This document shows, in pieces, positions 1 to 64,000 of a stretch of 64,000 bases of DNA. The DNA is from Candidatus Woesearchaeota archaeon B3_Woes (GTDB taxonomy: Archaea; Nanobdellota; Nanobdellia; Woesearchaeales; B3-WOES). Every line of letters begins with the position of its first letter. Within the stretch, counting starts at the first letter, position 1. Position numbers and translations under genes: made by a program. The stretch covers positions 146,323 through 210,322 of the forward strand of contig NJBG01000001.1 of NCBI GenBank assembly GCA_005222965.1, in the 5' to 3' direction. The notes below the pieces were generated by a model. The model was not told the origin of the DNA. It was given only the letters and a program-made list of their open reading frames with translations, and did no database searches.

Positions 1-139
1 TAGTTCCAACTTTAGCTGGTTTTTCATTTATTAAAACTTCTCCACTAATAATCATAGGTAATTTTGGAGGTTCAGCAGAACTAACAAAATTTAATAAAAG
101 AAAAAATATAAAAAATATAAAAAATATTTTTATTTTCAT
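1..139 (-). CDS. Secreted/surface protein, N-terminal part (runs off window)
   Basis: Manual translation MKIKIFFIFFIFFLLLNFVSSAEPPKIPMIISGEVLINEKPAKVGT; signal-peptide-like start, 11 bp after the large surface protein gene. Confidence 0.7.
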   Translation of the reverse strand, partial: MKIKIFFIFFIFFLLLNFVSSAEPPKLPMIISGEVLINEKPAKVGT

Positions 140-150
140 GGTCTAATATC

Positions 151-3100
151 TTAGTTTGTGTATGTTATCTCTTCAGATGTGTATAACCAATAACCTTCTC
201 CTGGTGTCATTTCTGGGAATGCGTAAGTTCTTGTTTTCAAGTTGTTCACTTTAAAGTTAGTTCCATCATATCTCAACAAAAAGGCTTGGATTACCTTTGG
301 GTTATCTTCAAAAACATAACCTATTGCATCTTCTACAAGTTGTGTCTCAGCATCCATACTCATGTGACCAATTAAGTTCCATCCTGTAAAGAATGTTCTT
401 GTTTCTGATGGTAAACATCCTTCAGCTACTCCGCACTCTTCATAATCCAAAGGAACTTCTTCTCCGTTTGACTCAACCCAATAACCGGTTCCTGGATCTA
501 TTGCTGTTGGTTCAACCCAATTACTTCCTTGTGTATCATAAGTCCATACTAAGTTACCGAATGGTGTATTATCCACTAATGTTTTTGGAATTGAGATTAA
601 ATTCCAACCATCACTAAGGTGCATTATAAAGTTAACAGTTTTAATAGTATATCCTAAACTTGTTGTGTCTTTCCCTACCACATCTATTGTTGTTATATAA
701 TATGTTATTTCTCCAATCTCTCCTAGAGCATTAATATTTACACACCATTTGTCATCAATTACTTCATCTTCTGTCATTGATGATTCTCCTTCAAGATCAT
801 AGTATAAGACAGCACTTGCAACATCACTTCCAGCATCTGTTATTGTAGCACAAATTTCTATTGACTCTTCAACTACTGTAATGAGGTCACCAGTTACATC
901 AGTTATTTCAGGAGCTGTTGTATCAAGCACAATTGTATCTGAAGCTTGTCCTGTATTTTCAGCTAAATCTGTTGCAATAACAGTCACAGGGTTTTCACCT
1001 TCTACTATTAACTCAATTGTAGCTGAATAAGTATTCTCAACAATATCTGCTCCAACACCATTTACAGTTATTGTGTCTATATTTAATTCTGTAAAAGTTC
1101 CTGTAATTTCCTGAGTATTCACATTAGTAGGAGTAATTACAGAATCAATATTTATAGTTGGACTTGTCCAGTCAATGCTAAATGTTCTTTCAACAGTATC
1201 TCCTTCATTACCTACCTTGTCAATAGCTAATGCTTCTATTTTACAAGTATCTATTCCTTCGTTTCTACAATCTGCTTCTGGACTAACACTTAATGTTATA
1301 GGCTCTGAACATGGTCTTGAACCTAAATTTTTTGTTACTGGCCAAGAATTTCCATCATAACTTCTGATTCTATATTTACATATTTCTAATCCTGAAACAC
1401 CAGTATCAGGAGCTTGACCAAGTTCGTCAGAATCTATCAAACTAACTTCAAAAGCTTCGTCCTGCAAAGAGCTAGCATCTGGTGAAACGATTTCTGTTTC
1501 TGGACCTGTTGTGTCAACATTGAAATCCTCATCATAAGCCCAAGCCCATGGTTCATAAAGAACATTTTCACTTACAGAATCACAAGCATCATCTTCAGGT
1601 CCTTTTGAACAGCCCCAATAGTTGGTTTCTGCATTCAATATATATTCTGCATGAACATTGCTGACAGCACCTATGTATGTTTCTCCATCCCATGTCCATT
1701 CAGTACCATCGTTGCCGACGAAATTGTTATAGTGAGCTACATTACCCTCTCCCATATCACCACCACCACGTATTGCAAAATCATTGTTCATTATATCATT
1801 GTACTGGATGATGTTGTTGGTAGCTCCGGATTCAAGCTTGACACCGGTATGGCAGTCATGAACATCATTATATTTAACTGTTGTGCCAACAGTATTTTTG
1901 GCCAAAGCAAAAGCATTCTGGACTAATGAGATTTCATTATAGCTGAATACAATATCAGTTCCAGCATTATAAGTACCAATTCCTGTGCTCCTATATGTCT
2001 CTCCAGTATATGATAAGTCTGTTATAGTGTTGTAAGTTGCTGAACCCTTAGCACCTTCAAGGAAGAACATGCCATTAGGAACCCCTACTGAAGAGTTTCC
2101 TGGCCCGTTAATACTGTTATTGTTATAGTCAGCTGTCATTGTTCCACCAAGAGCGTATATACCTGCCCTATTATAGACTTCTACAGTGCACTCAGTTACC
2201 TCTAAGGTAACAGGATTAGTTATAGCAGCGGCAAATATGCCTGCAGTACGATCAGGTAGAGTTGGGTTTCCAATGACTGTCACAGAATCTATTGTACCAC
2301 TAGTCTCAAGGTAAACTAGACCAGCAACCCATGTAGTTGATTTACTTGGAATTAGAGAACCATCAATCTTTAGGTCTTTCACTGTAACAATACCTCCTGT
2401 GGTTTCAACAGAGACTATTGCCGACATTGAACTGGGGCTACCACCAAGCCAAGGAATACTAGTTGTAGGAGTCAATTCCACTGCAGGAGGCTGAATTATT
2501 GTAGTATCTCCAGCACCTTGAAGTGTTAGACTCTTATCAATAATAACTTGTTCATCATATATTCCTTCAGCAACATTAATTGTTTCTCCACCTTCTGCAG
2601 CACTAATTGCATTTGTGATTGTATCAAAAATTATAAATTCTTGTGGACTTGAATAATCTATATTTCCAAGAGAATCTTTTGCAGCTGCACAAACCCACTT
2701 ATGACCAATTACAGGATTTGTATCTGTATATGTATCAAAAGAGCCAGAACAACTTGTAGGATCTGTATCATGAAATTTGAATCTCATTTCAACACAATCT
2801 TCTGTAATACAATCAATTGTTGCAGTTGCACCACCCTGTTTTACTAACCAACCTTCAGGAGCTCCTGAAACACTTACAGTTGGTCCAGTTGTATCCAGAA
2901 TTATTGTGTCTGAAGCTTCTCCTATATTTCCTGCCAAATCTGTTGCAATAACAGTTACAGTATTCTCTCCTTCTACTAATAAATCAATTGTAGCTGAATA
3001 AGTATTCCCATCAATATCTGCTACAACACTATTTACTTCAATTTTATCAAGATTTAACTCAGTAAAAGTTCCTGTAATTAATTGTGTATTAACCTTAGTG

Positions 3101-3510
3101 GGGGTAATTACAGGGTCAATAGTTACAATAGGATTAGTATTATCTAAAGTAAATGATCCAGAAAAACCATTCATTTCAAAATTACTAGAATCTCTAACTA
3201 AAATAGTATATTCACCATCATCTATAGAAGTAGTATTCCATTGAAATGGGGAATTACTATATCCTCTAAAAGGTTGAATAACTTCCCATCCTCCATTACC
3301 TAAAACTATATCTACAAAATCTCCTTCAAATCCTATCGCTGTCCATTCAATATCATAAACACCTTTTACATCTTCATCAGCGATAGGTGAAGTAACTTGA
3401 ATTGAACTTATTGCACCCAAAACACTCCCACTCATCATTCCAATCATCAAAACCATCATAGAAATCAAAACTATACTTTTATTTAGAAAAAAACCTTTTT
3501 TATTATTCAT
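151..3510 (-). CDS. Large secreted surface/S-layer-like protein with Ig-like repeats and a parallel beta-helix region
   Basis: Signal peptide; two related Ig-like units (VIATDLAGN/VIATDLAEN); pectin-lyase-like G.Y.E.V.I.K.LTL.G segment; C-terminal GWNLIS motifs; SD-like GAGGGTGG. Confidence 0.75.
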   Translation of the reverse strand: MNNKKGFFLNKSIVLISMMVLMIGMMSGSVLGAISSIQVTSPIADEDVKGVYDIEWTAIGFEGDFVDIVLGNGGWEVIQPFRGYSNSPFQWNTTSIDDGEYTILVRDSSNFEMNGFSGSFTLDNTNPIVTIDPVITPTKVNTQLITGTFTELNLDKIEVNSVVADIDGNTYSATIDLLVEGENTVTVIATDLAGNIGEASDTIILDTTGPTVSVSGAPEGWLVKQGGATATIDCITEDCVEMRFKFHDTDPTSCSGSFDTYTDTNPVIGHKWVCAAAKDSLGNIDYSSPQEFIIFDTITNAISAAEGGETINVAEGIYDEQVIIDKSLTLQGAGDTTIIQPPAVELTPTTSIPWLGGSPSSMSAIVSVETTGGIVTVKDLKIDGSLIPSKSTTWVAGLVYLETSGTIDSVTVIGNPTLPDRTAGIFAAAITNPVTLEVTECTVEVYNRAGIYALGGTMTADYNNNSINGPGNSSVGVPNGMFFLEGAKGSATYNTITDLSYTGETYRSTGIGTYNAGTDIVFSYNEISLVQNAFALAKNTVGTTVKYNDVHDCHTGVKLESGATNNIIQYNDIMNNDFAIRGGGDMGEGNVAHYNNFVGNDGTEWTWDGETYIGAVSNVHAEYILNAETNYWGCSKGPEDDACDSVSENVLYEPWAWAYDEDFNVDTTGPETEIVSPDASSLQDEAFEVSLIDSDELGQAPDTGVSGLEICKYRIRSYDGNSWPVTKNLGSRPCSEPITLSVSPEADCRNEGIDTCKIEALAIDKVGNEGDTVERTFSIDWTSPTINIDSVITPTNVNTQEITGTFTELNIDTITVNGVGADIVENTYSATIELIVEGENPVTVIATDLAENTGQASDTIVLDTTAPEITDVTGDLITVVEESIEICATITDAGSDVASAVLYYDLEGESSMTEDEVIDDKWCVNINALGEIGEITYYITTIDVVGKDTTSLGYTIKTVNFIMHLSDGWNLISIPKTLVDNTPFGNLVWTYDTQGSNWVEPTAIDPGTGYWVESNGEEVPLDYEECGVAEGCLPSETRTFFTGWNLIGHMSMDAETQLVEDAIGYVFEDNPKVIQAFLLRYDGTNFKVNNLKTRTYAFPEMTPGEGYWLYTSEEITYTN

Positions 3511-3796
3511 TTTTAAACCACCCTCATAATTTTTAATAAAAATTAAGTTATTTTCTATTTAAAAGTAGTACTTATATAAAAGCATTTATGAAATCAAAAC
3601 TATATGACAAAAAAGTAGAAATTTTTTCAGTACTGGGTTGTGACAAAAAAGAAATAATTAAAATCAACCAATTCGGGTATAAAAAAGTTCATTTTCAAAA
3701 AATTATAGTCATAAACTTTTCTATTTTGGAATAGCAAATAAATAAAAAACATAAGAATAACAACATTTAAAAGTTATATAAAAATCTATTATTATT

Positions 3797-5554
3797 ATGA
3801 AATCAACAAGAAGCCCAATATGTACTGTCATGGGCCATGTCGACCATGGAAAATCAAGTATATTAGATAATATTAGAGGCAGCGCTATTGTTAAATCTGA
3901 AGCAGGAGCAATTACCCAGGCAATTGGAGCTTCTATAATACCATTAAATACAATAAAAAATATTTGTGGTGATTTGTTAAAACAGCTAAAGATGGATTTT
4001 ACAATTCCTGGCTTACTATTTATAGATACTCCAGGCCACGCAGCATTCACAAATCTAAGAAAAAGGGGTGGAAACCTAGCAGACATAGCAATCTTAGTTA
4101 TTGATGTAAATGAAGGTATAAAACCTCAAACAATGGAAAGTATTGAAATTCTAAAACAATATAAAACCCCTTTTGTTATTGCACTTAATAAAATTGATCT
4201 AATTTCTGGCTGGCAAACCAAAAAGATAAATATCCTATCATCAATAACGCAACAATCACAATCAATACAACAAATTTTAGACAAAAAATTATATGAGCTA
4301 GTTGGAAAACTATCAGAAATTAAAATCAATTCTGAAAGATTTGACAGAGTTGATGATTATACCAAACAAATAGCAATGATACCTTGCTCTGCAAAAACAG
4401 GAGAGGGAATTCCTGAATTATTAATGGTTTTAACAGGATTAGCTCAAAGATTTTTAGAGAAATGTCTTGAATGTGATGTAGATGGAAGTGCAAAAGGAAC
4501 TATCTTAGAAGTAAAAGAAGAAAAAGGCTTAGGAAAAACAATTGATGTAATTATTTACGACGGGACATTAAAAACAGGTGATACAATTGTTATTGCGGGT
4601 CTTGAAAAATCAATAACAACCAAAGTAAAAGCTTTGTTTGAACCAGTACCATTAGCAGAAATCCGTGATAAAAAATCTAATTTTAAATCAGTAAAAAAAG
4701 TTAGTGCAGCAACTGGTGTAAAAATATCTGCCTTGGATATAGATGAAGTTGTTTCAGGAATGCCTTTAAGATCCTGCCAGAAAAAAGAGATAGAAAAAAC
4801 CAAACAAGAGCTACAACAAGAAGTTAAAGAAGTTTTGATTGAAACAGACAAAGAAGGAATTGTCATAAAAGCAGATTCTTTAGGAAGCTTAGAAGCCTTA
4901 ATAAAACTACTAAAAGAAAATGAGGTATCTATAAGAAGAGCTTCGATTGGCAATATAACAAAAAAAGATATTGCAGAAGCAGAATCCAATTTTGAAAAAG
5001 ATCCTCTAAAATCAGTAATACTGGCATTTAATATTGAAGAAGGATCTGTAAATGAGAATGTAAAAATTATTTCAAGTGATATAATCTACAAAATAATTGA
5101 AGATTATGATAAATGGAAAAAAGACAAACTTCTTGAAATGCAGGAATGCCAGATAGATAAATTGATAAGACCTTGCAAAATAAAAATCATGGCTGGTTAT
5201 ATTTTCAGACAATCTAATCCAGCAATTGTTGGATCAGATATTTTAGCAGGAACTCTTAGAATAGGTATGCCCCTGATGAATTCACAGGGAAAAGAGATTA
5301 CAGAAGTAAAAAGCATTCAGGCAGATAAAGATAAACTAGAAAAAGCAGAATCAGGAAAACAAGTTGCAGTCTCAATGCCAAATGTAACTGTAGGCAGGCA
5401 GATAAATGAAAATGATGAATTATATTCTTCTATTCCGGAGGAAGATTTTAAAAAATTAAAAAATCTAAAAGAATTCTTAACAAAAGAAGAGGTTGAAGTT
5501 ATAAAAGAGATAGCAGAAATAAAAAGAAAAGAGAATGTAGTTTGGGGTGTATAA
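3797..5554 (+). CDS. infB: Translation initiation factor IF-2 (aIF5B)
   Basis: GHVDHGKS, ITQAIGA, DTPGH and NKID GTPase motifs; archaeal length; no intein. Confidence 0.97.
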   Translation: MKSTRSPICTVMGHVDHGKSSILDNIRGSAIVKSEAGAITQAIGASIIPLNTIKNICGDLLKQLKMDFTIPGLLFIDTPGHAAFTNLRKRGGNLADIAILVIDVNEGIKPQTMESIEILKQYKTPFVIALNKIDLISGWQTKKINILSSITQQSQSIQQILDKKLYELVGKLSEIKINSERFDRVDDYTKQIAMIPCSAKTGEGIPELLMVLTGLAQRFLEKCLECDVDGSAKGTILEVKEEKGLGKTIDVIIYDGTLKTGDTIVIAGLEKSITTKVKALFEPVPLAEIRDKKSNFKSVKKVSAATGVKISALDIDEVVSGMPLRSCQKKEIEKTKQELQQEVKEVLIETDKEGIVIKADSLGSLEALIKLLKENEVSIRRASIGNITKKDIAEAESNFEKDPLKSVILAFNIEEGSVNENVKIISSDIIYKIIEDYDKWKKDKLLEMQECQIDKLIRPCKIKIMAGYIFRQSNPAIVGSDILAGTLRIGMPLMNSQGKEITEVKSIQADKDKLEKAESGKQVAVSMPNVTVGRQINENDELYSSIPEEDFKKLKNLKEFLTKEEVEVIKEIAEIKRKENVVWGV

Positions 5555-5794
5555 TCACCTTATAATATCTTCAATTGGTTTTTTCTTTTGTGCTTTAGCA
5601 CTTTTCGCAGCCTTTTCCAAATCAACACCAAGACCTTTTAAATCTTTAACATGAATCTGCATAAGCTGTTCTACAATTTGCAAAATCTTCAGCATTTCTT
5701 CTCTCTCTTTTGCTAAAGTTGTTAAAGCACCTTTATGAAAACCAATTTGTTCGTCTTTTGAAACTTTTTCTTTTGTCATGAGTATCACCAACAA
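5555..5794 (-). CDS. Small hypothetical protein
   Basis: 79-aa ORF (start may be at 5779) filling the intergenic gap; helical and charged. Confidence 0.6.
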   Translation of the reverse strand: MLVILMTKEKVSKDEQIGFHKGALTTLAKEREEMLKILQIVEQLMQIHVKDLKGLGVDLEKAAKSAKAQKKKPIEDIIR

Positions 5795-5821
5795 TAAAAA
5801 ATTAGGAGTAGTTTATAAATC

Positions 5822-6985
5822 TTATCTTATATGCAACTCCAAAACATCCTTATCTTCCAAATTTTTATCCATTTTATTGTATTTTTGACCGTCAAACTTA
5901 GCAGATTTCCCCCAAACACGTGCAAATCTAAAATTACTAACAAAATCCTTGTGCAATTTTTCGCAAATATCTCTAATACTACAGGATTTAAACATAATCA
6001 AGGGTTCTTCCATATCTGGTTTTTTCCCAACCTCTTTTAAAAAAATTCTTATCAAATCAAGTTTTTGATAAATAGCTTCTCTTAAATCCCCAATACCTTT
6101 ACCTGTTTCAGCAGAAACCACCACACAAGGTTTAATCTTTTCAGAAATTGATTTGAGAGTTAATTTATTGACCAAATCTATTTTTGTAATAACATTTAAT
6201 GATTTTGTATATATTTTATTATTCTCCAAAACATCAATAAACTGATCTAAAGTTATATCTTCCCTAAATAAAATGTCAACATTAATCATCTTAAACATTT
6301 TCATAATATCTTCAATTGTTTTCTTATTAATTTTAGTTAATTTAACTAAAGAACTCACACTAATTCCTCCTCTTTCTTTTTTTGTGATAACAACGTCTGG
6401 TTTTTTTTGATCTAATCTAATATCTGCATCATAAACTTCTTTTAACAATGATTTATATTGGTGAAGATTCTGTGCTTCAACTAAAATCATTACCAAATCC
6501 GCATTACGAAGCATTGTTAAAACCTCTTTTCCACGCCCCTTACCAGAAGCAGCTCCACCAACAACACCAGGAACATCAATAATTTGGATCTGAGCATATT
6601 TATATTTCATCAAACCAGGAACAGCAGAAAGTGTTGTAAAAGCATACGCTCCAATATCTGATTTAGCATTTGTTAGTTTATTCAATAGAGTTGATTTTCC
6701 AACAGAAGGGAATCCTAATAATACAACAGTTCCATCTCCTGTTTTTCTAACACTAAATCTATCATCCCCTCCTTTTCCCTTAGCAGAACGTTTTAAATTT
6801 TTGCCTTTTAACAAAGCTAATTTCCCTTTCAAAAGTCCTACAGCACGCTCTGTACTCTTATTAACTTTAGTTTTACTAATCTCTTTTTCAAGCTCTTGGA
6901 TCTGCTCTGGTAAATTGCTCTTTTTTCTTTCAACTACCTGAACTTCCTTTCTCTTTCCAACCTTAACCTTCTTCTTGCCTCCCAT
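5822..6985 (-). CDS. DRG/OBG-family GTPase with TGS domain
   Basis: GFPSVGKS, YAFTT, DVPG, TKID; C-terminal ARVWGKSAKFDGQ. Confidence 0.93.
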   Translation of the reverse strand: MGGKKKVKVGKRKEVQVVERKKSNLPEQIQELEKEISKTKVNKSTERAVGLLKGKLALLKGKNLKRSAKGKGGDDRFSVRKTGDGTVVLLGFPSVGKSTLLNKLTNAKSDIGAYAFTTLSAVPGLMKYKYAQIQIIDVPGVVGGAASGKGRGKEVLTMLRNADLVMILVEAQNLHQYKSLLKEVYDADIRLDQKKPDVVITKKERGGISVSSLVKLTKINKKTIEDIMKMFKMINVDILFREDITLDQFIDVLENNKIYTKSLNVITKIDLVNKLTLKSISEKIKPCVVVSAETGKGIGDLREAIYQKLDLIRIFLKEVGKKPDMEEPLIMFKSCSIRDICEKLHKDFVSNFRFARVWGKSAKFDGQKYNKMDKNLEDKDVLELHIR

Positions 6986-7097
6986 AACGTCTGAAAAGAA
7001 AAAGCATCTTTATAAAAATATCTATTCCCTTAAAACTACCACTGTAAAGAGATTACAGATTAGAAAGATTTATAAATCATTTAAAGATTGTTTTTTT

Positions 7098-8390
7098 ATG
7101 GCAGTTAACATTCGTTTTGTAGGAACATATCACCCAAGAATTTGTGGTATTGGAACTTTTACACGTGATTCAGTTACTTCTCTATTAGATTATACAGGAG
7201 AAGTTTCATCTGTATCTGTTTCAGCAATTGATAAAAATGGAGAACAATATTTCTCTCCAGTAGATATAGTTTTTGATCAATTAAATGAAGAATCATGGAT
7301 GTTAGGAGGATTAGATAGTGTAAAGAGAGCAAAAGAAAAACCAGATCCAACAGTTGTGATATTAGAACATGAGTTTGGATTAGATGAGGATGGGACAGGT
7401 AATAATTATGTTGAACTGGCAAAACTTTACAAAGAAAATGGAATTATGACATTAGTATGGTTACATACAATCCCCTCCCAACCAACTGAATATCAGGAAA
7501 GAACACTAAGAGAACTTTCAGAATATTGTGATATGATGATTGCTCCAACCAAAAGCGGAATTGATAGACTTAATGAAGTTTATGGAATCCATTATAAATT
7601 AGGGCAAATAGATCATGGAGTCAGAGAACAAGATAAAAGTAGATTAGAAGCTAAAAAAATTTTAGAACTAGAAGATATGATAGTTCTCCTCACACCCGGA
7701 CTTCGTTCTCTTGACAAAGGATTACAATTTAGTATTCCTGCGTATGGTAAATATTTACGAGAGCATTGTTCAGAAAAAGATAGAGAGAATATTGTTTATT
7801 TAATTGTAGGTCAAGTACATCCTGAGTTTATTCTTGCTGATGGAGGGAGATATTACAAAGATTATCAGGAAATTATAAAAAAGGCTATTGAAATTGGAGA
7901 GGTTAGATACACTGAAATAAAGGATAAAAAGCATCTAAAAATTGCTGCAAGAGAAAACGATGTTGTTGTCGTTGACGCTTACCAAAGTGTAAAAGATTTG
8001 ATGGGTTATTATGCTGGGTCAGATATGATACCTTTACCTTATCTTAATATGGAACAAATGCTAAGTGGAATATTAGCAGACGCAATTGGTTCAGGAAGAG
8101 TACCTCTCTCTACCCCTTTTGATTATGCAAAAGAGCTTCTTAATCCAGAAAATAAGAGGGGAGAAGGACCGATTATTGACACTCGTCACGGAAGAGGAAT
8201 CTTAATTGACCCAGGGGAACCTTTTATAGATCAAATGCCAAAAGCAGTGAACTATCTAATTTCAAACCCAATAGAACATAGAGCAATGGAATGGCGTGCT
8301 CAAAAAAGAGGGCACAAGATGAAATGGAACAACACAGCTTGGCAAATACTAAAGATTATTAAAAATATAGAAAAAGAAAAGAATAATTAA
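7098..8390 (+). CDS. Glycosyltransferase family 4
   Basis: GTYHPRICGIGTFT, EHEFG, LPY...SGILA..G.STP motifs; start moved to ATG 7098, downstream of TATA-like TTTATAAA. Confidence 0.85.
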   Translation: MAVNIRFVGTYHPRICGIGTFTRDSVTSLLDYTGEVSSVSVSAIDKNGEQYFSPVDIVFDQLNEESWMLGGLDSVKRAKEKPDPTVVILEHEFGLDEDGTGNNYVELAKLYKENGIMTLVWLHTIPSQPTEYQERTLRELSEYCDMMIAPTKSGIDRLNEVYGIHYKLGQIDHGVREQDKSRLEAKKILELEDMIVLLTPGLRSLDKGLQFSIPAYGKYLREHCSEKDRENIVYLIVGQVHPEFILADGGRYYKDYQEIIKKAIEIGEVRYTEIKDKKHLKIAARENDVVVVDAYQSVKDLMGYYAGSDMIPLPYLNMEQMLSGILADAIGSGRVPLSTPFDYAKELLNPENKRGEGPIIDTRHGRGILIDPGEPFIDQMPKAVNYLISNPIEHRAMEWRAQKRGHKMKWNNTAWQILKIIKNIEKEKNN

Positions 8391-8431
8391 AAATAATAAA
8401 ATTTATAAACAACCTCATTCTAACAAATTCC

Positions 8432-8989
8432 ATGAACATTTATGATATTGATTATAGAGAGTTATTGTATTCTCCTCTATTTTCAAAAATAATAGCAACA
8501 ATAATGATAATTTTTATTGGACTTATTATTGGAAGAACCATTGGAAAAGTTATTTACAGAGTTCTTCATGAGTTGGAAATTAACAAATCTATTAGAAAAA
8601 CAACAAAAATAAAAATTTCTTTAGAAAAAATTATCTCTAATTTTATCATGTATTTTATCTATTTTATCACACTAATAATGGCCATGACACAGATTGGTTT
8701 AACAACAACGGTTCTTAATATAATAATAGGTGCTATAGCTATTGTACTGATTATAGCTCTATTTTTTATTATAAAAGATTTTTTTCCAAATATAATCGCA
8801 GGAATATTTATACAACAGAAAAAATATATTAAAAAAGGGGAATTCATAGAAATAGATAATAAAAAAGGAAAAGTAACAAACATAAATCTAATTGAAACAA
8901 CAATAAAAACAAACAAAGGGGATATTGTATATGTTCCTAATTCATTATTATTAAAAAAAGAAATTACAAAACTAGCGAGGTCGAAATGA
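8432..8989 (+). CDS. Small-conductance mechanosensitive channel (MscS-like, short)
   Basis: Three TM segments followed by KDFFPNIIAG, G.V..I and VPNS. Confidence 0.85.
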   Translation: MNIYDIDYRELLYSPLFSKIIATIMIIFIGLIIGRTIGKVIYRVLHELEINKSIRKTTKIKISLEKIISNFIMYFIYFITLIMAMTQIGLTTTVLNIIIGAIAIVLIIALFFIIKDFFPNIIAGIFIQQKKYIKKGEFIEIDNKKGKVTNINLIETTIKTNKGDIVYVPNSLLLKKEITKLARSK

Positions 8990-9741
8990 AAAAAGTAAAA
9001 AAGAGTAGTAAAAAAAAGAAACAAAATTTTTTTAAATCTTATAAATATGTTTTTGCTGTAGGCATAGCAGTATTATTAATATTAGTGGTTCTAATAAATT
9101 ATGATAAACTGCCAACAAATTGTGAAGGAATACAAGATATTAATCAAAAAGATGATTGTTATGTTGAACAAGCAAAGCAAAAAGGAAGAATATCAATTTG
9201 TGATAATATCATAAGTTCTCACTTTAAAGATGAGTGTATAAGGGTTGTAGCAGCAAAGCAAAAAGACCTTGAATTGTGTAATAATATAAAAGATCCAAAA
9301 TCAGAAGCATATTGTTATGAATCAGTTGCAGAAACAAAAAAAGATGTAAGCATATGCCCAACAATAAATGATGAAACATGGTCACAAACTTGTTATCATA
9401 AACTTGCATTAATACTAGAGGATTATACTTTATGCCTAAATCTTGATGAAACAGAAAAAAGGGATAAATGTTATGAAGGTATTGCAGAAACTACACAAAA
9501 TCCAACAGTTTGCCTAGCTTTATCAGATAAAGACAAAGCAAACAATTGTTTATGGGAGATTGCTAAAGTAACAGAAGACGAAACAATATGTGAAAGTTGG
9601 GTTATAAAAGGCGGAGTAGACAAAGTAAACAAAGATTTGTGTTATAAAAACCTAGCAAGACGTAAAGATGATATAAAATTATGTGGCAACATAAATTATG
9701 ATCAAATAAAGGAAGAATGTATTAAATTATTTACAAATTAG
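8986..9741 (+). CDS. Membrane-anchored Cys-rich repeat protein
   Basis: One N-terminal TM helix; about 25-aa repeats C..I.....KD.CY...A....D...C. Confidence 0.75.
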   Translation: MKKVKKSSKKKKQNFFKSYKYVFAVGIAVLLILVVLINYDKLPTNCEGIQDINQKDDCYVEQAKQKGRISICDNIISSHFKDECIRVVAAKQKDLELCNNIKDPKSEAYCYESVAETKKDVSICPTINDETWSQTCYHKLALILEDYTLCLNLDETEKRDKCYEGIAETTQNPTVCLALSDKDKANNCLWEIAKVTEDETICESWVIKGGVDKVNKDLCYKNLARRKDDIKLCGNINYDQIKEECIKLFTN

Positions 9742-9743
9742 AA

Positions 9744-9989
9744 TTATAATTTTTCCAATAAACTTACAATATTCCAGATTTGTGTTCGCGTATACTGCTG
9801 CATATTGTTATCGCTGACTATTTCATCTAACTCATTTAAAGCTTTATTTTTTTTAATAGAATCATCAACATCTTCTTTTAAGATGTCTAGTATACCTGAC
9901 ATTTTTTCTCTTATATTTTTAGGAGTATCATCATCATTATTGATCTCTATGATGAAATCTACTGCATCTTTTAACTTAACATCTGCCAT
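9744..9989 (-). CDS. UPF0147 family protein
   Basis: D.TPKNIR...LDEI..D.N...YTRTQIWNIVS.LE. Confidence 0.88.
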   Translation of the reverse strand: MADVKLKDAVDFIIEINNDDDTPKNIREKMSGILDILKEDVDDSIKKNKALNELDEIVSDNNMQQYTRTQIWNIVSLLEKL

Positions 9990-9991
9990 TT

Positions 9992-10315
9992 TTATTTCAT
10001 TGCACCTAAAACTTCTTTCTGTAATTTCTGAGATTTATCTCTTATACTTGTCTCTTGTTTTTCTAGGTTTTTTAGTCTTATCTCTAGCATCTCTTTTTTT
10101 TGATTTAGATCTTTTTCTAAATCCTCTTTTTTTGCGTCAATCATCACATTAGCTACAATTTTATAAGTCTTATTAGAATCTTTTATATTTTCTAAAGCAG
10201 ATGTTACTTCGCTTAATTGCATCTGAAATTGTTGCTTTTGTACAAGAAAGGATTGTAAATTTTGTTCTAGTAATTGTAACTGTTCAATTTTTTCTTCTTG
10301 TCCTTCTTCGGCCAT
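9992..10315 (-). CDS. pfdB: Prefoldin beta subunit
   Basis: Coiled coils flanking YKIVANVMI; conserved position after rpo12; start reset to MAEEGQ. Confidence 0.9.
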   Translation of the reverse strand: MAEEGQEEKIEQLQLLEQNLQSFLVQKQQFQMQLSEVTSALENIKDSNKTYKIVANVMIDAKKEDLEKDLNQKKEMLEIRLKNLEKQETSIRDKSQKLQKEVLGAMK

Positions 10316-10316
10316 T

Positions 10317-10448
10317 TTATCTTGCTTTAACCTTTGTTGTTGTTGTTCTTGGCTTAAACAACATTTTACTTCCACAATAAGGACACCTTATCCTTTTGCC
10401 TGTTAAAGATACTTTCTTATTACAATCAAAACATTTATACTTTATCAT
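10317..10448 (-). CDS. rpo12: RNA polymerase subunit P (Rpo12), not in the ORF track
   Basis: Manual translation MIKYKCFDCNKKVSLTGKRIRCPYCGSKMLFKPRTTTTKVKAR; two CxxC pairs; lies between rpl37ae and pfdB. Confidence 0.93.
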   Translation of the reverse strand: MIKYKCFDCNKKVSLTGKRIRCPYCGSKMLFKPRTTTTKVKAR

Positions 10449-10747
10449 TTTTTATCCTCTTTACTATCTGATGGTTTTTCTTCTGATTTAATAACTTTTT
10501 CTTCTTCTTTAACTGTTCTCTTTTTTCCAATAGAATAAGCTCTTCCTGCAAATTTAACTTTACATGATTTGCAAAACCAGATTCCTGCTGCTTCTCTTCT
10601 GACATTTTTTTTGCTACAATAAGGACAGATGTGTCTTCCTCTATGTCCTGACTCTATCTCAGCAACCTTTTCTTTTAAACGTCTACCATACCTAGGACCA
10701 AATCTTTTAGTCGATGATTTTTTCCGTTTTTGTTTTTTTGCTGCCAT
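10445..10747 (-). CDS. rpl37ae: 50S ribosomal protein L37Ae (eL43)
   Basis: RFGPRYG, CPYC, GIWFCKSC. Confidence 0.96.
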   Translation of the reverse strand: MAAKKQKRKKSSTKRFGPRYGRRLKEKVAEIESGHRGRHICPYCSKKNVRREAAGIWFCKSCKVKFAGRAYSIGKKRTVKEEEKVIKSEEKPSDSKEDKK

Positions 10748-10773
10748 TTTTCTTGATATGGGTGCTCTTAAAA

Positions 10774-10933
10774 TGGGGCTACCCGGACTTTCACCAATGC
10801 GAAAGTAGTGATCCGATTTCGCGGTTGTTTTGAACCGGGATCATCTGGTTTTTTTGTGTATCACACCCAAACCAGAAAGGCTAACCAAGTTACCCCATAG
10901 CTTAATGTTATATAATTAAAATTATATAATCCC
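10774..10933 (-). tRNA. tRNA-Pro(TGG) with three introns (3/4: 10902-10930; 37/38: 10850-10865; 59/60: 10788-10828)
   Basis: Spliced form GGGGCTA TG GGGT AACTTGGTTA GCCT T TCTGG TT TGG GA CCAGA TGAT CCCGG TTCAAAT CCGGG TAGCCCC A folds as a complete cloverleaf; BHB-like junctions. Confidence 0.88.
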
Positions 10934-11038
10934 ATTCTAGAGGTAACTTTAAATTGTAGATAATCTTTGGTTTTTAAATCTATCGGTAATACATTGTTTT
11001 CCGACATATTTATATATTGTTCACATATACAAAAAGAT

Positions 11039-12139
11039 ATGACACTAACAGAAAAACAAAAACACGATTTGAAGAAATTTGTAAAAGAACTAGAACAACA
11101 TAGAGGTCGCCATACAGAACTGGTTAGTGTATATGTTCCTTCTGGTTATGATATAATCAAGATTATACAGCACCTTGAACAAGAAAGAGGTACTGCTTCT
11201 AATATAAAATCAGCAGCCACACGTAAAAACGTTATTACTGCTTTAGAAAAAATGATCCAGCATCTAAGATTGTTTAAAAAAACACCAGATAATGGTTTAG
11301 CAGTTTTTGCAGGAAATGTATCTGAAAGAGAAGGCCAGGAAGATTTTGAAGTATGGAGTGTAGAACCTCCAGAATTATTAAAAACAAGAATCTATAGATG
11401 TGATAAAGAATTTCAATTAGAATTACTAAGAGATATGATGGATGTAAAAGAAGTTTATGGCTTGGTAATACTTGATAGGAGAGATGCTAACATTGCTTAT
11501 CTAAAAGGAAAAACAATTGTTCCATTAAAATCAACACATTCAGAAGTTCCTGGAAAAACAAAAGCAGGAGGGCAATCTGCTGCTCGTTTTGAAAGATTAA
11601 GGGATGGCGCTGCTAAAGAACATTTCAAAAAAGTAGCAGAATATGTTAAAGAACAATTTTTAGATAATAAAAACCTAAAAGGAATTATAGTTGGAGGACC
11701 AGGACCAACAAAACACGACTGGGTTGATGGTGGTTATCTAACAGATCAGCTAAAACAAAAGATTATTGCAGTTAAAGATTTAGGTTATACAGGAGATTTT
11801 GGTTTACAGGAATTAGTTGACAAAAGCCAGGATGTTTTAGCAAACGAAGAACTTGTTTCTGAGAAAAAAATTATGCAAAGATTTTTGGATTTATTAGCAA
11901 AAAAACCAAACATAATTTCTTATGGTGAAAAAGAAGTTATGGAATTTCTAAAAACAGGTGTTGTTGAAATTATATTACTATCAGAAAAACTGGATGATAA
12001 AAAAATAGAAGAGTTTGAAGAAGAAGCAAACAAAGTTGGAACAGAGGTAAATATTATTTCAACAGAAACAAGAGAAGGGGTTCAATTAAAAGAGCTCGGT
12101 AAAGTAGCAGCTATTCTAAGATACGAACAACACCAGTAA
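11039..12139 (+). CDS. prf1: Peptide chain release factor aRF1
   Basis: NIKS, YRCD and GGQS motifs; start reset to ATG 11039. Confidence 0.96.
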   Translation: MTLTEKQKHDLKKFVKELEQHRGRHTELVSVYVPSGYDIIKIIQHLEQERGTASNIKSAATRKNVITALEKMIQHLRLFKKTPDNGLAVFAGNVSEREGQEDFEVWSVEPPELLKTRIYRCDKEFQLELLRDMMDVKEVYGLVILDRRDANIAYLKGKTIVPLKSTHSEVPGKTKAGGQSAARFERLRDGAAKEHFKKVAEYVKEQFLDNKNLKGIIVGGPGPTKHDWVDGGYLTDQLKQKIIAVKDLGYTGDFGLQELVDKSQDVLANEELVSEKKIMQRFLDLLAKKPNIISYGEKEVMEFLKTGVVEIILLSEKLDDKKIEEFEEEANKVGTEVNIISTETREGVQLKELGKVAAILRYEQHQ

Positions 12140-12169
12140 ATTTATAAACAGTGGTGCCTAACTTCTTTC

Positions 12170-12643
12170 ATGTTTGTAAGATTAAAAAAAATTAAAGATA
12201 AATACTATGCCTATCACGTCCAAAACAAAAGAGTTAGAGGAAAAGTAAAACAAAAAGTAAAGGGTTATATTGGACGAGCATATTTTCCAAAAAAAACTAA
12301 TGAAAAAGATTTCTTTGAATTTGTAAACGAAAATATAAATAACTACAATAAACCATTTAAAGAAATTATTGAAGATCTAATCAAATGGGAATTTCTAAAA
12401 CACAATCTAAAAGATATTGAACTAGATAAATTTTTAATAAAAAAAGACAATAATAAAATTATTCTAAAGCTTAATGAAGGTTATTTATACGATAAAACAA
12501 TAAAAAACATGATAAAATTCCAGCCAGTTGGTGATGATGAATATATTATAGGAAAAGAATTTGCAGAAGTTTTTGTTAAAGCAGGAATAGACATTCCAAA
12601 AGAATTGTTTGTAAAATTATTTGAAAAGATTATCAAGAATTAA
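12170..12643 (+). CDS. Hypothetical protein with basic N-terminal beta domain
   Basis: 157-aa ORF preceded by TATA-like TTTATAAA. Confidence 0.7.
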   Translation: MFVRLKKIKDKYYAYHVQNKRVRGKVKQKVKGYIGRAYFPKKTNEKDFFEFVNENINNYNKPFKEIIEDLIKWEFLKHNLKDIELDKFLIKKDNNKIILKLNEGYLYDKTIKNMIKFQPVGDDEYIIGKEFAEVFVKAGIDIPKELFVKLFEKIIKN

Positions 12644-13323
12644 TTACCAAATCTTCTCTGCCTTTTTTCCTTAAATTCTTTTACAATATCAAACAAATCT
12701 TGTTTTTCAAAATCAGGCCAATGTTTTTCAAGAAAGAAAAGTTCAGAATAAGTTGAATGCCATGTAAGAAAATTAGATAATCTTTGTTCTCCTGATGTTC
12801 TTATTATTAAATCAGGTGAATTTTGGATATAAAGATAATTTGCAAAACTCTCTTCATCTACTTTATCAACACCAGATTTCAAAACTTTATTTACAGCATC
12901 AACAATTTCCTCTCTTCCACCATAAGCTACACAAAAGTTTGCAATGTAATTATCATAATCTTTTGTAGCTTCCATAACTTCTTTTGCGGCTTTCTGAACT
13001 TTTTCAGGAAGCATATGAAGACGCCCTATAAATCTTATCTTAACCTTATTTTCATGAACCTTTTTGTCTTTTAATAAATCTTCTGCAGCCTTTACAAAAA
13101 TATTCATAAGAAAATCTACTTCTTTTTTATCTCTTGAAAAATTTTGTGTTGAAAAACAATATAAACTTAATTCTTTAATTTCAGCTTCTTTTGCTGCTTC
13201 AAACAATTCTTTTAGTTTATCAAAACCAGCCTTATGACCATCCCAAGGCATTAATCCCTTATTTTTTGCCCATCTACGATTGCCATCTAAAATTATTCCT
13301 ACGTGTAGTGGCTTTTCTTCCAT
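12640..13323 (-). CDS. uppS: cis-prenyltransferase (UppS family)
   Basis: ILDGNRRWA, FSTQN, YGGREEI, IRTSGEQRLSNFL. Confidence 0.95.
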   Translation of the reverse strand: MEEKPLHVGIILDGNRRWAKNKGLMPWDGHKAGFDKLKELFEAAKEAEIKELSLYCFSTQNFSRDKKEVDFLMNIFVKAAEDLLKDKKVHENKVKIRFIGRLHMLPEKVQKAAKEVMEATKDYDNYIANFCVAYGGREEIVDAVNKVLKSGVDKVDEESFANYLYIQNSPDLIIRTSGEQRLSNFLTWHSTYSELFFLEKHWPDFEKQDLFDIVKEFKEKRQRRFGN

Positions 13324-13411
13324 TTCTCTAAAAGGATACTGATTATTTATAAAACTTATGGATTTTTTACTCTATACTAAAGTTTTATAAACAATATAAC
13401 TAATAATCAGG

Positions 13412-14047
13412 GTGATGGAAGAAGAAATAATAGAAGAACCGTGGTACAAAGGCCCAATAAAATGGATTATAAGCCTTTTCTTAATATTATTAATTATTTT
13501 ATGGTTTATACCTGCTTATGGAGTTAAAATTGATCCAAGGCCATCTTATATTCCAACAATAGATGAAGTTGTTGTTTCAAAAATAGAAGTTGATGAAACT
13601 CATCATAACTCAATTTCATTAGAGCTAGTTAAAGGAAGTGACCCTGTTATCAAAGAGATTGCAGATAAAATTGTTGTTAAGGCTTGTCAGAATGGTGGAA
13701 GAGTATGCCATTCAAAAGCCCTTTTTTATTTTGTAAGAGATAATTTTAATTATGTCTCTGATCCAACAGAATATGAATATATAAAAACAGCCAAAGAAAG
13801 CTTAGTTTCTGGTGGTGGAGACTGTGATGATGCATCAGTACTACTAGCAAATTTATTAGATGCAGTAGGAATTGAAACAAGATTTGTATTTATTCCAAGA
13901 CATGTTTATTTAGAAGGGTATCTTCCAGAAGCTCTAAATAGATACAAAACACAAAGTTGGGTAGTTTTAGATGCAACATGCAAAAATTGTGGGTTTGGAG
14001 AAATGCCATATCAAAATCAGAATAAAAGAAAAACCTATTTAGGATAA
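13412..14047 (+). CDS. Membrane-anchored transglutaminase-like protein
   Basis: GDCDD catalytic Cys, HVY and LDAT triad; N-terminal TM helix. Confidence 0.85.
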   Translation: MMEEEIIEEPWYKGPIKWIISLFLILLIILWFIPAYGVKIDPRPSYIPTIDEVVVSKIEVDETHHNSISLELVKGSDPVIKEIADKIVVKACQNGGRVCHSKALFYFVRDNFNYVSDPTEYEYIKTAKESLVSGGGDCDDASVLLANLLDAVGIETRFVFIPRHVYLEGYLPEALNRYKTQSWVVLDATCKNCGFGEMPYQNQNKRKTYLG

Positions 14048-15562
14048 AACAACTTCTTTAATAATAAAATCTGCATTATTTTTACTCTCTTCTTTTACTT
14101 CATATTTTTTTATATTAATTTTACTCTTAAACAAAGGACAATCTATAACTAAACTTTCAAACTCTCCTCCTTCGCCAGCAACATTTATTCCAATCTTTTT
14201 ATTTATTTTAACTAATTCATCTATATCTTTATCAGAAATAATCTTGCCTAACCAACTTTTATCTAAACCATCAGCAGCTATTTTTGTAAAAATAATCTTA
14301 AACTTATTTGTAATTAATTTCCTCATATAATCTTCTTGATTGATATGCCACAAAGGATTAAAACACTCTAATTTTAATTTTTTACATAACTTCTCAATTC
14401 TTATTCGCTGATAATTAGAATACAAAGCACCAGTAATTATTCCTTTAATATTATATTTTTGCTTAGCTAACTTTAAAGCAACTTCCAAATCTTTAAGCTC
14501 TTTTTCTTTCTCACCTTTAGATTTAACATACACTAATGGCAAACTCATTGAATCTGCTTGTAATTTAACAGTTTGCTTATCTGGTTTGTGATACATATAA
14601 GAAAATTCGTTTTTGGGATCAATATTTATTAAACATTTTACAGGATATCCTTTTTGTTTTATTAAATACATAGCATAAGTCGAATCCTTTCCAGATGAAA
14701 ATAAACAACCCAAACTTGGTTTTAAAAAACTAGCCAAATAATCCTTTTTAAATTTAAAATTATTTTTTCTTGCTAATCTCAAAATAGCTCTATCAACACG
14801 GCTTCCATATTGTGCTGCTCTTTTTTTTCTAAACGCTATCTCTTTATTTAAACCAATTTCATCAGCAATTTGCCTTAAGATTAACTTATTGTTCTGCTTA
14901 TTTATTTTATTTTTAACAGGAACATTCATTGCTAATGTTATTATTTTCTCTTCTAAAAAAGGTGTTAATAATTTTATTTTAAAATAATTAGACAAAGTAA
15001 AATCTCTCTCTAAATCTCTATCATACATCAAACTTAGACCATTCCAACATTCTTTTTGAATGTCTTTAGCTAATTCATGTCTTTGATAACCAGCAAAGAT
15101 TTCTTCAGATCCTAAACCAGAAAATAAATAATGAACATTATCTTTTTTTGCTTGCCCCATAGCAGCATAAACAACACTACCGACACCAACCTTAGTAACA
15201 TCACTTGTATTCAACAATTTTGTTGTTTTTCCTATCACCTTTTCTGCTTCATTTAAACTTAAATGGATTACCTTAAGTTTTAACCTCAATTCTTTTGCAA
15301 TTTTTTTAGCATACAAAACATCTTCAGAATTATCCAATCCAATAACATAACAAATAAAATCTTTTTTTAATTGTTTGCATACCAAAGCTATAAAACTGGA
15401 ATCAACACCACCTGAAAACAATACTCCAAATTTTTTATTAGGAACAAGATTCTCAATTGTTTTAAACAATTCTTTTTTTAGTATTTCTTGATCTACTTTA
15501 ACTCTAACATTCTTCACTTTCTTAATATAATTCTTCCATTCTTTTTTATTTATCATAATCAA
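14039..15562 (-). CDS. dph6: Fusion of an asparagine-synthase synthetase domain and diphthine-ammonia ligase (Dph6)
   Basis: N-half FSGGVDSS, SGLGSEEIFAGY, KKRAAQYGS; C-half FSSGKDS, SYMYH, GALYSNYQ, GEGGEFES. Confidence 0.85.
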   Translation of the reverse strand: MIMINKKEWKNYIKKVKNVRVKVDQEILKKELFKTIENLVPNKKFGVLFSGGVDSSFIALVCKQLKKDFICYVIGLDNSEDVLYAKKIAKELRLKLKVIHLSLNEAEKVIGKTTKLLNTSDVTKVGVGSVVYAAMGQAKKDNVHYLFSGLGSEEIFAGYQRHELAKDIQKECWNGLSLMYDRDLERDFTLSNYFKIKLLTPFLEEKIITLAMNVPVKNKINKQNNKLILRQIADEIGLNKEIAFRKKRAAQYGSRVDRAILRLARKNNFKFKKDYLASFLKPSLGCLFSSGKDSTYAMYLIKQKGYPVKCLINIDPKNEFSYMYHKPDKQTVKLQADSMSLPLVYVKSKGEKEKELKDLEVALKLAKQKYNIKGIITGALYSNYQRIRIEKLCKKLKLECFNPLWHINQEDYMRKLITNKFKIIFTKIAADGLDKSWLGKIISDKDIDELVKINKKIGINVAGEGGEFESLVIDCPLFKSKINIKKYEVKEESKNNADFIIKEVVLS

Positions 15563-15617
15563 CGAGTAAAACAGTAACCTTTATAAATGCCTTCTTTTTC
15601 CTCTAAATTGAATATTT

Positions 15618-15651
15618 CCCGTGGACTATCTGTTTAGGGATGATAGGAGGG
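15618..15651 (+). promoter_or_regulatory. Kink-turn hairpin in the rpl1 leader covering the SD
   Basis: CCC-GTG-GA-CTATC pairs with GATAG-GA-GGG; TATA-like TTTATAAA at 15581. Confidence 0.6.
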
Positions 15652-15656
15652 TACAA

Positions 15657-16382
15657 ATGGAAAAGAATGATTTTATCAAAGCATTAAAAAAATCAAAAGA
15701 CAATTCTCCTAAAAGAAAATTCAAACAAAGTTATGATTTAATTATAAACTTAAGAAATCTGGATCTTAAAAAAACAGAAAATCAAATAGATAATTTTATA
15801 CAGTTACATTATGATAGGGGCAAAAAGGTAAAAATATGCGCTCTAATTGGATCAGAACTAAAAGCAACAGCCAAAGAAGAGTGTGATATGGCTATTGAGC
15901 TTATAGATTTCGATAAATATGCAAAAAACAAAAAATTAACTAAAAAACTAGCTCAAGATTATGATTTCTTTATTGCTCAGGCAAACATTATGCCAAAAGT
16001 AGCAGCAGCATTTGGTAAGATATTAGGTACAAAAGGAAAAATGCCTAATCCAAAAGCAGGGTGTATTGTGCCTCCAAATGCAAATCTAAAAGCAGTAGTT
16101 GCAAAGCTGCAAAATTCAGTCAGAGTACGTGTAAATATTTCTCCTTTATTCCAATGTAGAATTGGTAAAGAGGATACTCCAGAAGAACATCTTATAGATA
16201 ATGCTTTTGTAATATACAATTCAATGATTCATTCCCTACCAGGAGAAAAAAATAACATTAGAAGTGTTTATTTAAAATTAACAATGGGCCCTTCTATTAA
16301 AATTGGTACAGAAACAGTAGAAGAAGCTCCTAAAGAAAAGAAAAAAGAAGCAAAGGTAGAAGACAAAAAACAAAAAGATTAA
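15657..16382 (+). CDS. rpl1: 50S ribosomal protein L1
   Basis: RKFKQSYDL, LGTKGKMP, KLTMGP; start reset to the ATG after GGAGG. Confidence 0.96.
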   Translation: MEKNDFIKALKKSKDNSPKRKFKQSYDLIINLRNLDLKKTENQIDNFIQLHYDRGKKVKICALIGSELKATAKEECDMAIELIDFDKYAKNKKLTKKLAQDYDFFIAQANIMPKVAAAFGKILGTKGKMPNPKAGCIVPPNANLKAVVAKLQNSVRVRVNISPLFQCRIGKEDTPEEHLIDNAFVIYNSMIHSLPGEKNNIRSVYLKLTMGPSIKIGTETVEEAPKEKKKEAKVEDKKQKD

Positions 16383-16383
16383 A

Positions 16384-17793
16384 ATGGCTCACGTAGCAGA
16401 CTATAAGAAAAAAGTTGTAGATGGTTTTGTTAAACTAATCAAAGAATATCCTATAGTCGGTGCTATAGATGTGGAAGGTATGCCAACTGCTCAGCTTCAA
16501 AAGATGAGGGAAACACTAAGAGAAAACGATGTTGTCTTATTAATGTCAAAAAGAAGGATTATGAAAATAGCTTTGGAAAAAGCCAAAGAAGAAAAAAAAG
16601 GTATTGAAGAGTTAGAAAAAAATTTACAAGGAATGCCTGCTTTAATATTTTCAAAAGTAGATTCTTTCAAACTATATAAATTATTAAAACAAAGCAAGAG
16701 CGAAGCTCCTGCAAAACCAGGCCAAATAGCTCCAAAAGATATTGTAGTTAATGCTGGCAAAACCAACTTCTTACCTGGTCCAATCATTAGTGAATTAAGT
16801 GGTGTTGGAATTAAATCAGGAGTTGAAGACGGAAAAGTGGCTATAAAAGAAGATTGTGTTGTATGTAAAGAAGGCGAAACAATAAACGCACAACTTGCAG
16901 GACTTTTAACAAGATTAAACATTAAACCAATGGAAATTGGGTTAAACTTAGTAGCATCTTTTGAAAAAGGGGTTATCTTCAAGAGAGATGTTTTAGATAT
17001 TGATGAAGAAAAATTCTTATCAGATATAACAAAAGCAGCATCAGAATCATTTAACTTAAGTGTTGAAGCAGGTTATATAACAAAAGAGAATGTTGATGTA
17101 ATCATAAACAATGTTTTCTATAGTTGTAAAGCGCTTGCAGAAGAAAGCAAGTTTATGGCAGATGTTGTTGTAGAAGATATGTTGGCACAAGCAGAGCAAG
17201 GTGCAAAATCACTACAAGCAGAAGCAAAAGTAGAAGTTACTCAAGCCAAAGAAGAACCAAAAGCAGAAGAGAAACCCTCTGCTGTTGAAAAACCTAAAGA
17301 GGAAAAACCTCCTGAAGAAGTAGAAACACCAGCAGAGAAAAAGGAAGAAGAGCTTTTAGAAAAAGAAAAAGAGATTATTGAAGAAGAGAAAAAGCTTGAA
17401 GAACCTAAAGATGAAGAAAAGCCTGCTGTTGAAAAAGAAGTTGAAGAAGCTGTAAAAGAGGAAGAGGAGAAAAAACTTGAAAAAGAAAGAATTGATACTG
17501 AAAAAGAAATCGAGAAAGTAGAGAAAGAAAAAGAACCAACAACAGACGAAAAAATAGCAAAGATGGTTCAATCACAACAAAAACATGCTTCTGGTGAAGA
17601 TAAAAAAGAAAGTGCAGAAGCACTTATTGAAGAAGTAGAATCCAAAGTCGATAAAGAGAAAAAAGAAATAGAAGAAGTTGAAAATATTGTAGATCAATTA
17701 AAAAAAGGTAAGTCTATAAAACCACAAGAAGATGATAAAGTTCCTAGTGCTGCTGAACTAGCAGCTAAAAAACAAAAAGAATCTCAAGATTGA
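16384..17793 (+). CDS. rpl10: 50S ribosomal protein L10 (P0) with long acidic tail
   Basis: HVADYKKKVV, APAKPGQIAP, TNFLPGP, L.IKPM; in the rpl1-rpl10-rpl12 operon. Confidence 0.95.
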   Translation: MAHVADYKKKVVDGFVKLIKEYPIVGAIDVEGMPTAQLQKMRETLRENDVVLLMSKRRIMKIALEKAKEEKKGIEELEKNLQGMPALIFSKVDSFKLYKLLKQSKSEAPAKPGQIAPKDIVVNAGKTNFLPGPIISELSGVGIKSGVEDGKVAIKEDCVVCKEGETINAQLAGLLTRLNIKPMEIGLNLVASFEKGVIFKRDVLDIDEEKFLSDITKAASESFNLSVEAGYITKENVDVIINNVFYSCKALAEESKFMADVVVEDMLAQAEQGAKSLQAEAKVEVTQAKEEPKAEEKPSAVEKPKEEKPPEEVETPAEKKEEELLEKEKEIIEEEKKLEEPKDEEKPAVEKEVEEAVKEEEEKKLEKERIDTEKEIEKVEKEKEPTTDEKIAKMVQSQQKHASGEDKKESAEALIEEVESKVDKEKKEIEEVENIVDQLKKGKSIKPQEDDKVPSAAELAAKKQKESQD

Positions 17794-17811
17794 AAATAGG
17801 AGGAAAACAAA

Positions 17812-18129
17812 ATGGAATATATATATGCAGCAATGTTGCTTCATAAAGCAGGTCAAAAAATCGAGGAAGCTTCTGTTAAAAAAGTATTAGAATCAGCAGG
17901 AGTTAAGCCTGATGAAGCTAGAGTAAAAGCTTTAGTAGCTGCTTTAGACGGAGTTAATATTGATGAAGCCATAAAAAAGGCTGCTGTACCTGTTGCTGCT
18001 GCATCTGCTCCTGCAGAAGGAGGAGACAAAAAAGCAGAACAAAGTGCAGAAAAGAAAGAAAAAGCTAAGAAAGAAGAAGAAGCATCATCTGAGCAGGCAG
18101 CTGCTGGTTTGGGTGCATTATTCGGATAA
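17812..18129 (+). CDS. rpl12: 50S ribosomal protein L12 (P1)
   Basis: [11 protein letters not shown] ... [10 protein letters not shown]. Confidence 0.97.
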
Positions 18130-18175
18130 ACGCTTTTTTTATTTTTTTTAAAAATGCCAGAGAACGTGAGCGGAC

Positions 18176-19063
18176 ATGCTATCGAAAGAAGAACAGAAAG
18201 AATTATTTAGAAAGAAATCTAAACTAAATGAAGAAATAAAAGGTTTAAGAAAAGAACTTAACCAAATAAATGATAAAAAAGAGTCTGCTTTTGATAAAAA
18301 AGAAAAAGTAACTGGTTCTATATCAAATCTGATTAATAGAGTTAAATCTTCTAAAAGTCAGAGGGATAAATTAACTAAGGAAGTTAAAGAAGTCAAGGTA
18401 AATAGGCAAAAGTATAATGATAAAATAAAAAAAGAAATATATCAGATAAAAGAATTGAACAAAGAGAAAAAGAGAATACAAAAAAAATACAACATAAAAG
18501 AGGATCCTTCTTCTATAAAAAGAGATATTGACGCTTTAGAAAGTAAAATTGAAACAGAAGTTATGAGTTTTGATAAAGAAAAGAAATTTATGAAAAATAT
18601 AAAAGATTTAAAGAAAAAATATGAAAAAGTAAAAATTGTTTCTGATGTCTTTGATAAAATTCATGAAGTTGATAAAAAAATAAAAGAGTTAAGAAAAGAA
18701 TCAAATGATAAACACAAAGAAATACAAAAAAAAGCTCAACAATCTCAATCTAAACATGAAGAACTTATTGAAACAAGCAAAGAAATAGATGATCTAAAAG
18801 GCAAAGAAGAAGAAACTTATAAGAAATTCTTTGATACAAAGAAAAGATTTACTGAGATAAATGATCAACTAAAAGAAAAACTAACAGAAATTAGCAAAAT
18901 AAACGAACAGTTAAAAAAATATAATAATGAAGTAGTTAAAACAAAAAAAGATGCTGTAAATAAAAGCCTAAAAGAAAAAGCAGCAGTAGTTGAAGAAAAA
19001 ATAAAAAACAAGAAAAAGTTAACAACAGAAGACTTACTAATTCTACAAGGCTCTGAAAAATAA
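18176..19063 (+). CDS. Archaeal coiled-coil protein (COG1340-like)
   Basis: Continuous heptad pattern ending in KKLTTEDLL. Confidence 0.75.
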   Translation: MLSKEEQKELFRKKSKLNEEIKGLRKELNQINDKKESAFDKKEKVTGSISNLINRVKSSKSQRDKLTKEVKEVKVNRQKYNDKIKKEIYQIKELNKEKKRIQKKYNIKEDPSSIKRDIDALESKIETEVMSFDKEKKFMKNIKDLKKKYEKVKIVSDVFDKIHEVDKKIKELRKESNDKHKEIQKKAQQSQSKHEELIETSKEIDDLKGKEEETYKKFFDTKKRFTEINDQLKEKLTEISKINEQLKKYNNEVVKTKKDAVNKSLKEKAAVVEEKIKNKKKLTTEDLLILQGSEK

Positions 19064-19112
19064 ATTCAAAAGATTTAAATACGTCCCTGATTGGTTACTA
19101 ATCAAAAGAGGT

Positions 19113-21506
19113 GTGAATTTGGCTAAATCAAATAAGATTATTCTATGGTTTAAAGAACTAGGCATAAAAGACGTAAAGTATGTAGGAGGTAAAAACGCAT
19201 CTCTTGGAGAGATGTATCAAAAACTAACCAAAAAAGGAGTTAATCTTCCAAACGGTTTTGCGGTTACTGCTTATTCTTATCAATACCTTATCAAATATAA
19301 TAAACTAGACAAAGAAATCAGAAAAACACTAAGAGGTTTAGATACTTCAAATATTAGAGACTTAGCTGAAAGAGGTAAACAAGTTAGAAACTTAATTTTA
19401 AATGCAGAATTTCCAGAAAAATTAACAAAAGAAATAGAAAAAGCGTATGATAAATTGTGCAAAGAGTATGGCCAAAACACAGATGTGGCTGTGCGTTCAT
19501 CAGCTACTGCAGAAGATTTACCAGATGCTTCTTTTGCAGGCCAGCAAGAGACCTATCTCAATATAAGAGGAAAAGAATCCCTGATAAAAGCATGTAAAAA
19601 ATGTTTTGCTTCTCTATTCACTAACAGAGCCATTTCTTATAGGGTAGATAAAAAATTCAACCACTTTAAAGTCAGCCTAAGTATTGGCGTTCAAAAGATG
19701 ATTAGAAGCGACAAAGCATCTAGCGGAGTAATGTTTTCAATAGATACTGATTCCGGATTTAAGGATGTAGTTTTAATAAACGCAGCATATGGCTTAGGTG
19801 AAAATGTTGTAAAAGGAACTGTTAATCCTGATTCTTATTATGTGTTTAAACCAACTTTGTTAAAAGGTTTTAAACCTATAATCGAGAAAAAAGTTGGTGA
19901 AAAAAAATTAAAAATGATTTATACAAATAATCAGAGGAATCCTACTAAAAATATAAAAACTTCTGAAAAAGAAAGAAAATCATTTGTTCTTAATCAAGAC
20001 GAGTTGTTAAAATTAGCAAACTGGGGGTGTCTAATTGAACAACACTACAAAAAAGCAATGGATATAGAATGGGCAAAAGATGGAATAACAAAAAAATTAT
20101 ACATAGTACAGGCAAGACCTGAAACAGTTCAAAGTCAAAAAAATATTAATGTTTTAGAAGATTATGAAATGATTAAAAAAGGTCCAATTATTACAATAGG
20201 ACAAAGCGTTGGTTCAAAAGTTGGTTCTGGTAAATCAAATATAATAACAAATGTAAGAGATATTAATAGATTCAAAAAGGGGGAAGTTTTAGTTACAGAA
20301 ATGACAGATCCTGATTGGGAGCCAATAATGAAGATTGCTTCTGCTATTGTCACAGAAAAAGGGGGCAGAACCTGTCATGCGGCAATTATCTCCCGTGAAT
20401 TGGGTGTTCCTTGTGTTGTTGGAACAAACAATGCTACTAAAAAAATAAAATCAAAAGAAAATATTACTGTAAGTTGTGCAGAAGGAGAAAAAGGATTTGT
20501 CTACAAAGGAATTATTCCTTTTAAAGTAAATAGAATAAATGTAAGAAAACATAAAAGACCTAAAACAAAAATAATGATGAATGTAGGAAACCCAGAACAA
20601 GCTTTTGAATTTTCTTTTATACCAAACGACGGTGTAGGATTAGCTAGAGAGGAGTTTATCATAAACGAATACATCAAAATCCATCCAAAAGCGCTTATTA
20701 ATTTTTCAAAAATCAAAGATAAAAAAACAAAACAAAAAATAGAGAGCATGACTTATGGTTACAAAAACAAAACAGAGTTTTTTGTAAATAAACTAGCCCA
20801 AGGGGTTAGTATGATTGGAGCTGCATTCTATCCAAAAGATGTTATTGTTAGATTATCTGATTTTAAATCAAACGAATATGCTAATTTAATTGGCGGAAAA
20901 GAATATGAACCAATAGAAGATAATCCAATGCTTGGTTGGAGAGGAGCTTCAAGATATTATTCTGATTATAAAGATGCTTTTGCATTAGAATGTAAAGCAA
21001 TGAAAAAGGTTCGTGAAGAATTTGGATTAAAAAATGTAAAACTAATGGTTCCTTTTTGCAGAACAGTGGAAGAAGGTAAAAAAGTTCTAGAAGAAATGAA
21101 AAAAAATGGATTAACAAGAGGAAAAGACAACCTAGAAATTTATGTAATGTGTGAAATTCCTTCAAATGTTATACTAGCAGATGAATTTTCTGAAATATTT
21201 GATGGATTTTCAATTGGTTCAAACGATCTAACACAATTAACCCTAGGTCTAGATAGAGATTCAGAACTAGTTAGCAGTATTTATGATGAAAGGAACATGG
21301 CTGTAAAAAAATTAATTGCTTTGGTAATATCTAAAGCAAAAAAGAATAATAAAAAGATAGGAATTTGCGGCCAGGCACCCTCTGATTTCCCTGAATTTGC
21401 TCAATTTCTAGTTCATTGTGGTATTGATTCTATAAGTCTAAACCCAGACACAGTTGTCAAAACAACATTAGCAATATTAAAAGAAGAAAAGAGAATTAAT
21501 TCTTAA
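19113..21506 (+). CDS. ppsA: Phosphoenolpyruvate synthase
   Basis: VGGKNASLGE, AVRSSATAEDL, GGRTCHAAI, FSIGSNDL. Confidence 0.97.
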   Translation: MNLAKSNKIILWFKELGIKDVKYVGGKNASLGEMYQKLTKKGVNLPNGFAVTAYSYQYLIKYNKLDKEIRKTLRGLDTSNIRDLAERGKQVRNLILNAEFPEKLTKEIEKAYDKLCKEYGQNTDVAVRSSATAEDLPDASFAGQQETYLNIRGKESLIKACKKCFASLFTNRAISYRVDKKFNHFKVSLSIGVQKMIRSDKASSGVMFSIDTDSGFKDVVLINAAYGLGENVVKGTVNPDSYYVFKPTLLKGFKPIIEKKVGEKKLKMIYTNNQRNPTKNIKTSEKERKSFVLNQDELLKLANWGCLIEQHYKKAMDIEWAKDGITKKLYIVQARPETVQSQKNINVLEDYEMIKKGPIITIGQSVGSKVGSGKSNIITNVRDINRFKKGEVLVTEMTDPDWEPIMKIASAIVTEKGGRTCHAAIISRELGVPCVVGTNNATKKIKSKENITVSCAEGEKGFVYKGIIPFKVNRINVRKHKRPKTKIMMNVGNPEQAFEFSFIPNDGVGLAREEFIINEYIKIHPKALINFSKIKDKKTKQKIESMTYGYKNKTEFFVNKLAQGVSMIGAAFYPKDVIVRLSDFKSNEYANLIGGKEYEPIEDNPMLGWRGASRYYSDYKDAFALECKAMKKVREEFGLKNVKLMVPFCRTVEEGKKVLEEMKKNGLTRGKDNLEIYVMCEIPSNVILADEFSEIFDGFSIGSNDLTQLTLGLDRDSELVSSIYDERNMAVKKLIALVISKAKKNNKKIGICGQAPSDFPEFAQFLVHCGIDSISLNPDTVVKTTLAILKEEKRINS

Positions 21507-22194
21507 TTAAAACTTCTTTAAAAAAACCATCAACACTTTTTTTCATATCATCAATTTCTTTTTGTTTGTATGAAGTTATATTCTTAAATCTATTTTCTAT
21601 CATATCTCTATTTGATCTAAAATTCTGTAAAATATATTTTTTAGAACCCTTTAGCAATTTTCCTATCTTCAAAATATTCTCTTTTGTTATCAACCCAGGA
21701 ACAACAGTAGTTCTAAACTCATAGTCAATCTCGGATTTTTGGATTAGTTTGATTGATTTTTTTATTTGATTAATATCAACATTAACACCAACAACATTTT
21801 CATAATCCTCTAAACTTGTCTTAACATCCATTGCAATATAATCTAATAATTTATTATCAATCAATCTCTTAATCATAGCAGGATTATAACCATCTGTATC
21901 TAGTTTAACTAAAAATTCTTTTTCTTTGATTTGAGAAATAAAAGAAGGCAAATCTGTATAAAGAGTAGGCTCCCCACCAGTTATACAAACACCATCAAGC
22001 CATTTTTTTCTTTTTTCTAGAAAAGATAATACTTCATCTTCTTTTATTGTTTTAAGATCTTTAGAATGAAGAACTAAATCTGGATTATGGCAAAATCCAC
22101 ATCTAAAATTGCACCCGCCTACAAAAATTGTAGCAACACCATAAGGCTCAAAATCTATCAAAGACATTTTTTGAAGCCCTTTTATGAGGACCAT
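21496..22194 (-). CDS. nrdG: Anaerobic RNR activating enzyme (radical SAM)
   Basis: GCNFRCGFCHNP, ITGGEP, EFRTT; downstream of nrdD. Confidence 0.93.
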   Translation of the reverse strand: MVLIKGLQKMSLIDFEPYGVATIFVGGCNFRCGFCHNPDLVLHSKDLKTIKEDEVLSFLEKRKKWLDGVCITGGEPTLYTDLPSFISQIKEKEFLVKLDTDGYNPAMIKRLIDNKLLDYIAMDVKTSLEDYENVVGVNVDINQIKKSIKLIQKSEIDYEFRTTVVPGLITKENILKIGKLLKGSKKYILQNFRSNRDMIENRFKNITSYKQKEIDDMKKSVDGFFKEVLIKN

Positions 22195-22195
22195 C

Positions 22196-22441
22196 TTAGA
22201 CCAAACTCTTGTTTTCAATTACCCTTTTTATTTCGTCAATAGAGCGTGCTTCACTCTTAAACTCTTCGCCTTCAAAAAAAAGAACAGTAGGCACAGAATT
22301 TATATTAAATTTTTGTGCTTGTTCTAATCCTTCAGGTTGTGAAGCATCAATCTCTTCTCCTTCCATGTCAACGTTTTTCATAAATTCCTTTACAGTTGGG
22401 CAGTTTGGGCACATTGGTGTAAAAAACAATTTATATTTCAT
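22196..22441 (-). CDS. Thioredoxin/glutaredoxin-like protein
   Basis: CPNC active site and SVPT cis-Pro motif; sits between nrdD and nrdG. Confidence 0.88.
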   Translation of the reverse strand: MKYKLFFTPMCPNCPTVKEFMKNVDMEGEEIDASQPEGLEQAQKFNINSVPTVLFFEGEEFKSEARSIDEIKRVIENKSLV

Positions 22442-22442
22442 C

Positions 22443-24710
22443 TTAATCTGGATTTTTAATCTTTAAAACAGGTTCAATTTTACTCTTAAAATCTGAATCA
22501 AGGCTTTTTTGTTCACAATACTCTTCTCTAAATTTGAATTCTTCTGCTTTGCCTCTGTTCCATTGTTTTATTGGTCTGAAATAACCAACAATCCTGCTAT
22601 AAACCTCATTTTCGCCTCCACACTCTTTACACTCGTAAACCTCTCCTTTAGTATAACCATGTTTAGAGCATATCGAAAAGGTAGGTGTTATTGTAAAGTA
22701 AGGTAGTTTTGTATTATATGCAATTTTTTTGACTAATCTTTTGCATGATTCTCCACTGTTCATCTTTTCTCCTAAAAATGTATGGAAAATTGTACCTCCA
22801 GTGTATAGTGACTGTATTTTGTCTTGATGTTCTACTGCTTCAATTGCATCATCTGTATGATCAACAGATAATTGTGTTGAATTAGTCAAGAAAGGTTCAT
22901 CCTTTCCAGAAGTTATAATCTTATCACCATATAGTTCTTTGTCGAGCCTTGCAAATCTATAAGCTGTACTTTCAGCAGGTGTTGCTTCTAAATTATACAA
23001 ATTTTTTGTTTCGTTCTGGAATTCTTTTAATTTACCCCTCATAAAGTTCATTACTTCAATTGTAAAGTTTACTCCTTCTTCACTTTCAATACCTTTACCT
23101 ACGAAGTTTAAACAACATTCATGCATTCCACATATACCAATCGTGCTAAAATGATTGTCAAATGTTCCAAGGTATCTTTTTGTGAAAGGCATTAAACCAT
23201 TTTCTAAGTTTTTATCAACAACCTTTCTTTTTGTTTCTAAGCTGATCTTTCCTAATTCCATATAATGACTTAATTTGTCAAAGAACTCTTCTTTGGTTTT
23301 GTTCTCATAACCAAGTCTGTTCATATTTATTGTTACAACGCCAATTGAACCTGTTGAATCTCCTGGACCCCACATTCCTCCTGGCCTATTCATTAGCTCA
23401 TTTTGATCCAGATTTAATCTGCAGCACATTGCTCTTATAGACTTAGGATCTAGGTTGCTTCCAATATAGTTTTGGAAATATGGTGTACCATACTTTGCAG
23501 TTAAATCAAACAATAAATTTGATGTTTGATCATTCCAATCAAAATCTTTTGTTAGATTATATGTTGGTATTGGGAATGTAAATATTCTGCCGTTTGCATC
23601 TCCCTCTAACATTACCTCAATAAATGCCTTATTGATCATATCCATCTCTTTTTGACAGTCTCCATAAGTAAAGTCCTGTTCAACTCCTCCAACAATAGCT
23701 TTATCATTTTTCAGATCTTCAGGAGCCTTCCAATCAAAGGTTAGGTTTGAAAAAGGATATTGAGATCCCCATCTAGATGGTATATTCAAACTAAATACTA
23801 ATTGTTGTATAGCTTGCTTTACCTGTTTATAGGTTAAATTATCAGTCTTAATAAAAGGAGCTAATAGAGTGTCAACAGATGAAAAAGCCTGAGCACCTGC
23901 AAACTCCATTTGTAGACATCCAATAAAATTAACCATTTGATGTACAACAGTACTCATGTGCTTTGCTGGTTTACAATCAACTTTATTTGCTACTCCTCCA
24001 AAACCTTTTAATAACAAGTTCTTTAAAGACCAACCAGCACAATAACCAATTACACCATGGCTTAAATCATGGATATGCATATCTCCTTTTTTATGTGCTT
24101 CTGATACCTGAAGAGAATATAATTCATTCAGATTATAATTTTTCATAACCTCTCCTGCAGTATACAATAATAATCCTGAAAAAGAATAAGATTCATTACT
24201 ATTCTCTTTTGTATCCCACTTATTCTGATCAAGATATGTACTAATTACTTTTTGAACATTAACAAAAGTAGTTTTACCATCTCTTAGTTTTTTATGTTGA
24301 TCTCTGTAAAGAATATATGATTTTGCTGTTTTTGAATGTCCTTCCTCAACCAGAACCTTCTCAACAATATCCTGAACTTCTTCTACACTAGGGATATCTT
24401 CATTGAATTTTTGTTTGACAGTTTCAATAACTTTCTTACTTAATTTTTTTGATTCATCTTTATCAGAACCACCAACACTTTTAGCAGCCTGAAAAATAGC
24501 ATTAGTTATTTTATCAGTACTAAAATCAACAACCTTTCCATTTCTTTTTCTTATTTTAGCAATAAGGTGGTCTTCTACAATTTGTTCATATGTTGTAAAT
24601 CTATTTCCGCAATCATTACACTCTCTTCTTCTTCTATTCTTTAAAGAATCTTCAGAAGATCTCTTATCAATCACTTTTAATTTCTCAGAAGAACATTTTG
24701 GACATTTCAT
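22443..24710 (-). CDS. nrdD: Class III ribonucleoside-triphosphate reductase with N-terminal NrdR-like Zn ribbon and ATP cone
   Basis: HIHDL, YCAGW, AMCCRL, EATPAES, glycyl-radical RIVGY; N-terminus MKCPKC...VIDKR...RRRRECNDC..RFTTYE. Confidence 0.95.
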   Translation of the reverse strand: MKCPKCSSEKLKVIDKRSSEDSLKNRRRRECNDCGNRFTTYEQIVEDHLIAKIRKRNGKVVDFSTDKITNAIFQAAKSVGGSDKDESKKLSKKVIETVKQKFNEDIPSVEEVQDIVEKVLVEEGHSKTAKSYILYRDQHKKLRDGKTTFVNVQKVISTYLDQNKWDTKENSNESYSFSGLLLYTAGEVMKNYNLNELYSLQVSEAHKKGDMHIHDLSHGVIGYCAGWSLKNLLLKGFGGVANKVDCKPAKHMSTVVHQMVNFIGCLQMEFAGAQAFSSVDTLLAPFIKTDNLTYKQVKQAIQQLVFSLNIPSRWGSQYPFSNLTFDWKAPEDLKNDKAIVGGVEQDFTYGDCQKEMDMINKAFIEVMLEGDANGRIFTFPIPTYNLTKDFDWNDQTSNLLFDLTAKYGTPYFQNYIGSNLDPKSIRAMCCRLNLDQNELMNRPGGMWGPGDSTGSIGVVTINMNRLGYENKTKEEFFDKLSHYMELGKISLETKRKVVDKNLENGLMPFTKRYLGTFDNHFSTIGICGMHECCLNFVGKGIESEEGVNFTIEVMNFMRGKLKEFQNETKNLYNLEATPAESTAYRFARLDKELYGDKIITSGKDEPFLTNSTQLSVDHTDDAIEAVEHQDKIQSLYTGGTIFHTFLGEKMNSGESCKRLVKKIAYNTKLPYFTITPTFSICSKHGYTKGEVYECKECGGENEVYSRIVGYFRPIKQWNRGKAEEFKFREEYCEQKSLDSDFKSKIEPVLKIKNPD

Positions 24711-24830
24711 TTTATACCTCCTTAAGTGATAAGATGAAACAAAGAAATTTTAATTTCGCATGTTTCATTTTTCATTTCACCTCGTTTTCAGTATCTTTTA
24801 TCTTAACTAGAATATTTTAGTAGATGTAGC

Positions 24831-24842
24831 TTATATATAAAA
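24831..24842 (-). promoter_or_regulatory. Putative TATA box of the nrdD operon
   Basis: TTTTATATATAA preceded by purine-rich CAAAG (BRE-like). Confidence 0.55.
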
Positions 24843-24864
24843 CTTTGTAACAACTGTCTGATAA

Positions 24865-24911
24865 ACACAAGATATTGTAGTCTTTTTTATGAAAAACACA
24901 ATATATTGTGG
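24865..24911. promoter_or_regulatory. Tandem NrdR boxes
   Basis: ACACAAGATATTGTAG (24865-24880) and ACACAATATATTGTGG (24896-24911) match the consensus acaCwAtATaTwGtgt and start 31 bp apart. Confidence 0.85.
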
Positions 24912-25124
24912 TACACAATTTATATTAAAAACTAGAAAAAGCCATATTTACTAAAATAAAGCCCATATTTAAAGATTTAGCAATTCAAAAATCGATTATA
25001 AAAAACATATAATTAACAATTATTTTCAATATTGTAAATATAAAAAGTTTAATATATTTTGTAACTACTTAATAGTTATTAAAAAATAGAAACATTTAAA
25101 TATGATAATGACGATGCTGTTTCT

Positions 25125-26480
25125 ATGAATGCTGTACTAAATCCAGTAGATTTGAATATTGCACTACATAGAGCACTAGGTAGTGTTTTTACTAGTAGCG
25201 ATTACATCATTCGTACATTTGAAGATATCTTAAAAAGTTATCCATTAAAAAGAATTGAATCCATGAAACAAGGAGAACTAGAAAAGGTTCTTTATAGGCT
25301 TTCTCAAAGAAAAGGTGTGCAAGAAATGCAGGAAAGCATTAATACAGATATTCAACATGGACAGGAAAAAATTGATTCAGCTGTATATGGAATAATTCTA
25401 CAAAACCTAGAAAACGCAGGAATTATATCCAAAGATGAATTAAGTAGTGTTAATGATTTTTGTGATCAGGAAATTGTAGCTTATTCATGTCCAACCAGCC
25501 AGGATCCTAACAAAGTATTGGCAAGAGGACAATTTCCTCTAGAAATGAGTTTAGATGAAGCAAGATTTACACCAAATAATGTTTTTTATAGTGGTGAAGG
25601 CCTAGAATGGAAAATAAGACCTGGAGAAAAACCAAATTTGATTCTTGAGGAAGGTGCTATGTTAAAAGAAGGTGGAAGATTTTTTGTTTTTGAAGAACAA
25701 GCAACTACTAAAAGATCTCATCAAATAGTTAGAGAAATTACTCAATACCTGGTAGATCATTACCCTGCAAAAGAAGGTTTAAAAAATAATTACCCAAGCA
25801 TACAAAAAAAATTAGTTCGTGCATTAAGACCTATGTTTCCTTCTGTAGAGGATGAAGAAGGAAGAATAAACCATCAAAAACTAGTTAAAATATTTAGACA
25901 AGCGAAAAGAAGAAATATTGATTTAAATGATTATGTTAAACAAGGAGATAGAATACTTACAGAAACATTGATGAAGAGTATAGAAGAAATTGTTCCAGCA
26001 CCATATTCTGCTGTAAAAACAAGGGTTAAATCAAGAGAAACAGCTTTTCATAAAATTATAGAATCTATTTATGATCTAAGAAGCGATGGACATAAAGGTG
26101 GCGCAAAAGAATTTAAAGATTTGTATGGTATTAGGATCATACTTCCAACAATAGATGATATCTTTGTATATGTTAATCAGCTTAAAAGATCAGCAGGCGT
26201 AGAAGTCGTTACAGATAGAGAAGGAAACTCACTAGAAAAAGATCATGTTACATTTCCTAAACCAAACAAATATCAATCTTACCATCTACCAATAAAGTTT
26301 GCAGGTACACTTTATGATATACAAATAAGAACTCATGAAATGGATGAAAAAGCAGAAAGAGATATTCAACAAGCGCACCATGTTTACAAAAACATTAAAA
26401 AAGATCCACTTGATTCTACTTCCCTAAACGTAAGAAAAGTAATTAGTACTTGTTTAGGATTGCCTCTTCCTTGTGAATAA
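25125..26480 (+). CDS. RelA/SpoT-type nucleotidyltransferase domain protein
   Basis: C-terminal RVKS...K, DLYGIRII, KDH...PKPNKYQSYH, DIQIRT..M...AE. Confidence 0.8.
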   Translation: MNAVLNPVDLNIALHRALGSVFTSSDYIIRTFEDILKSYPLKRIESMKQGELEKVLYRLSQRKGVQEMQESINTDIQHGQEKIDSAVYGIILQNLENAGIISKDELSSVNDFCDQEIVAYSCPTSQDPNKVLARGQFPLEMSLDEARFTPNNVFYSGEGLEWKIRPGEKPNLILEEGAMLKEGGRFFVFEEQATTKRSHQIVREITQYLVDHYPAKEGLKNNYPSIQKKLVRALRPMFPSVEDEEGRINHQKLVKIFRQAKRRNIDLNDYVKQGDRILTETLMKSIEEIVPAPYSAVKTRVKSRETAFHKIIESIYDLRSDGHKGGAKEFKDLYGIRIILPTIDDIFVYVNQLKRSAGVEVVTDREGNSLEKDHVTFPKPNKYQSYHLPIKFAGTLYDIQIRTHEMDEKAERDIQQAHHVYKNIKKDPLDSTSLNVRKVISTCLGLPLPCE

Positions 26481-26520
26481 TAAGAAAACATTTATATAAA
26501 ACTAAATTAGATTAAATTCT

Positions 26521-26841
26521 ATGCCAAAAGGAAGGCCAGTCAAAAGCAAAGTAAGAGACAATATTATTGAGCTGCTCTATTTTCTCAAGCACGCCTATGG
26601 TTATGATATTTACAAACGCTACATAGAAATTTTTCCAAGAACAACTATGAGGAATATTTACTATCATCTTAAAAAAGGTCTAGCTCTAAAAGAATTTGCA
26701 ATAGAAAAAATAGAAAAAGAAAAAGGAGAGTATAGCTGGGGAGGAGAAGCAGAAAAGATCTATTACAAACTAGGGCCTAACGCAAATCCAAGAATGGATA
26801 AAAGAATAAAAAACTCTCTTGAAAGGAGAAAAATTATTTGA
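26521..26841 (+). CDS. Winged-helix (PadR-like) protein
   Basis: YGYDIYK.Y......TMRNIYYHLKKG ... K.YYKL. Confidence 0.7.
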   Translation: MPKGRPVKSKVRDNIIELLYFLKHAYGYDIYKRYIEIFPRTTMRNIYYHLKKGLALKEFAIEKIEKEKGEYSWGGEAEKIYYKLGPNANPRMDKRIKNSLERRKII

Positions 26842-27511
26842 TTTTCTTAAAAAAACCAATCAGACTAAAAGCCTCTCTTTTTGTTAAAAAACTTTTGCCA
26901 ATAATTCTTTTCCAGACAATCTTTTGGGTTTTTTTCTTATCAGAAGTAGAAAATTTTATCTTACCAAGGGCTTTATTAATATTCTCTAAAAGAATTTCTT
27001 TATCTTTCAAAGAAGCCAATTCATTTAATGTATTTTCCTTATTAAACAATTCATAAAACAAAACAGCACAAGAGTGAGAAATATTCAAAGTAGAATATTT
27101 CTTTGAAGTTGGAATTGTTACAACAAAATCAGCTGATAAAATTTCTTTATTACTTAAACCAGAACTCTCAGGACCAATCAACAAACCAATCTTCTTATTA
27201 ACAGGAATAATAGATGATAATTGAGCAGGAGTTAGAGGAGACCTAGGATTATAAGAAGTGCCTCTAATAGCAGTTGTAGCAATTAAGTAATCCATTTTAG
27301 GGATTTTCTTAACAACTCTAGCTTTTTTAAGAATTGATTGTGAATGTTTCGCTCTATTCCTAGCTTCCTGACTTAAATGATTACATTTAGGATCAACTAA
27401 AATCAAATTTTTTAAATCAAAATTAGCCATTACTCTAGAAACTGCACCAATATTTCCAGGATTTTCAGGTTTAACTAAAATTACATTTAACATAGAATTA
27501 GAATAATCCAA
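26834..27511 (-). CDS. trmJ: SPOUT tRNA methyltransferase (TrmJ family)
   Basis: PENPGNIGAVSRVMANF, GPESSGL, LNISHS; start may be at 27492 or nearby. Confidence 0.88.
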   Translation of the reverse strand: MDYSNSMLNVILVKPENPGNIGAVSRVMANFDLKNLILVDPKCNHLSQEARNRAKHSQSILKKARVVKKIPKMDYLIATTAIRGTSYNPRSPLTPAQLSSIIPVNKKIGLLIGPESSGLSNKEILSADFVVTIPTSKKYSTLNISHSCAVLFYELFNKENTLNELASLKDKEILLENINKALGKIKFSTSDKKKTQKIVWKRIIGKSFLTKREAFSLIGFFKKIK

Positions 27512-28679
27512 ATTGCTTTAAATAAGTTGTGACTATGCCAACTAAAATCAAAAATACAAATAAAGAGTTAATAGTTCCCCAAATTTTAATTGCTTTTTTC
27601 TTGTCTTTAATTGAATCTTGTAAAGCTATCAACAACATCTTTGCACCATCTGTTATATACACAGGAAGCAAATTAATAAGTCCAATAGATATATTTAACA
27701 TCCAAAGCCAAATAAATAATCCTTTAAACCATGTAAAAATTTTAAAGATTGTTTCAAAACCTTGTTTAGGTTCTGTTTTATTTCTTATTCTATTAACTCC
27801 AATAAAACCTTTACTAGGGTTATCAGGATGAGCAACAGTAACAAGAGAATATGTCTTATTTCCACTTCCTAAATAGACTGTTTCATTAACACTAATACAA
27901 ACACCCATCTTTTCAAAAAAACTGTTATAGTTTGTAACTTTTTCACCATCAAAAGAGTCTATTAAAGTTCCACTTTCAATAACAGATGCAGGATAACCTT
28001 CTTTTGTATCAAAAGTAAAACCAATTGGTTCTGTTATTCTATTTTCTATAGGCACAAAAACGAATATGAGTAACACTAAGAAAATAAAGGCAAACAAGAC
28101 ATTTGAAATAGGTCCTGCTGAAAGAATAGAATACTGAACATGAGATTTTCTTTTAGCCATCTCCTTTTCATTAGGTTCTACAAATGCTGCAGGGATTATT
28201 GGCAACAACATACATAAAAAAGCAAATCCGCTTGATTTAACTTTTATATTGTGAGCACGAATAACAACACCATGAGCAAATTCGTGAACAATAGCCAAAA
28301 CAAGTATTGATATTATAAAATAAAAAAAGGACAAATATCCTACACCAGGAATTGTAGTTCCTGGTAAAACCAATGCCATTCCTGTTTCAGTAACCTTTGG
28401 AGCAAGAAAAAATTTAAGCATAGATATTAATATTACTAAAGATATAACAATTAAACCAACAAAACCAAATCCAATACAAACATAACCAAATAACTTCACT
28501 AAATTTCTATGTTTTGAAGAAATTCTGTCCATCCATTTTAATCCAAAATTAGTTCTATACAAAACAAAATAAAACAAAGGATAAAGTAATTTCTGAACAG
28601 TAATTTGTTTTCTCTTAAAAATCAAAAATATTGTAATAAGAACAACGAACACAATAAATGCAGTATAATCAAAATTCAT
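27498..28679 (-). CDS. Site-2 protease (M50)
   Basis: HEFAH, AFVEP, AGPISN, NLLP...DG; start reset to MNFDY. Confidence 0.92.
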   Translation of the reverse strand: MNFDYTAFIVFVVLITIFLIFKRKQITVQKLLYPLFYFVLYRTNFGLKWMDRISSKHRNLVKLFGYVCIGFGFVGLIVISLVILISMLKFFLAPKVTETGMALVLPGTTIPGVGYLSFFYFIISILVLAIVHEFAHGVVIRAHNIKVKSSGFAFLCMLLPIIPAAFVEPNEKEMAKRKSHVQYSILSAGPISNVLFAFIFLVLLIFVFVPIENRITEPIGFTFDTKEGYPASVIESGTLIDSFDGEKVTNYNSFFEKMGVCISVNETVYLGSGNKTYSLVTVAHPDNPSKGFIGVNRIRNKTEPKQGFETIFKIFTWFKGLFIWLWMLNISIGLINLLPVYITDGAKMLLIALQDSIKDKKKAIKIWGTINSLFVFLILVGIVTTYLKQFGLF

Positions 28680-28684
28680 ATTAA

Positions 28685-28846
28685 TTATTTCTTTCTTAAA
28701 GTTCTTAAGGCTTTGCTGCCACACCTTTTGCAGCTTACTTTACCCTCTATCACTTTCATCATAGTTGATTTGAGTACTTTTTTACATTTCTTACATGCAA
28801 ACTTGTTTTTGAATAATCTTGCTTGTGCTTCTGGAAATCTTACCAT
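28685..28846 (-). CDS. rpl40e: 50S ribosomal protein L40e
   Basis: MVRFPEAQARLF..CKKC...CKRCGSKALR; SD GAGGT. Confidence 0.88.
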   Translation of the reverse strand: MVRFPEAQARLFKNKFACKKCKKVLKSTMMKVIEGKVSCKRCGSKALRTLRKK

Positions 28847-28907
28847 TTTTATTACCTCAAGAAATAGGTAAGGCTCAAAAATTTTAATTTTTGTTGTCTC
28901 ACCATAC

Positions 28908-29306
28908 TTAATCACCACCCTTTATATCCTTCATTACTTTATCTCCAAGAACTGTCCAGTACATTACTTGTACGCCTTCAACAACTTTATCTTTTAACTC
29001 TTCTGGAATTTCCAAATCAAAGGTTTCATAACTTACATTGTCCATAACATTTGCCTTATTACCATTTACTGACAAAACCTGTGCTGTCATTTTTTCAATA
29101 ATAGGAGTATCAATATTATCATGACCTGGCATTACAATAACTCTTTTTTTCTGGTCAATTAAACCAACTGCTTCTAATCTAACTTTTGCATGGCCATGTT
29201 TTCCAGGCCTAGAAGTCTGAATACTGCTTACTTTACAAGCAGCCCCATCTATTATAACACAATCTCCTTTTTTTACTGTTCCAACTGATTTTGGTTTAAT
29301 ACTCAT
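28908..29306 (-). CDS. eif5a: Translation factor aIF-5A
   Basis: Hypusine motif SRPGKHGHAK. Confidence 0.97.
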   Translation of the reverse strand: MSIKPKSVGTVKKGDCVIIDGAACKVSSIQTSRPGKHGHAKVRLEAVGLIDQKKRVIVMPGHDNIDTPIIEKMTAQVLSVNGNKANVMDNVSYETFDLEIPEELKDKVVEGVQVMYWTVLGDKVMKDIKGGD

Positions 29307-29515
29307 CTTTGTTTTAATGCTAACTTAACATCTCCTTCCTTTACTGTTTTTCTTCCGGCATGTGAAGCCAGTCTAACAGAATTAACTGCGATTTTTTCAG
29401 TAATTTCTTCAACAACATTTTTTAAAGCAACTTTTGCTTTATCAGAAACACGATCTGCACCTGCTTCTTTTAAAACTTTACCCATTGCTGCCAAAGGCAA
29501 TAATCTTTTTGACAT
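29303..29515 (-). CDS. Archaeal histone
   Basis: LPLA...LKEAGADRVS...A.HAGRKTVKEGDV. Confidence 0.95.
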   Translation of the reverse strand: MSKRLLPLAAMGKVLKEAGADRVSDKAKVALKNVVEEITEKIAVNSVRLASHAGRKTVKEGDVKLALKQR

Positions 29516-29614
29516 AATATTTACCTCAATTTTCTATCTAGAGAGAAATTAGAACTGTTTATAAAGTTTTCTAAAACCAATAGATTTTTATACAATCAGA
29601 ATTAAAATAGCCAT

Positions 29615-30838
29615 ATGGATGTCTTAAAAGAGGTCTTAAAGGACGTAAAACCCAAGGAAGAAGATGAGATTTTGATAGATAAAAAAATAAAAGATTTTAT
29701 GTCACGAATAAAAGTAAAAGATGCTAAAATAATTTTAGGGGGAAGCGGTGCAAAATCCACATGGCTAAAAACAGCAAACGATGCTGACATATTTGTACAG
29801 TTTAATTACAATCAATACAAAGATAAAAGCGATAAACTTAGTGATATCTTAGAAAAACAACTAAAAAAATCTTTTAAAAAAATAAACAGACTTCATGGAA
29901 GCAGAGATTATTTCCAGATAATAGAAAAAGGCTTCACATTTGAAATAATTCCAATAATTGAAATAAAAAAAGCAAACAAAGCATTAAATATAACTGATGT
30001 AAGCCCCTTACATGCTATTTTTGTTAAGAAATGTATAAATAAAAAATTAGCAGATGAAATAAGACTAATGAAACAGTTCTGCAAAGCAAATAAAATATAC
30101 GGCGCAGAATCATACATAAATGGCTTTTCAGGATACATGTGCGAACTATTAGTTATCAACTACAATGGTTTTCTAAAACTACTAAAAGCGGCATCAAAGT
30201 GGAAAGATAAAGAAGTTATTGACATAAAAAAATTTTATAAAGGAAAAAATATATTTTTAGAGATGAATAAAAGCAAAACATATTCTCCAATTATAATGGT
30301 TGATCCAGTACAAAAAGACAGGAACGCTGCAGCTGCTCTAAGTTTTGAGAAATTTGATATATTCAGAAAAAAAGCAAAAGAATTTCTTAAAAAACCTTCT
30401 ACTAAATTTTTTCAAGAAAAAGAATTTGACCCAACTAAATTAAAGGATTATATAATTGTAGAGATAAAACCAATAAAAGGCAAACAAGATGTAGTAGGGG
30501 CCAAATTACTAAAAACATTTAATTTTCTAAAAAAAGAATTGTCAAAAGAAGGATTTAAAATTCAAAAACAAGGATGGGATTGGGATAAAGGCAAAAAAGC
30601 ACATTTCTATTTTAAAATCATCAAAGATGTTGACAAACTTAAAATCATAGAAGGACCTTCAACAACTATAAAAGAGCATGTCTTGAATTTTAAAAAGAAA
30701 CATAAAACTACATTTACCAAAAATAAACAAATTTTTGCTAAAGAAAAAAGAAAGATTACAAAACCAAAAGATTATGTTAAAGAACTACTAAAAAAAGATT
30801 ATGTTAAAGAGAGGGTTAAAGAAACGAATTTAAAATGA
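29615..30838 (+). CDS. cca: CCA-adding enzyme (class I)
   Basis: GSGAKSTWL...DADIF, D.SP.H, YGAE...GFSGY.CELL, DPVQKDRNAAAA. Confidence 0.93.
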   Translation: MDVLKEVLKDVKPKEEDEILIDKKIKDFMSRIKVKDAKIILGGSGAKSTWLKTANDADIFVQFNYNQYKDKSDKLSDILEKQLKKSFKKINRLHGSRDYFQIIEKGFTFEIIPIIEIKKANKALNITDVSPLHAIFVKKCINKKLADEIRLMKQFCKANKIYGAESYINGFSGYMCELLVINYNGFLKLLKAASKWKDKEVIDIKKFYKGKNIFLEMNKSKTYSPIIMVDPVQKDRNAAAALSFEKFDIFRKKAKEFLKKPSTKFFQEKEFDPTKLKDYIIVEIKPIKGKQDVVGAKLLKTFNFLKKELSKEGFKIQKQGWDWDKGKKAHFYFKIIKDVDKLKIIEGPSTTIKEHVLNFKKKHKTTFTKNKQIFAKEKRKITKPKDYVKELLKKDYVKERVKETNLK

Positions 30839-31680
30839 GAAATATTTTAGAAACTTTTTTAGTTATGTTGCGTGGATTTTTTATGGGAATAGCTGACATA
30901 ATCCCTGGAGTTTCTGGCGGAACAATAGCTCTAATAACAGGTATATATTCGAAACTTATTGACACAGTAAGTAAAATTTCTGATTTTGTTTTATCTTTAA
31001 TAAAATTAGACAAAAAAAACATAAAGAAAAATTTTAAGAAAATAGATTTTTGGTTTATTCTGCCTCTAATTATTGGAATTGCATTAGCGTTTCTAATATT
31101 ATCAGGAGTAATAACCTTTATGCTTAAGAGCTACACAGCATCAACCTATTCTTTTTTCTTTGGTTTGATATTAGCATCTTCATACTTTGTCTATAAAAAA
31201 ATTAAAAAGATAAACACTAAAACAATAACATTTTTTGTAATAGGTCTAATCTTTGCTTTCTTTTTTGTTGATCTTGGTGTTACAGATAAAATAGGCCATT
31301 CCTATTCAACTCTATTTTTCTCAGGTGCTCTTGCAATATGCGCAATGATCCTTCCAGGAATTTCAGGAGCGTTTATCTTATTACTATTAGGCCAATATGA
31401 ATATGTTCTAAACATAATACACAATCTAGAAATTTTAAAAATAATTATTTTTATAATTGGAGCAGGAACAGGATTACTTTTGTTTTCTAAGCTATTAAAT
31501 TATTTGTTAAAAAAACATAAATCACCTACAATGGCATTCCTAACAGGATTAATGTTAGGTTCCTTAAGATTACCATATCAAAACATAACTCAAAATCTAA
31601 CTTCACCACTTCCCTCAATAATTATAGTTTTGATCGGATTCTTCTTAGTTATAATTCTAGAAAGTTCTTTTAACAAATAG
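30835..31680 (+). CDS. DUF368 polyprenyl-phosphate translocase family membrane protein
   Basis: MGIADIIPGVSGGT and AMILPGISG motifs. Confidence 0.9.
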   Translation: MRNILETFLVMLRGFFMGIADIIPGVSGGTIALITGIYSKLIDTVSKISDFVLSLIKLDKKNIKKNFKKIDFWFILPLIIGIALAFLILSGVITFMLKSYTASTYSFFFGLILASSYFVYKKIKKINTKTITFFVIGLIFAFFFVDLGVTDKIGHSYSTLFFSGALAICAMILPGISGAFILLLLGQYEYVLNIIHNLEILKIIIFIIGAGTGLLLFSKLLNYLLKKHKSPTMAFLTGLMLGSLRLPYQNITQNLTSPLPSIIIVLIGFFLVIILESSFNK

Positions 31681-31778
31681 AGAAATTTGTATACTAAAAA
31701 TCAAAAAATTTATATAGTCTTATTCTTAAAAGTGCTATAAGGGTGGAAATCCTTAATATTAAATAAGAGGTGTAAACC

Positions 31779-32138
31779 ATGGATAAAAAAGTAGGTGCTT
31801 ATTCCTTTACGGTTGGCGTGGTCCTAGCAGTAATCTTAGGATTGTTTTCAGCTTACCTTGGAGGGCAGGTCTCTGCAATATTGGTTTCATTACTAGTTCT
31901 TTTGGGACTCTTTGTTGGTTTCCTAAATGTAGCTGGAAAAGAAACTAAAGAATTTCTAATAGTAGCAACAGTATTAGTCATCGCTACTAGCCTAGGAGGA
32001 GCTACCGCAACTCTTGGAGGAGTTCAATATATTGGCGGATATTTAGTCGGCATCTTTACCCACATTATGGCATTTGTAGTACCAGCCGTAGTAGTTGTTG
32101 GATTAAAAGATGTAGTAAGATTAACAAAAACACCATAA
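31779..32138 (+). CDS. Small 4-TM membrane protein
   Basis: Hydrophobic 119-aa ORF; SD GAGGTG; T-rich tract downstream. Confidence 0.8.
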   Translation: MDKKVGAYSFTVGVVLAVILGLFSAYLGGQVSAILVSLLVLLGLFVGFLNVAGKETKEFLIVATVLVIATSLGGATATLGGVQYIGGYLVGIFTHIMAFVVPAVVVVGLKDVVRLTKTP

Positions 32139-32232
32139 TTTTACGTATTTTTTTTATTTTTTTATTTTTTTAAAAACACAGAAACACTTAATGATAGATA
32201 TATTCACAGAATAAATTTATAAAAAAATGGAT

Positions 32233-33009
32233 TTACTTCTCTTCTTTTGGAGCTTCTTCTTTATCTTTAGTTTCTTCTTTTACAGGCACTTCTTCTCCTT
32301 CTTTAGGTTTAGCTTCTTCTGATGGCATTAATTCCTTAATAAGCATATCAGGAATCTTTGCTTCTTTTAATTTTGCTTTGATTGCAAAAGCTTCTTTACC
32401 AGACATAGAAGATATAATTTCTTTAGCTGTAGTTTCAAACTCTTCTTTTCTCTTTTCAAACTCAGCTGTTAATTTCTTTTTCTCTTCTTCTAATTTCTTT
32501 TTATCTTCATCAGATAATTCTGTCTTTTCTTCTTTTATTTTCTGATCAAATTTTCCTTCATTAACTAATTTAATAGCATCTACAGCAGGTTGTCCTTCAA
32601 CCAATATACCCATAGAATTACATGTTCCTATAATTTCCTTAACCTTTTCCTTAAGTGATTTACCAAGTAAATTTGATTCTTTCATTTTAGAAACCTTAAT
32701 TATTTGTTCAATAAGAACATCTGCAACTTTGTCTTCTTTAGGATTTCCTGAGCCTTTTTCAATTCCAGCTTCTTTTTTTAACAAAGCAGAAGCCGGTGGA
32801 GTACCTACACTTATCTCAAACTCTTTTGTTTCTTTATCTATGGTAACTTCTACAGGAACATTCATTCCTTTGAAATTTGCAGTCTTTTCATTAATAGCAG
32901 AAACAACCTGTCCAATATTAAGACCCATTGGTCCTAAAGCAGGTCCTAAAGGAGGTGCTGCTGTTGCTTTTCCCCCTTCTACTAATACTTTTATCGACTC
33001 AGTTGCCAT
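32233..33009 (-). CDS. rpl11: 50S ribosomal protein L11 with C-terminal extension
   Basis: GGKATAAPPLGPALGP, VGTPP, GTCNSMG. Confidence 0.96.
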   Translation of the reverse strand: MATESIKVLVEGGKATAAPPLGPALGPMGLNIGQVVSAINEKTANFKGMNVPVEVTIDKETKEFEISVGTPPASALLKKEAGIEKGSGNPKEDKVADVLIEQIIKVSKMKESNLLGKSLKEKVKEIIGTCNSMGILVEGQPAVDAIKLVNEGKFDQKIKEEKTELSDEDKKKLEEEKKKLTAEFEKRKEEFETTAKEIISSMSGKEAFAIKAKLKEAKIPDMLIKELMPSEEAKPKEGEEVPVKEETKDKEEAPKEEK

Positions 33010-33296
33010 AGTAAGAAAAAGGTTTTTGATGTGTTTATAAAAGTATCGGAAAAGAATAAGAATAATGGCTGGCCGCCAAAACCAGCCATAATCTTTAGGG
33101 TATATAGCAAATATCCTAAATAATCGAACATGAATTGATATTTGCTATATTTGAAAATCCTAACAATTTGTTCGATTTCTTAGGATTTTCATTATACCTC
33201 TTTTTCCCTTGACAACTAAAAAACATAATGGCTCCCTAAATTTGTAAAGTGTGGGGTGGTTTACAAAGAAATATATTATAGGGAGCCTATTAATCA

Positions 33297-33713
33297 TCAT
33301 TTCTTTGTCTTAAAAGCATGAGCGGGTTTTTGAAATTCTTGCTTCCACATAAGACCTATCTTCAAAATATCATTGTAAAATTTGTCACTTAATTTATAGG
33401 TCTTTTTGTACAAGTCATAATCAATTATCCCCATGCTTTTCATTGGAGTTAATATTCTATCGTAAAATTGTCGTTTGTTATAACTCAATTTTACACGCTT
33501 TCCTTTGTATGAAGGTTCATCAATCTCTGTTTTAAAATTACCTTCATGTAATTCTGTGGCAAATAAACTCATCTCAGTTTTTGTAATCTCTTTATCATTA
33601 TCTTTGATATATTCTATAAGTGCTTTTGCTACAATAATCTGTTGCTTAGTAGCAAATATTACCTCAAATATGTCTTCAGGTAAATTAAACCGATCGAATA
33701 ATATTACCATCAA
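33297..33713 (-). CDS. Hypothetical protein, possibly winged helix
   Basis: 138-aa ORF with own TATA; FY..IL..MKSMGII.Y...KKTYKLS. Confidence 0.7.
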   Translation of the reverse strand: MMVILFDRFNLPEDIFEVIFATKQQIIVAKALIEYIKDNDKEITKTEMSLFATELHEGNFKTEIDEPSYKGKRVKLSYNKRQFYDRILTPMKSMGIIDYDLYKKTYKLSDKFYNDILKIGLMWKQEFQKPAHAFKTKK

Positions 33714-33840
33714 TAGTTATATAATGATACTAGTATATAAATGTTTCTATTTTGTACATTAGTATAGCTTTTCGTATACTCTTTATGTTCTTATAATTAA
33801 TAAAGTTTAAATAACAATACAATTTTCTAAATAAAATAAG

Positions 33841-34794
33841 ATGGACAAAAATCTGGCTTTAGAATTTGTTAGAATCACAGAAGCAGCAGCTATTTCTTGT
33901 GCTCGGTGCATGGGTCAAAATGATAAGATACAAGCAGATAAAATGGCAGTTGATGCTATGAGAAAACGTTTTAATTATGTTGATTTCAAAGGCAAGGTTG
34001 TTATTGGTGAAGGTGCAAAAGATGAAGCACCAATGTTATTCGACGGAGAAGAGCTTGGAACAGGTAATGGTCCTGAAATGGATATTGCGGTTGATCCACT
34101 AGAATGCACTTCAAATTTATCTAAAGGAAAACCAAACGCCATATCAGTTTTAGCAGCAGGTCCTAAAGGATCATTACTAGATGCTCCTGGAAGTTATATG
34201 GATCAATTAACTGTAGGCCCAAAAGCAAAAGGAGTAATTGATATTAAAGCTCCTATAAAAGAGAATCTTAAGAATATTGCTCAGGCACTTGGCAAAGATA
34301 TTAAAGATCTTACTGTCGTAATTTTAGAAAGAGATCGTCATAAAGAAATGATAAAAGAGATAATTAAAACAGGTTCAAGAGTAAGACTAATAGAACACGG
34401 TACAATCTCTGCTGGTGTTGCTCCTGTTGTTCCAGATTCAGGAATAGATGTTATGATGGGAATAGGTGGTGCTCCAGAAGGAGTTATAACTGCAGCAGCT
34501 CTAAAATGTATGGGTGGAGACATGCAGGGAATTTTAAAACCCCATAAACCTGAATTTAAACAACAAGCAATTGACAGAGGATTGGATTTGGATAAAGTAT
34601 ATAGTATGGATGATCTAGCTAAAGGGGATAGACTTGTTTTTGCTGCAACAGGTGTGAGCGATGGTCCTTTACTTAAAGGAGTTGTTTTTACTAATTATGG
34701 TCAACTAACTCATTCACTTGTTATGAGATCTAAATCAGGTACAATAAGATATCTTGAAACTCATCATCATGAAACAATTCCAGAAAAAAAATAA
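33841..34794 (+). CDS. glpX: Fructose-1,6-bisphosphatase class II
   Basis: VIGEGAKDEAPML, DIAVDPLECT, GIGGAPEGV. Confidence 0.95.
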   Translation: MDKNLALEFVRITEAAAISCARCMGQNDKIQADKMAVDAMRKRFNYVDFKGKVVIGEGAKDEAPMLFDGEELGTGNGPEMDIAVDPLECTSNLSKGKPNAISVLAAGPKGSLLDAPGSYMDQLTVGPKAKGVIDIKAPIKENLKNIAQALGKDIKDLTVVILERDRHKEMIKEIIKTGSRVRLIEHGTISAGVAPVVPDSGIDVMMGIGGAPEGVITAAALKCMGGDMQGILKPHKPEFKQQAIDRGLDLDKVYSMDDLAKGDRLVFAATGVSDGPLLKGVVFTNYGQLTHSLVMRSKSGTIRYLETHHHETIPEKK

Positions 34795-34811
34795 AATTTA
34801 GAGGTATTAAA

Positions 34812-35804
34812 ATGGTAAGCTACAAAGATCTTGGTTTGGTAAACACAAAAGAAATGTTTGATAAAGCTGTGAAAGGCGGTTATGCAGTTCCTGCTTATAA
34901 TTTCAATAATATGGAACAGCTGCAAGCCATAATAAATGGCTGCGGTAAAAGTAATTCTCCTGTAATTATACAAGTTTCTAGTGGAGCAAGAAAGTATGCA
35001 AACCAAACTCTATTAAGATATATGGCAGAAGGTGCTGTCAAAATGGCAAAAGAATTAGGTTATAATATTCCTATTGCACTGCATCTGGACCATGGAGATA
35101 CTTTTGAACTATGTAAATCATGCATTGACAGCGGTTTTTCATCTGTAATGATTGATGGAAGTGCACATTCATATGATGAAAATGTTAAGCTAACAAAACA
35201 AGTCGTTGATTATGCTCATCAACATGATGTAAGTGTTGAAGGTGAATTGGGTGTATTGGCTGGAATAGAAGATGATGTTAAAGCTGAAGAATCCACATAC
35301 ACAAAACCAGAAGATGTTGAAGATTTTGTAAAAAAAACAGGAGTAGATTCACTAGCAATCTCAATTGGAACATCACATGGAGCATATAAGTTTAGACCAG
35401 AACAATGTACTAAGAATAAAGAGGGTGTTTTTGTTCCTCCCCCTTTAAGATTTGATATTTTAGAGGAAATCGAAAAACGTATTCCTGGTTTTCCTATTGT
35501 TTTGCATGGCTCTAGTTCAGTTCTGCCAAAATATGTTGAAACCATCAATAGCAATGGAGGAAATCTAAAAGCAGCAGTAGGAATACCTGAAGATCAATTA
35601 AGGGAAGCTGCTAAATCTGCTGTCTGTAAAGTGAATATTGACTCAGATGGAAGATTGGTTGTTACTGGAATAATCAGAAAAGTTATGGCTGAAAAACCAG
35701 AGGTGTTTGATCCAAGAAAATATCTAGGACCAGCACGTGAAGAACTGATGAATATGATTATTGACAAAAATAAAAATGTTTTAGGAAGCGCTGATAAAGC
35801 CTAG
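34812..35804 (+). CDS. fba: Fructose-bisphosphate aldolase class II
   Basis: LHLDHG, SVMIDGS, GTSHGAYK, VLHGSS, FDPRKYL. Confidence 0.96.
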   Translation: MVSYKDLGLVNTKEMFDKAVKGGYAVPAYNFNNMEQLQAIINGCGKSNSPVIIQVSSGARKYANQTLLRYMAEGAVKMAKELGYNIPIALHLDHGDTFELCKSCIDSGFSSVMIDGSAHSYDENVKLTKQVVDYAHQHDVSVEGELGVLAGIEDDVKAEESTYTKPEDVEDFVKKTGVDSLAISIGTSHGAYKFRPEQCTKNKEGVFVPPPLRFDILEEIEKRIPGFPIVLHGSSSVLPKYVETINSNGGNLKAAVGIPEDQLREAAKSAVCKVNIDSDGRLVVTGIIRKVMAEKPEVFDPRKYLGPAREELMNMIIDKNKNVLGSADKA

Positions 35805-37687
35805 CTTTTATTATTTTCAAAAAATTCTTTTATTTCTTTTTCATAATTAGTTGTTATTCTAATATCAGTGTCAGCAAAACATTTTTTATAATTAGGCCAG
35901 GCATATCTTTCATCTAAAAAAACAATAACTCCTTTATCTTTTTCAGATCTTATACACCTTCCTGCATTCTGCATTGACCTAAGGATAGCAGGATACAAGT
36001 AACCATAATCCCATCCATTGCCAAATTTTCCATCATAATATTTGATTAGTTCTTTTGTTTCTAGATCTGGTTTTTGTAATGGAATTCCAACAACAACAAC
36101 ACACTTTAACAAATCTCCTGGCAAATCAACACCCTCTCCAAAACTTCCAGAAGCTACCCCTAATAAAACAGCTCCTTTTTTACTTTCATTTTTAAATTCC
36201 TCTAACAAATCGTATTTTCCTTCTTTGCTCAATCTAGGAATCTCTCTTATAATTCTTTTTTTGGAAAATTCTGAAAAATATTTATTTACCTGATCCATCA
36301 AAAGATAACTAGGAAGGAATATAGCTGAGTTTCCTTCAACTAAATTTGTTATATTACTGCATATTTTTGCAATTTCCTTAAACTGGTCCTCATTTCTTTG
36401 GGTAAACTTTGTTGTTGTTTTAGGAACAATCAAAGTAAGTTTATTTTTTTTAGGAAAAGGATTTTCAAACTCTTTTTGAGAAGTTTTATTTTCAGGAAAC
36501 CCTAACAAATTTTTATACATCTCTGTTGGGTTTAAAGTTCCTGACATCAAAATTGTTGAGAAAGAGTGTTCCATAACAACAGCAGAAAACAACGAAGGGT
36601 CCAAACACCTGTAACTTAATGTAATAATCTTTTTATCTTTATTTTTTATAATATCAATTATTCTCGAAAATCCTTTATCAGGGCCTTGCCAATGACTTAA
36701 GAAAGAAGAAATACTTCCAATATAACTTGATCTTTGTTTTTCTCTGATTTCATCTGCTGCAGATTCCATCTCAGATATTAATTCATCATAATCTTCAATT
36801 TCTTTAAAGAACTCTTCTTTCTCAACTAATGTTTCTGTTTCATTATTTTTTATTTTTTCTGACAATAGTTTTATTAAATGTTCAATCTCTTTTAGTTTAG
36901 GAACTAATTCATGAAACTTGAATTTTTTTGCTTCTTTGATTGCTCTATCTAAAATATATGTGCTTAATTTGTTTGTAAACAAATTTCTTATCCTGTCTGG
37001 CAAATTATGACCTTCATCAACAACAATTATAGAATCTTCTAATTTTTTTCCAATCTTATTAAAAAAGTTTTCGCTAATAGTTGGATTAAAAATATAATAG
37101 TAATCAGCAATAATCACATTTGCTTCTCTTGCCAAAATTGCTGACATTTCATAAGGACATAACTTTGATTTTCCACAAACATCAATAAGTTGTTCAGAAT
37201 GTGCAGGTGAAAGTTTCTTTAATTCAGAAATTATCTGTTTAGCTTTAATAGTTGGCTTTCCATCTTTCTTTTTTGTATTTTCATAAAACTCACATTCGTG
37301 TTTTTCTTTGACAGATTTACAATATTCATGGAATTCATTTGGATATAAATCCTTAACATGATCCTGAACACACATTGATTGTTTTCCAACCAAATCAACG
37401 ACATTGAAATTTAGATTATGTGTTTCTTTTATATGCTTTAAAGTGTCTACAGCAAGCTTGTGTTGTGTATGTCTTGATGTTAGAAAGAATATTGTCAAAT
37501 CTTTTTTGCTTAAAGCAAAACTCAAAGCAGGAGATAATGTTGCTGCAGTTTTTCCTAAGCCAGTTGGAGCATGCACAATCAAATTTTTTTGATTCTTTAT
37601 TGTATCATAAACTAAATTAACCAATTCAGTCTGGATTGGTCTTACTTTTTCATAAGGAAACAATAATTCCTTGTATTTTTCTTCCAT
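35801..37687 (-). CDS. XPD/Rad3/DinG-family FeS DNA helicase
   Basis: APTGLGKT, FeS cysteines, DEGHN, SGT, EGVD, QNAGRCIR. Confidence 0.92.
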   Translation of the reverse strand: MEEKYKELLFPYEKVRPIQTELVNLVYDTIKNQKNLIVHAPTGLGKTAATLSPALSFALSKKDLTIFFLTSRHTQHKLAVDTLKHIKETHNLNFNVVDLVGKQSMCVQDHVKDLYPNEFHEYCKSVKEKHECEFYENTKKKDGKPTIKAKQIISELKKLSPAHSEQLIDVCGKSKLCPYEMSAILAREANVIIADYYYIFNPTISENFFNKIGKKLEDSIIVVDEGHNLPDRIRNLFTNKLSTYILDRAIKEAKKFKFHELVPKLKEIEHLIKLLSEKIKNNETETLVEKEEFFKEIEDYDELISEMESAADEIREKQRSSYIGSISSFLSHWQGPDKGFSRIIDIIKNKDKKIITLSYRCLDPSLFSAVVMEHSFSTILMSGTLNPTEMYKNLLGFPENKTSQKEFENPFPKKNKLTLIVPKTTTKFTQRNEDQFKEIAKICSNITNLVEGNSAIFLPSYLLMDQVNKYFSEFSKKRIIREIPRLSKEGKYDLLEEFKNESKKGAVLLGVASGSFGEGVDLPGDLLKCVVVVGIPLQKPDLETKELIKYYDGKFGNGWDYGYLYPAILRSMQNAGRCIRSEKDKGVIVFLDERYAWPNYKKCFADTDIRITTNYEKEIKEFFENNKS

Positions 37688-37832
37688 AGACCACTAAAAA
37701 AAGGCAAGCTTTAAATAGCTATTTATATTTTGATTGATTAGACTAAAGAAATATATACAAGGTAAAATAACAAAAAGAAACCTTTATATATAACATATAT
37801 TTTACAGACTATATGATCGGGGGGATACAATA

Positions 37833-38105
37833 ATGGTTGAAAACAAGGCTATTTTCAATGTTTTTTTCAGAGAAAAACCAGCAATGATGTTGGTCAACTT
37901 GAAAAATGCCAAAGGATCAATCTATGCTTCATCTTTAGCCAAACAAATCGATTGCACATATTCTCATGTTGTTAAGATTCTTCAAGAAATGGAAAAAAAC
38001 GAGTTAATAAATTTTGATAAACAAGGAAGATTAAAGCTATTAACTCTAACAAAAAAAGGATCTGATGTTGCAGATCATATTGCTAACATTAAAAACGTTT
38101 TATAA
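37833..38105 (+). CDS. MarR-like winged-helix regulator
   Basis: YASSLAKQIDCTYSHVVKIL...GR.K.L.LT.KG. Confidence 0.85.
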   Translation: MVENKAIFNVFFREKPAMMLVNLKNAKGSIYASSLAKQIDCTYSHVVKILQEMEKNELINFDKQGRLKLLTLTKKGSDVADHIANIKNVL

Positions 38106-38110
38106 GAATT

Positions 38111-39532
38111 CTACTCAATTTTTTCTTCAATTGAATTAAGCTTTAAGACTCTTTTGGCCTCTTCTATAACATCTCTTTCTTTAGATGTCGGGATAATTGC
38201 ACCAGCAGCAGCTGCATGGCCTCCAGACTCTGCATTCTCAATATTTTTTGTTATAGTTTCTATAACCTCTTTTAGATTAACATTATTATTATTTCCAGCA
38301 ATTCTCAAAGAAACCTTTGACGTATCTTCAACTATATTTCTTGCCAAAGACATTATGAAAGTGCCTTTTTTAAGTTCATTTGATTTGGATAATATAGAAG
38401 CAACAGTTCCTGCCATAGAGACTAAGATATTTTCTTTTGCATTTATAATAATAAAGCCGTTTTCTGTAATTATATCTTTGCTCTCTCTATTATCATTATA
38501 CCATCTCATGCCTTTAACAATCTCTCTTTTGTAATTCTCGGCATTTGCAAGTGCTTTTTTCTTGGCTGTTTTATCGTTTAAACAAACACCAATTCCAATA
38601 GAAGCCTTGTTTAATCTTCCGCATGAATTTAACAGTGTAGCAAATTCCTTTGCATCTCTTAGTGACGATTCTTCTTTTTCATTATTCAACACATAAATAT
38701 TTCCAATTACATCTTCAGGATTATCCTCATCAACCCTTCTCATTATAACAGCTCCTATTAGTTTCTTTATCTCTTCATCATTTAGATGGATCATTTTTTT
38801 CCATCCTTTTTTATCTTTTGGGTTAATTCCTATCTGCTGCAAAAATTGTATTGCACCAGATTCTGAACCAGACACACCTGGAATAAAAGGATCTGAACAA
38901 TACTCTAATGTTTTATGTAATGGTTTTGTCTGCATTCCAAAAACCCTTAATCCTTTTTTTACAGTAATATGCCCTTCATCAATTGCCATTTGTAGAATAT
39001 CATTATTTAGTTTCTGAAATCCTTTATCTTCTTGGATATCTCCAATTGCTCCAATAACAGCGACATAAGCCATATCTTTTTTATTGTTTAATTTGTTTGT
39101 AAAAAGAAATGTAACTCCTGAACCAGATATTTCAGTTCCGCCATCAATACCGTGCAAATGAGGATTAACATGAACAATGTTATCATCCAACTCTGCTTCG
39201 TTGGGTGTATGATGATCCAACACAAAAACATTTTTTCCTTTTAGATGTTTATTGATTAAGTCTAATTGTCCAGCTCCTAAATCAGTAAAGAAATAATTTT
39301 TGTAATCTTCCTTGCTTATATTTTTTAGAACCTGTTCATTTAGTTGCTGAACAATTGAAATAGAATAATTTCTATTGTCATTATTTAATGCCTTAAGCAA
39401 TATTGCACATGCACATATTCCATCTGCATCTAAGTGGGATATAACTCTTATCCTCTCTTTTTTGTTTAAGGCCTTAAATTTAGCAACAGCTTCTTCTATG
39501 TTCTTTTCAAATTGTTTATAATCCTTCTCCAT
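38111..39532 (-). CDS. RecJ-like DHH/DHHA1 phosphoesterase
   Basis: SHLDADG, DLG, DHH, GGH motifs; adjacent to rps15. Confidence 0.9.
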   Translation of the reverse strand: MEKDYKQFEKNIEEAVAKFKALNKKERIRVISHLDADGICACAILLKALNNDNRNYSISIVQQLNEQVLKNISKEDYKNYFFTDLGAGQLDLINKHLKGKNVFVLDHHTPNEAELDDNIVHVNPHLHGIDGGTEISGSGVTFLFTNKLNNKKDMAYVAVIGAIGDIQEDKGFQKLNNDILQMAIDEGHITVKKGLRVFGMQTKPLHKTLEYCSDPFIPGVSGSESGAIQFLQQIGINPKDKKGWKKMIHLNDEEIKKLIGAVIMRRVDEDNPEDVIGNIYVLNNEKEESSLRDAKEFATLLNSCGRLNKASIGIGVCLNDKTAKKKALANAENYKREIVKGMRWYNDNRESKDIITENGFIIINAKENILVSMAGTVASILSKSNELKKGTFIMSLARNIVEDTSKVSLRIAGNNNNVNLKEVIETITKNIENAESGGHAAAAGAIIPTSKERDVIEEAKRVLKLNSIEEKIE

Positions 39533-39541
39533 TTACTACCT

Positions 39542-39997
39542 TTATTCTATGAACAATTTGATTTTATCAGGATCGTATTTCCAATCCATAGAAAGTTTCT
39601 TGTTCTGTTTGTAGTATTTTACTAATCTCTTTATCTTTGACTCTGTTAGATTTATACCGCGTTTGGCTGTTTCGTCTTTATGATTTTTTTCTAGATGTTT
39701 TCTTAACATTATTGTCCTTTTAATTAAAGCCATAAGGTCTTCTGGAATTTCTTTTGCTAATTTTTTCTCTTTTAATATTTCAGATATGCTTTTGTTTGTT
39801 ATTTTTTTAACAGAAGGAATTCCATAATTGTCTCTTAAAAACAATCCAATCTCTGATGCTGTTTTTCCTTCTTTAGCAACTTTAGTTACTAATAATTCAA
39901 CTTCTTTTTCTTTATATCTTAACCAACTTAGATTTGTTTTTCTAGTAGGTTTAACTGATTTACTTTTTCCTTTGTTTCTTGAATACATTCTTGCCAT
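39542..39997 (-). CDS. rps15: 30S ribosomal protein S15
   Basis: MARMYSR.KGKS.S, LRDNYGIP, ESKIKRL.KYY. Confidence 0.97.
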   Translation of the reverse strand: MARMYSRNKGKSKSVKPTRKTNLSWLRYKEKEVELLVTKVAKEGKTASEIGLFLRDNYGIPSVKKITNKSISEILKEKKLAKEIPEDLMALIKRTIMLRKHLEKNHKDETAKRGINLTESKIKRLVKYYKQNKKLSMDWKYDPDKIKLFIE

Positions 39998-40271
39998 TTT
40001 AATTTTCCTCTTAAATTTTGTGAGAAATTAGTGATAATTTCTCCAGTATAGAGCAGCTGTGACATTAAATTGACAAGTCAATTTATGGCATCTTATACCA
40101 TTCTACCTCTCGATATTAAATCACAAGTAATAGGTAGTTTAAAAAGATTTTGTTTTTCATTAAATCAATAACTTGGAAGCTAGACTAACTACAAAATTGA
40201 TAATTATAACCACCATAAAGTAGTACTATACCAAAAGTTTTATATATAAGTTAATTCTAAGTGAATATAAC

Positions 40272-40967
40272 ATGAAAAGAGTCGACATTTTATATGAAGT
40301 CCAGAGAAAATTAATTGCAGACCTTGGATTAATTGTCCAAGAAGTGAGGAAAAATTATCAGGATAGACTTAATAACGCCTGGGTTTTTGATCATTTAGGT
40401 GGGTTAATAAAGAAGTTACAGCCCACAAGAGTTGAAACAATTAATTATTCAAGAAAGGATTTAGAGACAACATTAAGTGGTGCTATAGAAGAAAGGATAG
40501 GAACTATTCAAAAACACGTTCCTGAAATCAGAACAAGTGATGTTCATCAATTAATTCAAAGAGCAGGTAACTTATATGAGTTAATTTATTCAAGAGCAGA
40601 AGCAGAATTATCAAGTTTAGAATCAAAAAGCGATCAATATAACGATCCAAAAGAATTAGTGCAATCAGAATTCTACAATAATCAAGCATTTTCTAAAAAA
40701 GACGAACATCAAACATGGGTACAGGATGTTACAGAAAATTTAGGAGCAATTCTAAATTATGTCGAAGTACTAGGACAACAACTTGCAATGAAAAAGGGTT
40801 TTGGATGGAAAGCAAAATTAGCTGCAGCAAAGGTCGCTCTAAGTGGAAAACTTGGAATAAGTCTTGATCTCCCTAAATTAGCTCAAGATATTAGTATTGC
40901 AAAAGAAGCAATTTTAACAAATTATCAACAATATGAAACAAGACTAATTAAAGGAAGATATACATAA
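40272..40967 (+). CDS. Hypothetical helical protein
   Basis: 231-aa ORF with upstream TATA; no recognised motif. Confidence 0.7.
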   Translation: MKRVDILYEVQRKLIADLGLIVQEVRKNYQDRLNNAWVFDHLGGLIKKLQPTRVETINYSRKDLETTLSGAIEERIGTIQKHVPEIRTSDVHQLIQRAGNLYELIYSRAEAELSSLESKSDQYNDPKELVQSEFYNNQAFSKKDEHQTWVQDVTENLGAILNYVEVLGQQLAMKKGFGWKAKLAAAKVALSGKLGISLDLPKLAQDISIAKEAILTNYQQYETRLIKGRYT

Positions 40968-40985
40968 TTATTTGTTATTAAAAAA

Positions 40986-41966
40986 TTATAACTTCTTCTT
41001 CAAAGTTTCAACCAATTCAACAGGTGTTGGATCAACTTTATTTCTTAAAGCCAAAAAATATGATGTCCAGTCACCCAAATAAATTGTAGAGAAAATCTTT
41101 ACTAAATCTGATGTGCTAGTTAATTCAAGTTCTAATGCAGGAACTCCGCAAGATTGCATAATCTTTTTAGTTACTTCCATTCTTTTCTTTATTCTCCTGT
41201 CATCATAATCATCTTTTATTATTATGATATAATAATCTCCATTGGGTTTTGTATATCCCATCATCTCATTATGATTTAACTCAGGAAAATAATTACAAAA
41301 AGCAGGAATCTTTGAATTTTCATTAAAATTAATCTTCCATTTATACGCTACCGCATACAATTTTTCAGAAGAATAAATAACAGGTATTTTGCCTTCTAAT
41401 TTTTCAGATAGTTCTTCTGCTTTCTTCCTATAAATGTCTTTTCCCAAAACTTCAATTAGTTTTTTAACATCATCATCTTTGTTTTCAACCAAACCGGAAT
41501 TTTGTAATATTTTTAAGATTGGAAAAAAAGAATAACCATAAGCTAACCTTGGTTGAATTCCAGACGGCATTTTTATCAAAGTTTTGTTTAGCTTCTTTGC
41601 TAATTCTGCTAATTTTCCACCAGATGTTATAACGAATATCTGACAACCCTTTCTATTTCCTCTTCTAAAAGATTCTATTGTCTCTTCTGTATTGCCAGAA
41701 TAACTTGAAATCCACAATAGTGTTTTTGAATTAACATATTCAGGCAAATCATAATTTTTATTTACCTCAATAGGAACCTTAAAATTATTAAACAAATAAG
41801 ATTTTAGAATTTCGCCAGATAAAGCACTCCCCCCCATACCGCATATGATTATCCTGTCAATATCTGTAAATTTAATATCTCCTGCTAATCTCCAGGCATC
41901 TCTTATCTGATTAGGAAACTTCTTCAAAACAGAATACATATCTTCTCTATCAAAGGATCTATCCAT
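40986..41966 (-). CDS. Bifunctional phosphoglucose/phosphomannose isomerase
   Basis: GMGGS, SYSGNTEET, QPR, NENSK, PELNHNE. Confidence 0.93.
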   Translation of the reverse strand: MDRSFDREDMYSVLKKFPNQIRDAWRLAGDIKFTDIDRIIICGMGGSALSGEILKSYLFNNFKVPIEVNKNYDLPEYVNSKTLLWISSYSGNTEETIESFRRGNRKGCQIFVITSGGKLAELAKKLNKTLIKMPSGIQPRLAYGYSFFPILKILQNSGLVENKDDDVKKLIEVLGKDIYRKKAEELSEKLEGKIPVIYSSEKLYAVAYKWKINFNENSKIPAFCNYFPELNHNEMMGYTKPNGDYYIIIIKDDYDDRRIKKRMEVTKKIMQSCGVPALELELTSTSDLVKIFSTIYLGDWTSYFLALRNKVDPTPVELVETLKKKL

Positions 41967-42014
41967 ATCAAATAATAAATATGTTATTTATTTAAACCTT
42001 TCCATAAGAAATAA

Positions 42015-43019
42015 TCATTTCAACAAAGCACTTATTGATTCTCTATTATTCATACTACGAATAACCTTTGCAAAATAACTCGCAACAGAAACTTCTCTAA
42101 ACCACGGATTTTGTTGTTGAAAATCAGCTCCATGATAGACTGCATCAGTACTAATTACAGCTGTTAAAAACCCATCATCATAAGATTTTGCTATTTTTTC
42201 TAATGCATCTCCATTAAACAAAGGCAAACTACAAGAAGCATACACTCTCTGAGCTCCAGCATCTTTAGATGCTCTAACAGCTTCCATTATTGTTCCTGCT
42301 GTATCTATCATATCATCTACTATCAAAACATCTCTGTCCTTAACTTCTCCTATAATCTGTATCGATTTAACACTGTTATCTCCATCTCTTTTTTTATAAG
42401 AAAATACTGGTTCTACTCCTAGTTGGTTTGCATAAAGTCCTGCTCTTGTTGCTCCTCCTAAATCAGGAGCCATCACAACAATATTTCCAAAATCAAAATC
42501 ATCTGGATGAGATTTAATATAATCAACAAGAGTTTTATACGCACGCAAATTTTCAAATTTTGCTCTTCTAAAATAACCTTCAATAGCAGGATTATGTATG
42601 TCCAAAGTTATAACATGATCAGCATTAGAATCTTCAATCTCTCTTGCAACAGCAGCAGCAGTTATACTTTCCCTCCTTATTTGTTTATCTTGTCTTGCAT
42701 AAGGAAAAACAGGGACAACAGCAGTTATGTAACTTGCATCACACCTCCAAGCAGTTTCAACAGCTGTCTTCAATGCTCTTAAATTTTCATCAACAGATCC
42801 ATTTGTAGAATTCTCAACATCCTGAAAAATATAAATATCTGTTCCTCTTATACTCTCCTCTATTATTGTTTTTATTTCACTATTTGCAAATTGTATTTGT
42901 TTAGAATCAATAAATCTAACTTCTTTTTCTTTTTCTTTAAAAACTTCTAGAACTTTATTAGCAAAAGGTTCACCAGATTCACATGCTAATATGCTTAAAG
43001 TGCCTCTTGTATTTGCCAT
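42015..43019 (-). CDS. prs: Ribose-phosphate pyrophosphokinase
   Basis: FANSE, PYARQDK, DIH, VDDMIDTAGT; start reset to MANTRG. Confidence 0.95.
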   Translation of the reverse strand: MANTRGTLSILACESGEPFANKVLEVFKEKEKEVRFIDSKQIQFANSEIKTIIEESIRGTDIYIFQDVENSTNGSVDENLRALKTAVETAWRCDASYITAVVPVFPYARQDKQIRRESITAAAVAREIEDSNADHVITLDIHNPAIEGYFRRAKFENLRAYKTLVDYIKSHPDDFDFGNIVVMAPDLGGATRAGLYANQLGVEPVFSYKKRDGDNSVKSIQIIGEVKDRDVLIVDDMIDTAGTIMEAVRASKDAGAQRVYASCSLPLFNGDALEKIAKSYDDGFLTAVISTDAVYHGADFQQQNPWFREVSVASYFAKVIRSMNNRESISALLK

Positions 43020-43174
43020 ATTCCCCCAATAAAAAGTAATAAGGTTTAGTTTAAATATTTTTTGTATTACCAAACACAACCTTTATAAATGACTCAGAAA
43101 ATCACTTATTGAGCAATGTGGGTACTAGCTTACCTGAAGCTCAATAAATAAAAAATAAATGGAAGCGAATTAAG

Positions 43175-43696
43175 ATGGGAATGTACAAACATATAAGAAA
43201 TCTTTGGAAACAACCAAAGAAAAACATGCCTGAACTATGGCGTGAAAGATTAATAGCTTGGAGAAAAGATCCTGTAACACTAAGGATTGAAAAACCAACA
43301 AGAATTGACAGAGCTCGTTCTTTAGGATATAAAGCAAAACAAGGGTATATTGTTGTAAGGCAGAGAGTTATTAGAGGAGGTCATAAAAGACCAAAGATAA
43401 GAAAAGGTAGAAGATCAAAAAGATATCATCAAAAAAAGAATCTTGACCTATCATACCAGACAATAGCAGAAAGAAGGGCTAACTCAAAATTTCTTAATTG
43501 TGAGGTTCTTAACAGCTACTTTGTTGCACAAGATGGAAGATACTATTGGTATGAGGTAATCCTTATAGATACATCACATCCAGTTATTAAAGCTGATAAG
43601 AATATGAAGTGGATAACCAGCAACAAACAAAAAGGAAGAGTCCACAGAGGTTTAACATCCTCAGCTAAAAAATCACGTAGAAAACTAACTATGTGA
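43175..43696 (+). CDS. rpl15e: 50S ribosomal protein L15e
   Basis: [29 protein letters not shown]. Confidence 0.97.
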
Positions 43697-43775
43697 TATT
43701 ATAACCAAAACTTTATAAAGGATTCAGAAATTATAACAAATATAGCGTTTATTATTAACGTTAGGAGGTATTAAA

Positions 43776-43976
43776 ATGGAAGAAGAACAAACAGAAAAAC
43801 CTGCTGAAGGTGAAGAAAAAGAAGAACCTCAAGAAGAAACTGCTCCTGAAGAACCATCAGAAGGTGGAGATGAAGGAGGAGATACAAGTGAGAAACCTGC
43901 AGAAGAACCTGAAGAACCAGCTGAAGAAGGTGGTGATGAAGAAAAACCTGCAGAAGAAAAACCAAAAGAAGAGTAA
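43776..43976 (+). CDS. Small acidic low-complexity protein
   Basis: TATA and SD GGAGGT upstream; EKPAEE/EGG repeats; T tract after the stop. Confidence 0.7.
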   Translation: MEEEQTEKPAEGEEKEEPQEETAPEEPSEGGDEGGDTSEKPAEEPEEPAEEGGDEEKPAEEKPKEE

Positions 43977-43996
43977 ATCTTCTTTTTTTCTTTTTT

Positions 43997-44836
43997 TTAT
44001 AAAACTTTTTTTAGAGAATCAATCGCAACTTCTATTTGTTTTTTGGTCGGCTCTTTTGTAGTTATTCTTTGTATCCACAAACCAGGCTTATTAATCATAC
44101 TAAAAAACCAGTTCTCCTTAAACAAATCAGCTAATTTTAATATTTCATAAGATAATCCAACTATCACTGGTAAAAGGATTATTCTAAAGCCAAGTTTATA
44201 ATACCACCTAGGACTTGTAATAAAAGAAAAAACAAATATTGAAATTATCAAAACAATTATTAAAAAACTTGTTCCACACCTTGGATGATGTGTTGAAAAC
44301 TTTTTTACGTTTTCTACAGTTAATTTTTTTCCTGATTCATAACAATGGACTGTCTTATGCTCTGCTCCATGATACTGAAAAACTCTCTTTATGTCTTTCA
44401 TACGTGATATTAAATAAACGTATAACAAAAAAACCAAAATTCTTATAATTCCATCTATAACATCAAACAAGATTCCATCTTGTGAGTAAATAAGTTTTGT
44501 TAAGTAAAGTGGAAGAGCAACAAATAATAATATAGCAAAGAAAATTGCCATTAACATAGAAAACATAACTTCTGCCTTGGATATTTTCTCGTTTTCTTCA
44601 GTCTGTTGTTCAGCACTCCATATTAAAGATTCAATACCAATCTTTAGCATTGTAAATAAATTTACAATACCTCTTATGAAAAAAAGTTTAGATGCTTTGC
44701 TTTTATTTTTAATTCTTCTTCTTTTAGAGATAATTTTGTTTTTCTTCCTCACAGAAGTATTAACTTTGTTCCCACGCATCATCATAACTCCTTCGATAAC
44801 TGCCTGTCCTCCTGCTGGTTTAATTTTTTCTTTCAT
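43997..44836 (-). CDS. DUF1385 membrane protein
   Basis: GGQAVIEGVMM, FQYHGAEHK, HPRCGTSF. Confidence 0.93.
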   Translation of the reverse strand: MKEKIKPAGGQAVIEGVMMMRGNKVNTSVRKKNKIISKRRRIKNKSKASKLFFIRGIVNLFTMLKIGIESLIWSAEQQTEENEKISKAEVMFSMLMAIFFAILLFVALPLYLTKLIYSQDGILFDVIDGIIRILVFLLYVYLISRMKDIKRVFQYHGAEHKTVHCYESGKKLTVENVKKFSTHHPRCGTSFLIIVLIISIFVFSFITSPRWYYKLGFRIILLPVIVGLSYEILKLADLFKENWFFSMINKPGLWIQRITTKEPTKKQIEVAIDSLKKVL

Positions 44837-44839
44837 TTT

Positions 44840-45808
44840 TTAGATAACAAGTAGGTTTTTTATATATGATTGAACCATTATGAATAAAACATAAATAATA
44901 ATTAATATTACCCCTTCTTTCCAATATATCTTTTTTCCTGCTTCAATAAAAATCATAAACAAGAAAGATGCTAATATCATAAAACTTATACTTGTAAAAA
45001 ATATAACAAGATTTGTTGTTATTGGAAATATCAAAGCAGTTACACCCAAAACCAAAGTTGAGTTAGCTACAACACTTCCCATTATGTTTCCAAGGATAAT
45101 ATCCTCTTGATTTTTCTTCAATGCATGGAACCCTACAACTAATTCTGGTAATGAAGTTCCTAATGCAATTATAAACAATCCAACAAAAATTGGAGGCAAT
45201 GCTAAATCAATAGAAATCAAAGAAGCATATTTTACAGTAAATTTTGCAGAATAATAAAGGAATAATGCTGAAACAATAAACAAAAAAACATTTCCTACAA
45301 TTTCACTTCTCCCAATATGGTTATCAATTGGTTTTGTAAATTTTTTCTTTTGTTTTATTAATAATGCAGAATAAAACAAGAAGAATACTATCAAAATTAT
45401 TCCGTCTAATTTGGACAGGCTTTCTCCTATTGCCATTAAAATTAAAGGTAATAAAGATATTCCAAACATATACAAACTATCCTTCCTCACTGTTTTACTT
45501 TTTATAGCAATTCCCCGAGCAAGCAATAAAGGAATTCCTAGAATAATAGTAAGATTAGCGATATTGCTTCCAATAACATTACCTAGTGATATTTCTGGTT
45601 GTCCTGCTAAAGCAGAACTTATTCCAACAAACAGTTCTGGCAGAGATGTTGCCATACCAACTATAATAAAACTAACAACAAATTTACTCATCCTAAGAAA
45701 AGCAGCAATCTTTGATAAAGATTTAATCAAAAAAGATCCACTTACCAGAAGAACTAAACAACTTAGTGCAAACAATAAAAAATTTATCATAAACGCCATC
45801 TCTATCAC
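44840..45808 (-). CDS. Sodium/calcium exchanger family antiporter
   Basis: Two alpha repeats: ATSLPEL/GNVIGSN and GTSLPEL/GNIMGS. Confidence 0.93.
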   Translation of the reverse strand: MIEMAFMINFLLFALSCLVLLVSGSFLIKSLSKIAAFLRMSKFVVSFIIVGMATSLPELFVGISSALAGQPEISLGNVIGSNIANLTIILGIPLLLARGIAIKSKTVRKDSLYMFGISLLPLILMAIGESLSKLDGIILIVFFLFYSALLIKQKKKFTKPIDNHIGRSEIVGNVFLFIVSALFLYYSAKFTVKYASLISIDLALPPIFVGLFIIALGTSLPELVVGFHALKKNQEDIILGNIMGSVVANSTLVLGVTALIFPITTNLVIFFTSISFMILASFLFMIFIEAGKKIYWKEGVILIIIYVLFIMVQSYIKNLLVI

Positions 45809-45838
45809 TCTCTTTTTTGTTATTTAAAAAAGTTGTTA

Positions 45839-46618
45839 TTATTTTTTGATCTTAAATGTTCCTGCAGGCAAAGCCCGGATTATATCATCCAACTCTCCTT
45901 TTATTTTGTGTTGGATTATCTTAGCTACTTTGCCTGGTTTTTCTCTACCTTGTTCTAACTCTAAAAATTCTTTGCAATGTTTTTTAACTGCTTCCAATGG
46001 ACCAGCCATAATATGTCCTTTTAAATTACCAATTGCCAAGTTTACATCATTATCAATATATTCTAATTTTCCTTTTGTAACAAATCCCCCTTTAGGAACA
46101 TACTCTCCTGCTTTTGCTTCTTTTGTTAGTTGTTCTGGTCTGGCCATAAAAGTTGGTGTTGTAGTTATTCCTAATTTAAAAGCTCTTGAAAATGTTACAG
46201 TAGCGTCTGCTGCTTCTTCAATAGTTACTTTTGATGGTTTTTTTCCTTCAGTCTTAATAACAAAAAAAGGACTTCCAATCATATCTGTATGAAAAACAAT
46301 ATCATTTTTTTCAGTATGTTTTTTAATCACAATTTCATTAGAGGTGGCATCTCTTCCTCCAATCACCAAAAAATCTTCAGAACTTAAAAACCATCTAAAC
46401 TTTTCATACCACTCTTTTTTTAACGGCTCTTTCTTTTTTTGTTTTTTTAATTCTTCTAAAACTTTGTCTTTATCTTTTTGCACTTTCTTTAATTTGATTT
46501 TACTCTCTTCTACTATATTTTTAGCTCCTTCTAACTTTTTCTTTAACTTCTTTATCTTATCGTAATAAGCAGAAGCATTTGCTTCAACTGATTTCTTTAA
46601 ATCAATCTCAACTCTCAT
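45839..46618 (-). CDS. NFACT RNA-binding domain protein (Rqc2-related, C-terminal module only)
   Basis: NA..YY..KK.K.K, WYEKFRWF.SS, GGRDA.SNE, GEY.PKG.F. Confidence 0.88.
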   Translation of the reverse strand: MRVEIDLKKSVEANASAYYDKIKKLKKKLEGAKNIVEESKIKLKKVQKDKDKVLEELKKQKKKEPLKKEWYEKFRWFLSSEDFLVIGGRDATSNEIVIKKHTEKNDIVFHTDMIGSPFFVIKTEGKKPSKVTIEEAADATVTFSRAFKLGITTTPTFMARPEQLTKEAKAGEYVPKGGFVTKGKLEYIDNDVNLAIGNLKGHIMAGPLEAVKKHCKEFLELEQGREKPGKVAKIIQHKIKGELDDIIRALPAGTFKIKK

Positions 46619-46658
46619 CTATTATTTTGATATAATTGATTATATAAAACTTTGGTTA

Positions 46659-46770
46659 AGAAATATAGCCCAAGGCAGATTCCCACATAAGGGTTTCACC
46701 CTTATCAACCTGTGGTCTATTACTCGTTCCACTCGTAATATCCCTGAGAAATATAGCCCCAGGCAGATTC
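46659..46770. repeat. 24-bp direct repeat of the tRNA-Gln 3' end flanking a hairpin insert
   Basis: AGAAATATAGCCC(A/C)AGGCAGATTC at 46659-46682 and 46747-46770. Confidence 0.85.
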
Positions 46771-46826
46771 GAACTGCCGTCCTCGGACCCAAAATCCGAG
46801 ATGATTGACCACTACACCATGGGGCT
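46754..46826 (-). tRNA. tRNA-Gln(TTG), intronless
   Basis: AGCCCCA TG GTGT AGTGGTCAA TCAT C TCGGA TT TTG GG TCCGA GGAC GGCAG TTCGAAT CTGCC TGGGGCT A; A1-U72 pair typical of archaeal Gln. Confidence 0.95.
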
Positions 46827-46866
46827 GTATTATGAACAAACTAAAAATAATTTAAAAAACTATCGG

Positions 46867-47781
46867 TTATATATTAAGATTTATTCTTAAAGTAGTTGGG
46901 AATATTTTATGATTAATCTTTGCTTGAGCAGAAATGATTATATCCACCAATATCATCTTTGCATCTCCAAATATAATCTTTTCATCATCAGCTAAAGAAT
47001 TCCATTCACCATCTTCATAATTTTGAGAATTAACTAAATCAAATACTAATTCTTCAACACCATGTTTTGTTCTACCATTAGTAAAAACTATTATATAATC
47101 AAGTCCTTCAATAAAAGCTCCTAAACTATCATAAGGTACATTTTCACCAGAATATTTTTTTATAATAAAATCAAGAGCAGGCACCCCATTAAGAGTGGAA
47201 TCTACAAGCACTTCTTTTTCTGTACGAGGATGGTTTCCACCATCATAATTCACAAGAACCCATTTATCATTTATTAGATTGTAAGTAAAAGTTTCATCAT
47301 CTACTTTTTCTACATAAGTACTATCATCTGGTTTAAAAAATAAGATATCTGTTTTATATCTTACTATTTCACTTAAACCAATATTCCATACATTTTGTAA
47401 AAAAGGACCTACCACAGGTAAAGGAATTGGTTTTTCTCTTCGAATCCCAACATCTATTTGCATTTCCAAAGATTTTTCTCCTTTTGTATTTATTACCAAA
47501 TATCCTGCACTATCTTCATAAGCAGAGATATCATAGTCAAATCTCCCTGTTTCTGCTTGAGTTTGATATAAAGATCTTCCTAATAGAATATTATCAAGTT
47601 CTCTTCCTTCGCTTGTATGAGAAGCATAAGAACTAGAAGACAAGGATGGTTGAGTAGGAAGGATAGATTGAGCTTTTGCTTCACTAGGTAAAAAAGACAA
47701 AGCACCATATAGTAATGCAGAATATAGAGTTATTTTATTAGTAGCATTCATCATTATCCTTTGTTGTCGTGTTTGTATCAC
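46867..47781 (-). CDS. Hypothetical secreted protein
   Basis: Signal-peptide-like N-terminus (AKA-Q); true start probably near 47754. Confidence 0.7.
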   Translation of the reverse strand: MIQTRQQRIMMNATNKITLYSALLYGALSFLPSEAKAQSILPTQPSLSSSSYASHTSEGRELDNILLGRSLYQTQAETGRFDYDISAYEDSAGYLVINTKGEKSLEMQIDVGIRREKPIPLPVVGPFLQNVWNIGLSEIVRYKTDILFFKPDDSTYVEKVDDETFTYNLINDKWVLVNYDGGNHPRTEKEVLVDSTLNGVPALDFIIKKYSGENVPYDSLGAFIEGLDYIIVFTNGRTKHGVEELVFDLVNSQNYEDGEWNSLADDEKIIFGDAKMILVDIIISAQAKINHKIFPTTLRINLNI

Positions 47782-47877
47782 TAACTATATTAGAATAAGT
47801 GAATTAATTCTTTATTTAAAAAATATTCGGTTTAATAATCAAAAAACTTTATAAACATCTAAATAAAAACTTTACCT

Positions 47878-50520
47878 ATGGTTGATTTTAATAAAATAGC
47901 CATAAAATGGCAAAAGAGATGGGAAGCTTCAAAAATATTTAATGTAAAAGAAGATCCTAAAAAGAAAAAATTTTACGTTCTAGAGATGTATCCATACCCT
48001 TCTGGGTCTGGACTACATATGGGCCATGCGAGAAACTACTGTATTGGAGATGCTTTTGCCAGATTCAAAAGAATGCAGGGATTTAATGTTCTATATCCAA
48101 TGGGATATGACAGCTTTGGGTTGCCTGCAGAAAATGCAGCCATAAAAGAAAAAAGCCATCCAAAAATATTTACTGAAAATGCAATTAAAAATTTCATAAA
48201 ACAGCAGAAAAGTTTAGGATTAAGTTATGACTGGAATCGAATGGTTGAGACTCATAAGCCGGATTACTACAAATGGGATCAATGGATTTTCTTAAAAATG
48301 TTTGAAAAAGGCATGGCCTATAAAAGAAAATCTGCTGTAAACTGGTGTCCTAAATGCCATACTGTTTTAGCTAATGAACAAGTACATAATGGAAAATGCT
48401 GGAGACATACTGAAACAGATGTAGAACCGAAAGAACTGGAACAATGGTTTTTCAAGACAACTAAGTACGCGGATGAATTATATGATGATATTAAAAAATT
48501 AACTGGCTGGGAAGAAGATGTAAAACTAATGCAGAAGAATTGGATAAACAAGAAAGAGTGGATTGATATAGAATATGATATTGATGGAACAGGTAAAAAG
48601 TTAACTGTTTCTACTACAAGACCAGATACAAATTTTGGAGCTACCTTTATTGTAATAGCACCAGAGCACCCATTGCTGTCAAAGGAAACCGGGATTGTTC
48701 CAGAGAAATATAAACGTGCTGTTGATGATTATATAGAGAAGGCCAAAAAGAAAACAGATGAAGAAAGAATTGAAGAAGGTGGGAAAAAGCAAGGTGTTTT
48801 TACAGGATTATATTGTATAAATCAATTGACAAATAAAAAGATGCCTGTGTGGGTTACTGATTTTGTTTTGATGACTGTCGGAACTGGAGTAGTTGTAGGT
48901 GTTCCTGGGCATGATATAAGGGATTTTGAATTTGCTAAAGAATATGATTTAGAAATTATAAGAGTTGTCGTTGGAAAAGACAGAGACAAAACAGAGATTA
49001 CAAGAAAAGAACAGGTCCAGGAAGAAGAAGGAACAATGATTAACTCTGGATTCTTAAATGGAATGGACATTCATACTGCAACCAAGAAAATTATGGATTA
49101 TATGGAAGAGAAAGGATATGGTAAAAGAACTATTAGATATAGATTAAGAGATTGGCTAATCTCCCGTCAAAGATTTTGGGGAACACCAATTCCAATAATC
49201 TATTGTGATAAATGCGGAGAAGTGCCTGTTCCTGAAAAAGATTTGCCAGTAAAACTTCCTGATAATATTAAATTCTCAAGTACTAAAAATCCTTTAATGG
49301 ATTACAAACCTTTTACAGATGTTAAATGTCCAAAATGTAAAGGCCCTGCCAAAAGAGAAACAGATACAATGGATACCTTTGTAAATTCTTCATGGTATTT
49401 TTTAAGGTATTGTGATCCTAAAAATGATAAAAAAATCTTTGATCCTAAAAAAGCAAACTACTGGATGCCTATTGACCAATACATAGGTGGAAGAGAACAT
49501 GCATGTATGCATCTCATCTATTTTAGATTCTATACAAAATTCTTAAGAGATTTAGGATTAATCAAATTTGATGAACCTGCTATTAATCTTTTCAACCAAG
49601 GAATGCTTCATAAAAATGGAGTTGTAATGTCAAAATCAAAAGGCAATGTTGTTCTGCCAGAAGAAGTTGCAGATAAGTATGGTATTGATACAGCAAGATT
49701 GTTCTTATTGTTTGTAGCAGGACCAGACAAAGACATGGAATGGTCTGATGAAAGTGTTGAGGGAAACTTTAGATTCTTAAATAAATTTTACAGTCTTGTT
49801 GATAAAAAAATAACTGATAAAAAAGATTCAAAACAAGAGAGCAAGATAAATAAAACAATAAAAGAATGTACATCTTATATTGAGGAGTTTAAATTTAACA
49901 TGGCCATTATATCTTTAATGGAACTAACTAATTACTTGTATGTTAAAGATGAAATTAATAAAAGCGTTTTAGAAAAATTAGTATTATTAATGGGTATTTT
50001 TACTCCTCATATTTGTGAGGAGATGTGGGAAAAACTTGGGAATAAAGAATTTATTTCTACATCTAAATGGCCTAAATTTGATAAATCCAAGATAGATGAA
50101 AAATCAGAAGCAGAAGAAGAATCAATCTCTAAATTGATTTTAGATATAAATAAAGTTTTGGAATTAGCTAAAGTTGAAACCCCTAAAAAAATTACCTTGT
50201 TTGTATCAGAGAAATGGAAATATGATTTTTTCTCTAAAATAAAAAAATCTTTGGCAAAAACAAGGGATATTGGTACGATTATTAAATCCTGTATGGATTC
50301 AGAACATAAAAAAGAAATTTCTCAATTAGTCCCTAAACTAGTAAAAAACGAATCCAGAATTCCTAAGGTTATAATTGAACAATCTTCTGAACTAAAAAAT
50401 CTTGAACAAAATAAAAAATTAGTTGAAGATAATTTCAAATGTAAAGTTGATATTGTAAAAGCAGATGATTCTCAAGGAGCTAAAGCAATACCTTCTAAAC
50501 CAGCTATTTTTGTTGAATAA
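47878..50520 (+). CDS. leuS: Leucine--tRNA ligase
   Basis: MYPYPSG..LHMGH, TTRPDT, DWLISRQRFWG, VMSKS. Confidence 0.97.
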   Translation: MVDFNKIAIKWQKRWEASKIFNVKEDPKKKKFYVLEMYPYPSGSGLHMGHARNYCIGDAFARFKRMQGFNVLYPMGYDSFGLPAENAAIKEKSHPKIFTENAIKNFIKQQKSLGLSYDWNRMVETHKPDYYKWDQWIFLKMFEKGMAYKRKSAVNWCPKCHTVLANEQVHNGKCWRHTETDVEPKELEQWFFKTTKYADELYDDIKKLTGWEEDVKLMQKNWINKKEWIDIEYDIDGTGKKLTVSTTRPDTNFGATFIVIAPEHPLLSKETGIVPEKYKRAVDDYIEKAKKKTDEERIEEGGKKQGVFTGLYCINQLTNKKMPVWVTDFVLMTVGTGVVVGVPGHDIRDFEFAKEYDLEIIRVVVGKDRDKTEITRKEQVQEEEGTMINSGFLNGMDIHTATKKIMDYMEEKGYGKRTIRYRLRDWLISRQRFWGTPIPIIYCDKCGEVPVPEKDLPVKLPDNIKFSSTKNPLMDYKPFTDVKCPKCKGPAKRETDTMDTFVNSSWYFLRYCDPKNDKKIFDPKKANYWMPIDQYIGGREHACMHLIYFRFYTKFLRDLGLIKFDEPAINLFNQGMLHKNGVVMSKSKGNVVLPEEVADKYGIDTARLFLLFVAGPDKDMEWSDESVEGNFRFLNKFYSLVDKKITDKKDSKQESKINKTIKECTSYIEEFKFNMAIISLMELTNYLYVKDEINKSVLEKLVLLMGIFTPHICEEMWEKLGNKEFISTSKWPKFDKSKIDEKSEAEEESISKLILDINKVLELAKVETPKKITLFVSEKWKYDFFSKIKKSLAKTRDIGTIIKSCMDSEHKKEISQLVPKLVKNESRIPKVIIEQSSELKNLEQNKKLVEDNFKCKVDIVKADDSQGAKAIPSKPAIFVE

Positions 50521-50521
50521 T

Positions 50522-50857
50522 TTAACAAGTTGAATGAATTATAGCATTAACCTTTTTTCCTTCTTGTTTTAGTTTATTATATTTTTGGCATGCTTTTTCG
50601 CTATCTTCTATTACAAGATTAATATTTCTTTCTTTGGCCAATTCAATAACGTCTTTGTCTACATGAACATCTCTAGAAGTTCCAATCCCAATAACAACAT
50701 ATTCTGGATCATCTCCGAAAATTTCAACAATATCCTGCTGTGTTACTGTATGATGTATTATATAATGCCATGGTAATACTCTGTCTCCTATTATTTTTAT
50801 ATCTTCATAATTTTCTCCATCTATTACTATTTTCCCAAATGTAAAATTTTCTATCAT
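50522..50857 (-). CDS. Mth938-like (DUF498) protein
   Basis: FGKIVIDG.Y.D, PE.VVIG.G, AC..YN.L, HSTC. Confidence 0.88.
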   Translation of the reverse strand: MIENFTFGKIVIDGENYEDIKIIGDRVLPWHYIIHHTVTQQDIVEIFGDDPEYVVIGIGTSRDVHVDKDVIELAKERNINLVIEDSEKACQKYNKLKQEGKKVNAIIHSTC

Positions 50858-50930
50858 ATAATTTTATTAGTTTTCTGTATATTTATAACTTTTGAAAACT
50901 TATTTAAATTAAACAATCTTCTTGACTTTC

Positions 50931-51410
50931 ATGGTTAATCTGTTATTCATGGCAGTAATGTATTCGTCTGAAGATGTTTTTACTACAGCAAAAAAGGATT
51001 TAATTGCAAAATATAGTGATATAAAAGCAGAAAGTTCTGCTTATTCTTTTAATTTTACAAAATATTATGAAAAAGAGATGGGTTCAAACCTAAAAAAGAA
51101 ATTTTTAATATTTAACAAAGAGATTTCAAAAAAAGATTTAATTGAAATTAAACATTTTATAACAAAAATTGAAGAAAAATATTCTGATAACGGGAGAACA
51201 GTTAATATTGATCCTGGTTATTTATCTTCTAATGAATTTGTTCTAGCTACATTTAAAGGAAAAGACTTTAAAGAAAAAATAAGTGAAGATGTTTTTGTTC
51301 ATAAAATCTTAGAGTTTAAAGAAAAGAAAATAATTGAATTTTTTCACACATTTGCTGATTACAAAGTTAAAGAAAATCAGGAATTTTTATTAGCAAATAA
51401 GCCCCTGTAG
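50931..51410 (+). CDS. DUF4416 family protein
   Basis: FTKYYEKEMG, RTVNIDPGY, LAT.K, F.DY. Confidence 0.8.
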   Translation: MVNLLFMAVMYSSEDVFTTAKKDLIAKYSDIKAESSAYSFNFTKYYEKEMGSNLKKKFLIFNKEISKKDLIEIKHFITKIEEKYSDNGRTVNIDPGYLSSNEFVLATFKGKDFKEKISEDVFVHKILEFKEKKIIEFFHTFADYKVKENQEFLLANKPL

Positions 51411-51506
51411 TAGAATGGCAAATGGTTACGCCCATTTGATATGCAATAAGCGACATTCAAAGCTAAAGCTTTGAAATCCCTTCAACTTGCCCCTGTAGTA
51501 TAATGG
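51401..51506 (+). repeat. 18-bp direct repeat of the tRNA-Arg 5' end flanking a hairpin insert
   Basis: GCCCCTGTAGTA(G/T)AATGG at 51401-51418 and 51489-51506. Confidence 0.8.
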
Positions 51507-51582
51507 ATAATATACGACCTTGCGGAGTAATATCAATCTGCACAAAAAGGTTGAGATCGGAGTTCAATTCTCCGCTGGGGCA
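51489..51582 (+). tRNA. tRNA-Arg(GCG) with 22-nt 37/38 intron (51526-51547)
   Basis: GCCCCTG TA GTAT AATGGATA ATAT A CGACC TT GCG G[intron]A GGTTG AGAT CGGAG TTCAATT CTCCG CTGGGGC A; A20 Arg identity element; one U-U mismatch in the acceptor stem. Confidence 0.88.
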
Positions 51583-51706
51583 TAAATTTATAAGTAAAGT
51601 TAGGAACATAATGTAAGATCAAAAATAAGAATTCTCGAGATATACAAAACTATTGTTTTTATCTATTATTAGTAGATTATCAATAATAAACTATTGATAA
51701 TCTTAT

Positions 51707-52991
51707 GTTATACGCAATAAATCTGAAGTCCTTTTTTCTTTTAAGGGGCAAACTTATTATCATAATATTTTTGATTGCTAACCAACAATTCTCAGAATAA
51801 CTTTAATCAAACTTTTCTAAGCTACAAAGTTGCTGTGCGATTAGAGTAGCATTCAGTGCAGCACCTCTCAGGAGTTGGTCTCCACAGACAAACATTCTAA
51901 CACCATTATCAAAAACTTCTGGCTGTCTGATTCTTCCTACTTCAACTTGATAATTCCCTGAAGTGTTAATAGGCATTGGATAAATATTATTCAATGGATC
52001 ATCACAAACTTTGAGCATAGGCTCTTTATCTAAAGCAAATCTATATTCATCCAAATTTATAGGTGTATGTGTTTCAACCATAATATCTTCAGCATGAGAT
52101 CTTTCAACAGGTACTCTCACACAACCACTAGAAATTCTCACAGAATCTTCTAACCCAAGAATTTTTCGAGATTCCCAATCAGTTTTCATCTCTTCTTTTG
52201 TATATCCATTCTCTTGAAATCTATCAATATGAGGGATCACATTAAAAGGCAGAGGATATTGAAATTTACTATGTTCAACAGATTCGCCATCAAGATAATT
52301 CCTAGATTGTTCTAGCAGTTCATTTCTACCCCCATTTCCTGCGCCACTTGCAGATTGGTAAGTAGAAAAAATTATTCTTTCGATTCCAGCCATCTGATTT
52401 AATATGTGTAAAGGTATTGCTGCAATTGCAGTAGTACAATTTGGATTTGCAATTAATCTTGATGGATGCTCTCTTAACAACTCTCCATTGATTTCTGGGA
52501 TTATTAAAGGAACATTATCATCATATCTAAAAGCTGACGAATTGTCTACAACATAACAACCAGAACCCCTTGCTTTTTCCCAATTCGTTTTTGACCAATC
52601 TCCACTAATCGCCCAAAGCGCTAAATCTAAGCTAGAATAATCTGCAGTATCTGCTTTTTGAACAACAATTTTACCAAAGGGAGTTTTTAGACTTTTTCCA
52701 GCAGATTTGCCTGCATAAAGATACAGTTCATCTACTGGAAATTCCAATTTGTCAAGAACATTAATAATTTCTTGACCTACTTCTCCTGTTGCACCAAAGA
52801 TGCCAACCTTTACTTTTCCCATATAATATTGAAATGGAGGTTAGTATTTAAATATTATTATTCTTTAAAGAATAAGTTTGCCCCGGATTTTCTGTCTTAA
52901 TATATCACTTAGTTCTTTTGAAGGACGGACTTCAGATTTACTGTCGCTCCGTTTCACTCCGCGATTTTTTCTTGCAGAAAAAACGTATAAC
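51707..52991. mobile_element. Cassette-like unit 1 carrying asd
   Basis: GTTATAC...GTATAAC ends; inverted repeats 51718-51731/52927-52940 and 51745-51758/52871-52884. Confidence 0.6.
51803..52822 (-). CDS. asd: Aspartate-semialdehyde dehydrogenase (bacterial type)
   Basis: GATGEVG, DNSSAFR, NPNCTT, TYQSASGAG, RVPV..SH, GAALN. Confidence 0.95.
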   Translation of the reverse strand: MGKVKVGIFGATGEVGQEIINVLDKLEFPVDELYLYAGKSAGKSLKTPFGKIVVQKADTADYSSLDLALWAISGDWSKTNWEKARGSGCYVVDNSSAFRYDDNVPLIIPEINGELLREHPSRLIANPNCTTAIAAIPLHILNQMAGIERIIFSTYQSASGAGNGGRNELLEQSRNYLDGESVEHSKFQYPLPFNVIPHIDRFQENGYTKEEMKTDWESRKILGLEDSVRISSGCVRVPVERSHAEDIMVETHTPINLDEYRFALDKEPMLKVCDDPLNNIYPMPINTSGNYQVEVGRIRQPEVFDNGVRMFVCGDQLLRGAALNATLIAQQLCSLEKFD

Positions 52992-53003
52992 AGCAATCTC
53001 GAT

Positions 53004-54114
53004 GTTATGCGAAATCGAAAGAAAGACCTAAATTAGTTAAATAGAGATGGGGCTTCAGCAATATTTATATACAATCCTTAGATATTTAATTATAGTATGG
53101 AAACTTGGATAATTTTTGCATTAATCGCACCTGCACTTTGGGCTATCACAAATTTATTTGATAGTAGGCTAAGAAACTTTCATATTAAAGATGAATTTGT
53201 GCTAACTACTTTTGCTGGTTTTGTTGGACTACTAGCATTTCTTTTTATTCCAATATATGGATTTTCATTCCCAGGAATTTGGATTTTCATTGTTTCAATG
53301 ATTGCAGGAGTTCTATATATTTACACAATGATTCCATACTTCAAAGCATTGTCTTTAGAAGACACCTCTACCGTAATAATGCTTTGGTATATAACTCCAG
53401 TTCTTATTCCTTTCTTCGCAAGATTTTTTCTCAATGAAAATCTTTTACTTATTCAATATTTAGGATTCATCCTTATTTTATTAGGAGGTTTACTTATTTC
53501 AATAAAAAGAAATGCTCTTAAGAAGATTCATATTAGCAAGGCATTATTTATGATGTTAGCTTCAGGAATAATGCTTGATATTTATTACCTTCTTGAAAAA
53601 TATATTTATCAAAACCAATCATTTTGGAATGGATTTTTGTGGATTAGATTTGGAAGTTTTGTTGGGGCATTAACTATTTTAGCAATTCCAAAATACAGAA
53701 ATTCATTCATTCAAATGAAAAACACTTTGAATTTTAAATCTTTTAAATTGATTTTTGGAGGAGAATTGCTAAATCTAATAGCCCTTGTTTCCATTGGATT
53801 TGCATTGAGTTTAGGTTCAGTTAGCTTAGTAATATCATTAACAAACTTCCAACCATTATTCTTAATTGTATTTATCATCCTATTGTCAAAATTCTTTCCA
53901 AAATTATATAAAGAAAAATTATCCAAGAAAATTATATTTGTTAAAGTAATAGCTGTTGCATTATTGATATTAGGATTGTATCTTATTGTTATGTAAGCCC
54001 CAACTCCTTGATTCTTTGTTTTGATGTATCGCATTCGCTCTTTAGATGAACGGTCTTTCTTTCGACTCAAGGGGACGCTGCGCTTTCAGGCTAAAGCCCT
54101 TACCCCCATATAAC
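53004..54114. mobile_element. Cassette-like unit 2 carrying an EamA transporter
   Basis: GTTATGC...ATATAAC ends; inverted repeats 53015-53028/54052-54065 and 53048-53055/53995-54002. Confidence 0.55.
53097..53996 (+). CDS. EamA/DMT family transporter
   Basis: About 10 TM segments in two repeats; own TATA (TTTATATA near 53064). Confidence 0.88.
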   Translation: METWIIFALIAPALWAITNLFDSRLRNFHIKDEFVLTTFAGFVGLLAFLFIPIYGFSFPGIWIFIVSMIAGVLYIYTMIPYFKALSLEDTSTVIMLWYITPVLIPFFARFFLNENLLLIQYLGFILILLGGLLISIKRNALKKIHISKALFMMLASGIMLDIYYLLEKYIYQNQSFWNGFLWIRFGSFVGALTILAIPKYRNSFIQMKNTLNFKSFKLIFGGELLNLIALVSIGFALSLGSVSLVISLTNFQPLFLIVFIILLSKFFPKLYKEKLSKKIIFVKVIAVALLILGLYLIVM

Positions 54115-54179
54115 ACAAGCTAACGCAACAATGCATCATTTAACATAGCTTTATAAACCAACCAATATTTTAAGTTACT

Positions 54180-54533
54180 ATGAGAGACTTCAAAAAAGGT
54201 AGATCTGATAGAAAACCTAGAAGATCTAGTAGAAGGGACGATTCTGACGAAGGAGGAGACTTTAAGAGCTTTAGAGCAAGAAAATCATCCGGAAGATCAG
54301 GTAGAAGGGATTCTTCTAGAAGAAGTTCAAGAATAGAAATGCATGAAGTCGTTTGTGACAAATGCGGCGAAAAATGCGAAGTTCCTTTCAAACCAACTTC
54401 AAGTAAACCTGTTTATTGTAGTGATTGTTTTACAAAAGAAGATGGAAGATCATCGAGAGGTAAATCTTCAAACGGACTTGATGAAGTAAACAAAAAGCTT
54501 GATAAAATTATGAAAGCATTGAAAATCGAATAA
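54180..54533 (+). CDS. CxxC-x17-CxxC domain protein with Arg/Ser-rich N-terminus
   Basis: MHEVVCDKCGEKCEVPFKP...KPVYCSDCF. Confidence 0.9.
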   Translation: MRDFKKGRSDRKPRRSSRRDDSDEGGDFKSFRARKSSGRSGRRDSSRRSSRIEMHEVVCDKCGEKCEVPFKPTSSKPVYCSDCFTKEDGRSSRGKSSNGLDEVNKKLDKIMKALKIE

Positions 54534-54537
54534 AATT

Positions 54538-54969
54538 CTAATCAAAATAATCCTCATAACAAAAATTTTTACTAAAAGAATTCCCTTCATAAGAACAAAC
54601 TCCTTTCTCCTCGATAATATTATTATCTAAAAAATCTCTAAATTTGTTGATAAGACTATTACAATCAGAACATCTCTTAAAATGAGTTTCAATCTCAATC
54701 CTAAACTCTTTCTCACTCATTTTAATAATTTTAGAAGGAACAGAAGATTTTTCAAGAAAATCCTTATAAATATTATCAACAAATCTGTTATCTGAAATAG
54801 CGTCAGAAAGTTTTAAATTAAGCGCACATTTCTTAGGAGACGTAGAACTTACTATTTCACGATTAATAAGCATACAATTACCTTTCTTTAACTTAACTTC
54901 CTTCTCTTGTTTTTTCCTTAAAAGATTAGCAGGAAGTTTTAAACTACCATCTTTATTAAATTCAACCAT
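54538..54969 (-). CDS. Hypothetical protein
   Basis: 143-aa ORF beginning MVEFNKDGSLKLP; one CxxC. Confidence 0.7.
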   Translation of the reverse strand: MVEFNKDGSLKLPANLLRKKQEKEVKLKKGNCMLINREIVSSTSPKKCALNLKLSDAISDNRFVDNIYKDFLEKSSVPSKIIKMSEKEFRIEIETHFKRCSDCNSLINKFRDFLDNNIIEEKGVCSYEGNSFSKNFCYEDYFD

Positions 54970-54984
54970 AAAAGAATGATTTAG

Positions 54985-55359
54985 CTATTGTTTAAAAGAG
55001 TTTTTATATTTATTAATATCTTTAATCATTCCTTTAAAATCTTTTTTCTTAGAATTACAAAAAAAAGCCCTGCAAGCTTTAGGTCGAATTGAATGTATTG
55101 AACATTTGCCTTTCACAAGGGAATCGGAGATTCCATGTGCCCCAGAAATCTTTGATTTCTGTGGTTTCAAATAAATGCAGCTGCCATTTTCCTGCTGTTT
55201 AATTATGTTTGCACCGCACAATTCTGCTTCTTCAAAATCATCAACTAAACCAAACTCTTCAAACTGGGTTTTATAATTACCAGAATTATATTCTTCTTTA
55301 TTTAAATTTATTAAGAATAATTTGCAACAAATTCCGCATTCAAAACAACTATCTACCAT
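54985..55359 (-). CDS. YkgJ-family cysteine-cluster protein with in-frame palindromic insert
   Basis: CFECGICC ... CIYL ... CSIH..RP.AC..F.C. Confidence 0.85.
   Translation of the reverse strand: MVDSCFECGICCKLFLINLNKEEYNSGNYKTQFEEFGLVDDFEEAELCGANIIKQQENGSCIYLKPQKSKISGAHGISDSLVKGKCSIHSIRPKACRAFFCNSKKKDFKGMIKDINKYKNSFKQ
55114..55164 (-). repeat. 51-nt in-frame double-hairpin element
   Basis: CAGAAATC-AAA-GATTTCTG and GGAATC-TCC-GATTCC. Confidence 0.75.
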
Positions 55360-55398
55360 AATAAAAAAAATTTAATTAAAAAGATTATTTAAGCATGA

Positions 55399-55590
55399 TT
55401 ACTCTTTGTTAACATTTACTGCTTTTGGTCCTCTATCTCCTTCTTCAACGTCAAAAGTAACTTGATCATTTTCATTTAAGTTTAATCCTTCTTTTAATCC
55501 TGTTTGATGTACAAAATATTCTTTTCCATCTTCACCAGCAATAAATCCGAATCCTTTTGAATTATTGAAAAATTTTACTGTTCCATTCAT
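55399..55590 (-). CDS. csp: Cold-shock protein
   Basis: GTVKFFN..KGFGFI and FVH (RNP1/RNP2). Confidence 0.95.
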   Translation of the reverse strand: MNGTVKFFNNSKGFGFIAGEDGKEYFVHQTGLKEGLNLNENDQVTFDVEEGDRGPKAVNVNKE

Positions 55591-55890
55591 ATTTTCACCC
55601 CCTTTTATTTATTTCTTTATTATACTTTGCTTGACATTTTTTGCAGTAATTAATTTTTGATTCACCTTTATTTACTACAAATCTATCTCTACATAATCGA
55701 CAAAATTTTATTATTTTATATTCTACCATCTTATTACCAAAGACATTCGTTTTTATTGTCTTTTATCATTTATATTTTTTACAGAAACAGTTTAATTGTT
55801 TTATTTTAACTAATATCAAATTGTTCTGAATAATACACTTTAAAACCCTTCTGTCTTTTTAAATGTTTCTATATTATTATAACTTAGAAA

Positions 55891-56022
55891 TCACTCTTTT
55901 TTAGGCTTAATTCTAACTTTTTTTGTATGATGAAACTTATTACTAATACATTCAATTTCTTTTACCTGATACTTCTCAGGGTGTTTTATATTATACGCTG
56001 TCCATCTTTTGCTTTTTGACAT
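55891..56022 (-). CDS. Possible 43-aa basic protein
   Basis: MSKSKRWTAYNIKHPEKY...; TATA-like TTTTAAAG about 25 bp upstream. Confidence 0.4.
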   Translation of the reverse strand: MSKSKRWTAYNIKHPEKYQVKEIECISNKFHHTKKVRIKPKKE

Positions 56023-56059
56023 CTTATACTGAGGAATTATAAAGCCTTTAAAAAGCTTA

Positions 56060-57808
56060 CTAATTTCTTTTTTTCTGTTTAAAATAGAAATCCTCAACTT
56101 CCTCTAATGTTACTATATCTTCTGCAGATCTCTCCATATTCCTTAATCTTAAAACTCTTGGAAACCTTAGAGCATAACCTGAAGAATAAGTAGGAGACTT
56201 CTGAATTTCCTCATAAGCAACCTCAACAACAATCTTTGGTTTAAGTTTCACAACCTTCCCTTTCTGACTTATAACTAAAGGCTCTAATAATTTTGTTAAT
56301 TGATCAAAGGTAACCCCTTCTGATTTTTCTTTTATTCCAGTACCAACCTTACCAATTCCAACAAAATTTCCATTCTCATCTAAACAAGCTAATCTAAAAC
56401 TAGAAAACCATTTTGCGCGCTTTCCCTCTCCACACTCTGCCCCTGTTATAACCAAATCCATTGGCTCTTCTGCTTCCTTCATCTTTACCATATTACCAAC
56501 TCTAGCACCAGGCTTATAGGGAGCATCTAATTTTTTCAGCATCAAACCTTCATTACCTTCTTTTAAAGATTGTTTGTAAAATTTATTAACATCATCTTCA
56601 TTATTAACAATTTGACATTTAGACAAAACAATTTTTTTAGGAACAGGCTTTACTATCTTCTCAAGCAAGGCCCTTCTATTCTTAAAAGGCTCTTTAATCA
56701 TATTCTTATCATTGTAATACATACAATCAAAAATATTAAGCTCAACTGGAAATTTTTTTGCTATGTGCTCAATATCATACTTTCTTCTAATTCTCTGAGA
56801 AATACTTTGAAAAGGAAGATACTCTCCAGTCTTAGAAGAAAACCCAACAGCTTCTGAATCAAGAATAAAACTATCTCCTTTTACATGCTCTTTAATATAT
56901 TTAACAACCTCTGGAAACTGTTTTGTTACATTTTCAAGATTTCTTGTAAACAGTAAAATTTTGTCTTTATCTTTATGCACCTGTATTCTAAAACCATCAT
57001 ACTTATACTCTGCTTGTGCAGGAACATCAACCCTTTCCAAAGCAGATTTTGCATCTTTTTCTTTTGGACCAAGCATAACTTTTATTGGAATTCCGACATT
57101 TAATCCAATGCTTTTTATTTTTCCTTCCTTAACCATTTTAGCTACTAAGCTAAAATCATTTGACATATCGTATGCTTCCTGAACTAGATTACTATATTTA
57201 TTATACTCCTCTCTATCCTCAACATCAATACTTTTTTCTTTCTCATTATACTTAACCTTTGCTTCTGGAAAATAAGCCCAGACAATAGAATCCCTTAAAG
57301 TTCCTGTAGCTGTTCCAACTCTTAGTTCTTCTAATAATGTCCTTATAATATACTTTGCTTCTAATGGTTTTGCAGAAGTCAATAATTCAGCTATAAGTCC
57401 TACTTTCTTATCAACAGTTCCAAGCCCATCTAATGTTGCTAACTTGCTAATATTATCAAAAACCTTTTTTACAGCCAAACTCTTAGAAAACAAAGCAACC
57501 TGCTTTTTTTGTTTTATCAGATTTTCAGCAACATTACCTAAATCTCCTATTCTTGCCCATTCTTTCTCAATTTTACTAGCATCTATTCCAGTTGCTTTAT
57601 TAATAGCCTTTAAGACTAATCTTGAAGCAACACCAATTTTTCTCTCATCCCACTGAGGAAAAACTCGTCCTTGTAATAAAAGAATTGTTGTATGTAATTC
57701 TTCTTCATTAATTTTTTTTAAGAATTCTGAAATGATAAATGTCTTTTCTAATCTTTTTGTTGTTGATTCTAATTTTTGATAAACCTCAACTAGCTTAATA
57801 TATTCCAT
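56060..57808 (-). CDS. lig: ATP-dependent DNA ligase
   Basis: EYKYDGFRIQVH, EGLMLK, YKPGAR, LRFPR. Confidence 0.97.
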   Translation of the reverse strand: MEYIKLVEVYQKLESTTKRLEKTFIISEFLKKINEEELHTTILLLQGRVFPQWDERKIGVASRLVLKAINKATGIDASKIEKEWARIGDLGNVAENLIKQKKQVALFSKSLAVKKVFDNISKLATLDGLGTVDKKVGLIAELLTSAKPLEAKYIIRTLLEELRVGTATGTLRDSIVWAYFPEAKVKYNEKEKSIDVEDREEYNKYSNLVQEAYDMSNDFSLVAKMVKEGKIKSIGLNVGIPIKVMLGPKEKDAKSALERVDVPAQAEYKYDGFRIQVHKDKDKILLFTRNLENVTKQFPEVVKYIKEHVKGDSFILDSEAVGFSSKTGEYLPFQSISQRIRRKYDIEHIAKKFPVELNIFDCMYYNDKNMIKEPFKNRRALLEKIVKPVPKKIVLSKCQIVNNEDDVNKFYKQSLKEGNEGLMLKKLDAPYKPGARVGNMVKMKEAEEPMDLVITGAECGEGKRAKWFSSFRLACLDENGNFVGIGKVGTGIKEKSEGVTFDQLTKLLEPLVISQKGKVVKLKPKIVVEVAYEEIQKSPTYSSGYALRFPRVLRLRNMERSAEDIVTLEEVEDFYFKQKKRN

Positions 57809-57897
57809 GTTACTCTATAACATTAATTAATATATAAAGGTTTAGGCCAAAAAATTTATATACTTATCTACTTAAATTTAACATAAAAGAGGCAAAT

Positions 57898-58536
57898 ATG
57901 GAAACAGAGGACTGTATTATAACCAGAAGAAGTATTCGAAAATTTAAGAATGTCAAAATTGACATGGAAAAGATAGGAAAAATACTAGAAGCTGGAAGAG
58001 CAGCTCCTTCTTCAGGAAATCTCCAAAACTGGAGATTTATTATGGTTGATGATGAGGATAAAAAAAAGGCAATAGCAGAAGCCTGTTTTGGACAATATTG
58101 GATAGCTACTGCGCCAATCGTCATTGTTATTTGCAGCAAACCTTTGTCAGCTAAAAGGCACTATGGTATAAGGGGGGAAAGATTGTATTCAGTACAAAAC
58201 TGTGCTGCAGTTGCAGAAAACATGCTTCTAATGGCTCATGATCAAGGGTTAGGTGGGTGTTGGATTGGTGCTTTTGAAGAAGATAAAATTAAACCTTTAT
58301 TAAAAATAATAGATGAAGCAAGACCCCAAATCATTATCCCTATAGGATATCCTGATGAAGAACCCTTAATTCCATCAAAATTTAGATTGGATAATGTAGC
58401 TTACTGGAATGAATGGTGGGGAAGAGTAAAAGATGTTGATGTTTTCCTAGGATTTACCACAAGTGCTCAAATTAAGAGGGGAGTTAATAAAGGCAAGGAA
58501 ATTCTCGAGAAGGCGAGGAAAAAAATACAAAAATAG
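57898..58536 (+). CDS. Nitroreductase family protein
   Basis: RRSIRKF, APSSGNLQNW, GLGGCWIG, IGYP. Confidence 0.92.
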   Translation: METEDCIITRRSIRKFKNVKIDMEKIGKILEAGRAAPSSGNLQNWRFIMVDDEDKKKAIAEACFGQYWIATAPIVIVICSKPLSAKRHYGIRGERLYSVQNCAAVAENMLLMAHDQGLGGCWIGAFEEDKIKPLLKIIDEARPQIIIPIGYPDEEPLIPSKFRLDNVAYWNEWWGRVKDVDVFLGFTTSAQIKRGVNKGKEILEKARKKIQK

Positions 58537-58839
58537 TTAATTATATTCTATAAACTATATTTTCAAGTTTAGAAATGTTTAAATATTATAATAGTCAATA
58601 ATAAGAAATATAATAATAACCTTGTTTTTTTGGCGAAAAACTCGGGTTATTAAGCGTGTATATTTTCTTGGCGAAAAGTTTTGTTAGTCCAAAGTGCGTA
58701 TGCTTTTAGTACCTGTTGGCGCAGATATTAAAAAACACCTTTTTCTAGAGATAGTAATAAAAAACTCAAATATAAATATTTCGATACTGGAATATATAGG
58801 TTTGGGGATATATAAAAAAGAAAAAGGGGTTGATACCAA

Positions 58840-59907
58840 ATGGATTTTATCGTTGAAAATGCAGTAAAGAACTCGGATGAGAAAAAATTTGAAAACTTAG
58901 TAGGCCAAGCAAATATAAGGGTTGTCGGAGTAGGAGGAGCAGGCAACAATATGGTAAGTTGGTTGTATAAAAAAGGTATAAAAGGAGCTGAAATAGTGGC
59001 TTGTAATACAGACCAACAACACCTAAATATTACTGAAGCTGATAAAAAGTTTGTAATAGGAAAGGAAATCACAAGAGGATTGGGATGTGGAGGTTATCCT
59101 GAAAAAGGAGCTGAAGCTGCACAGGAAAGCTTACAAGAGATAAAGGATGCTTTGAAAAGCACAGATATGGCTTTTGTATGTGCTGGTGAAGGTGGAGGAA
59201 CAGGAACAGGGGGCGCTCCAATTGTAGCTCAAATTGCTAAAGATTCTGGTGCTATTGTCATTGGAACAGTCACAATGCCTTTTAAAATTGAAAGAGCAAG
59301 AGTAGATAAAGCAGAATTTGGATTACAGCAATTAAGACAAGCATGTGACACTGTAATTGTAATTGATAATAATAGATTAGTAAATATTGCAGGAAATCTA
59401 CCTATACAACAAGCATTTGCTGTTGCTAATGAATTGATCTCAACAATGATCAAAGGAATAGTTGAAACAATAGCAGTTCCTTCATTAGTTAACCTTGATT
59501 ATGCAGATGTTAAATCTATTATGACAAACGGAGGCGTAGCTGCTATAGGTGTAGGAGCATCCGATACCACAAATAAAGTAGAAGAAGCTGTAAAAGGGGC
59601 ATTAAGCAATCCTTTACTTGATATAGATTATAAAGGTGCAACAGGAGCTTTAATCCATGTACACGGTGGAACAGATATGACTCTTGATGAAGTTAGCAAA
59701 GTAGGAGAAATGGTAACTGAAACATTAGATGATGAAGCAAATGTCATCTGGGGAGCAAGAGTTAGTGAAGACATGAAAGGAAAACTAACAGTAATGACAA
59801 TAATAACTGGTGTAAAAAGTCCATGGATCCTGGGTAAAGTGGATTACTCTCAACCAACCCCTCAGGCTCAAGAAATTAGTGACGAGCTAGGAATAGAAAT
59901 AATTTGA
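58840..59907 (+). CDS. ftsZ: Cell division protein FtsZ
   Basis: GVGGAGNN, GGGTGTG, NLDYAD. Confidence 0.97.
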   Translation: MDFIVENAVKNSDEKKFENLVGQANIRVVGVGGAGNNMVSWLYKKGIKGAEIVACNTDQQHLNITEADKKFVIGKEITRGLGCGGYPEKGAEAAQESLQEIKDALKSTDMAFVCAGEGGGTGTGGAPIVAQIAKDSGAIVIGTVTMPFKIERARVDKAEFGLQQLRQACDTVIVIDNNRLVNIAGNLPIQQAFAVANELISTMIKGIVETIAVPSLVNLDYADVKSIMTNGGVAAIGVGASDTTNKVEEAVKGALSNPLLDIDYKGATGALIHVHGGTDMTLDEVSKVGEMVTETLDDEANVIWGARVSEDMKGKLTVMTIITGVKSPWILGKVDYSQPTPQAQEISDELGIEII

Positions 59908-59921
59908 GTCTTAGGTATTTC

Positions 59922-59969
59922 TTGCCTATGCTTTACCACCCCCAAGAATTAAGCATAGGCAATTTTTTT
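59922..59969 (+). terminator. Hairpin plus T tract after ftsZ
   Basis: 12-bp perfect stem TTGCCTATGCTT/AAGCATAGGCAA followed by T7. Confidence 0.6.
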
Positions 59970-60007
59970 ACTAATATTTATAAATAGATTAGAGTTTAAC
60001 TCGTTCT

Positions 60008-60787
60008 ATGACACTAAACATAATAGGCATTGGTCTGGGTGATGAAAAAGATATTACCTTAAAGGGCCTTGAATTAGTTAAAAAATCTGACTTAATCTAT
60101 TTAGAAAAATATACTTCTAAACTTAATTGTGATTTGTCTAAACTTGAAGAATTATATGGGAAAAAGATTATACTAGCTAATAGAGAGCTAGTTGAATGTC
60201 AGGAAACGAAGTTTCCTGAGCATGATCGGAAATCAGGATTTCCGACAAACAAAAATGAAATTATTGAAAACTCTAAAAACAAAGAGGTTGCTTTTTTAGT
60301 TATAGGTGATGTTTTTGGAGCAACAACCCATATTGATATTCTGCAAAGAGCTAAAAAAGAAGGGATTAAAGTAAATATTGTTCATAATACTTCTATTTTG
60401 AATGCTGTTAGTGAAACAGGATTATCCCTTTATAATTTTGGAAAAGTTACTTCAATCCCTTTTGAAAATAAAGATGTTGTCTCTCCAATAAAAGTTTTAG
60501 AAGACAACCAAAAATCAGGCCTTCATACACTGTTTTTGCTTGATCTTAAGCCTGATGAGGAAAAATTTATGTCTGTAAACACAGCAATTGAATATTTAAT
60601 AAAAAATAAAATTGATGCAAATACTTTATCAATAGCTTGTTGTGGTTTAGGCTCTGAAAAACAAATTATTAAAGCTGGTAAATTAAAAGACTTAAAAGAA
60701 AAGAAATTCAATATCTATCCTCAATGCTTAATAATCCCAGGAAAACTACATTTCATTGAAGAAGAATACTTAAAACTATTCATCTAA
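60008..60787 (+). CDS. dph5: Diphthine synthase with in-frame palindromic insert
   Basis: IGIGL.DEKDITLKGL, E.YTS, GDVFGATTH, YNFGK, GLHTL.LLD, LHF.E. Confidence 0.95.
   Translation: MTLNIIGIGLGDEKDITLKGLELVKKSDLIYLEKYTSKLNCDLSKLEELYGKKIILANRELVECQETKFPEHDRKSGFPTNKNEIIENSKNKEVAFLVIGDVFGATTHIDILQRAKKEGIKVNIVHNTSILNAVSETGLSLYNFGKVTSIPFENKDVVSPIKVLEDNQKSGLHTLFLLDLKPDEEKFMSVNTAIEYLIKNKIDANTLSIACCGLGSEKQIIKAGKLKDLKEKKFNIYPQCLIIPGKLHFIEEEYLKLFI
60197..60247 (+). repeat. 51-nt in-frame double-hairpin element
   Basis: TCAGGAAAC-GAA-GTTTCCTGA and TCGGAAATC-AG-GATTTCCGA; TGTC/GACA ends. Confidence 0.8.
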
Positions 60788-60827
60788 ATACAAAAAAAGA
60801 AAAATATTTTTAGTATTTTCAGTTTAA

Positions 60828-61703
60828 TTAACTATAAAGTTCTTGTACTCCTGCAATATCTCCAGCTTCTAAAGTTCTTTTCTTGGTTTCGCCGTAACTT
60901 GCATAGCCATACATTGTTTGTTCTGAGCATTCGCTTGTGTATAAATCGCCTAATCCAACACTATGCCCTAGTTCATGTGTGGCTATATTCTCAAAGTCCA
61001 TCTTGCCTGCTTCTCCTATACCCCAGTCAAAGTCTACATCATCAAATATCATGTCCCACTCAACAAGCTCTCTGAATGGTGGTGGTCCACCGAATATTCC
61101 CCAAACAATTGTTATTGCTATTGCATTTTCATAGCCAACATCTGCAAAATACACTTCGTTCTTGTTATCTGGACTTTCTAAATCTGCTCCGTCAACAATT
61201 CCTGTGGTTTCATCACCAAGAATTTCAACTCCGGCTGCTGTCTCCCATTTTCCAACATCACTAGCAAAGTTGCTTGTTACAAAAATTCCATCTAATCCTC
61301 TTGTATTCACTGGATTAACTATATAAGGTTCGATTGTTCTCCACTTTGTTCCTTTTGCCAGGAAACCATAACAAGAGCTTGTATCTGGTGTTGGTTCTTC
61401 TCCTCCGCCTGTGCAGTCAGCACAAGATGCATCTTCCCATCCTTGGCACACACCGTCATTATTACATCCAGTTTGTTTTCCAAATCCTTTTTTGTAATCT
61501 ATGAAAGCATATCCTTCTACAACTCGTCCGTGGTCTATTGCTTTCCCTAGACTAAAAACTCCAGGAGCAACTTCTACAGCATGTGAAGGTATAGCTATTA
61601 TTCCCTGTCTGTGTTGTGGTGCGAAATCTGGTTTTACTGCTAACACTAGGGCTACTGAAAACACTAATGCTATAAATCCCACTAATATTAAATGTTTTTT
61701 CAT
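60828..61703 (-). CDS. Secreted matrixin-like zinc metalloprotease
   Basis: Signal peptide; HELGHSVGLGD; Met-turn TMY; GD..G...LY. Confidence 0.85.
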   Translation of the reverse strand: MKKHLILVGFIALVFSVALVLAVKPDFAPQHRQGIIAIPSHAVEVAPGVFSLGKAIDHGRVVEGYAFIDYKKGFGKQTGCNNDGVCQGWEDASCADCTGGGEEPTPDTSSCYGFLAKGTKWRTIEPYIVNPVNTRGLDGIFVTSNFASDVGKWETAAGVEILGDETTGIVDGADLESPDNKNEVYFADVGYENAIAITIVWGIFGGPPPFRELVEWDMIFDDVDFDWGIGEAGKMDFENIATHELGHSVGLGDLYTSECSEQTMYGYASYGETKKRTLEAGDIAGVQELYS

Positions 61704-61803
61704 TATTACCTCCTATTAATCTTTAAGTAGTAATTGATATATGTATTTAAATATTTCTATATTTAAAGATATTAATAGAAGTAGCTAAATTTTTTGATGA
61801 AGA

Positions 61804-62250
61804 TTAGGATTCTAGATTATGGGGAAAGTCCCTTGTTATTTCTTCTAATTTACTTTCATCAATATATATCATATCTGTTTGTTCATGATAAGTGGTAGAA
61901 GTTGGATGTTCTGTTTCTGACATAAGTCTTAGTACAGCGTTTATCCTTGACATATCATTATAAGCCTCAATAAGACCAGAAATTTCGCTTTCTAATCCAT
62001 CAACTTTTTCCAATTTTGGTACTAATAATTGTAGTCTAAGCATAGACTGTGTTAAACAATTAATTATATAGTGATTTACAGCAACAATTGTTTGCTGATA
62101 TGTAGAAACTACAGCATCTTCTCTTTCTTGTTTCACAGCTTTAGTTATTTCTTCCCTTATATCTTCTGGAAGATTCTCTAAAATTTCTAGAGTGTCATCT
62201 GAAATTGAATATAGGCTATCTTTATTTGCATCCTTTTTTGTTCCTGTCAT
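61804..62250 (-). CDS. Hypothetical protein with HisKA-like H-box
   Basis: QTIVAVNHYIINCL helix; no ATPase domain. Confidence 0.55.
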   Translation of the reverse strand: MTGTKKDANKDSLYSISDDTLEILENLPEDIREEITKAVKQEREDAVVSTYQQTIVAVNHYIINCLTQSMLRLQLLVPKLEKVDGLESEISGLIEAYNDMSRINAVLRLMSETEHPTSTTYHEQTDMIYIDESKLEEITRDFPHNLES

Positions 62251-62326
62251 TTTTTAAATAATTAATCATACAGAGATTAAAATCTCTCTTTGTTTTGCTT
62301 TTTTTCAAAATTAATAATTTTTGTTT

Positions 62327-62938
62327 TTATTTATATCCAAGAAGTTCTTTAATTTCCCTGATATGCCTTTTTTTTCCTTCTTGTCTCAATTCCCTTGCTG
62401 ATTGTGTGAAATAATGATGTCGCTCTAAAAAAACAATAAGACCTTCATACCATTCTTTTGGTGTTTTTTGAATACCATGTTTTGCTAACTCCAGTCTTAA
62501 TAATTCTGTTTTAATATAGAAATCTTCTCTTCCAAGGTTGTCTAAATCTGCATCGCACATTATTTCTTCTAATTTTGTTTTTGGATTTTGAAGTATTCCT
62601 GTTGCCATTATTTCTGTTGCCATTATAATACCAGAAATAACCTCTATGTCTTGCGGACTGTAACCAAAATTTGGCAATGACTTTCTTGCAATCTCTACTC
62701 CAATTGGTTCATTATTTTGATATTGTTCCAAAAATCCCATATCATGACATAATCCACCTGTTTTTAGTAAAATAAGTTTTTCCCCTGATACGCCTTCTAA
62801 TCTAGCATACCTCTCAATTGCTGGCAATACATCATCTCTGGTATGGGGTAAACCATGAAAAAAGAGATCTGGTGAAAGTTCTCTTTCTAATCTTCCAAAT
62901 ACATATTTCTCTGCTGCAGCATAATCTGGTTTTATCAT
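62327..62938 (-). CDS. HD-domain phosphohydrolase
   Basis: FH...HT, HDMG, NE..G, CDADL. Confidence 0.88.
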   Translation of the reverse strand: MIKPDYAAAEKYVFGRLERELSPDLFFHGLPHTRDDVLPAIERYARLEGVSGEKLILLKTGGLCHDMGFLEQYQNNEPIGVEIARKSLPNFGYSPQDIEVISGIIMATEIMATGILQNPKTKLEEIMCDADLDNLGREDFYIKTELLRLELAKHGIQKTPKEWYEGLIVFLERHHYFTQSARELRQEGKKRHIREIKELLGYK

Positions 62939-63187
62939 GATATTGTAATTTATAACTACTGATAAATAGTATACTGTATTTAAATCTTACGAAATTATAG
63001 AACTTTCTTTAAATGCTTCTCATTAACACTATAACTCTTATTACTTTCATCTTTACTTTAAGTTTAAATATTCTTAATAATTTTATTGCATCCCTATTTT
63101 AAAATAATAAAAAACGAAAGGTTTAAATAGAACTTGTTATAATATTTGTCATTGATTAATGGTAACAGTATAGAAAAGGAAAGTAAA

Positions 63188-64000
63188 ATGGTTATGGAAA
63201 ATACAGAATACAAATTGCACCAATTAGGGCAACTTGTAGCTCAACCAACACAAAGCGGTATAGAACTTTCAAGCCAAGATTTGGAAGACTTAAATACATT
63301 ACTAGAGGATGGACTAAAACACCCCCTTCTTAGTGTAAATCAGCATGCTTTAGATTTAATAAGTAATGGCATAAAAAATGAAGTATTTGGAGATAGAAGT
63401 AATAGAGATCTATGGGGAAATTTAATAACTAGTCTTGAAGAAATAGCCCAGCATTCTCGTCATCTAAAATTAAGGGAAGATACATTAAGATGCCTAGCAC
63501 TTTTCCCATTAGAAATGCAGCAATACTTAGGCATTGATTTTCCAACTGATTTAAATGGAATGAGTTCTGAAATAATTAATGAAGTTTACAGAAGTAGTTA
63601 TGAGCCTAATATATTCTATACTGAAAGTGGTGAATTTAGGGAAAAAGCAAAAGAACATACTGAAAAAGAAGGAGGGAGTATTCATGACATTAATAGTAGA
63701 GGATGTTTTTATTCAGATGTTTTTAAACAGTGTTTAGTTCATCCTTATATTAACCAATTTTTTAAAGAACAAAGAGATAATACAATATATCCATTTATGA
63801 GATTAAGGTATTTTGAATATATATTACATGAAGTAACCCATGGATTAATTGATTCTGTTCAGAAAGATGAAAAAATTTTGTCCCCGGCTTTGGAAGAACA
63901 TGTCACTTCATTATCTGCACACCAAATAACAGCAGATTATGCATATAAAATAACTAGGGGAAGAATAATCCCAAAATTATATGATGCTTTTGTTAGAAAT
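63188..64000 (+). CDS. Hypothetical protein with HExxH motif (runs off window)
   Basis: Open frame from MVMENTEY; contains LHEVTHG followed by LEE. Confidence 0.65.
   Translation, partial: MVMENTEYKLHQLGQLVAQPTQSGIELSSQDLEDLNTLLEDGLKHPLLSVNQHALDLISNGIKNEVFGDRSNRDLWGNLITSLEEIAQHSRHLKLREDTLRCLALFPLEMQQYLGIDFPTDLNGMSSEIINEVYRSSYEPNIFYTESGEFREKAKEHTEKEGGSIHDINSRGCFYSDVFKQCLVHPYINQFFKEQRDNTIYPFMRLRYFEYILHEVTHGLIDSVQKDEKILSPALEEHVTSLSAHQITADYAYKITRGRIIPKLYDAFVRN

Follow-up and report, generated by a model that had tools for sequence, protein, structure and literature searches.

Transfer RNA genes with three introns and tRNA introns at position 3/4 are rare and are known mainly from the Thermoproteales. 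Members of this group (Pyrobaculum, Thermofilum and Caldivirga) have tRNA genes with as many as three BHB introns each, also outside the canonical position 37/38; such introns have been found by removing BHB motifs, and tRNAscan-SE 2.0 adds 60 nt of flanking sequence for introns near the 5' or 3' end (PMC4033280; PMC8450103; PMC3218864). An intron at 3/4 that involves pairing with the leader is not described in the available parts of these papers. In the split tRNAs of Nanoarchaeum equitans and Caldivirga, according to the sections at hand, one side of the BHB is supplied by a leader or trailer which is then removed by EndA (PMC4033280; PMC4090602).

Within the DPANN archaea, the pre-tRNA-Pro(GGG) of ARMAN-2 contains strict BHB introns at 53/54 and 59/60, and a typical EndA of the alpha4 type is stated to be limited to strict BHBs located at the canonical position (Fujishima et al., 2011, PMC3239211, available parts). 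The accessible text of Kaneta et al. (2018; PMC5829648) reports alpha4-type EndAs in DPANN, including one Woesearchaeota and one Pacearchaeota genome, associates them with a larger number of disrupted tRNA genes, attributes the breadth of EndA to an "L3" loop and takes incomplete tRNA sets to point to unidentified disrupted genes; a specific 3/4 intron in tRNA-Pro is not described in that portion. A literature search of main texts returned no paper on a tRNA-Pro intron at 3/4 from Woesearchaeota or any other DPANN lineage.

This report describes a tRNA-Pro(UGG) gene from the genome of a tiny, uncultured Woesearchaeota archaeon (~1.0 Mb, 30% G+C, 96% complete, 4 contigs), located in a stretch of 64,000 nucleotides that was analysed as a whole (the window). 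The gene type is already known; here it is conserved across an entire DPANN order for which a splicing enzyme of narrow specificity had been assumed.

Anatomy of the tRNA-Pro(UGG) gene

The gene and its surroundings comprise the following features:

10971..10978, minus strand: TATA-like box TTTAAAAA, -45 to -38 from G1 (consensus match only)
10937..10949, minus strand: 5' leader (-16 to -4), 5' strand of the outer helix h (RNAfold MFE and centroid)
10933..10936, minus strand: 5' strand of the central helix H, leader AAT (-3 to -1) plus G1, pairing with CATT at 10907-10904
10933-10774, minus strand: tRNA-Pro(UGG) gene, four exons
10931..10933, minus strand: exon 1, G1-G3 (GGG); 5' bulge GG^A composed of G2, G3 and A1 of the intron
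10902..10930, minus strand: intron 1, 29 nt, position 3/4
10866..10901, minus strand: exon 2, tRNA positions 4-37, starting with G4 at 10901
10850..10865, minus strand: intron 2, 16 nt, canonical position 37/38
10829..10849, minus strand: exon 3, positions 38-59
10788..10828, minus strand: intron 3, 41 nt, position 59/60
10774..10787, minus strand: exon 4, positions 60-73, ending at the discriminator A73 (10774)
10770..10773, minus strand: TTTT run directly after A73 (sequence only)
10445..10747, minus strand: ribosomal protein L37Ae gene (Pfam PF01780, 74.8 bits)

All four exons lie within 160 nt of one strand, so this is not a split, trans-spliced tRNA gene, the pieces of which occupy separate loci with promoters of their own. 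Exon 2 covers the 3' part of the 5' acceptor strand, the D arm, the anticodon UGG and G37; it is 86–97% identical to its orthologs and in BLAST matches with 36/36 identity its own locus only. CCA is not encoded after A73. When the exons are joined by script from their coordinates, ARAGORN folds the 74-nt product (55% G+C, against 30% in the genome) as a perfect cloverleaf of tRNA-Pro(tgg) with UGG at positions 34–36, G37 and A73, the last two being features expected of tRNA-Pro. The product agrees with an uninterrupted ortholog (genome G393) at 69 of 74 positions, without an indel at any junction (score 128). Five uninterrupted orthologs (G393, G034, G037, G030 and G009) are tRNA-Pro(tgg) by ARAGORN, those of G393 and G034 scoring 57 bits each with Rfam, and the same call was returned for all ten ortholog loci given to the program.

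Removal of the introns in silico at their bulge sites thus restores a canonical tRNA, colinear with uninterrupted orthologs, and these comparisons confirm the locus, at the level of sequence, as a real tRNA-Pro(UGG) gene in four pieces with three predicted BHB introns. An earlier, sequence-only reading of this DNA had proposed a three-intron tRNA-Pro(TGG) whose body lacks G1-G3 while a GGG lies 29 nt upstream; every element it listed is found on the minus strand (GGG at 10933-10931, the body resuming at 10901), and the 7-bp acceptor stem that it expected upon removal of intron 1 forms in the cloverleaf joined in silico.

The 16-nt intron at 37/38 is likewise present, but its BHB is better described as non-strict: H consists of three A-U pairs and a G35.A mismatch, h' has 3 bp, and the BHB conformer (-2.1 kcal/mol) lies 10.7 kcal/mol above the MFE structure (-12.8 kcal/mol) and is poorly favoured by the energy model. 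The 41-nt intron at 59/60 contains the reported TTCA/TGAA helix as a fully paired H (4/4); the 5-bp T stem serves as h, and the bulges read AA^A and AG^T. The h' of this intron is offset by one bulged G and does not stack directly on H, and the MFE structure is a non-BHB fold (-16.5 versus -16.0 kcal/mol for the BHB fold). Across orthologs this H covaries with position 57 (TTCA/TGAA in 14, TTCG/CGAA in 5), and 3 of the 22 orthologs with a T-loop intron have no perfect solution under the rule applied. There is no sign of intron transposition within the genome, since BLAST of the three introns against it found short A+T-rich matches and no second full-length copy.

Upstream, the TTTAAAAA box is likely to be the promoter of the pre-tRNA. 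The TTTT run after A73 possibly acts as a transcription stop, or possibly belongs to a TATA-like TTTTAAGA of the next gene, which encodes L37Ae and lies 26 nt downstream of the tRNA. L37Ae also adjoins the tRNA downstream in the genome G026, and an ATGGC start is found there in G340 and G256.

The intron at position 3/4 and its conservation

Intron 1 is made up of an inner helix h' of 9 bp closed by a loop of 4 nt, the CATT and the AA of the 3' bulge. Its predicted BHB is a strict 3-4-3 hBHBh' motif (H 4/4; h 3 bp contiguous; h' 9 bp) in which AATG, formed by the end of the leader and G1, faces CATT between the bulges GG^A and AA^G, and the outer helix contains TAG/CTA. A leader-formed strict BHB with these elements had been proposed before; what changes is the outer helix, which is not limited to 3 bp but reaches 13 bp with one bulge, leader positions -16 to -4 pairing with tRNA positions 5–7 and 9–17a and leaving U8 bulged. 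The leader-exon duplex has a predicted energy of -14.7 kcal/mol, against -4.8 +/- 2.1 kcal/mol for 1000 shuffled leaders, none of which reached it, so the pattern goes beyond chance. The BHB-constrained fold of intron 1 (-19.1 kcal/mol) lies close to the MFE (-21.2 kcal/mol), and after joining the leader is predicted to be free and the acceptor stem formed.

The 3/4 intron occurs in 17 genomes of the same order (Woesearchaeota-like DPANN). It has a unique BHB solution in 16 of the 34 orthologs analysed and is present in 5 of 21 genomes in an unbiased sample of one genome per family; the seventeenth, in G026, was picked out by a covariance model built without it and then confirmed by eye, and the covariance model R1 of the locus finds further cases. 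As the intron is found in at least 14 families of this order, the statement that 3/4 introns belong mainly to the Thermoproteales needs widening. The only genome sampled from the same family (G001, 78% complete) is devoid of it. Each of the 16 intron-bearing orthologs offers exactly one upstream GGG with a 4-bp-helix solution, and no spurious solution of this kind arises in the 18 orthologs with contiguous GGGG. The reach of BLAST matches upstream of exon 2 was discarded as an indicator of the intron, since G034, G393 and G223 match upstream and have none.

The bulge GG^A is invariant in 16/16 orthologs and the motif is strict 3-4-3 with a perfect H in all 17 cases, with eight variants of H (AATG/CATT in nine, CACG/CGTG in two, and GATG/CATT, GATG/CATC, TGCG/CGCA, TGTG/CACA, AGCG/CGTT and, in G026, TACG/CGTA in one each). 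In an alignment of 15 orthologs, from which G069 was left out because MAFFT misplaced its 49-nt intron, H is paired in 60/60 cells with both-sided changes in 3 of 4 pairs, h' is paired in 96.4% of cells with covariation in 5 of 6 pairs, and the leader cells of the outer helix are paired in 78.8%. Over all helices 86.9% of the cells are paired, versus 35–44% with slid partners; both-sided changes affect 10 of 23 pairs, and the covariation score observed was reached by none of 500 shuffles. The helices of the BHB are thus maintained in relatives by compensatory change. Four rows had been dropped from the set: L022 and L023, which are other tRNAs and not Pro, and L047 and L048, which duplicate L007 and L019.

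Sequence upstream of the gene follows the presence of the intron. The mean energy of the leader-exon duplex is -14.1 kcal/mol in genes with the intron (n=16) versus -7.0 kcal/mol in those without it (n=18), a contrast with a Mann-Whitney p of 2.8e-6 among relatives that are not independent. A TATA-like motif starts at -45 to -66 in all 16 orthologs with the intron and at -33 to -40 in 10 of the 15 intron-less ones that have a match, which places the box about 12 nt further upstream in intron-bearing genes; leader complementarity and the shifted box are both limited to genes with the 3/4 intron. These compensatory changes in leader and intron, together with the displaced promoter, show co-evolution of the intron with sequence that lies beyond the mature tRNA. 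Strains about 90% identical, represented by DNA contigs, carry a colinear gene in which three leader changes, among those listed, keep or improve the pairing; this comparison lends the gene weak support. Four sequencing runs yielded only DNA-type contigs of related strains with no informative joint, the two joints listed having short sides of 22–23 letters in one run. A search for RNA runs over 10500-11200 listed none; the one run marked as possible RNA is probably DNA and spans just 10676-10828.

Detection of the gene and search for other proline tRNAs

The expectation that standard scanners would miss this gene proved correct: at the genomic locus neither ARAGORN nor Rfam RF00005 gives a match, even at E<=10, and the gathering score of RF00005 is not reached by the genomic form, which is no surprise in a gene interrupted three times. 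With its intron option, ARAGORN places intron 2 itself and calls the gene Leu(taa). Orthologs interrupted only at 3/4 are matched by Rfam in truncated form (model positions 4–67 or 6–65) and are thus called with a wrong 5' end. The sole detectable proline tRNA of this organism therefore escapes both ARAGORN and the Rfam model, and because such genes are overlooked or given wrong 5' ends, tRNA inventories and statements about "missing" tRNAs are unreliable for these DPANN genomes. The locus is a concrete, order-wide case of the overlooked disrupted genes already suspected in the available parts of PMC5829648.

The earlier reading had advised a check for another tRNA-Pro(TGG); no second tRNA-Pro of any kind was found in the 96% complete assembly by ARAGORN, BLAST or scans based on BHB removal. 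Of these scans, both similar to SPLITS, the first examined 17,124 BHB candidates and 60,641 spliced contexts and the second, relaxed and confined to non-ORF DNA, covered 135,961 contexts. Each retrieves the present gene and hints at further disrupted tRNA loci, but the intron option of ARAGORN gives conflicting anticodon calls. A whole-genome scan for GC islands (801 islands) was too noisy to use. A further, more disrupted tRNA-Pro could be hidden in the genome because the assembly is 96% complete and ARAGORN calls no tRNA for 6 of the 20 amino acids (Ala, Asn, Asp, Met, Pro and Trp).

The same gaps, along with the noise and incompleteness of the BHB-removal scans, leave some room for the notion that the present locus is a decaying or non-functional copy and that proline codons are read by another tRNA-Pro, lying in the unassembled 4% or split or permuted. 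This is very improbable. The exons yield a flawless cloverleaf, the architecture is kept in 17 genomes with compensatory changes, and none of the strain differences listed affects an exon, all of them lying in introns 1 and 3 or in the leader; moreover, in a BLAST search of the genome with the joined product no other Pro-like piece exceeds generic T-arm matches in length, and a 201-nt query matches the genome once.

Proposed processing and comparison with known systems

The enzymes required are encoded in the genome, outside the window: an EndA of 194 aa (PF01974, 98.9 bits; PF02778, 63.2 bits), which is the sole EndA gene, and an RtcB ligase (530 bits); the genome also contains an RNase P RNA (125 bits). 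Residues 24–194 of EndA align with the alpha4 enzyme of Methanocaldococcus jannaschii (1a79) with two single-residue gaps, and the insertions of the catalytic subunits of Aeropyrum pernix (CSL) and N. equitans are absent. No paralog was found by tblastn of the genome; a weak match at C1:593379-593597 lies in a 425-aa ORF that by eye resembles a glycosyltransferase and is not taken for a beta subunit. With an N-terminal and a catalytic domain, a size in the ~180-aa class and no beta or alpha' partner, EndA is by gene architecture, which the earlier reading had advised to check, probably of the alpha4 (homotetrameric) type. A Lys-rich N-terminal tail of 20–30 aa occurs in 7/7 Woesearchaeota-type EndA homologs viewed and not in the M. 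jannaschii chain, the alignment beginning at query residue 24. As a separate observation, the rule for alpha4 enzymes given in the available parts of PMC3239211, taken with an EndA free of insertions, counts against the proposed cleavage of the non-canonical introns.

We consider it very probable that the only tRNA-Pro found in this genome matures through a leader-built BHB, EndA and RtcB, and then RNase P. This pathway builds on the gene anatomy, the joined cloverleaf, colinearity with intact orthologs, helix covariation and the presence of the enzymes; what we infer is where transcription starts, that cleavage takes place, in which order the steps follow, and how EndA assembles and which substrates it accepts. 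Transcription would proceed from the TATA-like box and, because this box sits ~45 nt upstream of G1, give a precursor in which a leader of ~15–20 nt precedes the four exons and the BHB introns at 3/4, 37/38 and 59/60. In the precursor the leader would pair with tRNA positions 5–17 (13 bp), and its positions -3 to -1 plus G1 with the CATT towards the end of intron 1, creating the strict 3-4-3 BHB, whose splice sites follow G3 and precede G4. All three BHBs may then be cut by the single alpha-type EndA and the exons joined by RtcB; linking G1-G3 to G4-A7 would allow the 7-bp acceptor stem to form and displace the leader, after which RNase P would cut at -1/+1 and CCA be added.

That splicing of intron 1 must precede 5' trimming by RNase P, as already suggested, appears a sound inference because a cut at -1/+1 would take away three of the four H pairs and all of h. 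The strict order follows from logic alone, and in introns 1 and 3 the conformers differ little in energy, so one may ask whether the leader-exon helix mainly delays folding of the cloverleaf, or whether RNase P and EndA compete and precursors cut first by RNase P are dead ends. An order that is not obligatory seems improbable, given the loss of H pairs and h upon such a cut and the restriction of leader complementarity and promoter shift to genes with the 3/4 intron, which fits selection for a leader present at splicing.

The claim that a broad-specificity endonuclease is needed was not upheld, the 3/4 motif being strict and the single EndA lacking known specificity insertions. It may still be asked whether EndA is broadened by an undescribed element (the Lys-rich tail or an unrelated partner protein) on which the non-canonical introns depend. 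The presence of the tail in all homologs viewed, the non-strict BHBs of intron 2 (G.A in H) and intron 3 (offset h', bulged G), the T-loop-intron orthologs without a perfect solution and the link of DPANN alpha4-type EndAs with tRNA gene disruption in the available parts of PMC5829648 speak for it. Against it stand the alignment with the alpha4 prototype, in which no insertion exceeds one residue, and the strict 3/4 motif with perfect H in 17/17 cases, a constraint expected from a narrow enzyme; a broadened EndA is rather unlikely on balance.

Processing by the encoded alpha-type EndA opens a wider, tentative proposition, which we hold to be possible rather than probable: that an old intron at 3/4, dependent on the leader, has been retained by a whole DPANN order in perhaps its sole tRNA-Pro gene and is processed by a plain single-subunit EndA lacking the known specificity loops. 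In that case enzymes of the alpha4 type would act on strict BHBs in vivo wherever these lie, enabled in this lineage by the strict motif or by the conserved Lys-rich tail as a new RNA-binding element, and the supposed link between EndA architecture and intron position would really be one with motif strictness. The intron would hard-wire the order "splice first, then RNase P", and the promoter would have moved upstream to supply the leader. The locus is a clean natural test of whether a strict BHB allows a single-subunit EndA that lacks specificity loops to work outside the canonical position, and of whether splicing can be forced ahead of 5' maturation.

As in the genes described in the available parts of the Thermoproteales papers, several BHB introns occupy non-canonical positions in one tRNA gene; here, however, the host belongs to a Woesearchaeota-like DPANN order and not to the Crenarchaeota, the motif at 3/4 is strict and not relaxed, and a single alpha-type EndA without CSL takes the place of an (alpha-beta)2 enzyme with CSL. 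Kaneta et al. (2018), in the accessible text, explain the breadth of EndA by the L3 loop; the present enzyme, which may still carry such a loop, has no insertion of more than one residue relative to the alpha4 enzyme of M. jannaschii. ARMAN-2 shares a DPANN tRNA-Pro with a 59/60 intron in an hBHBh' motif, strict in that organism, but according to the sections available its EndA is a three-unit epsilon2 enzyme with a specific loop and its tRNA-Pro has neither a 3/4 intron nor leader involvement. A further likeness is with the split tRNAs of N. equitans and Caldivirga, in which, as far as the text at hand goes, sequence outside the mature tRNA also forms one side of the BHB. In the present gene all parts lie in cis on one transcript, and the leader would not be removed by EndA but stay on G1-G3, and therefore RNase P would still be needed; if the wider proposition holds, the gene would do in cis what leader-guided trans-splicing does in Nanoarchaeum, and could represent an intermediate toward split tRNA genes.

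Gene structure and spliced product

The minus-strand tRNA-Pro(UGG) gene is divided into four exons by three introns, located between tRNA positions 3 and 4, 37 and 38, and 59 and 60.

Parts of the tRNA-Pro gene (window positions)
10978-10971, minus: TATA-like TTTAAAAA, assigned from sequence; the leader follows 3' of it
10933-10931, minus: GGG, exon 1
10930-10902, minus: intron 1, 29 nt, A+T-rich, containing a hairpin
10901-10866, minus: exon 2, 36 nt, reading as tRNA positions 4-37 with anticodon UGG
10865-10850, minus: intron 2, 16 nt
10849-10829, minus: exon 3, positions 38-59
10828-10788, minus: intron 3, 41 nt
10787-10774, minus: exon 4, positions 60-73
directly 3' of the gene, minus: TTTT run

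Joined by coordinates with a script, the four exons give a product of 74 nt with 55% G+C (window, ~30%), from which ARAGORN draws a perfect cloverleaf tRNA-Pro(tgg), as expected for the three-intron gene proposed in the sequence-only reading. That reading also expected standard scanners to mis-call the gene; the unspliced locus receives no ARAGORN call and no match to the Rfam tRNA model at the gathering score or at E<=10. The product aligns without indels to an uninterrupted ortholog from the same order (genome G393), with identity at 69 of the 74 positions. The gene and its three introns are very probably real.

Another tRNA-Pro(TGG), a check raised by the same reading, was found in the source genome (1.02 Mb, 4 contigs, 96% complete) neither by ARAGORN with introns allowed nor by Rfam, BLAST of the joined product or two scans based on removal of bulge-helix-bulge (BHB) introns, and a 201-nt DNA query matches this genome only once. 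The locus is thus the probable sole tRNA-Pro gene. In this genome ARAGORN leaves Ala, Asn, Asp, Met, Pro, and Trp without a tRNA call, and other disrupted tRNAs are clearly hidden in it.

The BHB-removal scans flagged several G+C-rich, intergenic loci on contig C1 as likely multi-intron tRNA genes (212804-212960, minus; 213056-213220, plus; 661916-662076, minus; 929658-929950, plus; 84111-84281 and 730669-730833, minus; 37859-37970 and 277816-277947, plus). The locus at 212804-212960 resembles tRNA-Met(CAT) with two or three introns; anticodon calls conflict across the flagged loci. The tRNA called by ARAGORN at window positions 51488-51583 (plus) is given a four-base anticodon, 'tgcg' (Rfam, 48 bits); by eye it corresponds to tRNA-Arg(GCG) with a 37/38 intron of 22 nt and a possible T6.T67 acceptor-stem mismatch. 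The 6.3-kb contig C3 carries four high-scoring tRNA genes without introns (Lys-CTT, Glu-TTC, Val-CAC, Thr-CGT) within 350 nt (5815-6162, plus), in contrast with the main contig, where tRNA genes are scattered and rich in introns; C3 may be mis-binned or of foreign (viral or other) origin.

The three BHB motifs

In intron 1, as in the sequence-only reading, leader AAT plus G1 forms the central 4-bp helix (H) with CATT, between bulges GG^A and AA^G; the inner helix (h') has 9 bp and a 4-nt loop. The TAG/CTA pairing which that reading gave as the outer helix (h) is only the start of a 13-bp helix between leader positions -16 to -4 and tRNA positions 5-7 and 9-17a, with U8 bulged, in both the minimum free energy (MFE) and centroid folds. 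The BHB-constrained fold (-19.1 kcal/mol) contains the same helices as the MFE fold (-21.2 kcal/mol). The leader-exon duplex has an energy of -14.7 kcal/mol vs. -4.8 +/- 2.1 for shuffled leaders, none of which (0/1000) reached the observed value.

In intron 3, h is provided by the T stem and H by TTCA/TGAA; the bulges read AA^A and AG^T, and the inner helix is shifted by one bulged G. Stretches of the intron 3 region (window 10842-10780, minus) are complementary to both the variable region and the T arm's 5' strand (GGATC/GATCC, AACCG/CGGTT), so that the MFE of the T-arm region is a non-BHB alternative of nearly equal energy (-16.5 vs. -16.0 for the BHB fold); the intron is also able to sequester TGAAAG. 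Intron 2 has a relaxed BHB in which H comprises three A-U pairs and G35.A and h' has 3 bp; in the energy model it does far worse than a symmetric internal loop (-2.1 vs. -12.8).

Distribution, covariation and promoter position

The 201-nt query matched tRNA-Pro loci in 24 of 41 genomes of the order (about one per family, 0.6-2.1 Mb; own genome counted). The joined product was aligned with splicing to 34 orthologs: 21 loci of this sample and 13 more chosen from a 401-genome search for BLAST matches extending upstream of exon 2, a choice biased towards the intron (two other tRNAs, L022 and L023, and two duplicates, L047 and L048, were left out). The tRNA body is conserved, while the set of introns within it varies freely. 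The 3/4 intron occurs in 16 of the 34 orthologs (5/21 in the unbiased batch), the 37/38 intron in 13 (H 4/4 in eight; 3/4 with G35.A in five, this gene among them), the T-loop (59/60) intron in 22 (19 with H and T stem perfect, three without a perfect solution by the rule used) and a D-loop intron in two. Six orthologs (source genome G000, G018, G010, G340, G256, and G262) share the triple arrangement, and six of the 34 have no intron. ARAGORN calls tRNA-Pro(tgg) for all five uninterrupted orthologs given (G393, G034, G037, G030, and G009); the two scored with Rfam (G393 and G034) reach 57 bits each. The sole same-family genome sampled (G001, locus L005, 78% complete) is without the 3/4 intron.

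Each of the 16 genes with this intron has exactly one upstream GGG whose three preceding bases and G1 pair 4/4 with the four bases just before the 3' bulge, a solution absent from all 18 genes without it. The 5' bulge is always GG^A, whereas three forms of the 3' bulge occur, AA^G (13), AT^G (2) and TA^G (1); h' ranges from 2 to 10 bp. H occurs as AATG/CATT (9), GATG/CATT, GATG/CATC, TGCG/CGCA, CACG/CGTG (2), TGTG/CACA, and AGCG/CGTT. In a MAFFT alignment of 15 orthologs (G069 omitted, its 49-nt intron being misaligned), paired cells amount to 100% in H (60/60; both sides changed in 3/4 pairs), 96.4% in h' (5/6 pairs) and 78.8% in the leader helix h (2/13 pairs). Overall 86.9% of cells are paired vs. 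35-44% with partners slid by 1-3 columns, and the covariation score was reached by 0/500 shuffles. The intron 1 arms (ATTATATAA ... TTATATAACATTAA) are nearly identical across families f1, f2, f18, f51, f116, and f119 (loci L034-L041), a conservation beyond structural need.

Across 151 genomes of the order, a covariance model built from this alignment gave 12 strong full-length matches (41.7-85.8 bits), or 11 without G132, an unpublished genome; three (G026, G069, and G132) lie outside the training set. Seven weaker matches (22-26 bits, 40-67 nt) include G001. The G026 sequence, on inspection, has a strict BHB with a further H variant (TACG/CGTA); its leader is complementary to the D-arm region, and the gene that follows is the one found in the source genome. 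The 3/4 intron is thereby verified in 17 genomes of at least 14 families.

Only genes with the 3/4 intron have a special leader. The mean leader-exon duplex is -14.1 kcal/mol with the intron (n = 16) vs. -7.0 without (n = 18; Mann-Whitney p = 2.8e-6, overstated since relatives are not independent). All 16 genes with the intron have a TATA-like motif beginning between -45 and -66; of the 15 genes without it that have a match, 10 show a start at -33 to -40. Archaeal TATA boxes are usually centred about 26 nt ahead of the start; with this spacing the box at -45 to -38 puts the predicted start near -15, right where the complementary stretch begins. Chan et al. reason from promoter distance in the same way for long leaders (PMC3218864).

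The gene is colinear in contigs of ~90%-identical strains from marine and sediment metagenomes. The differences listed comprise four substitutions in intron 3, two indels in intron 1 and three leader changes (-5 A>G, -7 C>A, and -8 U>C) that keep or gain pairs with U6, U8, and G9; none of those listed is in an exon, which is weak support.

The gene is followed by L37Ae and RNA polymerase subunit P, and aRF1 lies on the opposite strand. The L37Ae ATG comes only 26 nt after the discriminator base (window 10770-10747, minus), and the TTTT run is part of TTTTAAGA, ~24 nt ahead of that ATG. This element could be both the tRNA stop signal and the TATA box of a leaderless mRNA, or tRNA and L37Ae may be co-transcribed. 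The order tRNA-Pro then L37Ae also occurs in G026, and an ATGGC start lies 3' of the tRNA in G340 and G256.

Proposed processing and comparison with known systems

Transcription would start ~15-20 nt upstream of G1. Consistent with the anatomy and covariation, the leader would pair with positions 5-17, and leader plus G1 with the 3' end of intron 1, creating a 3-4-3 motif. EndA would cleave after G3, before G4 and at introns 2 and 3, and RtcB, encoded in the genome (530 bits), would ligate the exons. A 7-bp acceptor stem with five G-C pairs could then form, leaving the leader predicted free for trimming by RNase P (archaeal RNase P RNA, 125 bits), followed by CCA addition. An initial cut by RNase P would remove three of the four H pairs together with the entire outer helix; splicing should therefore have to come first for maturation to be productive, an order reached by logic, in agreement with the sequence-only reading.

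The genome has one EndA gene (194 aa, both Pfam domains; C1:502309-502893) and no paralog by tblastn; the one weak match (E = 0.08) lies within a 425-aa ORF resembling a glycosyltransferase by eye. Homologs at ~70% identity carry the source name 'Candidatus Woesearchaeota archaeon'. The best solved-structure matches are the Nanoarchaeum equitans catalytic subunit (E = 4.9e-36) and the alpha4 enzyme of M. jannaschii (E = 7.6e-33), with which residues 24-194 align with two single-residue gaps only.

The sequence-only reading held that a broad-specificity endonuclease is needed. The 3/4 intron does not require one: its motif is strict in 17/17 genomes, as would be expected of a narrow enzyme. Since intron 2 is relaxed and h' is offset in intron 3, there is room for some widening of EndA tolerance, possibly via the Lys-rich N-terminal tail of 20-30 residues present in 7/7 Woesearchaeota-type homologs viewed; such widening is doubtful given this strictness. 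Alpha4 and alpha'2 enzymes are described as requiring a strict 3-4-3 motif, the typical alpha4 acting at the canonical position (PMC3239211). In contrast to the A. pernix alpha subunit, the EndA of this genome is without a 9-residue insertion, taken to be the CSL, and the six extra residues ahead of the catalytic His in the N. equitans subunit are also absent. Kaneta et al. report alpha4-type EndAs in DPANN alongside more disrupted tRNA genes and incomplete tRNA sets, and ascribe the pattern to an 'L3' loop (PMC5829648), which could not be placed in the EndA of this genome.

A literature search, with most subscription papers outside its coverage, yielded no description of a 3/4 tRNA-Pro intron in Woesearchaeota or other DPANN. 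Archaeal tRNAs with several introns, non-canonically placed BHB introns, introns close to the 5' end and BHBs assisted by the leader in split tRNAs have all been described before (PMC4033280, PMC4090602, PMC8450103). What is new here is the lineage, the combination with a plain single-subunit EndA, the order-wide conservation with leader-intron covariation and the displaced promoter.

Follow-up and report, generated by a model that had tools for sequence, protein, structure and literature searches.

The fusion gene and its operon

The window, a stretch of 64,000 nt from Candidatus Woesearchaeota archaeon B3_Woes, carries on its minus strand (22443..24710) a single 755-aa ORF in which an NrdR-type Zn ribbon, one ATP cone and a complete class III ribonucleotide reductase (RNR) are joined. 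The archaeal host uses promoters of the TBP type, and its 1.02-Mb genome (G000) is 96% complete. The operon order is nrdD-grx-nrdG, with the activase two genes downstream of the fusion, and the coding features are as follows.

22443..24710, minus strand: nrdD fusion gene, 755 aa (ORF, Pfam, NCBIfam)
24716..24723, minus strand: Shine-Dalgarno sequence AAGGAGGT, 5 nt upstream of the fusion ATG
24585..24710, minus strand: NrdR-type Zn ribbon, aa 1-42 (PF22811, alignment to 7P37, AF2)
24558..24584, minus strand: ribbon-cone hinge, aa 43-51 (AF2 pLDDT <50 at residues 43-48)
24288..24557, minus strand: single RNR-type ATP cone, aa 52-141 (PF03477, PRK08270 coverage, PDB relatives)
22518..24206, minus strand: NRDD catalytic domain, aa 169-731 (PF13597), including the C-terminal SRIVGYFRP motif
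22196..22441, minus strand: glutaredoxin/thioredoxin-like gene, 81 aa (PF00462, 26 bits), second in the operon
21496..22218, minus strand: nrdG-like radical-SAM activase (PF04055, 78.5 bits, and PF13353), third in the operon

The ORF begins MKCPKCSSEKLKVIDKR...RRRRECNDCGNRFTTYE and lies in a 768-codon open frame with zero stops. In Pfam, residues 1-42 match Zn_ribbon_NrdR (PF22811) at 59.8 bits (cut-off 27.2), residues 52-141 match the ATP cone (PF03477) at 84.2 bits and residues 169-731 match NRDD (PF13597) at 621.2 bits. Thus, the in-frame NrdR-NrdD fusion proposed in the initial annotation is present, and its N-terminus does match the NrdR ribbon profile. Among the NCBIfam models, the NrdD equivalog PRK08270 gave 1036 bits over residues 51-732 (cut-off 548) and TIGR02487 gave 544.5 bits (cut-off 326.35). 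The ORF also contains SRIVGYFRP, which we take to be the C-terminal glycyl-radical motif, and R706, V708, G709 and Y710 are invariant. From its sequence, the gene is predicted to encode a working class III RNR, and it is the sole NRDD match in the window genome. Such fusions carry only the source name 'ribonucleoside triphosphate reductase'.

The ribbon has both CxxC motifs (C3, C6, C31 and C34, aligned to S. coelicolor NrdR 7P37) and forms three strands in the AF2 model, with block-mean pLDDT values of 69-85. In S. coelicolor NrdR, R12, R26-29 and R37 touch the DNA backbone, whereas D15 and R17 touch bases (excerpts of PMC9110341); the fusion has K12, D15, R17, R26-29 and R37 at these positions. 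By alignment, all reported NrdR DNA-contact residues are retained, with K12 at the R12 position. In the one-cone ('short') type to which the window fusion belongs, 46 of 46 clusters have D-x-R, RRRR, the second CxxC and R37. A set of 33 short-type sequences is invariant at 20 of 42 positions of the ribbon, compared with 16 of 90 in the cone, where K55, R56 and G58 are invariant.

The initial annotation had extended the NrdR pattern over the first ∼140 aa, which holds for the ribbon but not for the cone, since the fusion scores 62.9 bits against the NrdR equivalog TIGR00244, below the NCBIfam cut-off of 124.65. The closest solved structures of the cone are instead those of RNR cones, 5OLK (E 1.1e-11), 5IM3 and 8P23, which belong to the type that binds two dATP according to a table in PMC11226230. 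The single cone of the fusion is thus, by sequence comparison, the RNR's own cone and not that of NrdR. A complex prediction for two copies of residues 1-150 with Zn gave a score of 0.31 against a mark of 0.42 and is given no weight in either direction.

The box pair and the promoters

Upstream of the fusion gene lie two NrdR boxes and two candidate promoters.

24919..24929, minus strand: candidate promoter P1, with TATA-like TTTAATATAAA lying 7 nt before box 1
24896..24911, minus strand: NrdR box 1, CCACAATATATTGTGT, 16 bp (consensus scan and published regex)
24865..24880, minus strand: NrdR box 2, CTACAATATCTTGTGT, 16 bp (consensus scan and published regex)
24831..24848, minus strand: candidate promoter P2, in which BRE-like ACAAAG precedes TTTTATATATAA; downstream of both boxes
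24806..24821, minus strand: degenerate palindrome of 16 bp, ACTAAAATATTCTAGT, where P2 is predicted to start transcription

The two 16-bp boxes are those of the initial annotation, with starts 31 bp apart and a 15-bp linker, within the 15-16 bp typical of paired NrdR boxes before RNR genes. The whole 1.02-Mb genome was scanned against a strict 16-mer consensus of the NrdR box. Box 1 was the top match of the whole genome, with 1 mismatch, and nowhere else in the genome did two matches (≤4 mismatches each) start 30-32 bp from one another. Both boxes also have 6 of 6 of the positions described as highly conserved (C4, A6, A8, T9, T11 and G13) in excerpts of PMC13584703.

To compare loci, we also used the published regex definition of the box, as given in excerpts of bioRxiv 10.1101/2024.05.27.596032, which is loose in the AT-rich window genome (176 pairs genome-wide, ∼0.07 per 400 nt). 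A short-spacer regex pair was present within 400 nt upstream at 16 of 16 distinct short-fusion loci (13 of 13 when three unpublished genomes were left out), compared with none of 19 cone-bearing RNR genes from 17 genomes of the same order that lack the ribbon. The strict 16-mer pair behaved similarly (15 of the 16 short-fusion loci vs 0 of the 19 control RNR genes). The spacing of 30-32 bp was fixed across all 16 loci, the 13 loci from the genome sample represent six family codes, and the intergenic DNA outside the boxes could not be aligned by eye. We conclude that canonical box pairs co-occur with the fused ribbon across genomes, an association for which the initial annotation had suggested looking in DPANN archaea. 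Elsewhere, the strict pair was found upstream of stand-alone nrdR in 1 of 28 regions of at least 150 nt (≤3 mismatches) and at 6 of 12 nrdR-nrdD operons (≤4 mismatches); variant boxes were seen by eye at many of the others, indicating that the strict consensus under-calls archaeal boxes. One fusion locus with two cones (L036) had no box pair within 400 nt upstream, and its GC-rich leader matched no Rfam family at gathering score.

The arrangement of boxes and promoters differed between loci. The putative TATA of P2, TTTTATATATAA (24842-24831), begins 22 nt past box 2, in good agreement with the initial placement of the boxes ∼23-70 bp upstream of a TATA element, and a BRE/TATA block follows box 2 at 7 of 7 'group B' loci inspected by eye (the window, L040, L042, L044, L045, L090 and L091). 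Since this best-conserved BRE/TATA is downstream of the boxes, simple promoter occlusion is not evident in the window and the six other loci. At five loci of the same protein type (L046, L047, L050, L051 and L093), inspection by eye gave the order TATA-box1-box2-SD-ATG, with no TATA after box 2, which is a repressor layout. The putative P1 would give the window a layout like the TATA-box1-box2 order of L046, L050 and L051. The palindrome ACTAAAATATTCTAGT is box-like yet fails both box definitions; in L042 and L045 the corresponding place, downstream of P2, is taken by another, true box pair. Repression is the more economical common reading, and activation is possible at the window locus, as the initial annotation had allowed and as the conserved BRE/TATA downstream of the pair in this subgroup would permit. 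A leader hairpin with a 17-codon uORF (24722-24775) was rejected as a further element (z = −1.57, 14 of 200 shuffles equally good, not conserved in the nearest relative, L040).

Distribution and origin of the fusion

The initial annotation had asked if a separate nrdR might account for the boxes. No NrdR ribbon, ATP cone or RNR other than the fusion was found in the window genome, and no stand-alone NrdR was found in this or the 9 other published short-fusion genomes, where the one PF22811 match in each is the fusion. Because these other genomes are 77-97% complete, the absence of nrdR from them is read as 'not found' and is unproven. An unpublished fusion genome (G321) has 2 PF22811 matches.

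The in-frame fusion recurs, with 76 independently assembled protein clusters carrying it, among them 46 short-type and 27 long-type clusters that come from many sources and have an uninterrupted frame. This recurrence makes a stop or frameshift artefact unlikely. Relatives of the window form a series from nrdR-nrdD operons through 'long' fusions, whose two ATP-cone stretches were confirmed by Pfam, to the 'short' one-cone form. When the window protein was compared with a long fusion (P0069, from L034, 861 aa), residues 1-48 aligned with residues 1-48 and residues 50-745 aligned with residues 159-854 (68% identity over 697 residues), the latter corresponding to the second cone and core. At neighbouring NrdD loci, all 12 ribbon-bearing genes are stand-alone nrdR genes of 148-157 aa, and at 9 of the 11 loci found by motif search an nrdR gene precedes nrdD by no more than 700 nt. 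The short form thus probably originated from an nrdR-nrdD operon by way of a two-cone fusion that lost ∼110 residues (the NrdR cone and linker) by deletion. With NrdR's own cone lost, the ribbon is placed directly on the allosteric cone of the enzyme.

A contig scan with the first 170 aa returned 80 loci, including three new short fusions (L090, L091 and L093), a duplicate (L092) of L043 and 76 cone-only matches. Fusions with a class II RNR (PF02867) are represented by the proteins P0037, P0052 and P0075. A fusion was also considered for the metagenome loci of a scan with P0037, in which 12 matches started at residue 1, and was rejected; all 8 distinct loci have a separate nrdR (146-156 aa) adjoining the class II RNR gene. 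The inteins present in some relatives are located inside the catalytic core, as judged from Pfam lists and two-piece cores.

A possible enzyme-repressor

The presence of a repressor finger in the enzyme and of repressor sites before its gene suggests that the enzyme probably represses its own synthesis. The fusion has taken over, we infer, the Zn ribbon of its own repressor, and most likely binds both boxes and represses the operon. We consider it probable that the protein is a bifunctional enzyme-repressor that autoregulates nrdD-grx-nrdG, likely with dATP and ATP as signals at the single cone; that it binds DNA, in which direction it regulates and that nucleotides control it are each deduced here from the features described above. 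The joining of a DNA-binding domain to a catalytic one in the same chain, together with a predicted operator at its own promoter, is the structure expected of a 'trigger enzyme' in the wide sense.

In the mechanism that we envisage, ribbons of enzyme molecules would pair on each box in the manner of NrdR, and two box-bound units would be bridged in a fixed three-turn geometry, for which the strict 30-32 bp spacing argues. The bridge would be the enzyme's own ATP cone, which is of the RNR type that pairs or tetramerises when loaded with dATP; dATP would therefore inhibit the enzyme and at the same time make it bind the operators more strongly, and ATP would have the reverse effects. Enzyme dosage would limit expression as well, since a single polypeptide is both repressor and enzyme. 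A single cone would serve both roles because NrdR's cone was lost. The full version of this scheme, in which one ATP cone gates catalysis and transcription and dATP-paired cones inhibit the enzyme while assembling the ribbons as an NrdR-like clamp on the operators, is put forward tentatively, as somewhat less likely than not. If it is correct, the cell's only dNTP-producing enzyme is its own product-sensing repressor, and the forms in living relatives record stepwise the absorption of a regulator by its target enzyme, followed by loss of the regulator's sensor.

Available accounts of related cones bear on the bridging step. In P. copri NrdD, cone pairing and tetramers are driven by dATP (excerpts of PMC11226230), whereas S. 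thermophilus NrdD forms cone dimers and no tetramer with dATP, as described in part of PMC12662201; the step is therefore not general to class III RNRs. The cone of NrdR supplies an ATP-plus-dATP double sensor as well as a C-terminal helix bundle, by which the DNA-binding tetramer is held (portions of PMC9110341). This cone is missing from the fusion, so control, if any, must work differently.

One explanation that retains DNA binding is that the ribbon occupies the boxes as an activator site for P2 or in pure dosage autoregulation independent of nucleotides. The BRE/TATA block that follows box 2 in the window and the other group B loci, as well as the loss of NrdR's specialised ATP-plus-dATP cone, would fit this explanation, which we regard as unlikely. 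Against it, both boxes follow the TATA and precede the start codon at the five loci of the other layout, the second box pair downstream of P2 in L042 and L045 fits repression of both promoters, the Pfam match of the RNR-type cone persists along with the invariant K55, R56 and G58, and all characterised NrdRs are repressors in the literature extracts consulted. It is also conceivable, although improbable, that the ribbon is a leftover or has a role other than DNA binding (oligomerisation or zinc-dependent stability) and that the boxes are relics or belong to another factor. The tetramer-building cone of NrdR is indeed lost, and the large enzyme body might hinder a sharply bent DNA complex of the kind described for NrdR in sections of PMC9110341. 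However, conservation within the N-terminal part of the protein is highest in the ribbon, whose invariant positions include the reported DNA-contact residues, the 30-32 bp box pairs persist at every short-fusion locus and at no ribbon-less control, and none of the 10 published genomes yielded a further NrdR-like protein.

Cleavage after translation could in principle free a small NrdR-like regulator, consisting of the ribbon with or without the cone, from the polypeptide. The AF2 model has a low-confidence hinge at residues 43-48 and a second dip at ∼141-150, and cutting of the two-cone fusions would give a complete NrdR; nevertheless, neither a protease site nor an intein was found at the junction, and a cut after the cone of the short form would remove the enzyme's allosteric domain, which makes this explanation very improbable. 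Finally, we rejected as scarcely credible an assembly or gene-calling artefact in which nrdR and nrdD are truly separate genes. Adjacent nrdR-nrdD genes are common among relatives, but the frame recurs uninterrupted in both fusion types, the 768-codon frame is free of stops, and read-through of two normal genes cannot produce the short form because that form wholly lacks the NrdR cone.

The proposed enzyme-repressor shares features with several known systems. Like stand-alone NrdR (S. coelicolor 7P37/7P3F/7P3Q; E. coli 9FVR and other structures), the fusion has a two-CxxC Zn ribbon with D15, R17, RRRR and R37, an ATP cone that follows the ribbon after a short hinge, and two 16-bp boxes with a 15-bp linker before an RNR operon. 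In contrast to NrdR, a protein of 140-220 aa, its ribbon is the N-terminus of a 755-aa enzyme presumed to be its target, the cone is of the RNR type, NrdR's C-terminal helix-loop-helix is absent and the promoters are archaeal and TBP-type. With the NrdD proteins of P. copri (8P23-8P39) and S. thermophilus (9D3X) it has in common an N-terminal cone, the NRDD core, a glycyl-radical C-terminus and nrdG, and it differs from them by ∼50 extra N-terminal residues that form the predicted DNA-binding ribbon. Searches of the PDB and of full-text literature found no solved or described NrdD with such a ribbon, and the initial annotation likewise knew of no description of the fusion. The long fusions (e.g. 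P0069) have the same ribbon, RNR cone and core, and a box pair upstream; they keep NrdR's cone and thus separate sensors for regulator and enzyme, of which the window form is a version shorter by ∼110 residues.

BirA, PutA and NadR are enzyme-repressors with an N-terminal DNA-binding domain and an operator at their own operon. The role proposed for the fusion resembles theirs in that catalysis and operator binding reside in one chain and a pathway metabolite is co-regulator; it differs in its Zn-ribbon fold, in a sensor that would be an allosteric ATP cone and in a regulator captured from the enzyme's dedicated repressor. An RNR would thereby join the few enzymes known to control the genes that encode them.

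NrdR and the RNR ATP cone have been studied intensively as separate layers of dNTP control, one acting on transcription and the other on enzyme activity. Layers merged on one cone would show if an RNR-type cone can drive operator binding, and would provide a minimal model of how nucleotide-induced cone pairing leads to DNA recognition. They would also mean that a bacterial-type repressor module acts at TBP/TFB promoters of archaea, within reduced DPANN genomes that have few dedicated regulators. Through the intermediate forms present in relatives, the evolutionary path can be tested directly. A census of stand-alone NrdR alone would presumably miss the fused forms.

A ribbon-cone-reductase fusion gene

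An NrdR pattern at the NrdD N-terminus, continuing in frame through an ATP cone into an intact ribonucleotide reductase (RNR), had been read in the initial annotation, and Pfam places these domains, in the order ribbon, cone, NRDD, within one open reading frame of the window:

22443..24710, - strand: nrdD fusion gene, a single unbroken ORF of 755 codons
5 nt 5′ of the fusion ATG, - strand: Shine-Dalgarno AAGGAGGT
Residues 1-42: Zn_ribbon_NrdR (59.8 bits, cut-off 27.2)
Residues 52-141: single ATP cone (84.2 bits)
Residues 169-731: NRDD (621.2 bits)
25125-26480, + strand: divergent neighbour, 451 aa, RelA_SpoT nucleotidyltransferase domain (60 bits) at its C-terminus

The NCBIfam NrdD equivalog PRK08270 (1036 bits, cut-off 548) spans residues 51-732 of the fusion, and the enzyme model therefore includes the cone. 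TIGR00244, the equivalog for NrdR, scores 62.9 bits, below its cut-off of 124.65. The operon reads nrdD-grx-nrdG: the fusion is followed in the same direction by a glutaredoxin-like gene (81 aa) and then a radical-SAM activase gene. The nrdG-like ORF (21496-22218, - strand) and a PEP synthase-like gene (19113-21506, + strand) overlap convergently at their 3′ ends by 11 bp (21496-21506). In the RelA_SpoT neighbour, encoded here by an archaeal host, the N-terminal 300 aa have no assigned domain.

The genome (G000; four contigs, 30% G+C, estimated completeness 96.2%) encodes TBP and is therefore archaeal. It contains one PF22811 match above cut-off, a single ATP cone and a single NRDD, and a class I/II RNR barrel was not found in it; thus, no RNR or NrdR-like protein other than the fusion was found there. 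A separate nrdR that might have accounted for the boxes was searched for genome-wide and none was found, the single PF22811 match being the fusion itself. The fusion is likewise the sole match in each of nine other published genomes with short fusions, which carry one cone and lack NrdR's own (77-97% complete), and the unpublished short-fusion genome G321 has two matches.

The ribbon aligns with S. coelicolor NrdR (7P37) with an E value of 4.1e-10. In that protein, as described in PMC9110341, R12, R26-29 and R37 make DNA-backbone contacts, and D15 and R17 touch bases, their mutation weakening binding. The window ribbon has D15, R17, R26-29, R37 and all four cysteines, with K12 in place of R12. 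Among the matches listed in the family search, D-x-R, RRRR, the second CxxC and R37 occur in 46 of 46 short clusters, and where the first CxxC seems to be missing, the protein is truncated at its N-terminus or has a shorter loop that the search pattern missed. Aligning 33 short forms shows invariance at 20 of the 42 ribbon positions versus 16 of 90 in the cone. An AF2 model built from a 33-row alignment (mean pLDDT 81.3) gives the ribbon three strands (block-mean pLDDT 69-85) and a ribbon-cone hinge at residues 43-48 with pLDDT below 50.

Distribution and origin of the fusions

The NrdR-NrdD fusion is a real, recurrent variant that puts ordinary parts together in an unusual way. It is apparently undescribed so far. 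In the full texts searched, including the main texts of papers on NrdR and on cone-bearing class III RNRs, we came across no NrdR-RNR fusion, no relevant mention of 'fused' or 'fusion' in NrdR and RNR papers, and no paper naming NrdR together with DPANN. NrdR has been called 'rare in archaea' (in passages of PMC9110341 and PMC12176259), and a newer figure puts it in 22% of archaeal genomes (as stated in PMC13584703). In a DPANN phylum sample, 317 of 401 genomes had a ribbon match above cut-off, mostly in open frames of ∼145-200 aa, that is, stand-alone NrdR. Short fusions with full coverage of residues 1-170 were present in 13 of 401 genomes of the order sample (six family codes), three of them unpublished (G321, G449, G577).

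Searching with residues 1-150 against proteins of 415-1322 aa returned 489 matches, the best 120 of which were listed, with the ribbon present in ranks 1-76. Among these 76, 73 carry NRDD and three a class I/II barrel. Of the 73 NRDD fusions listed, 46 are short (core beginning before residue 200, one cone) and 27 long (core beginning at residues 258-279); two ATP-cone stretches were found by Pfam in all six long proteins scanned, and also in the long fusions of loci L036 and L037. All nine organism-named clusters among the matches listed carry a Woesearchaeota, Nanoarchaeota/Nanoarchaeia or Nanobdellota label, as do three further named loci from a contig scan.

In the long protein P0069, residues 159-854 are 68% identical to window residues 50-745, and residues 1-48 pair with window residues 1-48; the short form is therefore the long form minus ∼110 residues, comprising NrdR's cone and the linker. 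Within the same order, 12 of 12 ribbon genes found at neighbouring NrdD loci were stand-alone nrdR (148-157 aa), and nrdR lay ≤700 nt upstream of nrdD at 9 of 11 loci found by motif search, one further locus being a long fusion. In a FastTree phylogeny of the NrdD core, built from 91 rows after 14 truncated or intein-bearing ones had been dropped, the window belongs to a 28-member short-form clade (support 99) lying next to a clade of 15 long forms (98), both inside a 46-row clade (99). Short forms also occur elsewhere in the tree, so the label 'short' needs at least five changes on the starred branches; the sampling is biased towards ribbon-bearing proteins, which bears on the count of fusion origins.

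Several variants were observed besides these. P0071 (717 aa, grouped with the short forms) appears by eye to have kept the NrdR-type cone, with its core from residue 178, the opposite cone loss to the other short forms. The ribbon and a single cone are also joined to a class I/II-type RNR (PF00317 and PF02867) in P0037, P0052 and P0075 (by Pfam in P0037 and P0052), and the module thus occurs on two RNR classes. In fusions of 960-1130 aa (P0023, P0029, P0036, P0040, P0041, P0044, P0047) the NrdD core is in two pieces, and three of these (P0029, P0036, P0047) have Pfam entries for intein or homing-endonuclease families (PF14890, PF14528). Three metagenome loci (L215, L232, L233) were rejected as fusions because tblastn had merged separate nrdR and class II RNR genes; their upstream regions have ∼43-45% G+C, sigma-70-like TTGACA/TACAAT elements and single box-like sites, and these gene pairs are probably bacterial.

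Paired NrdR boxes upstream of ribbon-bearing reductases

The two box-like 16-bp palindromes reported upstream of the gene, 31 bp apart start to start, agree in spacing and conserved positions with an NrdR target:

24911-24896, - strand: NrdR box 1, CCACAATATATTGTGT
24880-24865, - strand: NrdR box 2, CTACAATATCTTGTGT

A strict 16-mer, which we take to be the NrdR-box consensus, was scanned over the whole 1,021,708-bp genome and gave one match with one mismatch (box 1), four with two, 40 with three (including box 2) and 348 with four; the window pair is the sole pair with starts 30-32 bp apart. It follows the canonical layout, in which a linker of 15-16 bp separates two 16-bp boxes (as described in PMC13584703 and PMC12176259), and both boxes have all six positions reported as highly conserved (C4, A6, A8, T9, T11, G13; PMC13584703).

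To relate boxes to fusions across DPANN genomes, as the initial annotation had proposed, we applied the box-pair regular expression given in bioRxiv 10.1101/2024.05.27.596032 to the 400 nt upstream of each gene. Each of the 16 distinct loci with a short fusion (L039-L051, L090, L091, L093; 13 of 13 with unpublished genomes left out) had a short-spacer pair, versus 0 of 19 cone-bearing RNR genes in the control, which comprised 20 same-order genomes without a ribbon match, 17 of them with such genes; long-spacer pairs occurred at 1 of the 19. The expression is loose, matching 176 pairs in the window's genome, or ∼0.07 per 400 nt, so that ∼1 chance match is expected in 16 loci. With the strict 16-mer, a pair was found at 15 of 16 short-fusion loci (L093 fails) versus 0 of 19 controls, with a spacing of 30-32 bp at all 15. 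As for the long fusions, a short-spacer pair precedes L034; at L037 and L038 the pair is spaced one helical turn wider, and a short-spacer pair occurs farther from the gene as well. No box pair was found in the 400 nt upstream of L036; this 775-aa fusion (L036:2369-4693) has two cone stretches and scores lower against NRDD (194 bits), and its GC-rich, structured-looking leader (L036:2050-2368) matched no Rfam family at gathering score.

Predicted control and promoter layout

The predicted function of the fusion is well supported by comparative evidence. In NrdR, a ribbon pair grips each box and cone dimers join the pairs as a tetramer, with DNA sites ∼three helical turns apart (according to PMC9110341). 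Unlike NrdR, the short fusion lacks the NrdR cone; the nearest solved relatives of the window cone are RNR cones of the two-dATP-binding type (5OLK, 5IM3, 8P23). Cones of this type are described as pairing once dATP-loaded, and dATP drives P. copri NrdD into tetramers (PMC11226230); S. thermophilus NrdD is reported to form cone dimers and no tetramer (PMC12662201). In the fusion, dATP-driven cone pairing would inhibit the enzyme, and the same pairing may set the ribbons for cooperative binding to both boxes. The conserved pair spacing (30-32 bp at the 15 strict-16-mer loci; short-spacer class in 16 of 16) argues that two bound units would still touch in a fixed geometry.

Candidate promoter elements were assigned by eye from the upstream regions. 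Five loci (L046, L047, L050, L051, L093) show the order TATA-box1-box2-SD-ATG, and no TATA was seen after box 2 at these five; the boxes would then overlie or come after the predicted start site. Archaeal repressors usually act on or after the start site. Promoter overlap has also been reported for bacterial NrdR boxes, which matches this layout. The nrdD leader of the window holds a 17-codon upstream ORF that overlaps a hairpin, ATGAAACA...TGTTTCAT; the hairpin was set aside, its fold being not significant (z = -1.57) and not conserved in L040. The elements assigned in the window are:

24929-24919, - strand: TATA-like TTTAATATAAA immediately before box 1 (by eye)
24848-24831, - strand: conserved GTTGTaACAAA-type block (by eye)
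24821-24806, - strand: degenerate palindrome where a second operator would lie (by eye)
24722-24775, - strand: 17-codon upstream ORF MKNETCEIKISLFHLIT with its own GAGGTG

At seven loci (the window, L040, L042, L044, L045, L090, L091) an upstream TATA-like element and the box pair are followed by this conserved block, GTTGTaACAAA..TTTTATATA. L042 and L045 carry another NrdR-box pair beyond the block, downstream of the second TATA, at ∼-61 and -33 from the ATG, which gives the tandem order promoter, operator pair, promoter, operator pair.

Follow-up and report, generated by a model that had tools for sequence, protein, structure and literature searches.

Gene cassettes bounded by nested inverted repeats in a Woesearchaeales archaeon, and a possible role for XerA-family recombinases

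Introduction

Two neighbouring genes of a Woesearchaeota genome, one for aspartate-semialdehyde dehydrogenase (asd) and one for an EamA-family transporter, are each enclosed by several pairs of inverted repeats. What kind of unit do such flanks define, and could it be mobile? The sequence-only reading of this locus had proposed an integron-like array of two self-complementary cassettes downstream of a tRNA-Arg gene. We examined the locus within the window (the whole stretch of DNA that was analysed, 64,000 nucleotides, C1:146323-210322), in the remainder of the genome, in relatives and in metagenome contigs.

Several systems offer precedents, which are taken here from excerpts of the cited articles. 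Archaeal integrons with IntI, attI and attC gene cassettes have been reported, including those of Ghaly et al. 2022 and among them examples from Nanoarchaeota (PMC9668308). In Acinetobacter, dif modules consist of genes between inversely oriented 28-bp pdif sites for XerC/XerD, with a site common to neighbouring modules (PMC13141974). The dif site of Thermococcales is single and does not adjoin xerA (PMC2958812). Within the excerpts covered, we found no prior description of the units reported here beyond the canonical archaeal integron paper (PMC9668308); the supplements of PMC9668308 and PMC2958812 were outside this scope and could hold site sequences.

Results

Nested inverted repeats enclose asd and an EamA gene

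The asd and EamA genes each lie within three nested, collinear inverted repeats whose ends are TGTTA...TAACA cores, on a 1.0 Mb contig of an archaeal genome. All repeats and cores that had been listed for the two units are present where they were placed. The upstream tRNA was confirmed by ARAGORN and Rfam, its identity as tRNA-Arg (anticodon GCG) being our own reading of the alignment. Pfam supports the assignment of the two genes, which point in opposite directions. The features are as follows, in window coordinates.

51489..51582, + strand: tRNA-Arg, containing an intron of 25 nt and bordering the array on its left (ARAGORN; Rfam tRNA, 48 bits)
51674..51703, no strand: hairpin X, a perfect 12-6-12 palindrome, AGATTATCAATA-ATAAAC-TATTGATAATCT (read from the sequence)
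51706..51714, + strand: unit 1 left core, TGTTATACG (mosaic alignment); TGTTA is the proposed crossover region
51718..51731, + strand: unit 1 left arm, TAAATCTGAAGTCC, which follows CAA and has an offset of 12 relative to the first nucleotide of TGTTA
51745..51758, + strand: unit 1 inner left arm, GGGGCAAACTTATT
51803..52822, - strand: cargo 1, asd, aspartate-semialdehyde dehydrogenase, 339 aa (Pfam PF01118 and PF02774)
52871..52884, + strand: unit 1 inner right arm, AATAAGTTTGCCCC, on the upstream side of the asd TATA-like element
52927..52940, + strand: unit 1 right arm, GGACTTCAGATTTA
52941..52983, + strand: insert on the right of unit 1, containing small local hairpins and confined to the TAACA side
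52984..52992, + strand: unit 1 right core, CGTATAACA
52993..53002, no strand: junction spacer gcaatctcga between units 1 and 2 (read from the sequence)
53003..53011, + strand: unit 2 left core, TGTTATGCG
53015..53028, + strand: unit 2 left arm, TCGAAAGAAAGACC
53048..53055, + strand: unit 2 inner left arm, TGGGGCTT, followed downstream by a TATA-like element at about 53062-53073
53097..53996, + strand: cargo 2, EamA-family transporter, 299 aa (Pfam PF00892)
53995..54002, + strand: unit 2 inner right arm, AAGCCCCA, which overlaps the EamA stop codon
54052..54065, + strand: unit 2 right arm, GGTCTTTCTTTCGA
54066..54107, + strand: unit 2 right-side GC-rich insert, homologous to a right end in genome G279
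54108..54115, + strand: unit 2 right core, ATATAACA, with TAACA at 54111-54115

In unit 1, both the arms and the inner arms are complementary at 14 of 14 positions, as are the arms of unit 2; the cores of unit 2 are imperfect complements. Hairpin X ends 2 nt to the left of the first TGTTA. Together with both adjoining cores, the spacer between the units can be read as a 28-bp 11-6-11 site, CGTATAACAGC-AATCTC-GATGTTATGCG, with arm symmetry at 9 of 11 positions. The right-side insert of unit 2 exceeds 50% GC in a genome of 30% GC, and putative TATA-like elements lie within the units, 20-30 nt upstream of both start codons. The cores GTTAAGT and GTTAAAT fit the integron consensus GTTRRRY, while GTTATAC and GTTATGC each carry one mismatch.

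This layout far exceeds chance. Positions 51600-54200 contain five perfect inverted pairs of at least 14 nt spaced 150-3000 nt apart, compared with a mean of 0.037 and a maximum of 2 in 300 mononucleotide shuffles of the same region, none of which reached five. Among 768 windows of this size on contig C1, the maximum is three pairs, attained in three windows, two of which overlap the asd/EamA locus. Genome-wide, 18 of 371 inverted pairs of at least 13 nt have both arms in intergenic DNA, and 3 of these 18 are located here. The 9-mer TGTTATRCG itself is not enriched across the genome (10 matches versus 11 for a backwards control).

The units belong to a family with covarying arms

The same layout recurs at no fewer than five further places in the 1.02 Mb genome and is also seen in metagenome contigs and in further genomes from this order, in keeping with the earlier claim of cassette-like units bounded by GTT.../...AAC-type cores. 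The further units in this genome are:

C1:104141-106281, + strand: U104
C1:687587-691212, + strand: U687
C1:905414-906103, + strand: U905
C1:127942-127144, - strand: a further unit
C1:901978-900652, - strand: U901

A scan with exact seeds recovered seven plus-strand pairs with arms of at least 12 nt and none for two control cores on either strand. Allowing two mismatches gave eight plus-strand candidates versus 1, 0 and 1 for controls; on the minus strand, the three candidates found are not above controls (2, 0 and 3).

Arm sequence differs by cassette type, and the partner arm covaries with it. In 13 cassettes representing nine arm sequences, 11-14 of 14 positions pair between a left arm and its own right flank (mean 13.5), whereas cross-pairs average 9.05 and reach 13-14 solely within a shared arm family. 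The complementary arms are 1.0-3.5 kb apart with the cargo between them, and in most units the 4-5 nt after TGTTA also match those preceding TAACA. Of the seven units in this genome, four are sense and three antisense with respect to gene orientation. The distance from TAACA to the next TGTTA ranges from 8 to ~70 nt, including junctions of 8, 12 and ~70 nt; such variability is atypical of a fixed-spacer, double-stranded core site.

When the right and left ends are joined and folded in silico, long imperfect hairpins result, with z-scores of -8.8 for unit 1, -10.4 for U687 and -5.8 for U905; scores are weak for unit 2 (-2.5), U104 (-2.3) and U901 (-1.0). CTTCG-type loops are common in the right-side inserts. 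The covariation is consistent with the earlier suggestion that each unit may fold as single-stranded DNA with its gene in the loop. An equally good reading is that the arms would be the halves of a local palindrome in a free circular cassette. A search for stand-alone, closed palindromic sites, with an arm and its partner within 200 nt, yielded nothing above a control motif.

Outside this genome, metagenome contigs L163/L174, L166, L167 and L170 contain a partner arm that is perfect or has one mismatch and, after it, a GC-rich insert and TAACA. L170 has a second cassette with a matched right end, and L172 has one such cassette. In four of the eight distinct contigs with at least 380 nt downstream (L164, L165, L169 and the first cassette of L172), the search gave no partner arm, and for the first left end beside the recombinase of genome G189 it gave no right arm with three or fewer mismatches within 18 kb. 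An exact-arm unit finder applied to eight regions of relatives returned only two weak matches, which are probably due to chance. Across 400 genomes, the arm 14-mer is not above the backwards control (13 matches outside G000 versus ~25); only paired, in-context occurrences are informative.

Common ends carry different cargo. The arm family of unit 2 is also present in G266, G279, G347 and other genomes, and ends combining this arm with GGGGC enclose the EamA gene here, a HAD hydrolase gene in G347 and a 2-hydroxyacid dehydrogenase gene in G279. The asd cargo looks accessory, judging from its distribution: asd is present in 8 of 41 relatives, in only two at more than 50% identity, and with other neighbours. 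The asd and EamA genes are not neighbours in the relatives searched, and both similar units and recombinases exist in the lineage, so that the cassette reading withstands this comparison. The best match to the flanking DUF4416 protein among 41 genomes is 52% identical, and a genome of the same family gave only a fragment; the relatives are therefore too distant for an empty-site comparison.

Hairpin sites adjoin XerA-family recombinase genes

The sequence of U687 is that of unit 1 up to TGTTA and that of U104 beyond it, and the boundaries of this mosaic fall within TGTTA. The hairpin X region shares 45 nt at 97.8% identity with C1:687547-687591. Overall, the genome carries six copies of a site with another hairpin, hairpin A, and two of hairpin X. 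The separation of the hairpin A arms varies from 8 to 15 nt across genomes.

As the sequence-only reading had noted, the window has no integrase: the site is present, but the two Phage_integrase matches of the genome (C1:103199-103684 and C1:856306-856800) fall outside it. The sole full-length tyrosine recombinase of the genome (276 aa, C1:103163-103993) is encoded by a gene that starts ~130 nt from the hairpin A and TGTTA that open U104, ~94 kb from the asd/EamA locus. It scores 221.8 bits with the XerA_Arch model (NF040815; cut-off 220). At 8 of 19 hairpin A loci other than our own, an adjacent, divergent Phage_integrase ORF is likewise present, with variable cassettes behind the site. XerA_Arch is the best match for all eight of these recombinases, one of which scores above the cut-off (225.5 bits) and seven of which score 198-215.

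The 33-mer at 51678-51710, comprising hairpin X palindrome and TGTTA, is exactly conserved in 13 metagenome contigs, and the divergent upstream ORF is a tyrosine recombinase gene in 6 of 6 contigs tested, starting ~55-60 nt away. These six recombinases are 75-81% identical as proteins, and their DNA aligns at 71-79%. Similarity among the contigs ends right after TGTTA: apart from one duplicate pair and one 31-nt match, the following 600 nt have nothing in common, although the TGTTA-N4-(C/A)AAT-arm grammar is retained. The adjacency at both kinds of site supports a link between the units and tyrosine recombinases, and hairpin X at 51674..51703 is a copy of a recombinase-proximal site. The XerA-like protein of our genome is 37-41% identical to the hairpin X recombinase clade, a close homologue of which is absent from this genome.

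In genomes G173, G189 and G266, each with 3-5 recombinase matches, the one next to the site is not the best match to the XerA-like protein of our genome. A scan of the whole collection by recombinase alignment, used solely as a negative control, returned mostly bacterial Xer and integrase loci, with an upstream divergent TGTTA-N4-[AC]AAT at 0 of 79.

Discussion

A palindrome that may be split around its cargo

We consider it probable that the units are cassettes of a site-specific recombination family in this order of small-genome, DPANN-type archaea, and that they are moved by Xer-type recombinases. The flanking repeats are best read as the putative two halves of a palindromic attachment site. 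In the layout observed, a cassette begins with TGTTA, four variable nucleotides, (C/A)AA, a cassette-specific 14-nt arm and an inner arm of the GGGGC type. Its cargo is at least one gene, in either orientation and with a putative promoter of its own. The right side comprises the complement of the inner arm, that of the arm, a GC-rich hairpin insert of 35-70 nt, four nucleotides complementary to the first four variable ones, and TAACA. Cassettes stand singly or in arrays behind a conserved hairpin and TGTTA. In many genomes, a divergent XerA-family recombinase gene has this site 55-180 nt upstream.

Strand exchange by the recombinase would occur in or beside TGTTA. In a free circular cassette, a presumed intermediate, the ends would be joined, such that the nested arms combine into a single long, imperfect palindrome analogous to attC. 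Because the crossover would lie near the apex of this palindrome, integration would split it and place one half on each side of the cargo, as inverted repeats. Two such cassettes, with asd and EamA as cargo, stand in the window behind a recombinase-less copy of the site beside tRNA-Arg.

This arrangement resembles integrons in several respects. In both, a recombinase gene is divergent from a conserved site with unrelated single-gene cassettes behind it, recombination sites are set by palindromic structure more than by sequence, GTT/AAC-type cores mark cassette boundaries, and families of sites are common to unrelated cargo. Integrase-less integron arrays also have a counterpart in the array of the window. 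The recombinases, however, are of the XerA family. With the integron integrase model (TIGR02249; cut-off 265), our recombinase scores 165.3 bits and all eight site-adjacent ones in relatives score 159-209. The matches come in two pieces that skip approximately model positions 182-238, the proteins being 263-291 aa against 315 model positions, so that the IntI-specific segment is missing. Integron attC is compact (57-141 nt) and located at one end of the cassette, whereas the palindrome here is split around the cargo, as implied by a crossover point close to its apex and not to its base. By geometry alone, no compact attC hairpin fits at the 3' end of a cassette, with only 8-70 nt between cores at junctions. 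Moreover, integron cassettes are mostly promoterless, of one orientation and expressed from Pc, whereas cassettes here have their own putative TATA-like promoters and either orientation, and the GC-rich insert is confined to the TAACA side. Membership of the units in integrons proper is therefore not upheld.

Alternative explanations

A different purpose for the site is conceivable with the same recombinase chemistry. The palindrome and TGTTA might constitute the chromosomal dif of this lineage beside a single Xer gene, with the units as Xer-exploiting modules akin to Acinetobacter dif modules or IMEX. XerA_Arch is the best match of the recombinases, a family shared with archaeal XerA/dif and with single-recombinase Xer systems that have IMEX, as described in excerpts of PMC2958812 and PMC8371274. 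The genome has one full-length tyrosine recombinase, hairpin X has the 12-6-12 geometry of a palindromic dif with a 6-nt centre, and the junction of units 1 and 2 can be read as 11-6-11. Adjacency of site and recombinase gene also has parallels, as the sites of the XerS and XerH systems adjoin their xer genes.

Acinetobacter modules are similar in that discrete genes are bounded by inverted Xer-type half-sites, a pattern of the form TGTTAnnnn...nnnnTAACA that we find for the units here and for several elsewhere. In both systems, a junction site is common to neighbours, modules or ends recur in other contexts, and the mechanism has been deduced largely from comparative data. Those modules, however, are bacterial and plasmid-borne, whereas the present units are archaeal and chromosomal. 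XerC and XerD models yield only 156-158 bits against cut-offs of ~330-335, and we find no two-recombinase system; with one XerA-like recombinase in place of XerC and XerD, modules of types C and D do not alternate. The units also have long module-specific nested arms beyond the half-sites, a variable core-to-core distance and a site adjoining the recombinase gene. Long arms that are specific to one cassette are not known to us from dif modules.

A chromosomal dif should also be a single site at the terminus, but six hairpin A and two hairpin X copies are present, with variable cassettes after them, and the cumulative GC skew has no turning point and hence offers no terminus for comparison. The variable arm spacing of hairpin A, and the several recombinases of G173, G189 and G266, where the site-adjacent one is not closest to our XerA-like protein, also speak against this alternative, which we regard as unlikely.

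The ends might instead act in place, pairing as RNA or DNA to insulate, process or regulate the gene without any mobility. Arm covariation does indicate constraint on complementarity, CTTCG-type loops are frequent in the inserts, and the processing stems of archaeal rRNA provide a precedent for pairing over 1-3.5 kb. This explanation is nonetheless improbable. Unit orientation is independent of gene orientation, and the arms lie outside the TATA-like elements and hence outside the likely mRNAs. Rfam detects no family in the flanks or hairpin A loci other than tRNAs and sub-threshold noise. Recombinase adjacency, TGTTA breakpoints and identical ends on unrelated cargo would all remain unexplained. 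A split-tRNA or BHB origin of the complementary arms was rejected, the arms being outside likely transcripts and the units ignoring gene orientation.

It is also quite improbable that some transposase, instead of a tyrosine recombinase, moves the units as cargo transposons or through terminal inverted repeats of MITE origin, even though inverted repeats do flank the cargo and the ends recur with different cargo. Only ~5 terminal nucleotides are conserved and the rest of the repeat is cassette-specific, making a sequence-specific transposase unlikely. No target-site duplication is evident, and the 96%-complete genome has no match to the enzyme families searched, namely serine recombinases, reverse transcriptases, Y1 transposases and TnpB. 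The conserved adjacency of a tyrosine recombinase likewise disfavors a transposon. Finally, a canonical integron or CALIN, with an IntI-type integrase and attC as in archaeal MAGs, is very improbable despite the GTT/AAC-type cores and the archaeal precedents, given the low, two-piece TIGR02249 matches of all nine site-adjacent recombinases, the pairing partners separated by genes and the promoter-bearing cassettes of mixed orientation.

Implications for DPANN-type archaea

Returning to the reading of the units as Xer-moved cassettes with a split palindrome, we tentatively suggest, at somewhat less than even confidence, that DPANN-type archaea have a gene-capture system parallel to integrons, composed of a XerA-family recombinase, an extremely conserved hairpin with TGTTA, long cassette-specific palindromes cut near the apex and cassettes bearing promoters. 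The evidence lies in a site under stricter conservation than the gene next to it, in the variable content behind it and in common ends with different cargo. Such a system would widen the range of tyrosine-recombinase gene-capture designs to include a site split around its cargo, cassettes with their own promoters and a recombinase that is Xer-like and not IntI. The grammar of hairpin, TGTTA, N4, CAAT, arm...arm', GC-rich insert and TAACA is usable as a cassette detector for metagenomes.

DPANN genomes are tiny and patchy, and how they gain or swap metabolic genes is poorly understood. Recombinase-linked cassettes would supply a concrete mechanism for gene gain that can be tested at the bench and, if the proposal is correct, a route for metabolic genes such as asd among minimal genomes. 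They would also be a second way, organised independently, of achieving structure-guided recombination of cassettes.

A pair of self-complementary units

Every element on which a sequence-only reading had based an integron-like array of two self-complementary cassettes, one carrying asd (unit 1) and the other an EamA transporter gene (unit 2), is present when the sequence is re-read, at the following window coordinates.

51489-51582, tRNA with a 25-nt intron, upstream of unit 1
51674-51703, hairpin X, perfect 12-6-12 palindrome, 30 nt, before unit 1, then TA and TGTTA
51706-51714, unit 1 left core TGTTATACG
51718-51731 with 52927-52940, unit 1 inverted pair, perfect, 14 nt
51745-51758 with 52871-52884, unit 1 inverted pair, perfect, 14 nt
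51803-52822, minus strand, asd (Pfam PF01118 and PF02774), enclosed by the unit 1 pairs
52984-52992, unit 1 right core CGTATAACA
53003-53011, unit 2 left core TGTTATGCG
53015-53028 with 54052-54065, unit 2 inverted pair, perfect, 14 nt
53048-53055 with 53995-54002, unit 2 inner pair TGGGGCTT/AAGCCCCA
53097-53996, plus strand, EamA transporter gene, enclosed by the unit 2 pairs
54108-54115, unit 2 right core ATATAACA

The units are spaced ten bases apart. In both, the repeats are nested and collinear, and the TAACA side carries an extra insert of 40-45 nt with small hairpins, whose GC content in unit 2 is above 50% (genome, 30%).

Window positions 51600-54200 hold five perfect inverted pairs of at least 14 nt spaced 150-3000 nt apart. 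Mononucleotide shuffles of this region average 0.037 such pairs, and none of 300 reaches five. Among 768 windows of the same size on the 1.0 Mb contig (C1), the maximum is three pairs, found in three windows, two of which overlap the unit 1/unit 2 locus. Both arms are intergenic in only 18 of the contig's 371 inverted pairs of at least 13 nt, and three of these 18 fall at the locus. Elements and chance tests together confirm the two self-complementary units. Speaking against the emphasis that had been placed on the cores, the 9-mer TGTTATRCG shows no enrichment (10 matches, versus 11 for a backwards control).

The locus contains further repeats. A perfect 14-nt inverted pair lies within the EamA coding sequence (53104-53117/53914-53927), 7 nt past the start codon and 69 nt ahead of the stop; it is collinear with the nested repeats on either side of the gene. 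A second internal pair spans 22 nt at 91% identity (53234-53255/53495-53516). An inverted match between the asd 3′ end and the EamA 5′ part (19 nt, 79%; 51825-51843/53122-53140) is probably due to chance. Just upstream of the tRNA, a near copy of its 5′ part (23 nt, 87%; 51401-51423 versus 51489-51511) overlaps the end of a DUF4416 ORF and is not called as a tRNA by ARAGORN or Rfam; an integration event may have left it behind as a tRNA fragment, or it may belong to an unusual tRNA that is split or contains an intron.

A cassette family in this genome

An all-against-all comparison of intergenic DNA reveals that 45 nt left of unit 1, ending in TGTTA, recur at C1:687547-687591 (97.8% identity), and that 31 nt of the unit 2 left end recur at C1:906109-906139. 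We scanned the genome for the succession TGTTA, short gap, arm, downstream reverse complement of that arm, and TAACA within 90 nt. With arms of at least 12 nt, seven pairs were detected on the plus strand, and two control core motifs gave none on either strand. When two mismatches are permitted, the plus strand yields eight (controls 1, 0 and 1), while the minus strand yields three and no excess (controls 2, 0 and 3). The family extends beyond the original pair.

U104, C1 104141-106281, two genes
unit 1, window 51706-52992, asd
unit 2, window 53003-54115, EamA
U687, C1 687587-691212, 1083-aa gene
U905, C1 905414-906103, 168 aa
U127, C1 127942-127144, minus strand, 215 aa
U901, C1 901978-900652, minus strand, ATP-grasp protein; arm pairs at 11/14

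Convincing members begin with TGTTA, four variable bases and (C/A)AA; the 14-nt arm starts at offset 12, and an inner GGGGC-type arm often stands between it and the cargo. They end with the complements in reverse order, a GC-rich insert of 35-70 nt, four bases complementary to the first four, and TAACA. The cargo genes are of mixed kinds or have no known function, and their orientation is unrelated to that of the unit (four sense and three antisense among the seven).

Arm covariation, folding and breakpoints

Arm pairing was compared across 13 cassettes with nine arm sequences: the seven from this genome, four from metagenome contigs, and one each from related genomes G347 and G279. Each left arm is complementary to its own right flank at 11-14 of 14 positions (mean 13.5), versus an average of 9.05, taking the best of all registers, against the flanks of other cassettes. 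Cross values of 13-14 occur only within shared arm families (U104 with U687; unit 2 with G347 and G279). Complementarity is therefore kept while arm sequence changes.

When the right and left ends of a cassette are joined and folded with DNA parameters, the result is a long imperfect hairpin. Each was compared with 100 mononucleotide shuffles; with the core clipped in three of the seven folded slices, z-scores are −10.4 for U687, −8.8 for unit 1, −5.8 for U905, −3.5 for U127, −2.5 for unit 2, −2.3 for U104 and −1.0 for U901.

In an alignment of four left ends, U687 is identical to unit 1 on the left through TGTTA inclusive, and identical to U104 from TGTTA rightwards. Left of TGTTA, U104 and U905 have a common sequence that differs from that of unit 1 and U687. 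Judging from this alignment, the flank swap at a single 5-nt point is the trace that site-specific recombination would be expected to leave.

Hairpin X adjoins tyrosine recombinase genes in six metagenome contigs

The 33-mer at 51678-51710, covering most of hairpin X, has exact copies in 13 metagenome contigs (12 when a duplicate is discounted). In six, a divergent upstream ORF of 267-273 aa starts ∼55-60 nt from the palindrome, and all six encode tyrosine recombinases with a SAM-like N-terminal domain. Of the remaining seven, four have at most 310 nt of upstream sequence, and three lack the ORF despite at least 500 nt. The six proteins share 75-81% mutual identity and 37-41% identity with the XerA-like protein of this genome, from which their clade is missing. 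Their genes are 71-79% identical over 470-585 nt while the 33-mer is unchanged, and thus the site is kept more strictly than the adjoining gene.

Within 600 nt past TGTTA, the contigs show no similarity except for the duplicate pair and one 31-nt match, and each retains the TGTTA-N4-(C/A)AAT-arm continuation. In contigs L163/L174, L166, L167 and L170, the offset-12 arm pairs, perfectly or with one mismatch, with a partner 384-1585 nt downstream, behind which come a GC-rich insert of 55-70 nt and TAACA. The first cassette of L170 is followed by another, and L172 also has a cassette, further downstream. No partner arm was found in L164, L165 or L169, nor behind the hairpin X site of L172. The spacer between TAACA and the next TGTTA is a palindromic hairpin of variable length (∼70 nt in L170, 8-12 nt in this genome).

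In a single case, contig L168, the 12-nt arm after hairpin X and TGTTA is perfectly complementary to a stretch in the 5′ part of the adjacent recombinase gene, ∼190 nt upstream of hairpin X; this may be chance.

The recombinase of this genome

Two Phage_integrase matches are present in this genome. The full-length protein (276 aa, C1:103163-103993, minus strand) scores 221.8 bits against NCBIfam XerA_Arch (cut-off 220) and 165.3 against the integron-integrase model (cut-off 265). About 130 nt from its start lies hairpin A, AACACCTATTAA-tacttcgt-TTAATAGGTGTT, whose final bases are the TGTTA opening U104, and which appears to belong to the class of between-cassette junction hairpins. The motif has six copies in this genome. 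With up to two mismatches it matches 28 of 301 genomes of the order; a backwards control also matches ∼20, so some of these matches are not real. TGTTA-N4-CAAT still follows in those with at most one mismatch and in a variant seen repeatedly.

At 19 loci in other genomes, 27 of 33 ORFs of at least 150 aa were scanned (the six left out comprise one in own-genome locus L020, two overlapping larger ORFs and three elsewhere in the loci). A divergent Phage_integrase ORF directly adjoins the motif at eight of the 19. All eight proteins match XerA_Arch best (198-225 bits) and fall below the integron-integrase cut-off (159-209 versus 265). TGTTA-tatt-CAAT lies within ∼160 nt of the start in two of seven further paralogues. 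A search of this 96%-complete genome for Y1 transposases, TnpB, serine recombinases and reverse transcriptases gave no match.

Upstream of hairpin A, a stretch of ∼115-130 nt is present at two places (C1:98170-98299 and C1:104030-104145, locus L047), with a partial third copy at ∼107690 and internal TGGCAAAT...ATTTGCCA pairing. It has no Rfam match; it may represent an extension of the recombinase site, or else encode a small RNA. The second tyrosine recombinase (217 aa, C1:856270-858330 region, locus L018) lacks the N-terminal SAM-like domain and lies ∼440 nt from a Fic-domain gene set between perfect 14-nt inverted repeats, AAATGTAGACACCT; a third, partial copy follows closely. The locus resembles a small element in its own right, integrated or invertible.

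Cassette ends and asd in related genomes

The unit 2 arm with its inner GGGGC arm adjoins the recombinase-proximal site of G266, forms an inverted pair 988 nt apart around a HAD hydrolase in G347, and stands on both sides of a 2-hydroxyacid dehydrogenase in G279. Most of the G279 right end can be aligned with the right end of unit 2. G207, flagged as unpublished, has a further inverted pair, on which none of the conclusions rests. In G189, a near copy of the unit 1 arm lies beside the recombinase, and a right end is homologous to that of U905.

Matches to asd occur patchily, in eight of 41 relatives, and exceed 50% identity in only two. In one of these two, asd lies beside a ZIP transporter and RuBisCO; the second has homoserine dehydrogenase as its neighbour. 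EamA is not among the asd neighbours in the relatives searched, and hence the synteny that the sequence-only reading had named as evidence against cassettes is not seen.

A proposed model for cassette movement

The simplest model that covers all observations, we infer, has four parts. In a free circular cassette with joined ends, the arms, insert and TAACA...TGTTA cores would form one long imperfect palindrome. A XerA-family recombinase would swap strands in or beside TGTTA, between this joined site and a chromosomal hairpin-TGTTA site. Because the crossover would fall near the apex of the palindrome, its halves would be parted on integration and then bracket the cargo. Repeated insertions would build arrays with hybrid junctions, such as that between units 1 and 2. 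What the model predicts is also what is observed: arms specific to each cassette, cores that are conserved, breakpoints falling at TGTTA and no dependence on gene orientation.

Of the integron-like reading, the architecture stands: a recombinase, an adjoining site, variable cassettes and sites defined by structure. The specific hallmarks fail, since the recombinases lack the IntI-specific segment, the units lack a compact attC, and the cassettes bring their own putative promoters in mixed orientation rather than being promoterless and one-way. The archaeal integrons reported so far are canonical for integrase, attC, promoters and orientation (PMC9668308). The units also resemble the dif modules of Acinetobacter, which lie between inversely oriented Xer sites, but differ in domain, replicon and recombinase number and in their long module-specific arms (PMC13141974). 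In Thermococcales, dif is a single site and does not adjoin xerA (PMC2958812).

The literature searched holds no description of such a cassette system in these archaea. We consider it somewhat probable that the units are cassettes moved by a recombinase, the mechanistic details being less certain. Most likely they represent a Xer-type system of cassettes whose palindromic attachment sites are split, and which seems not to have been described before.
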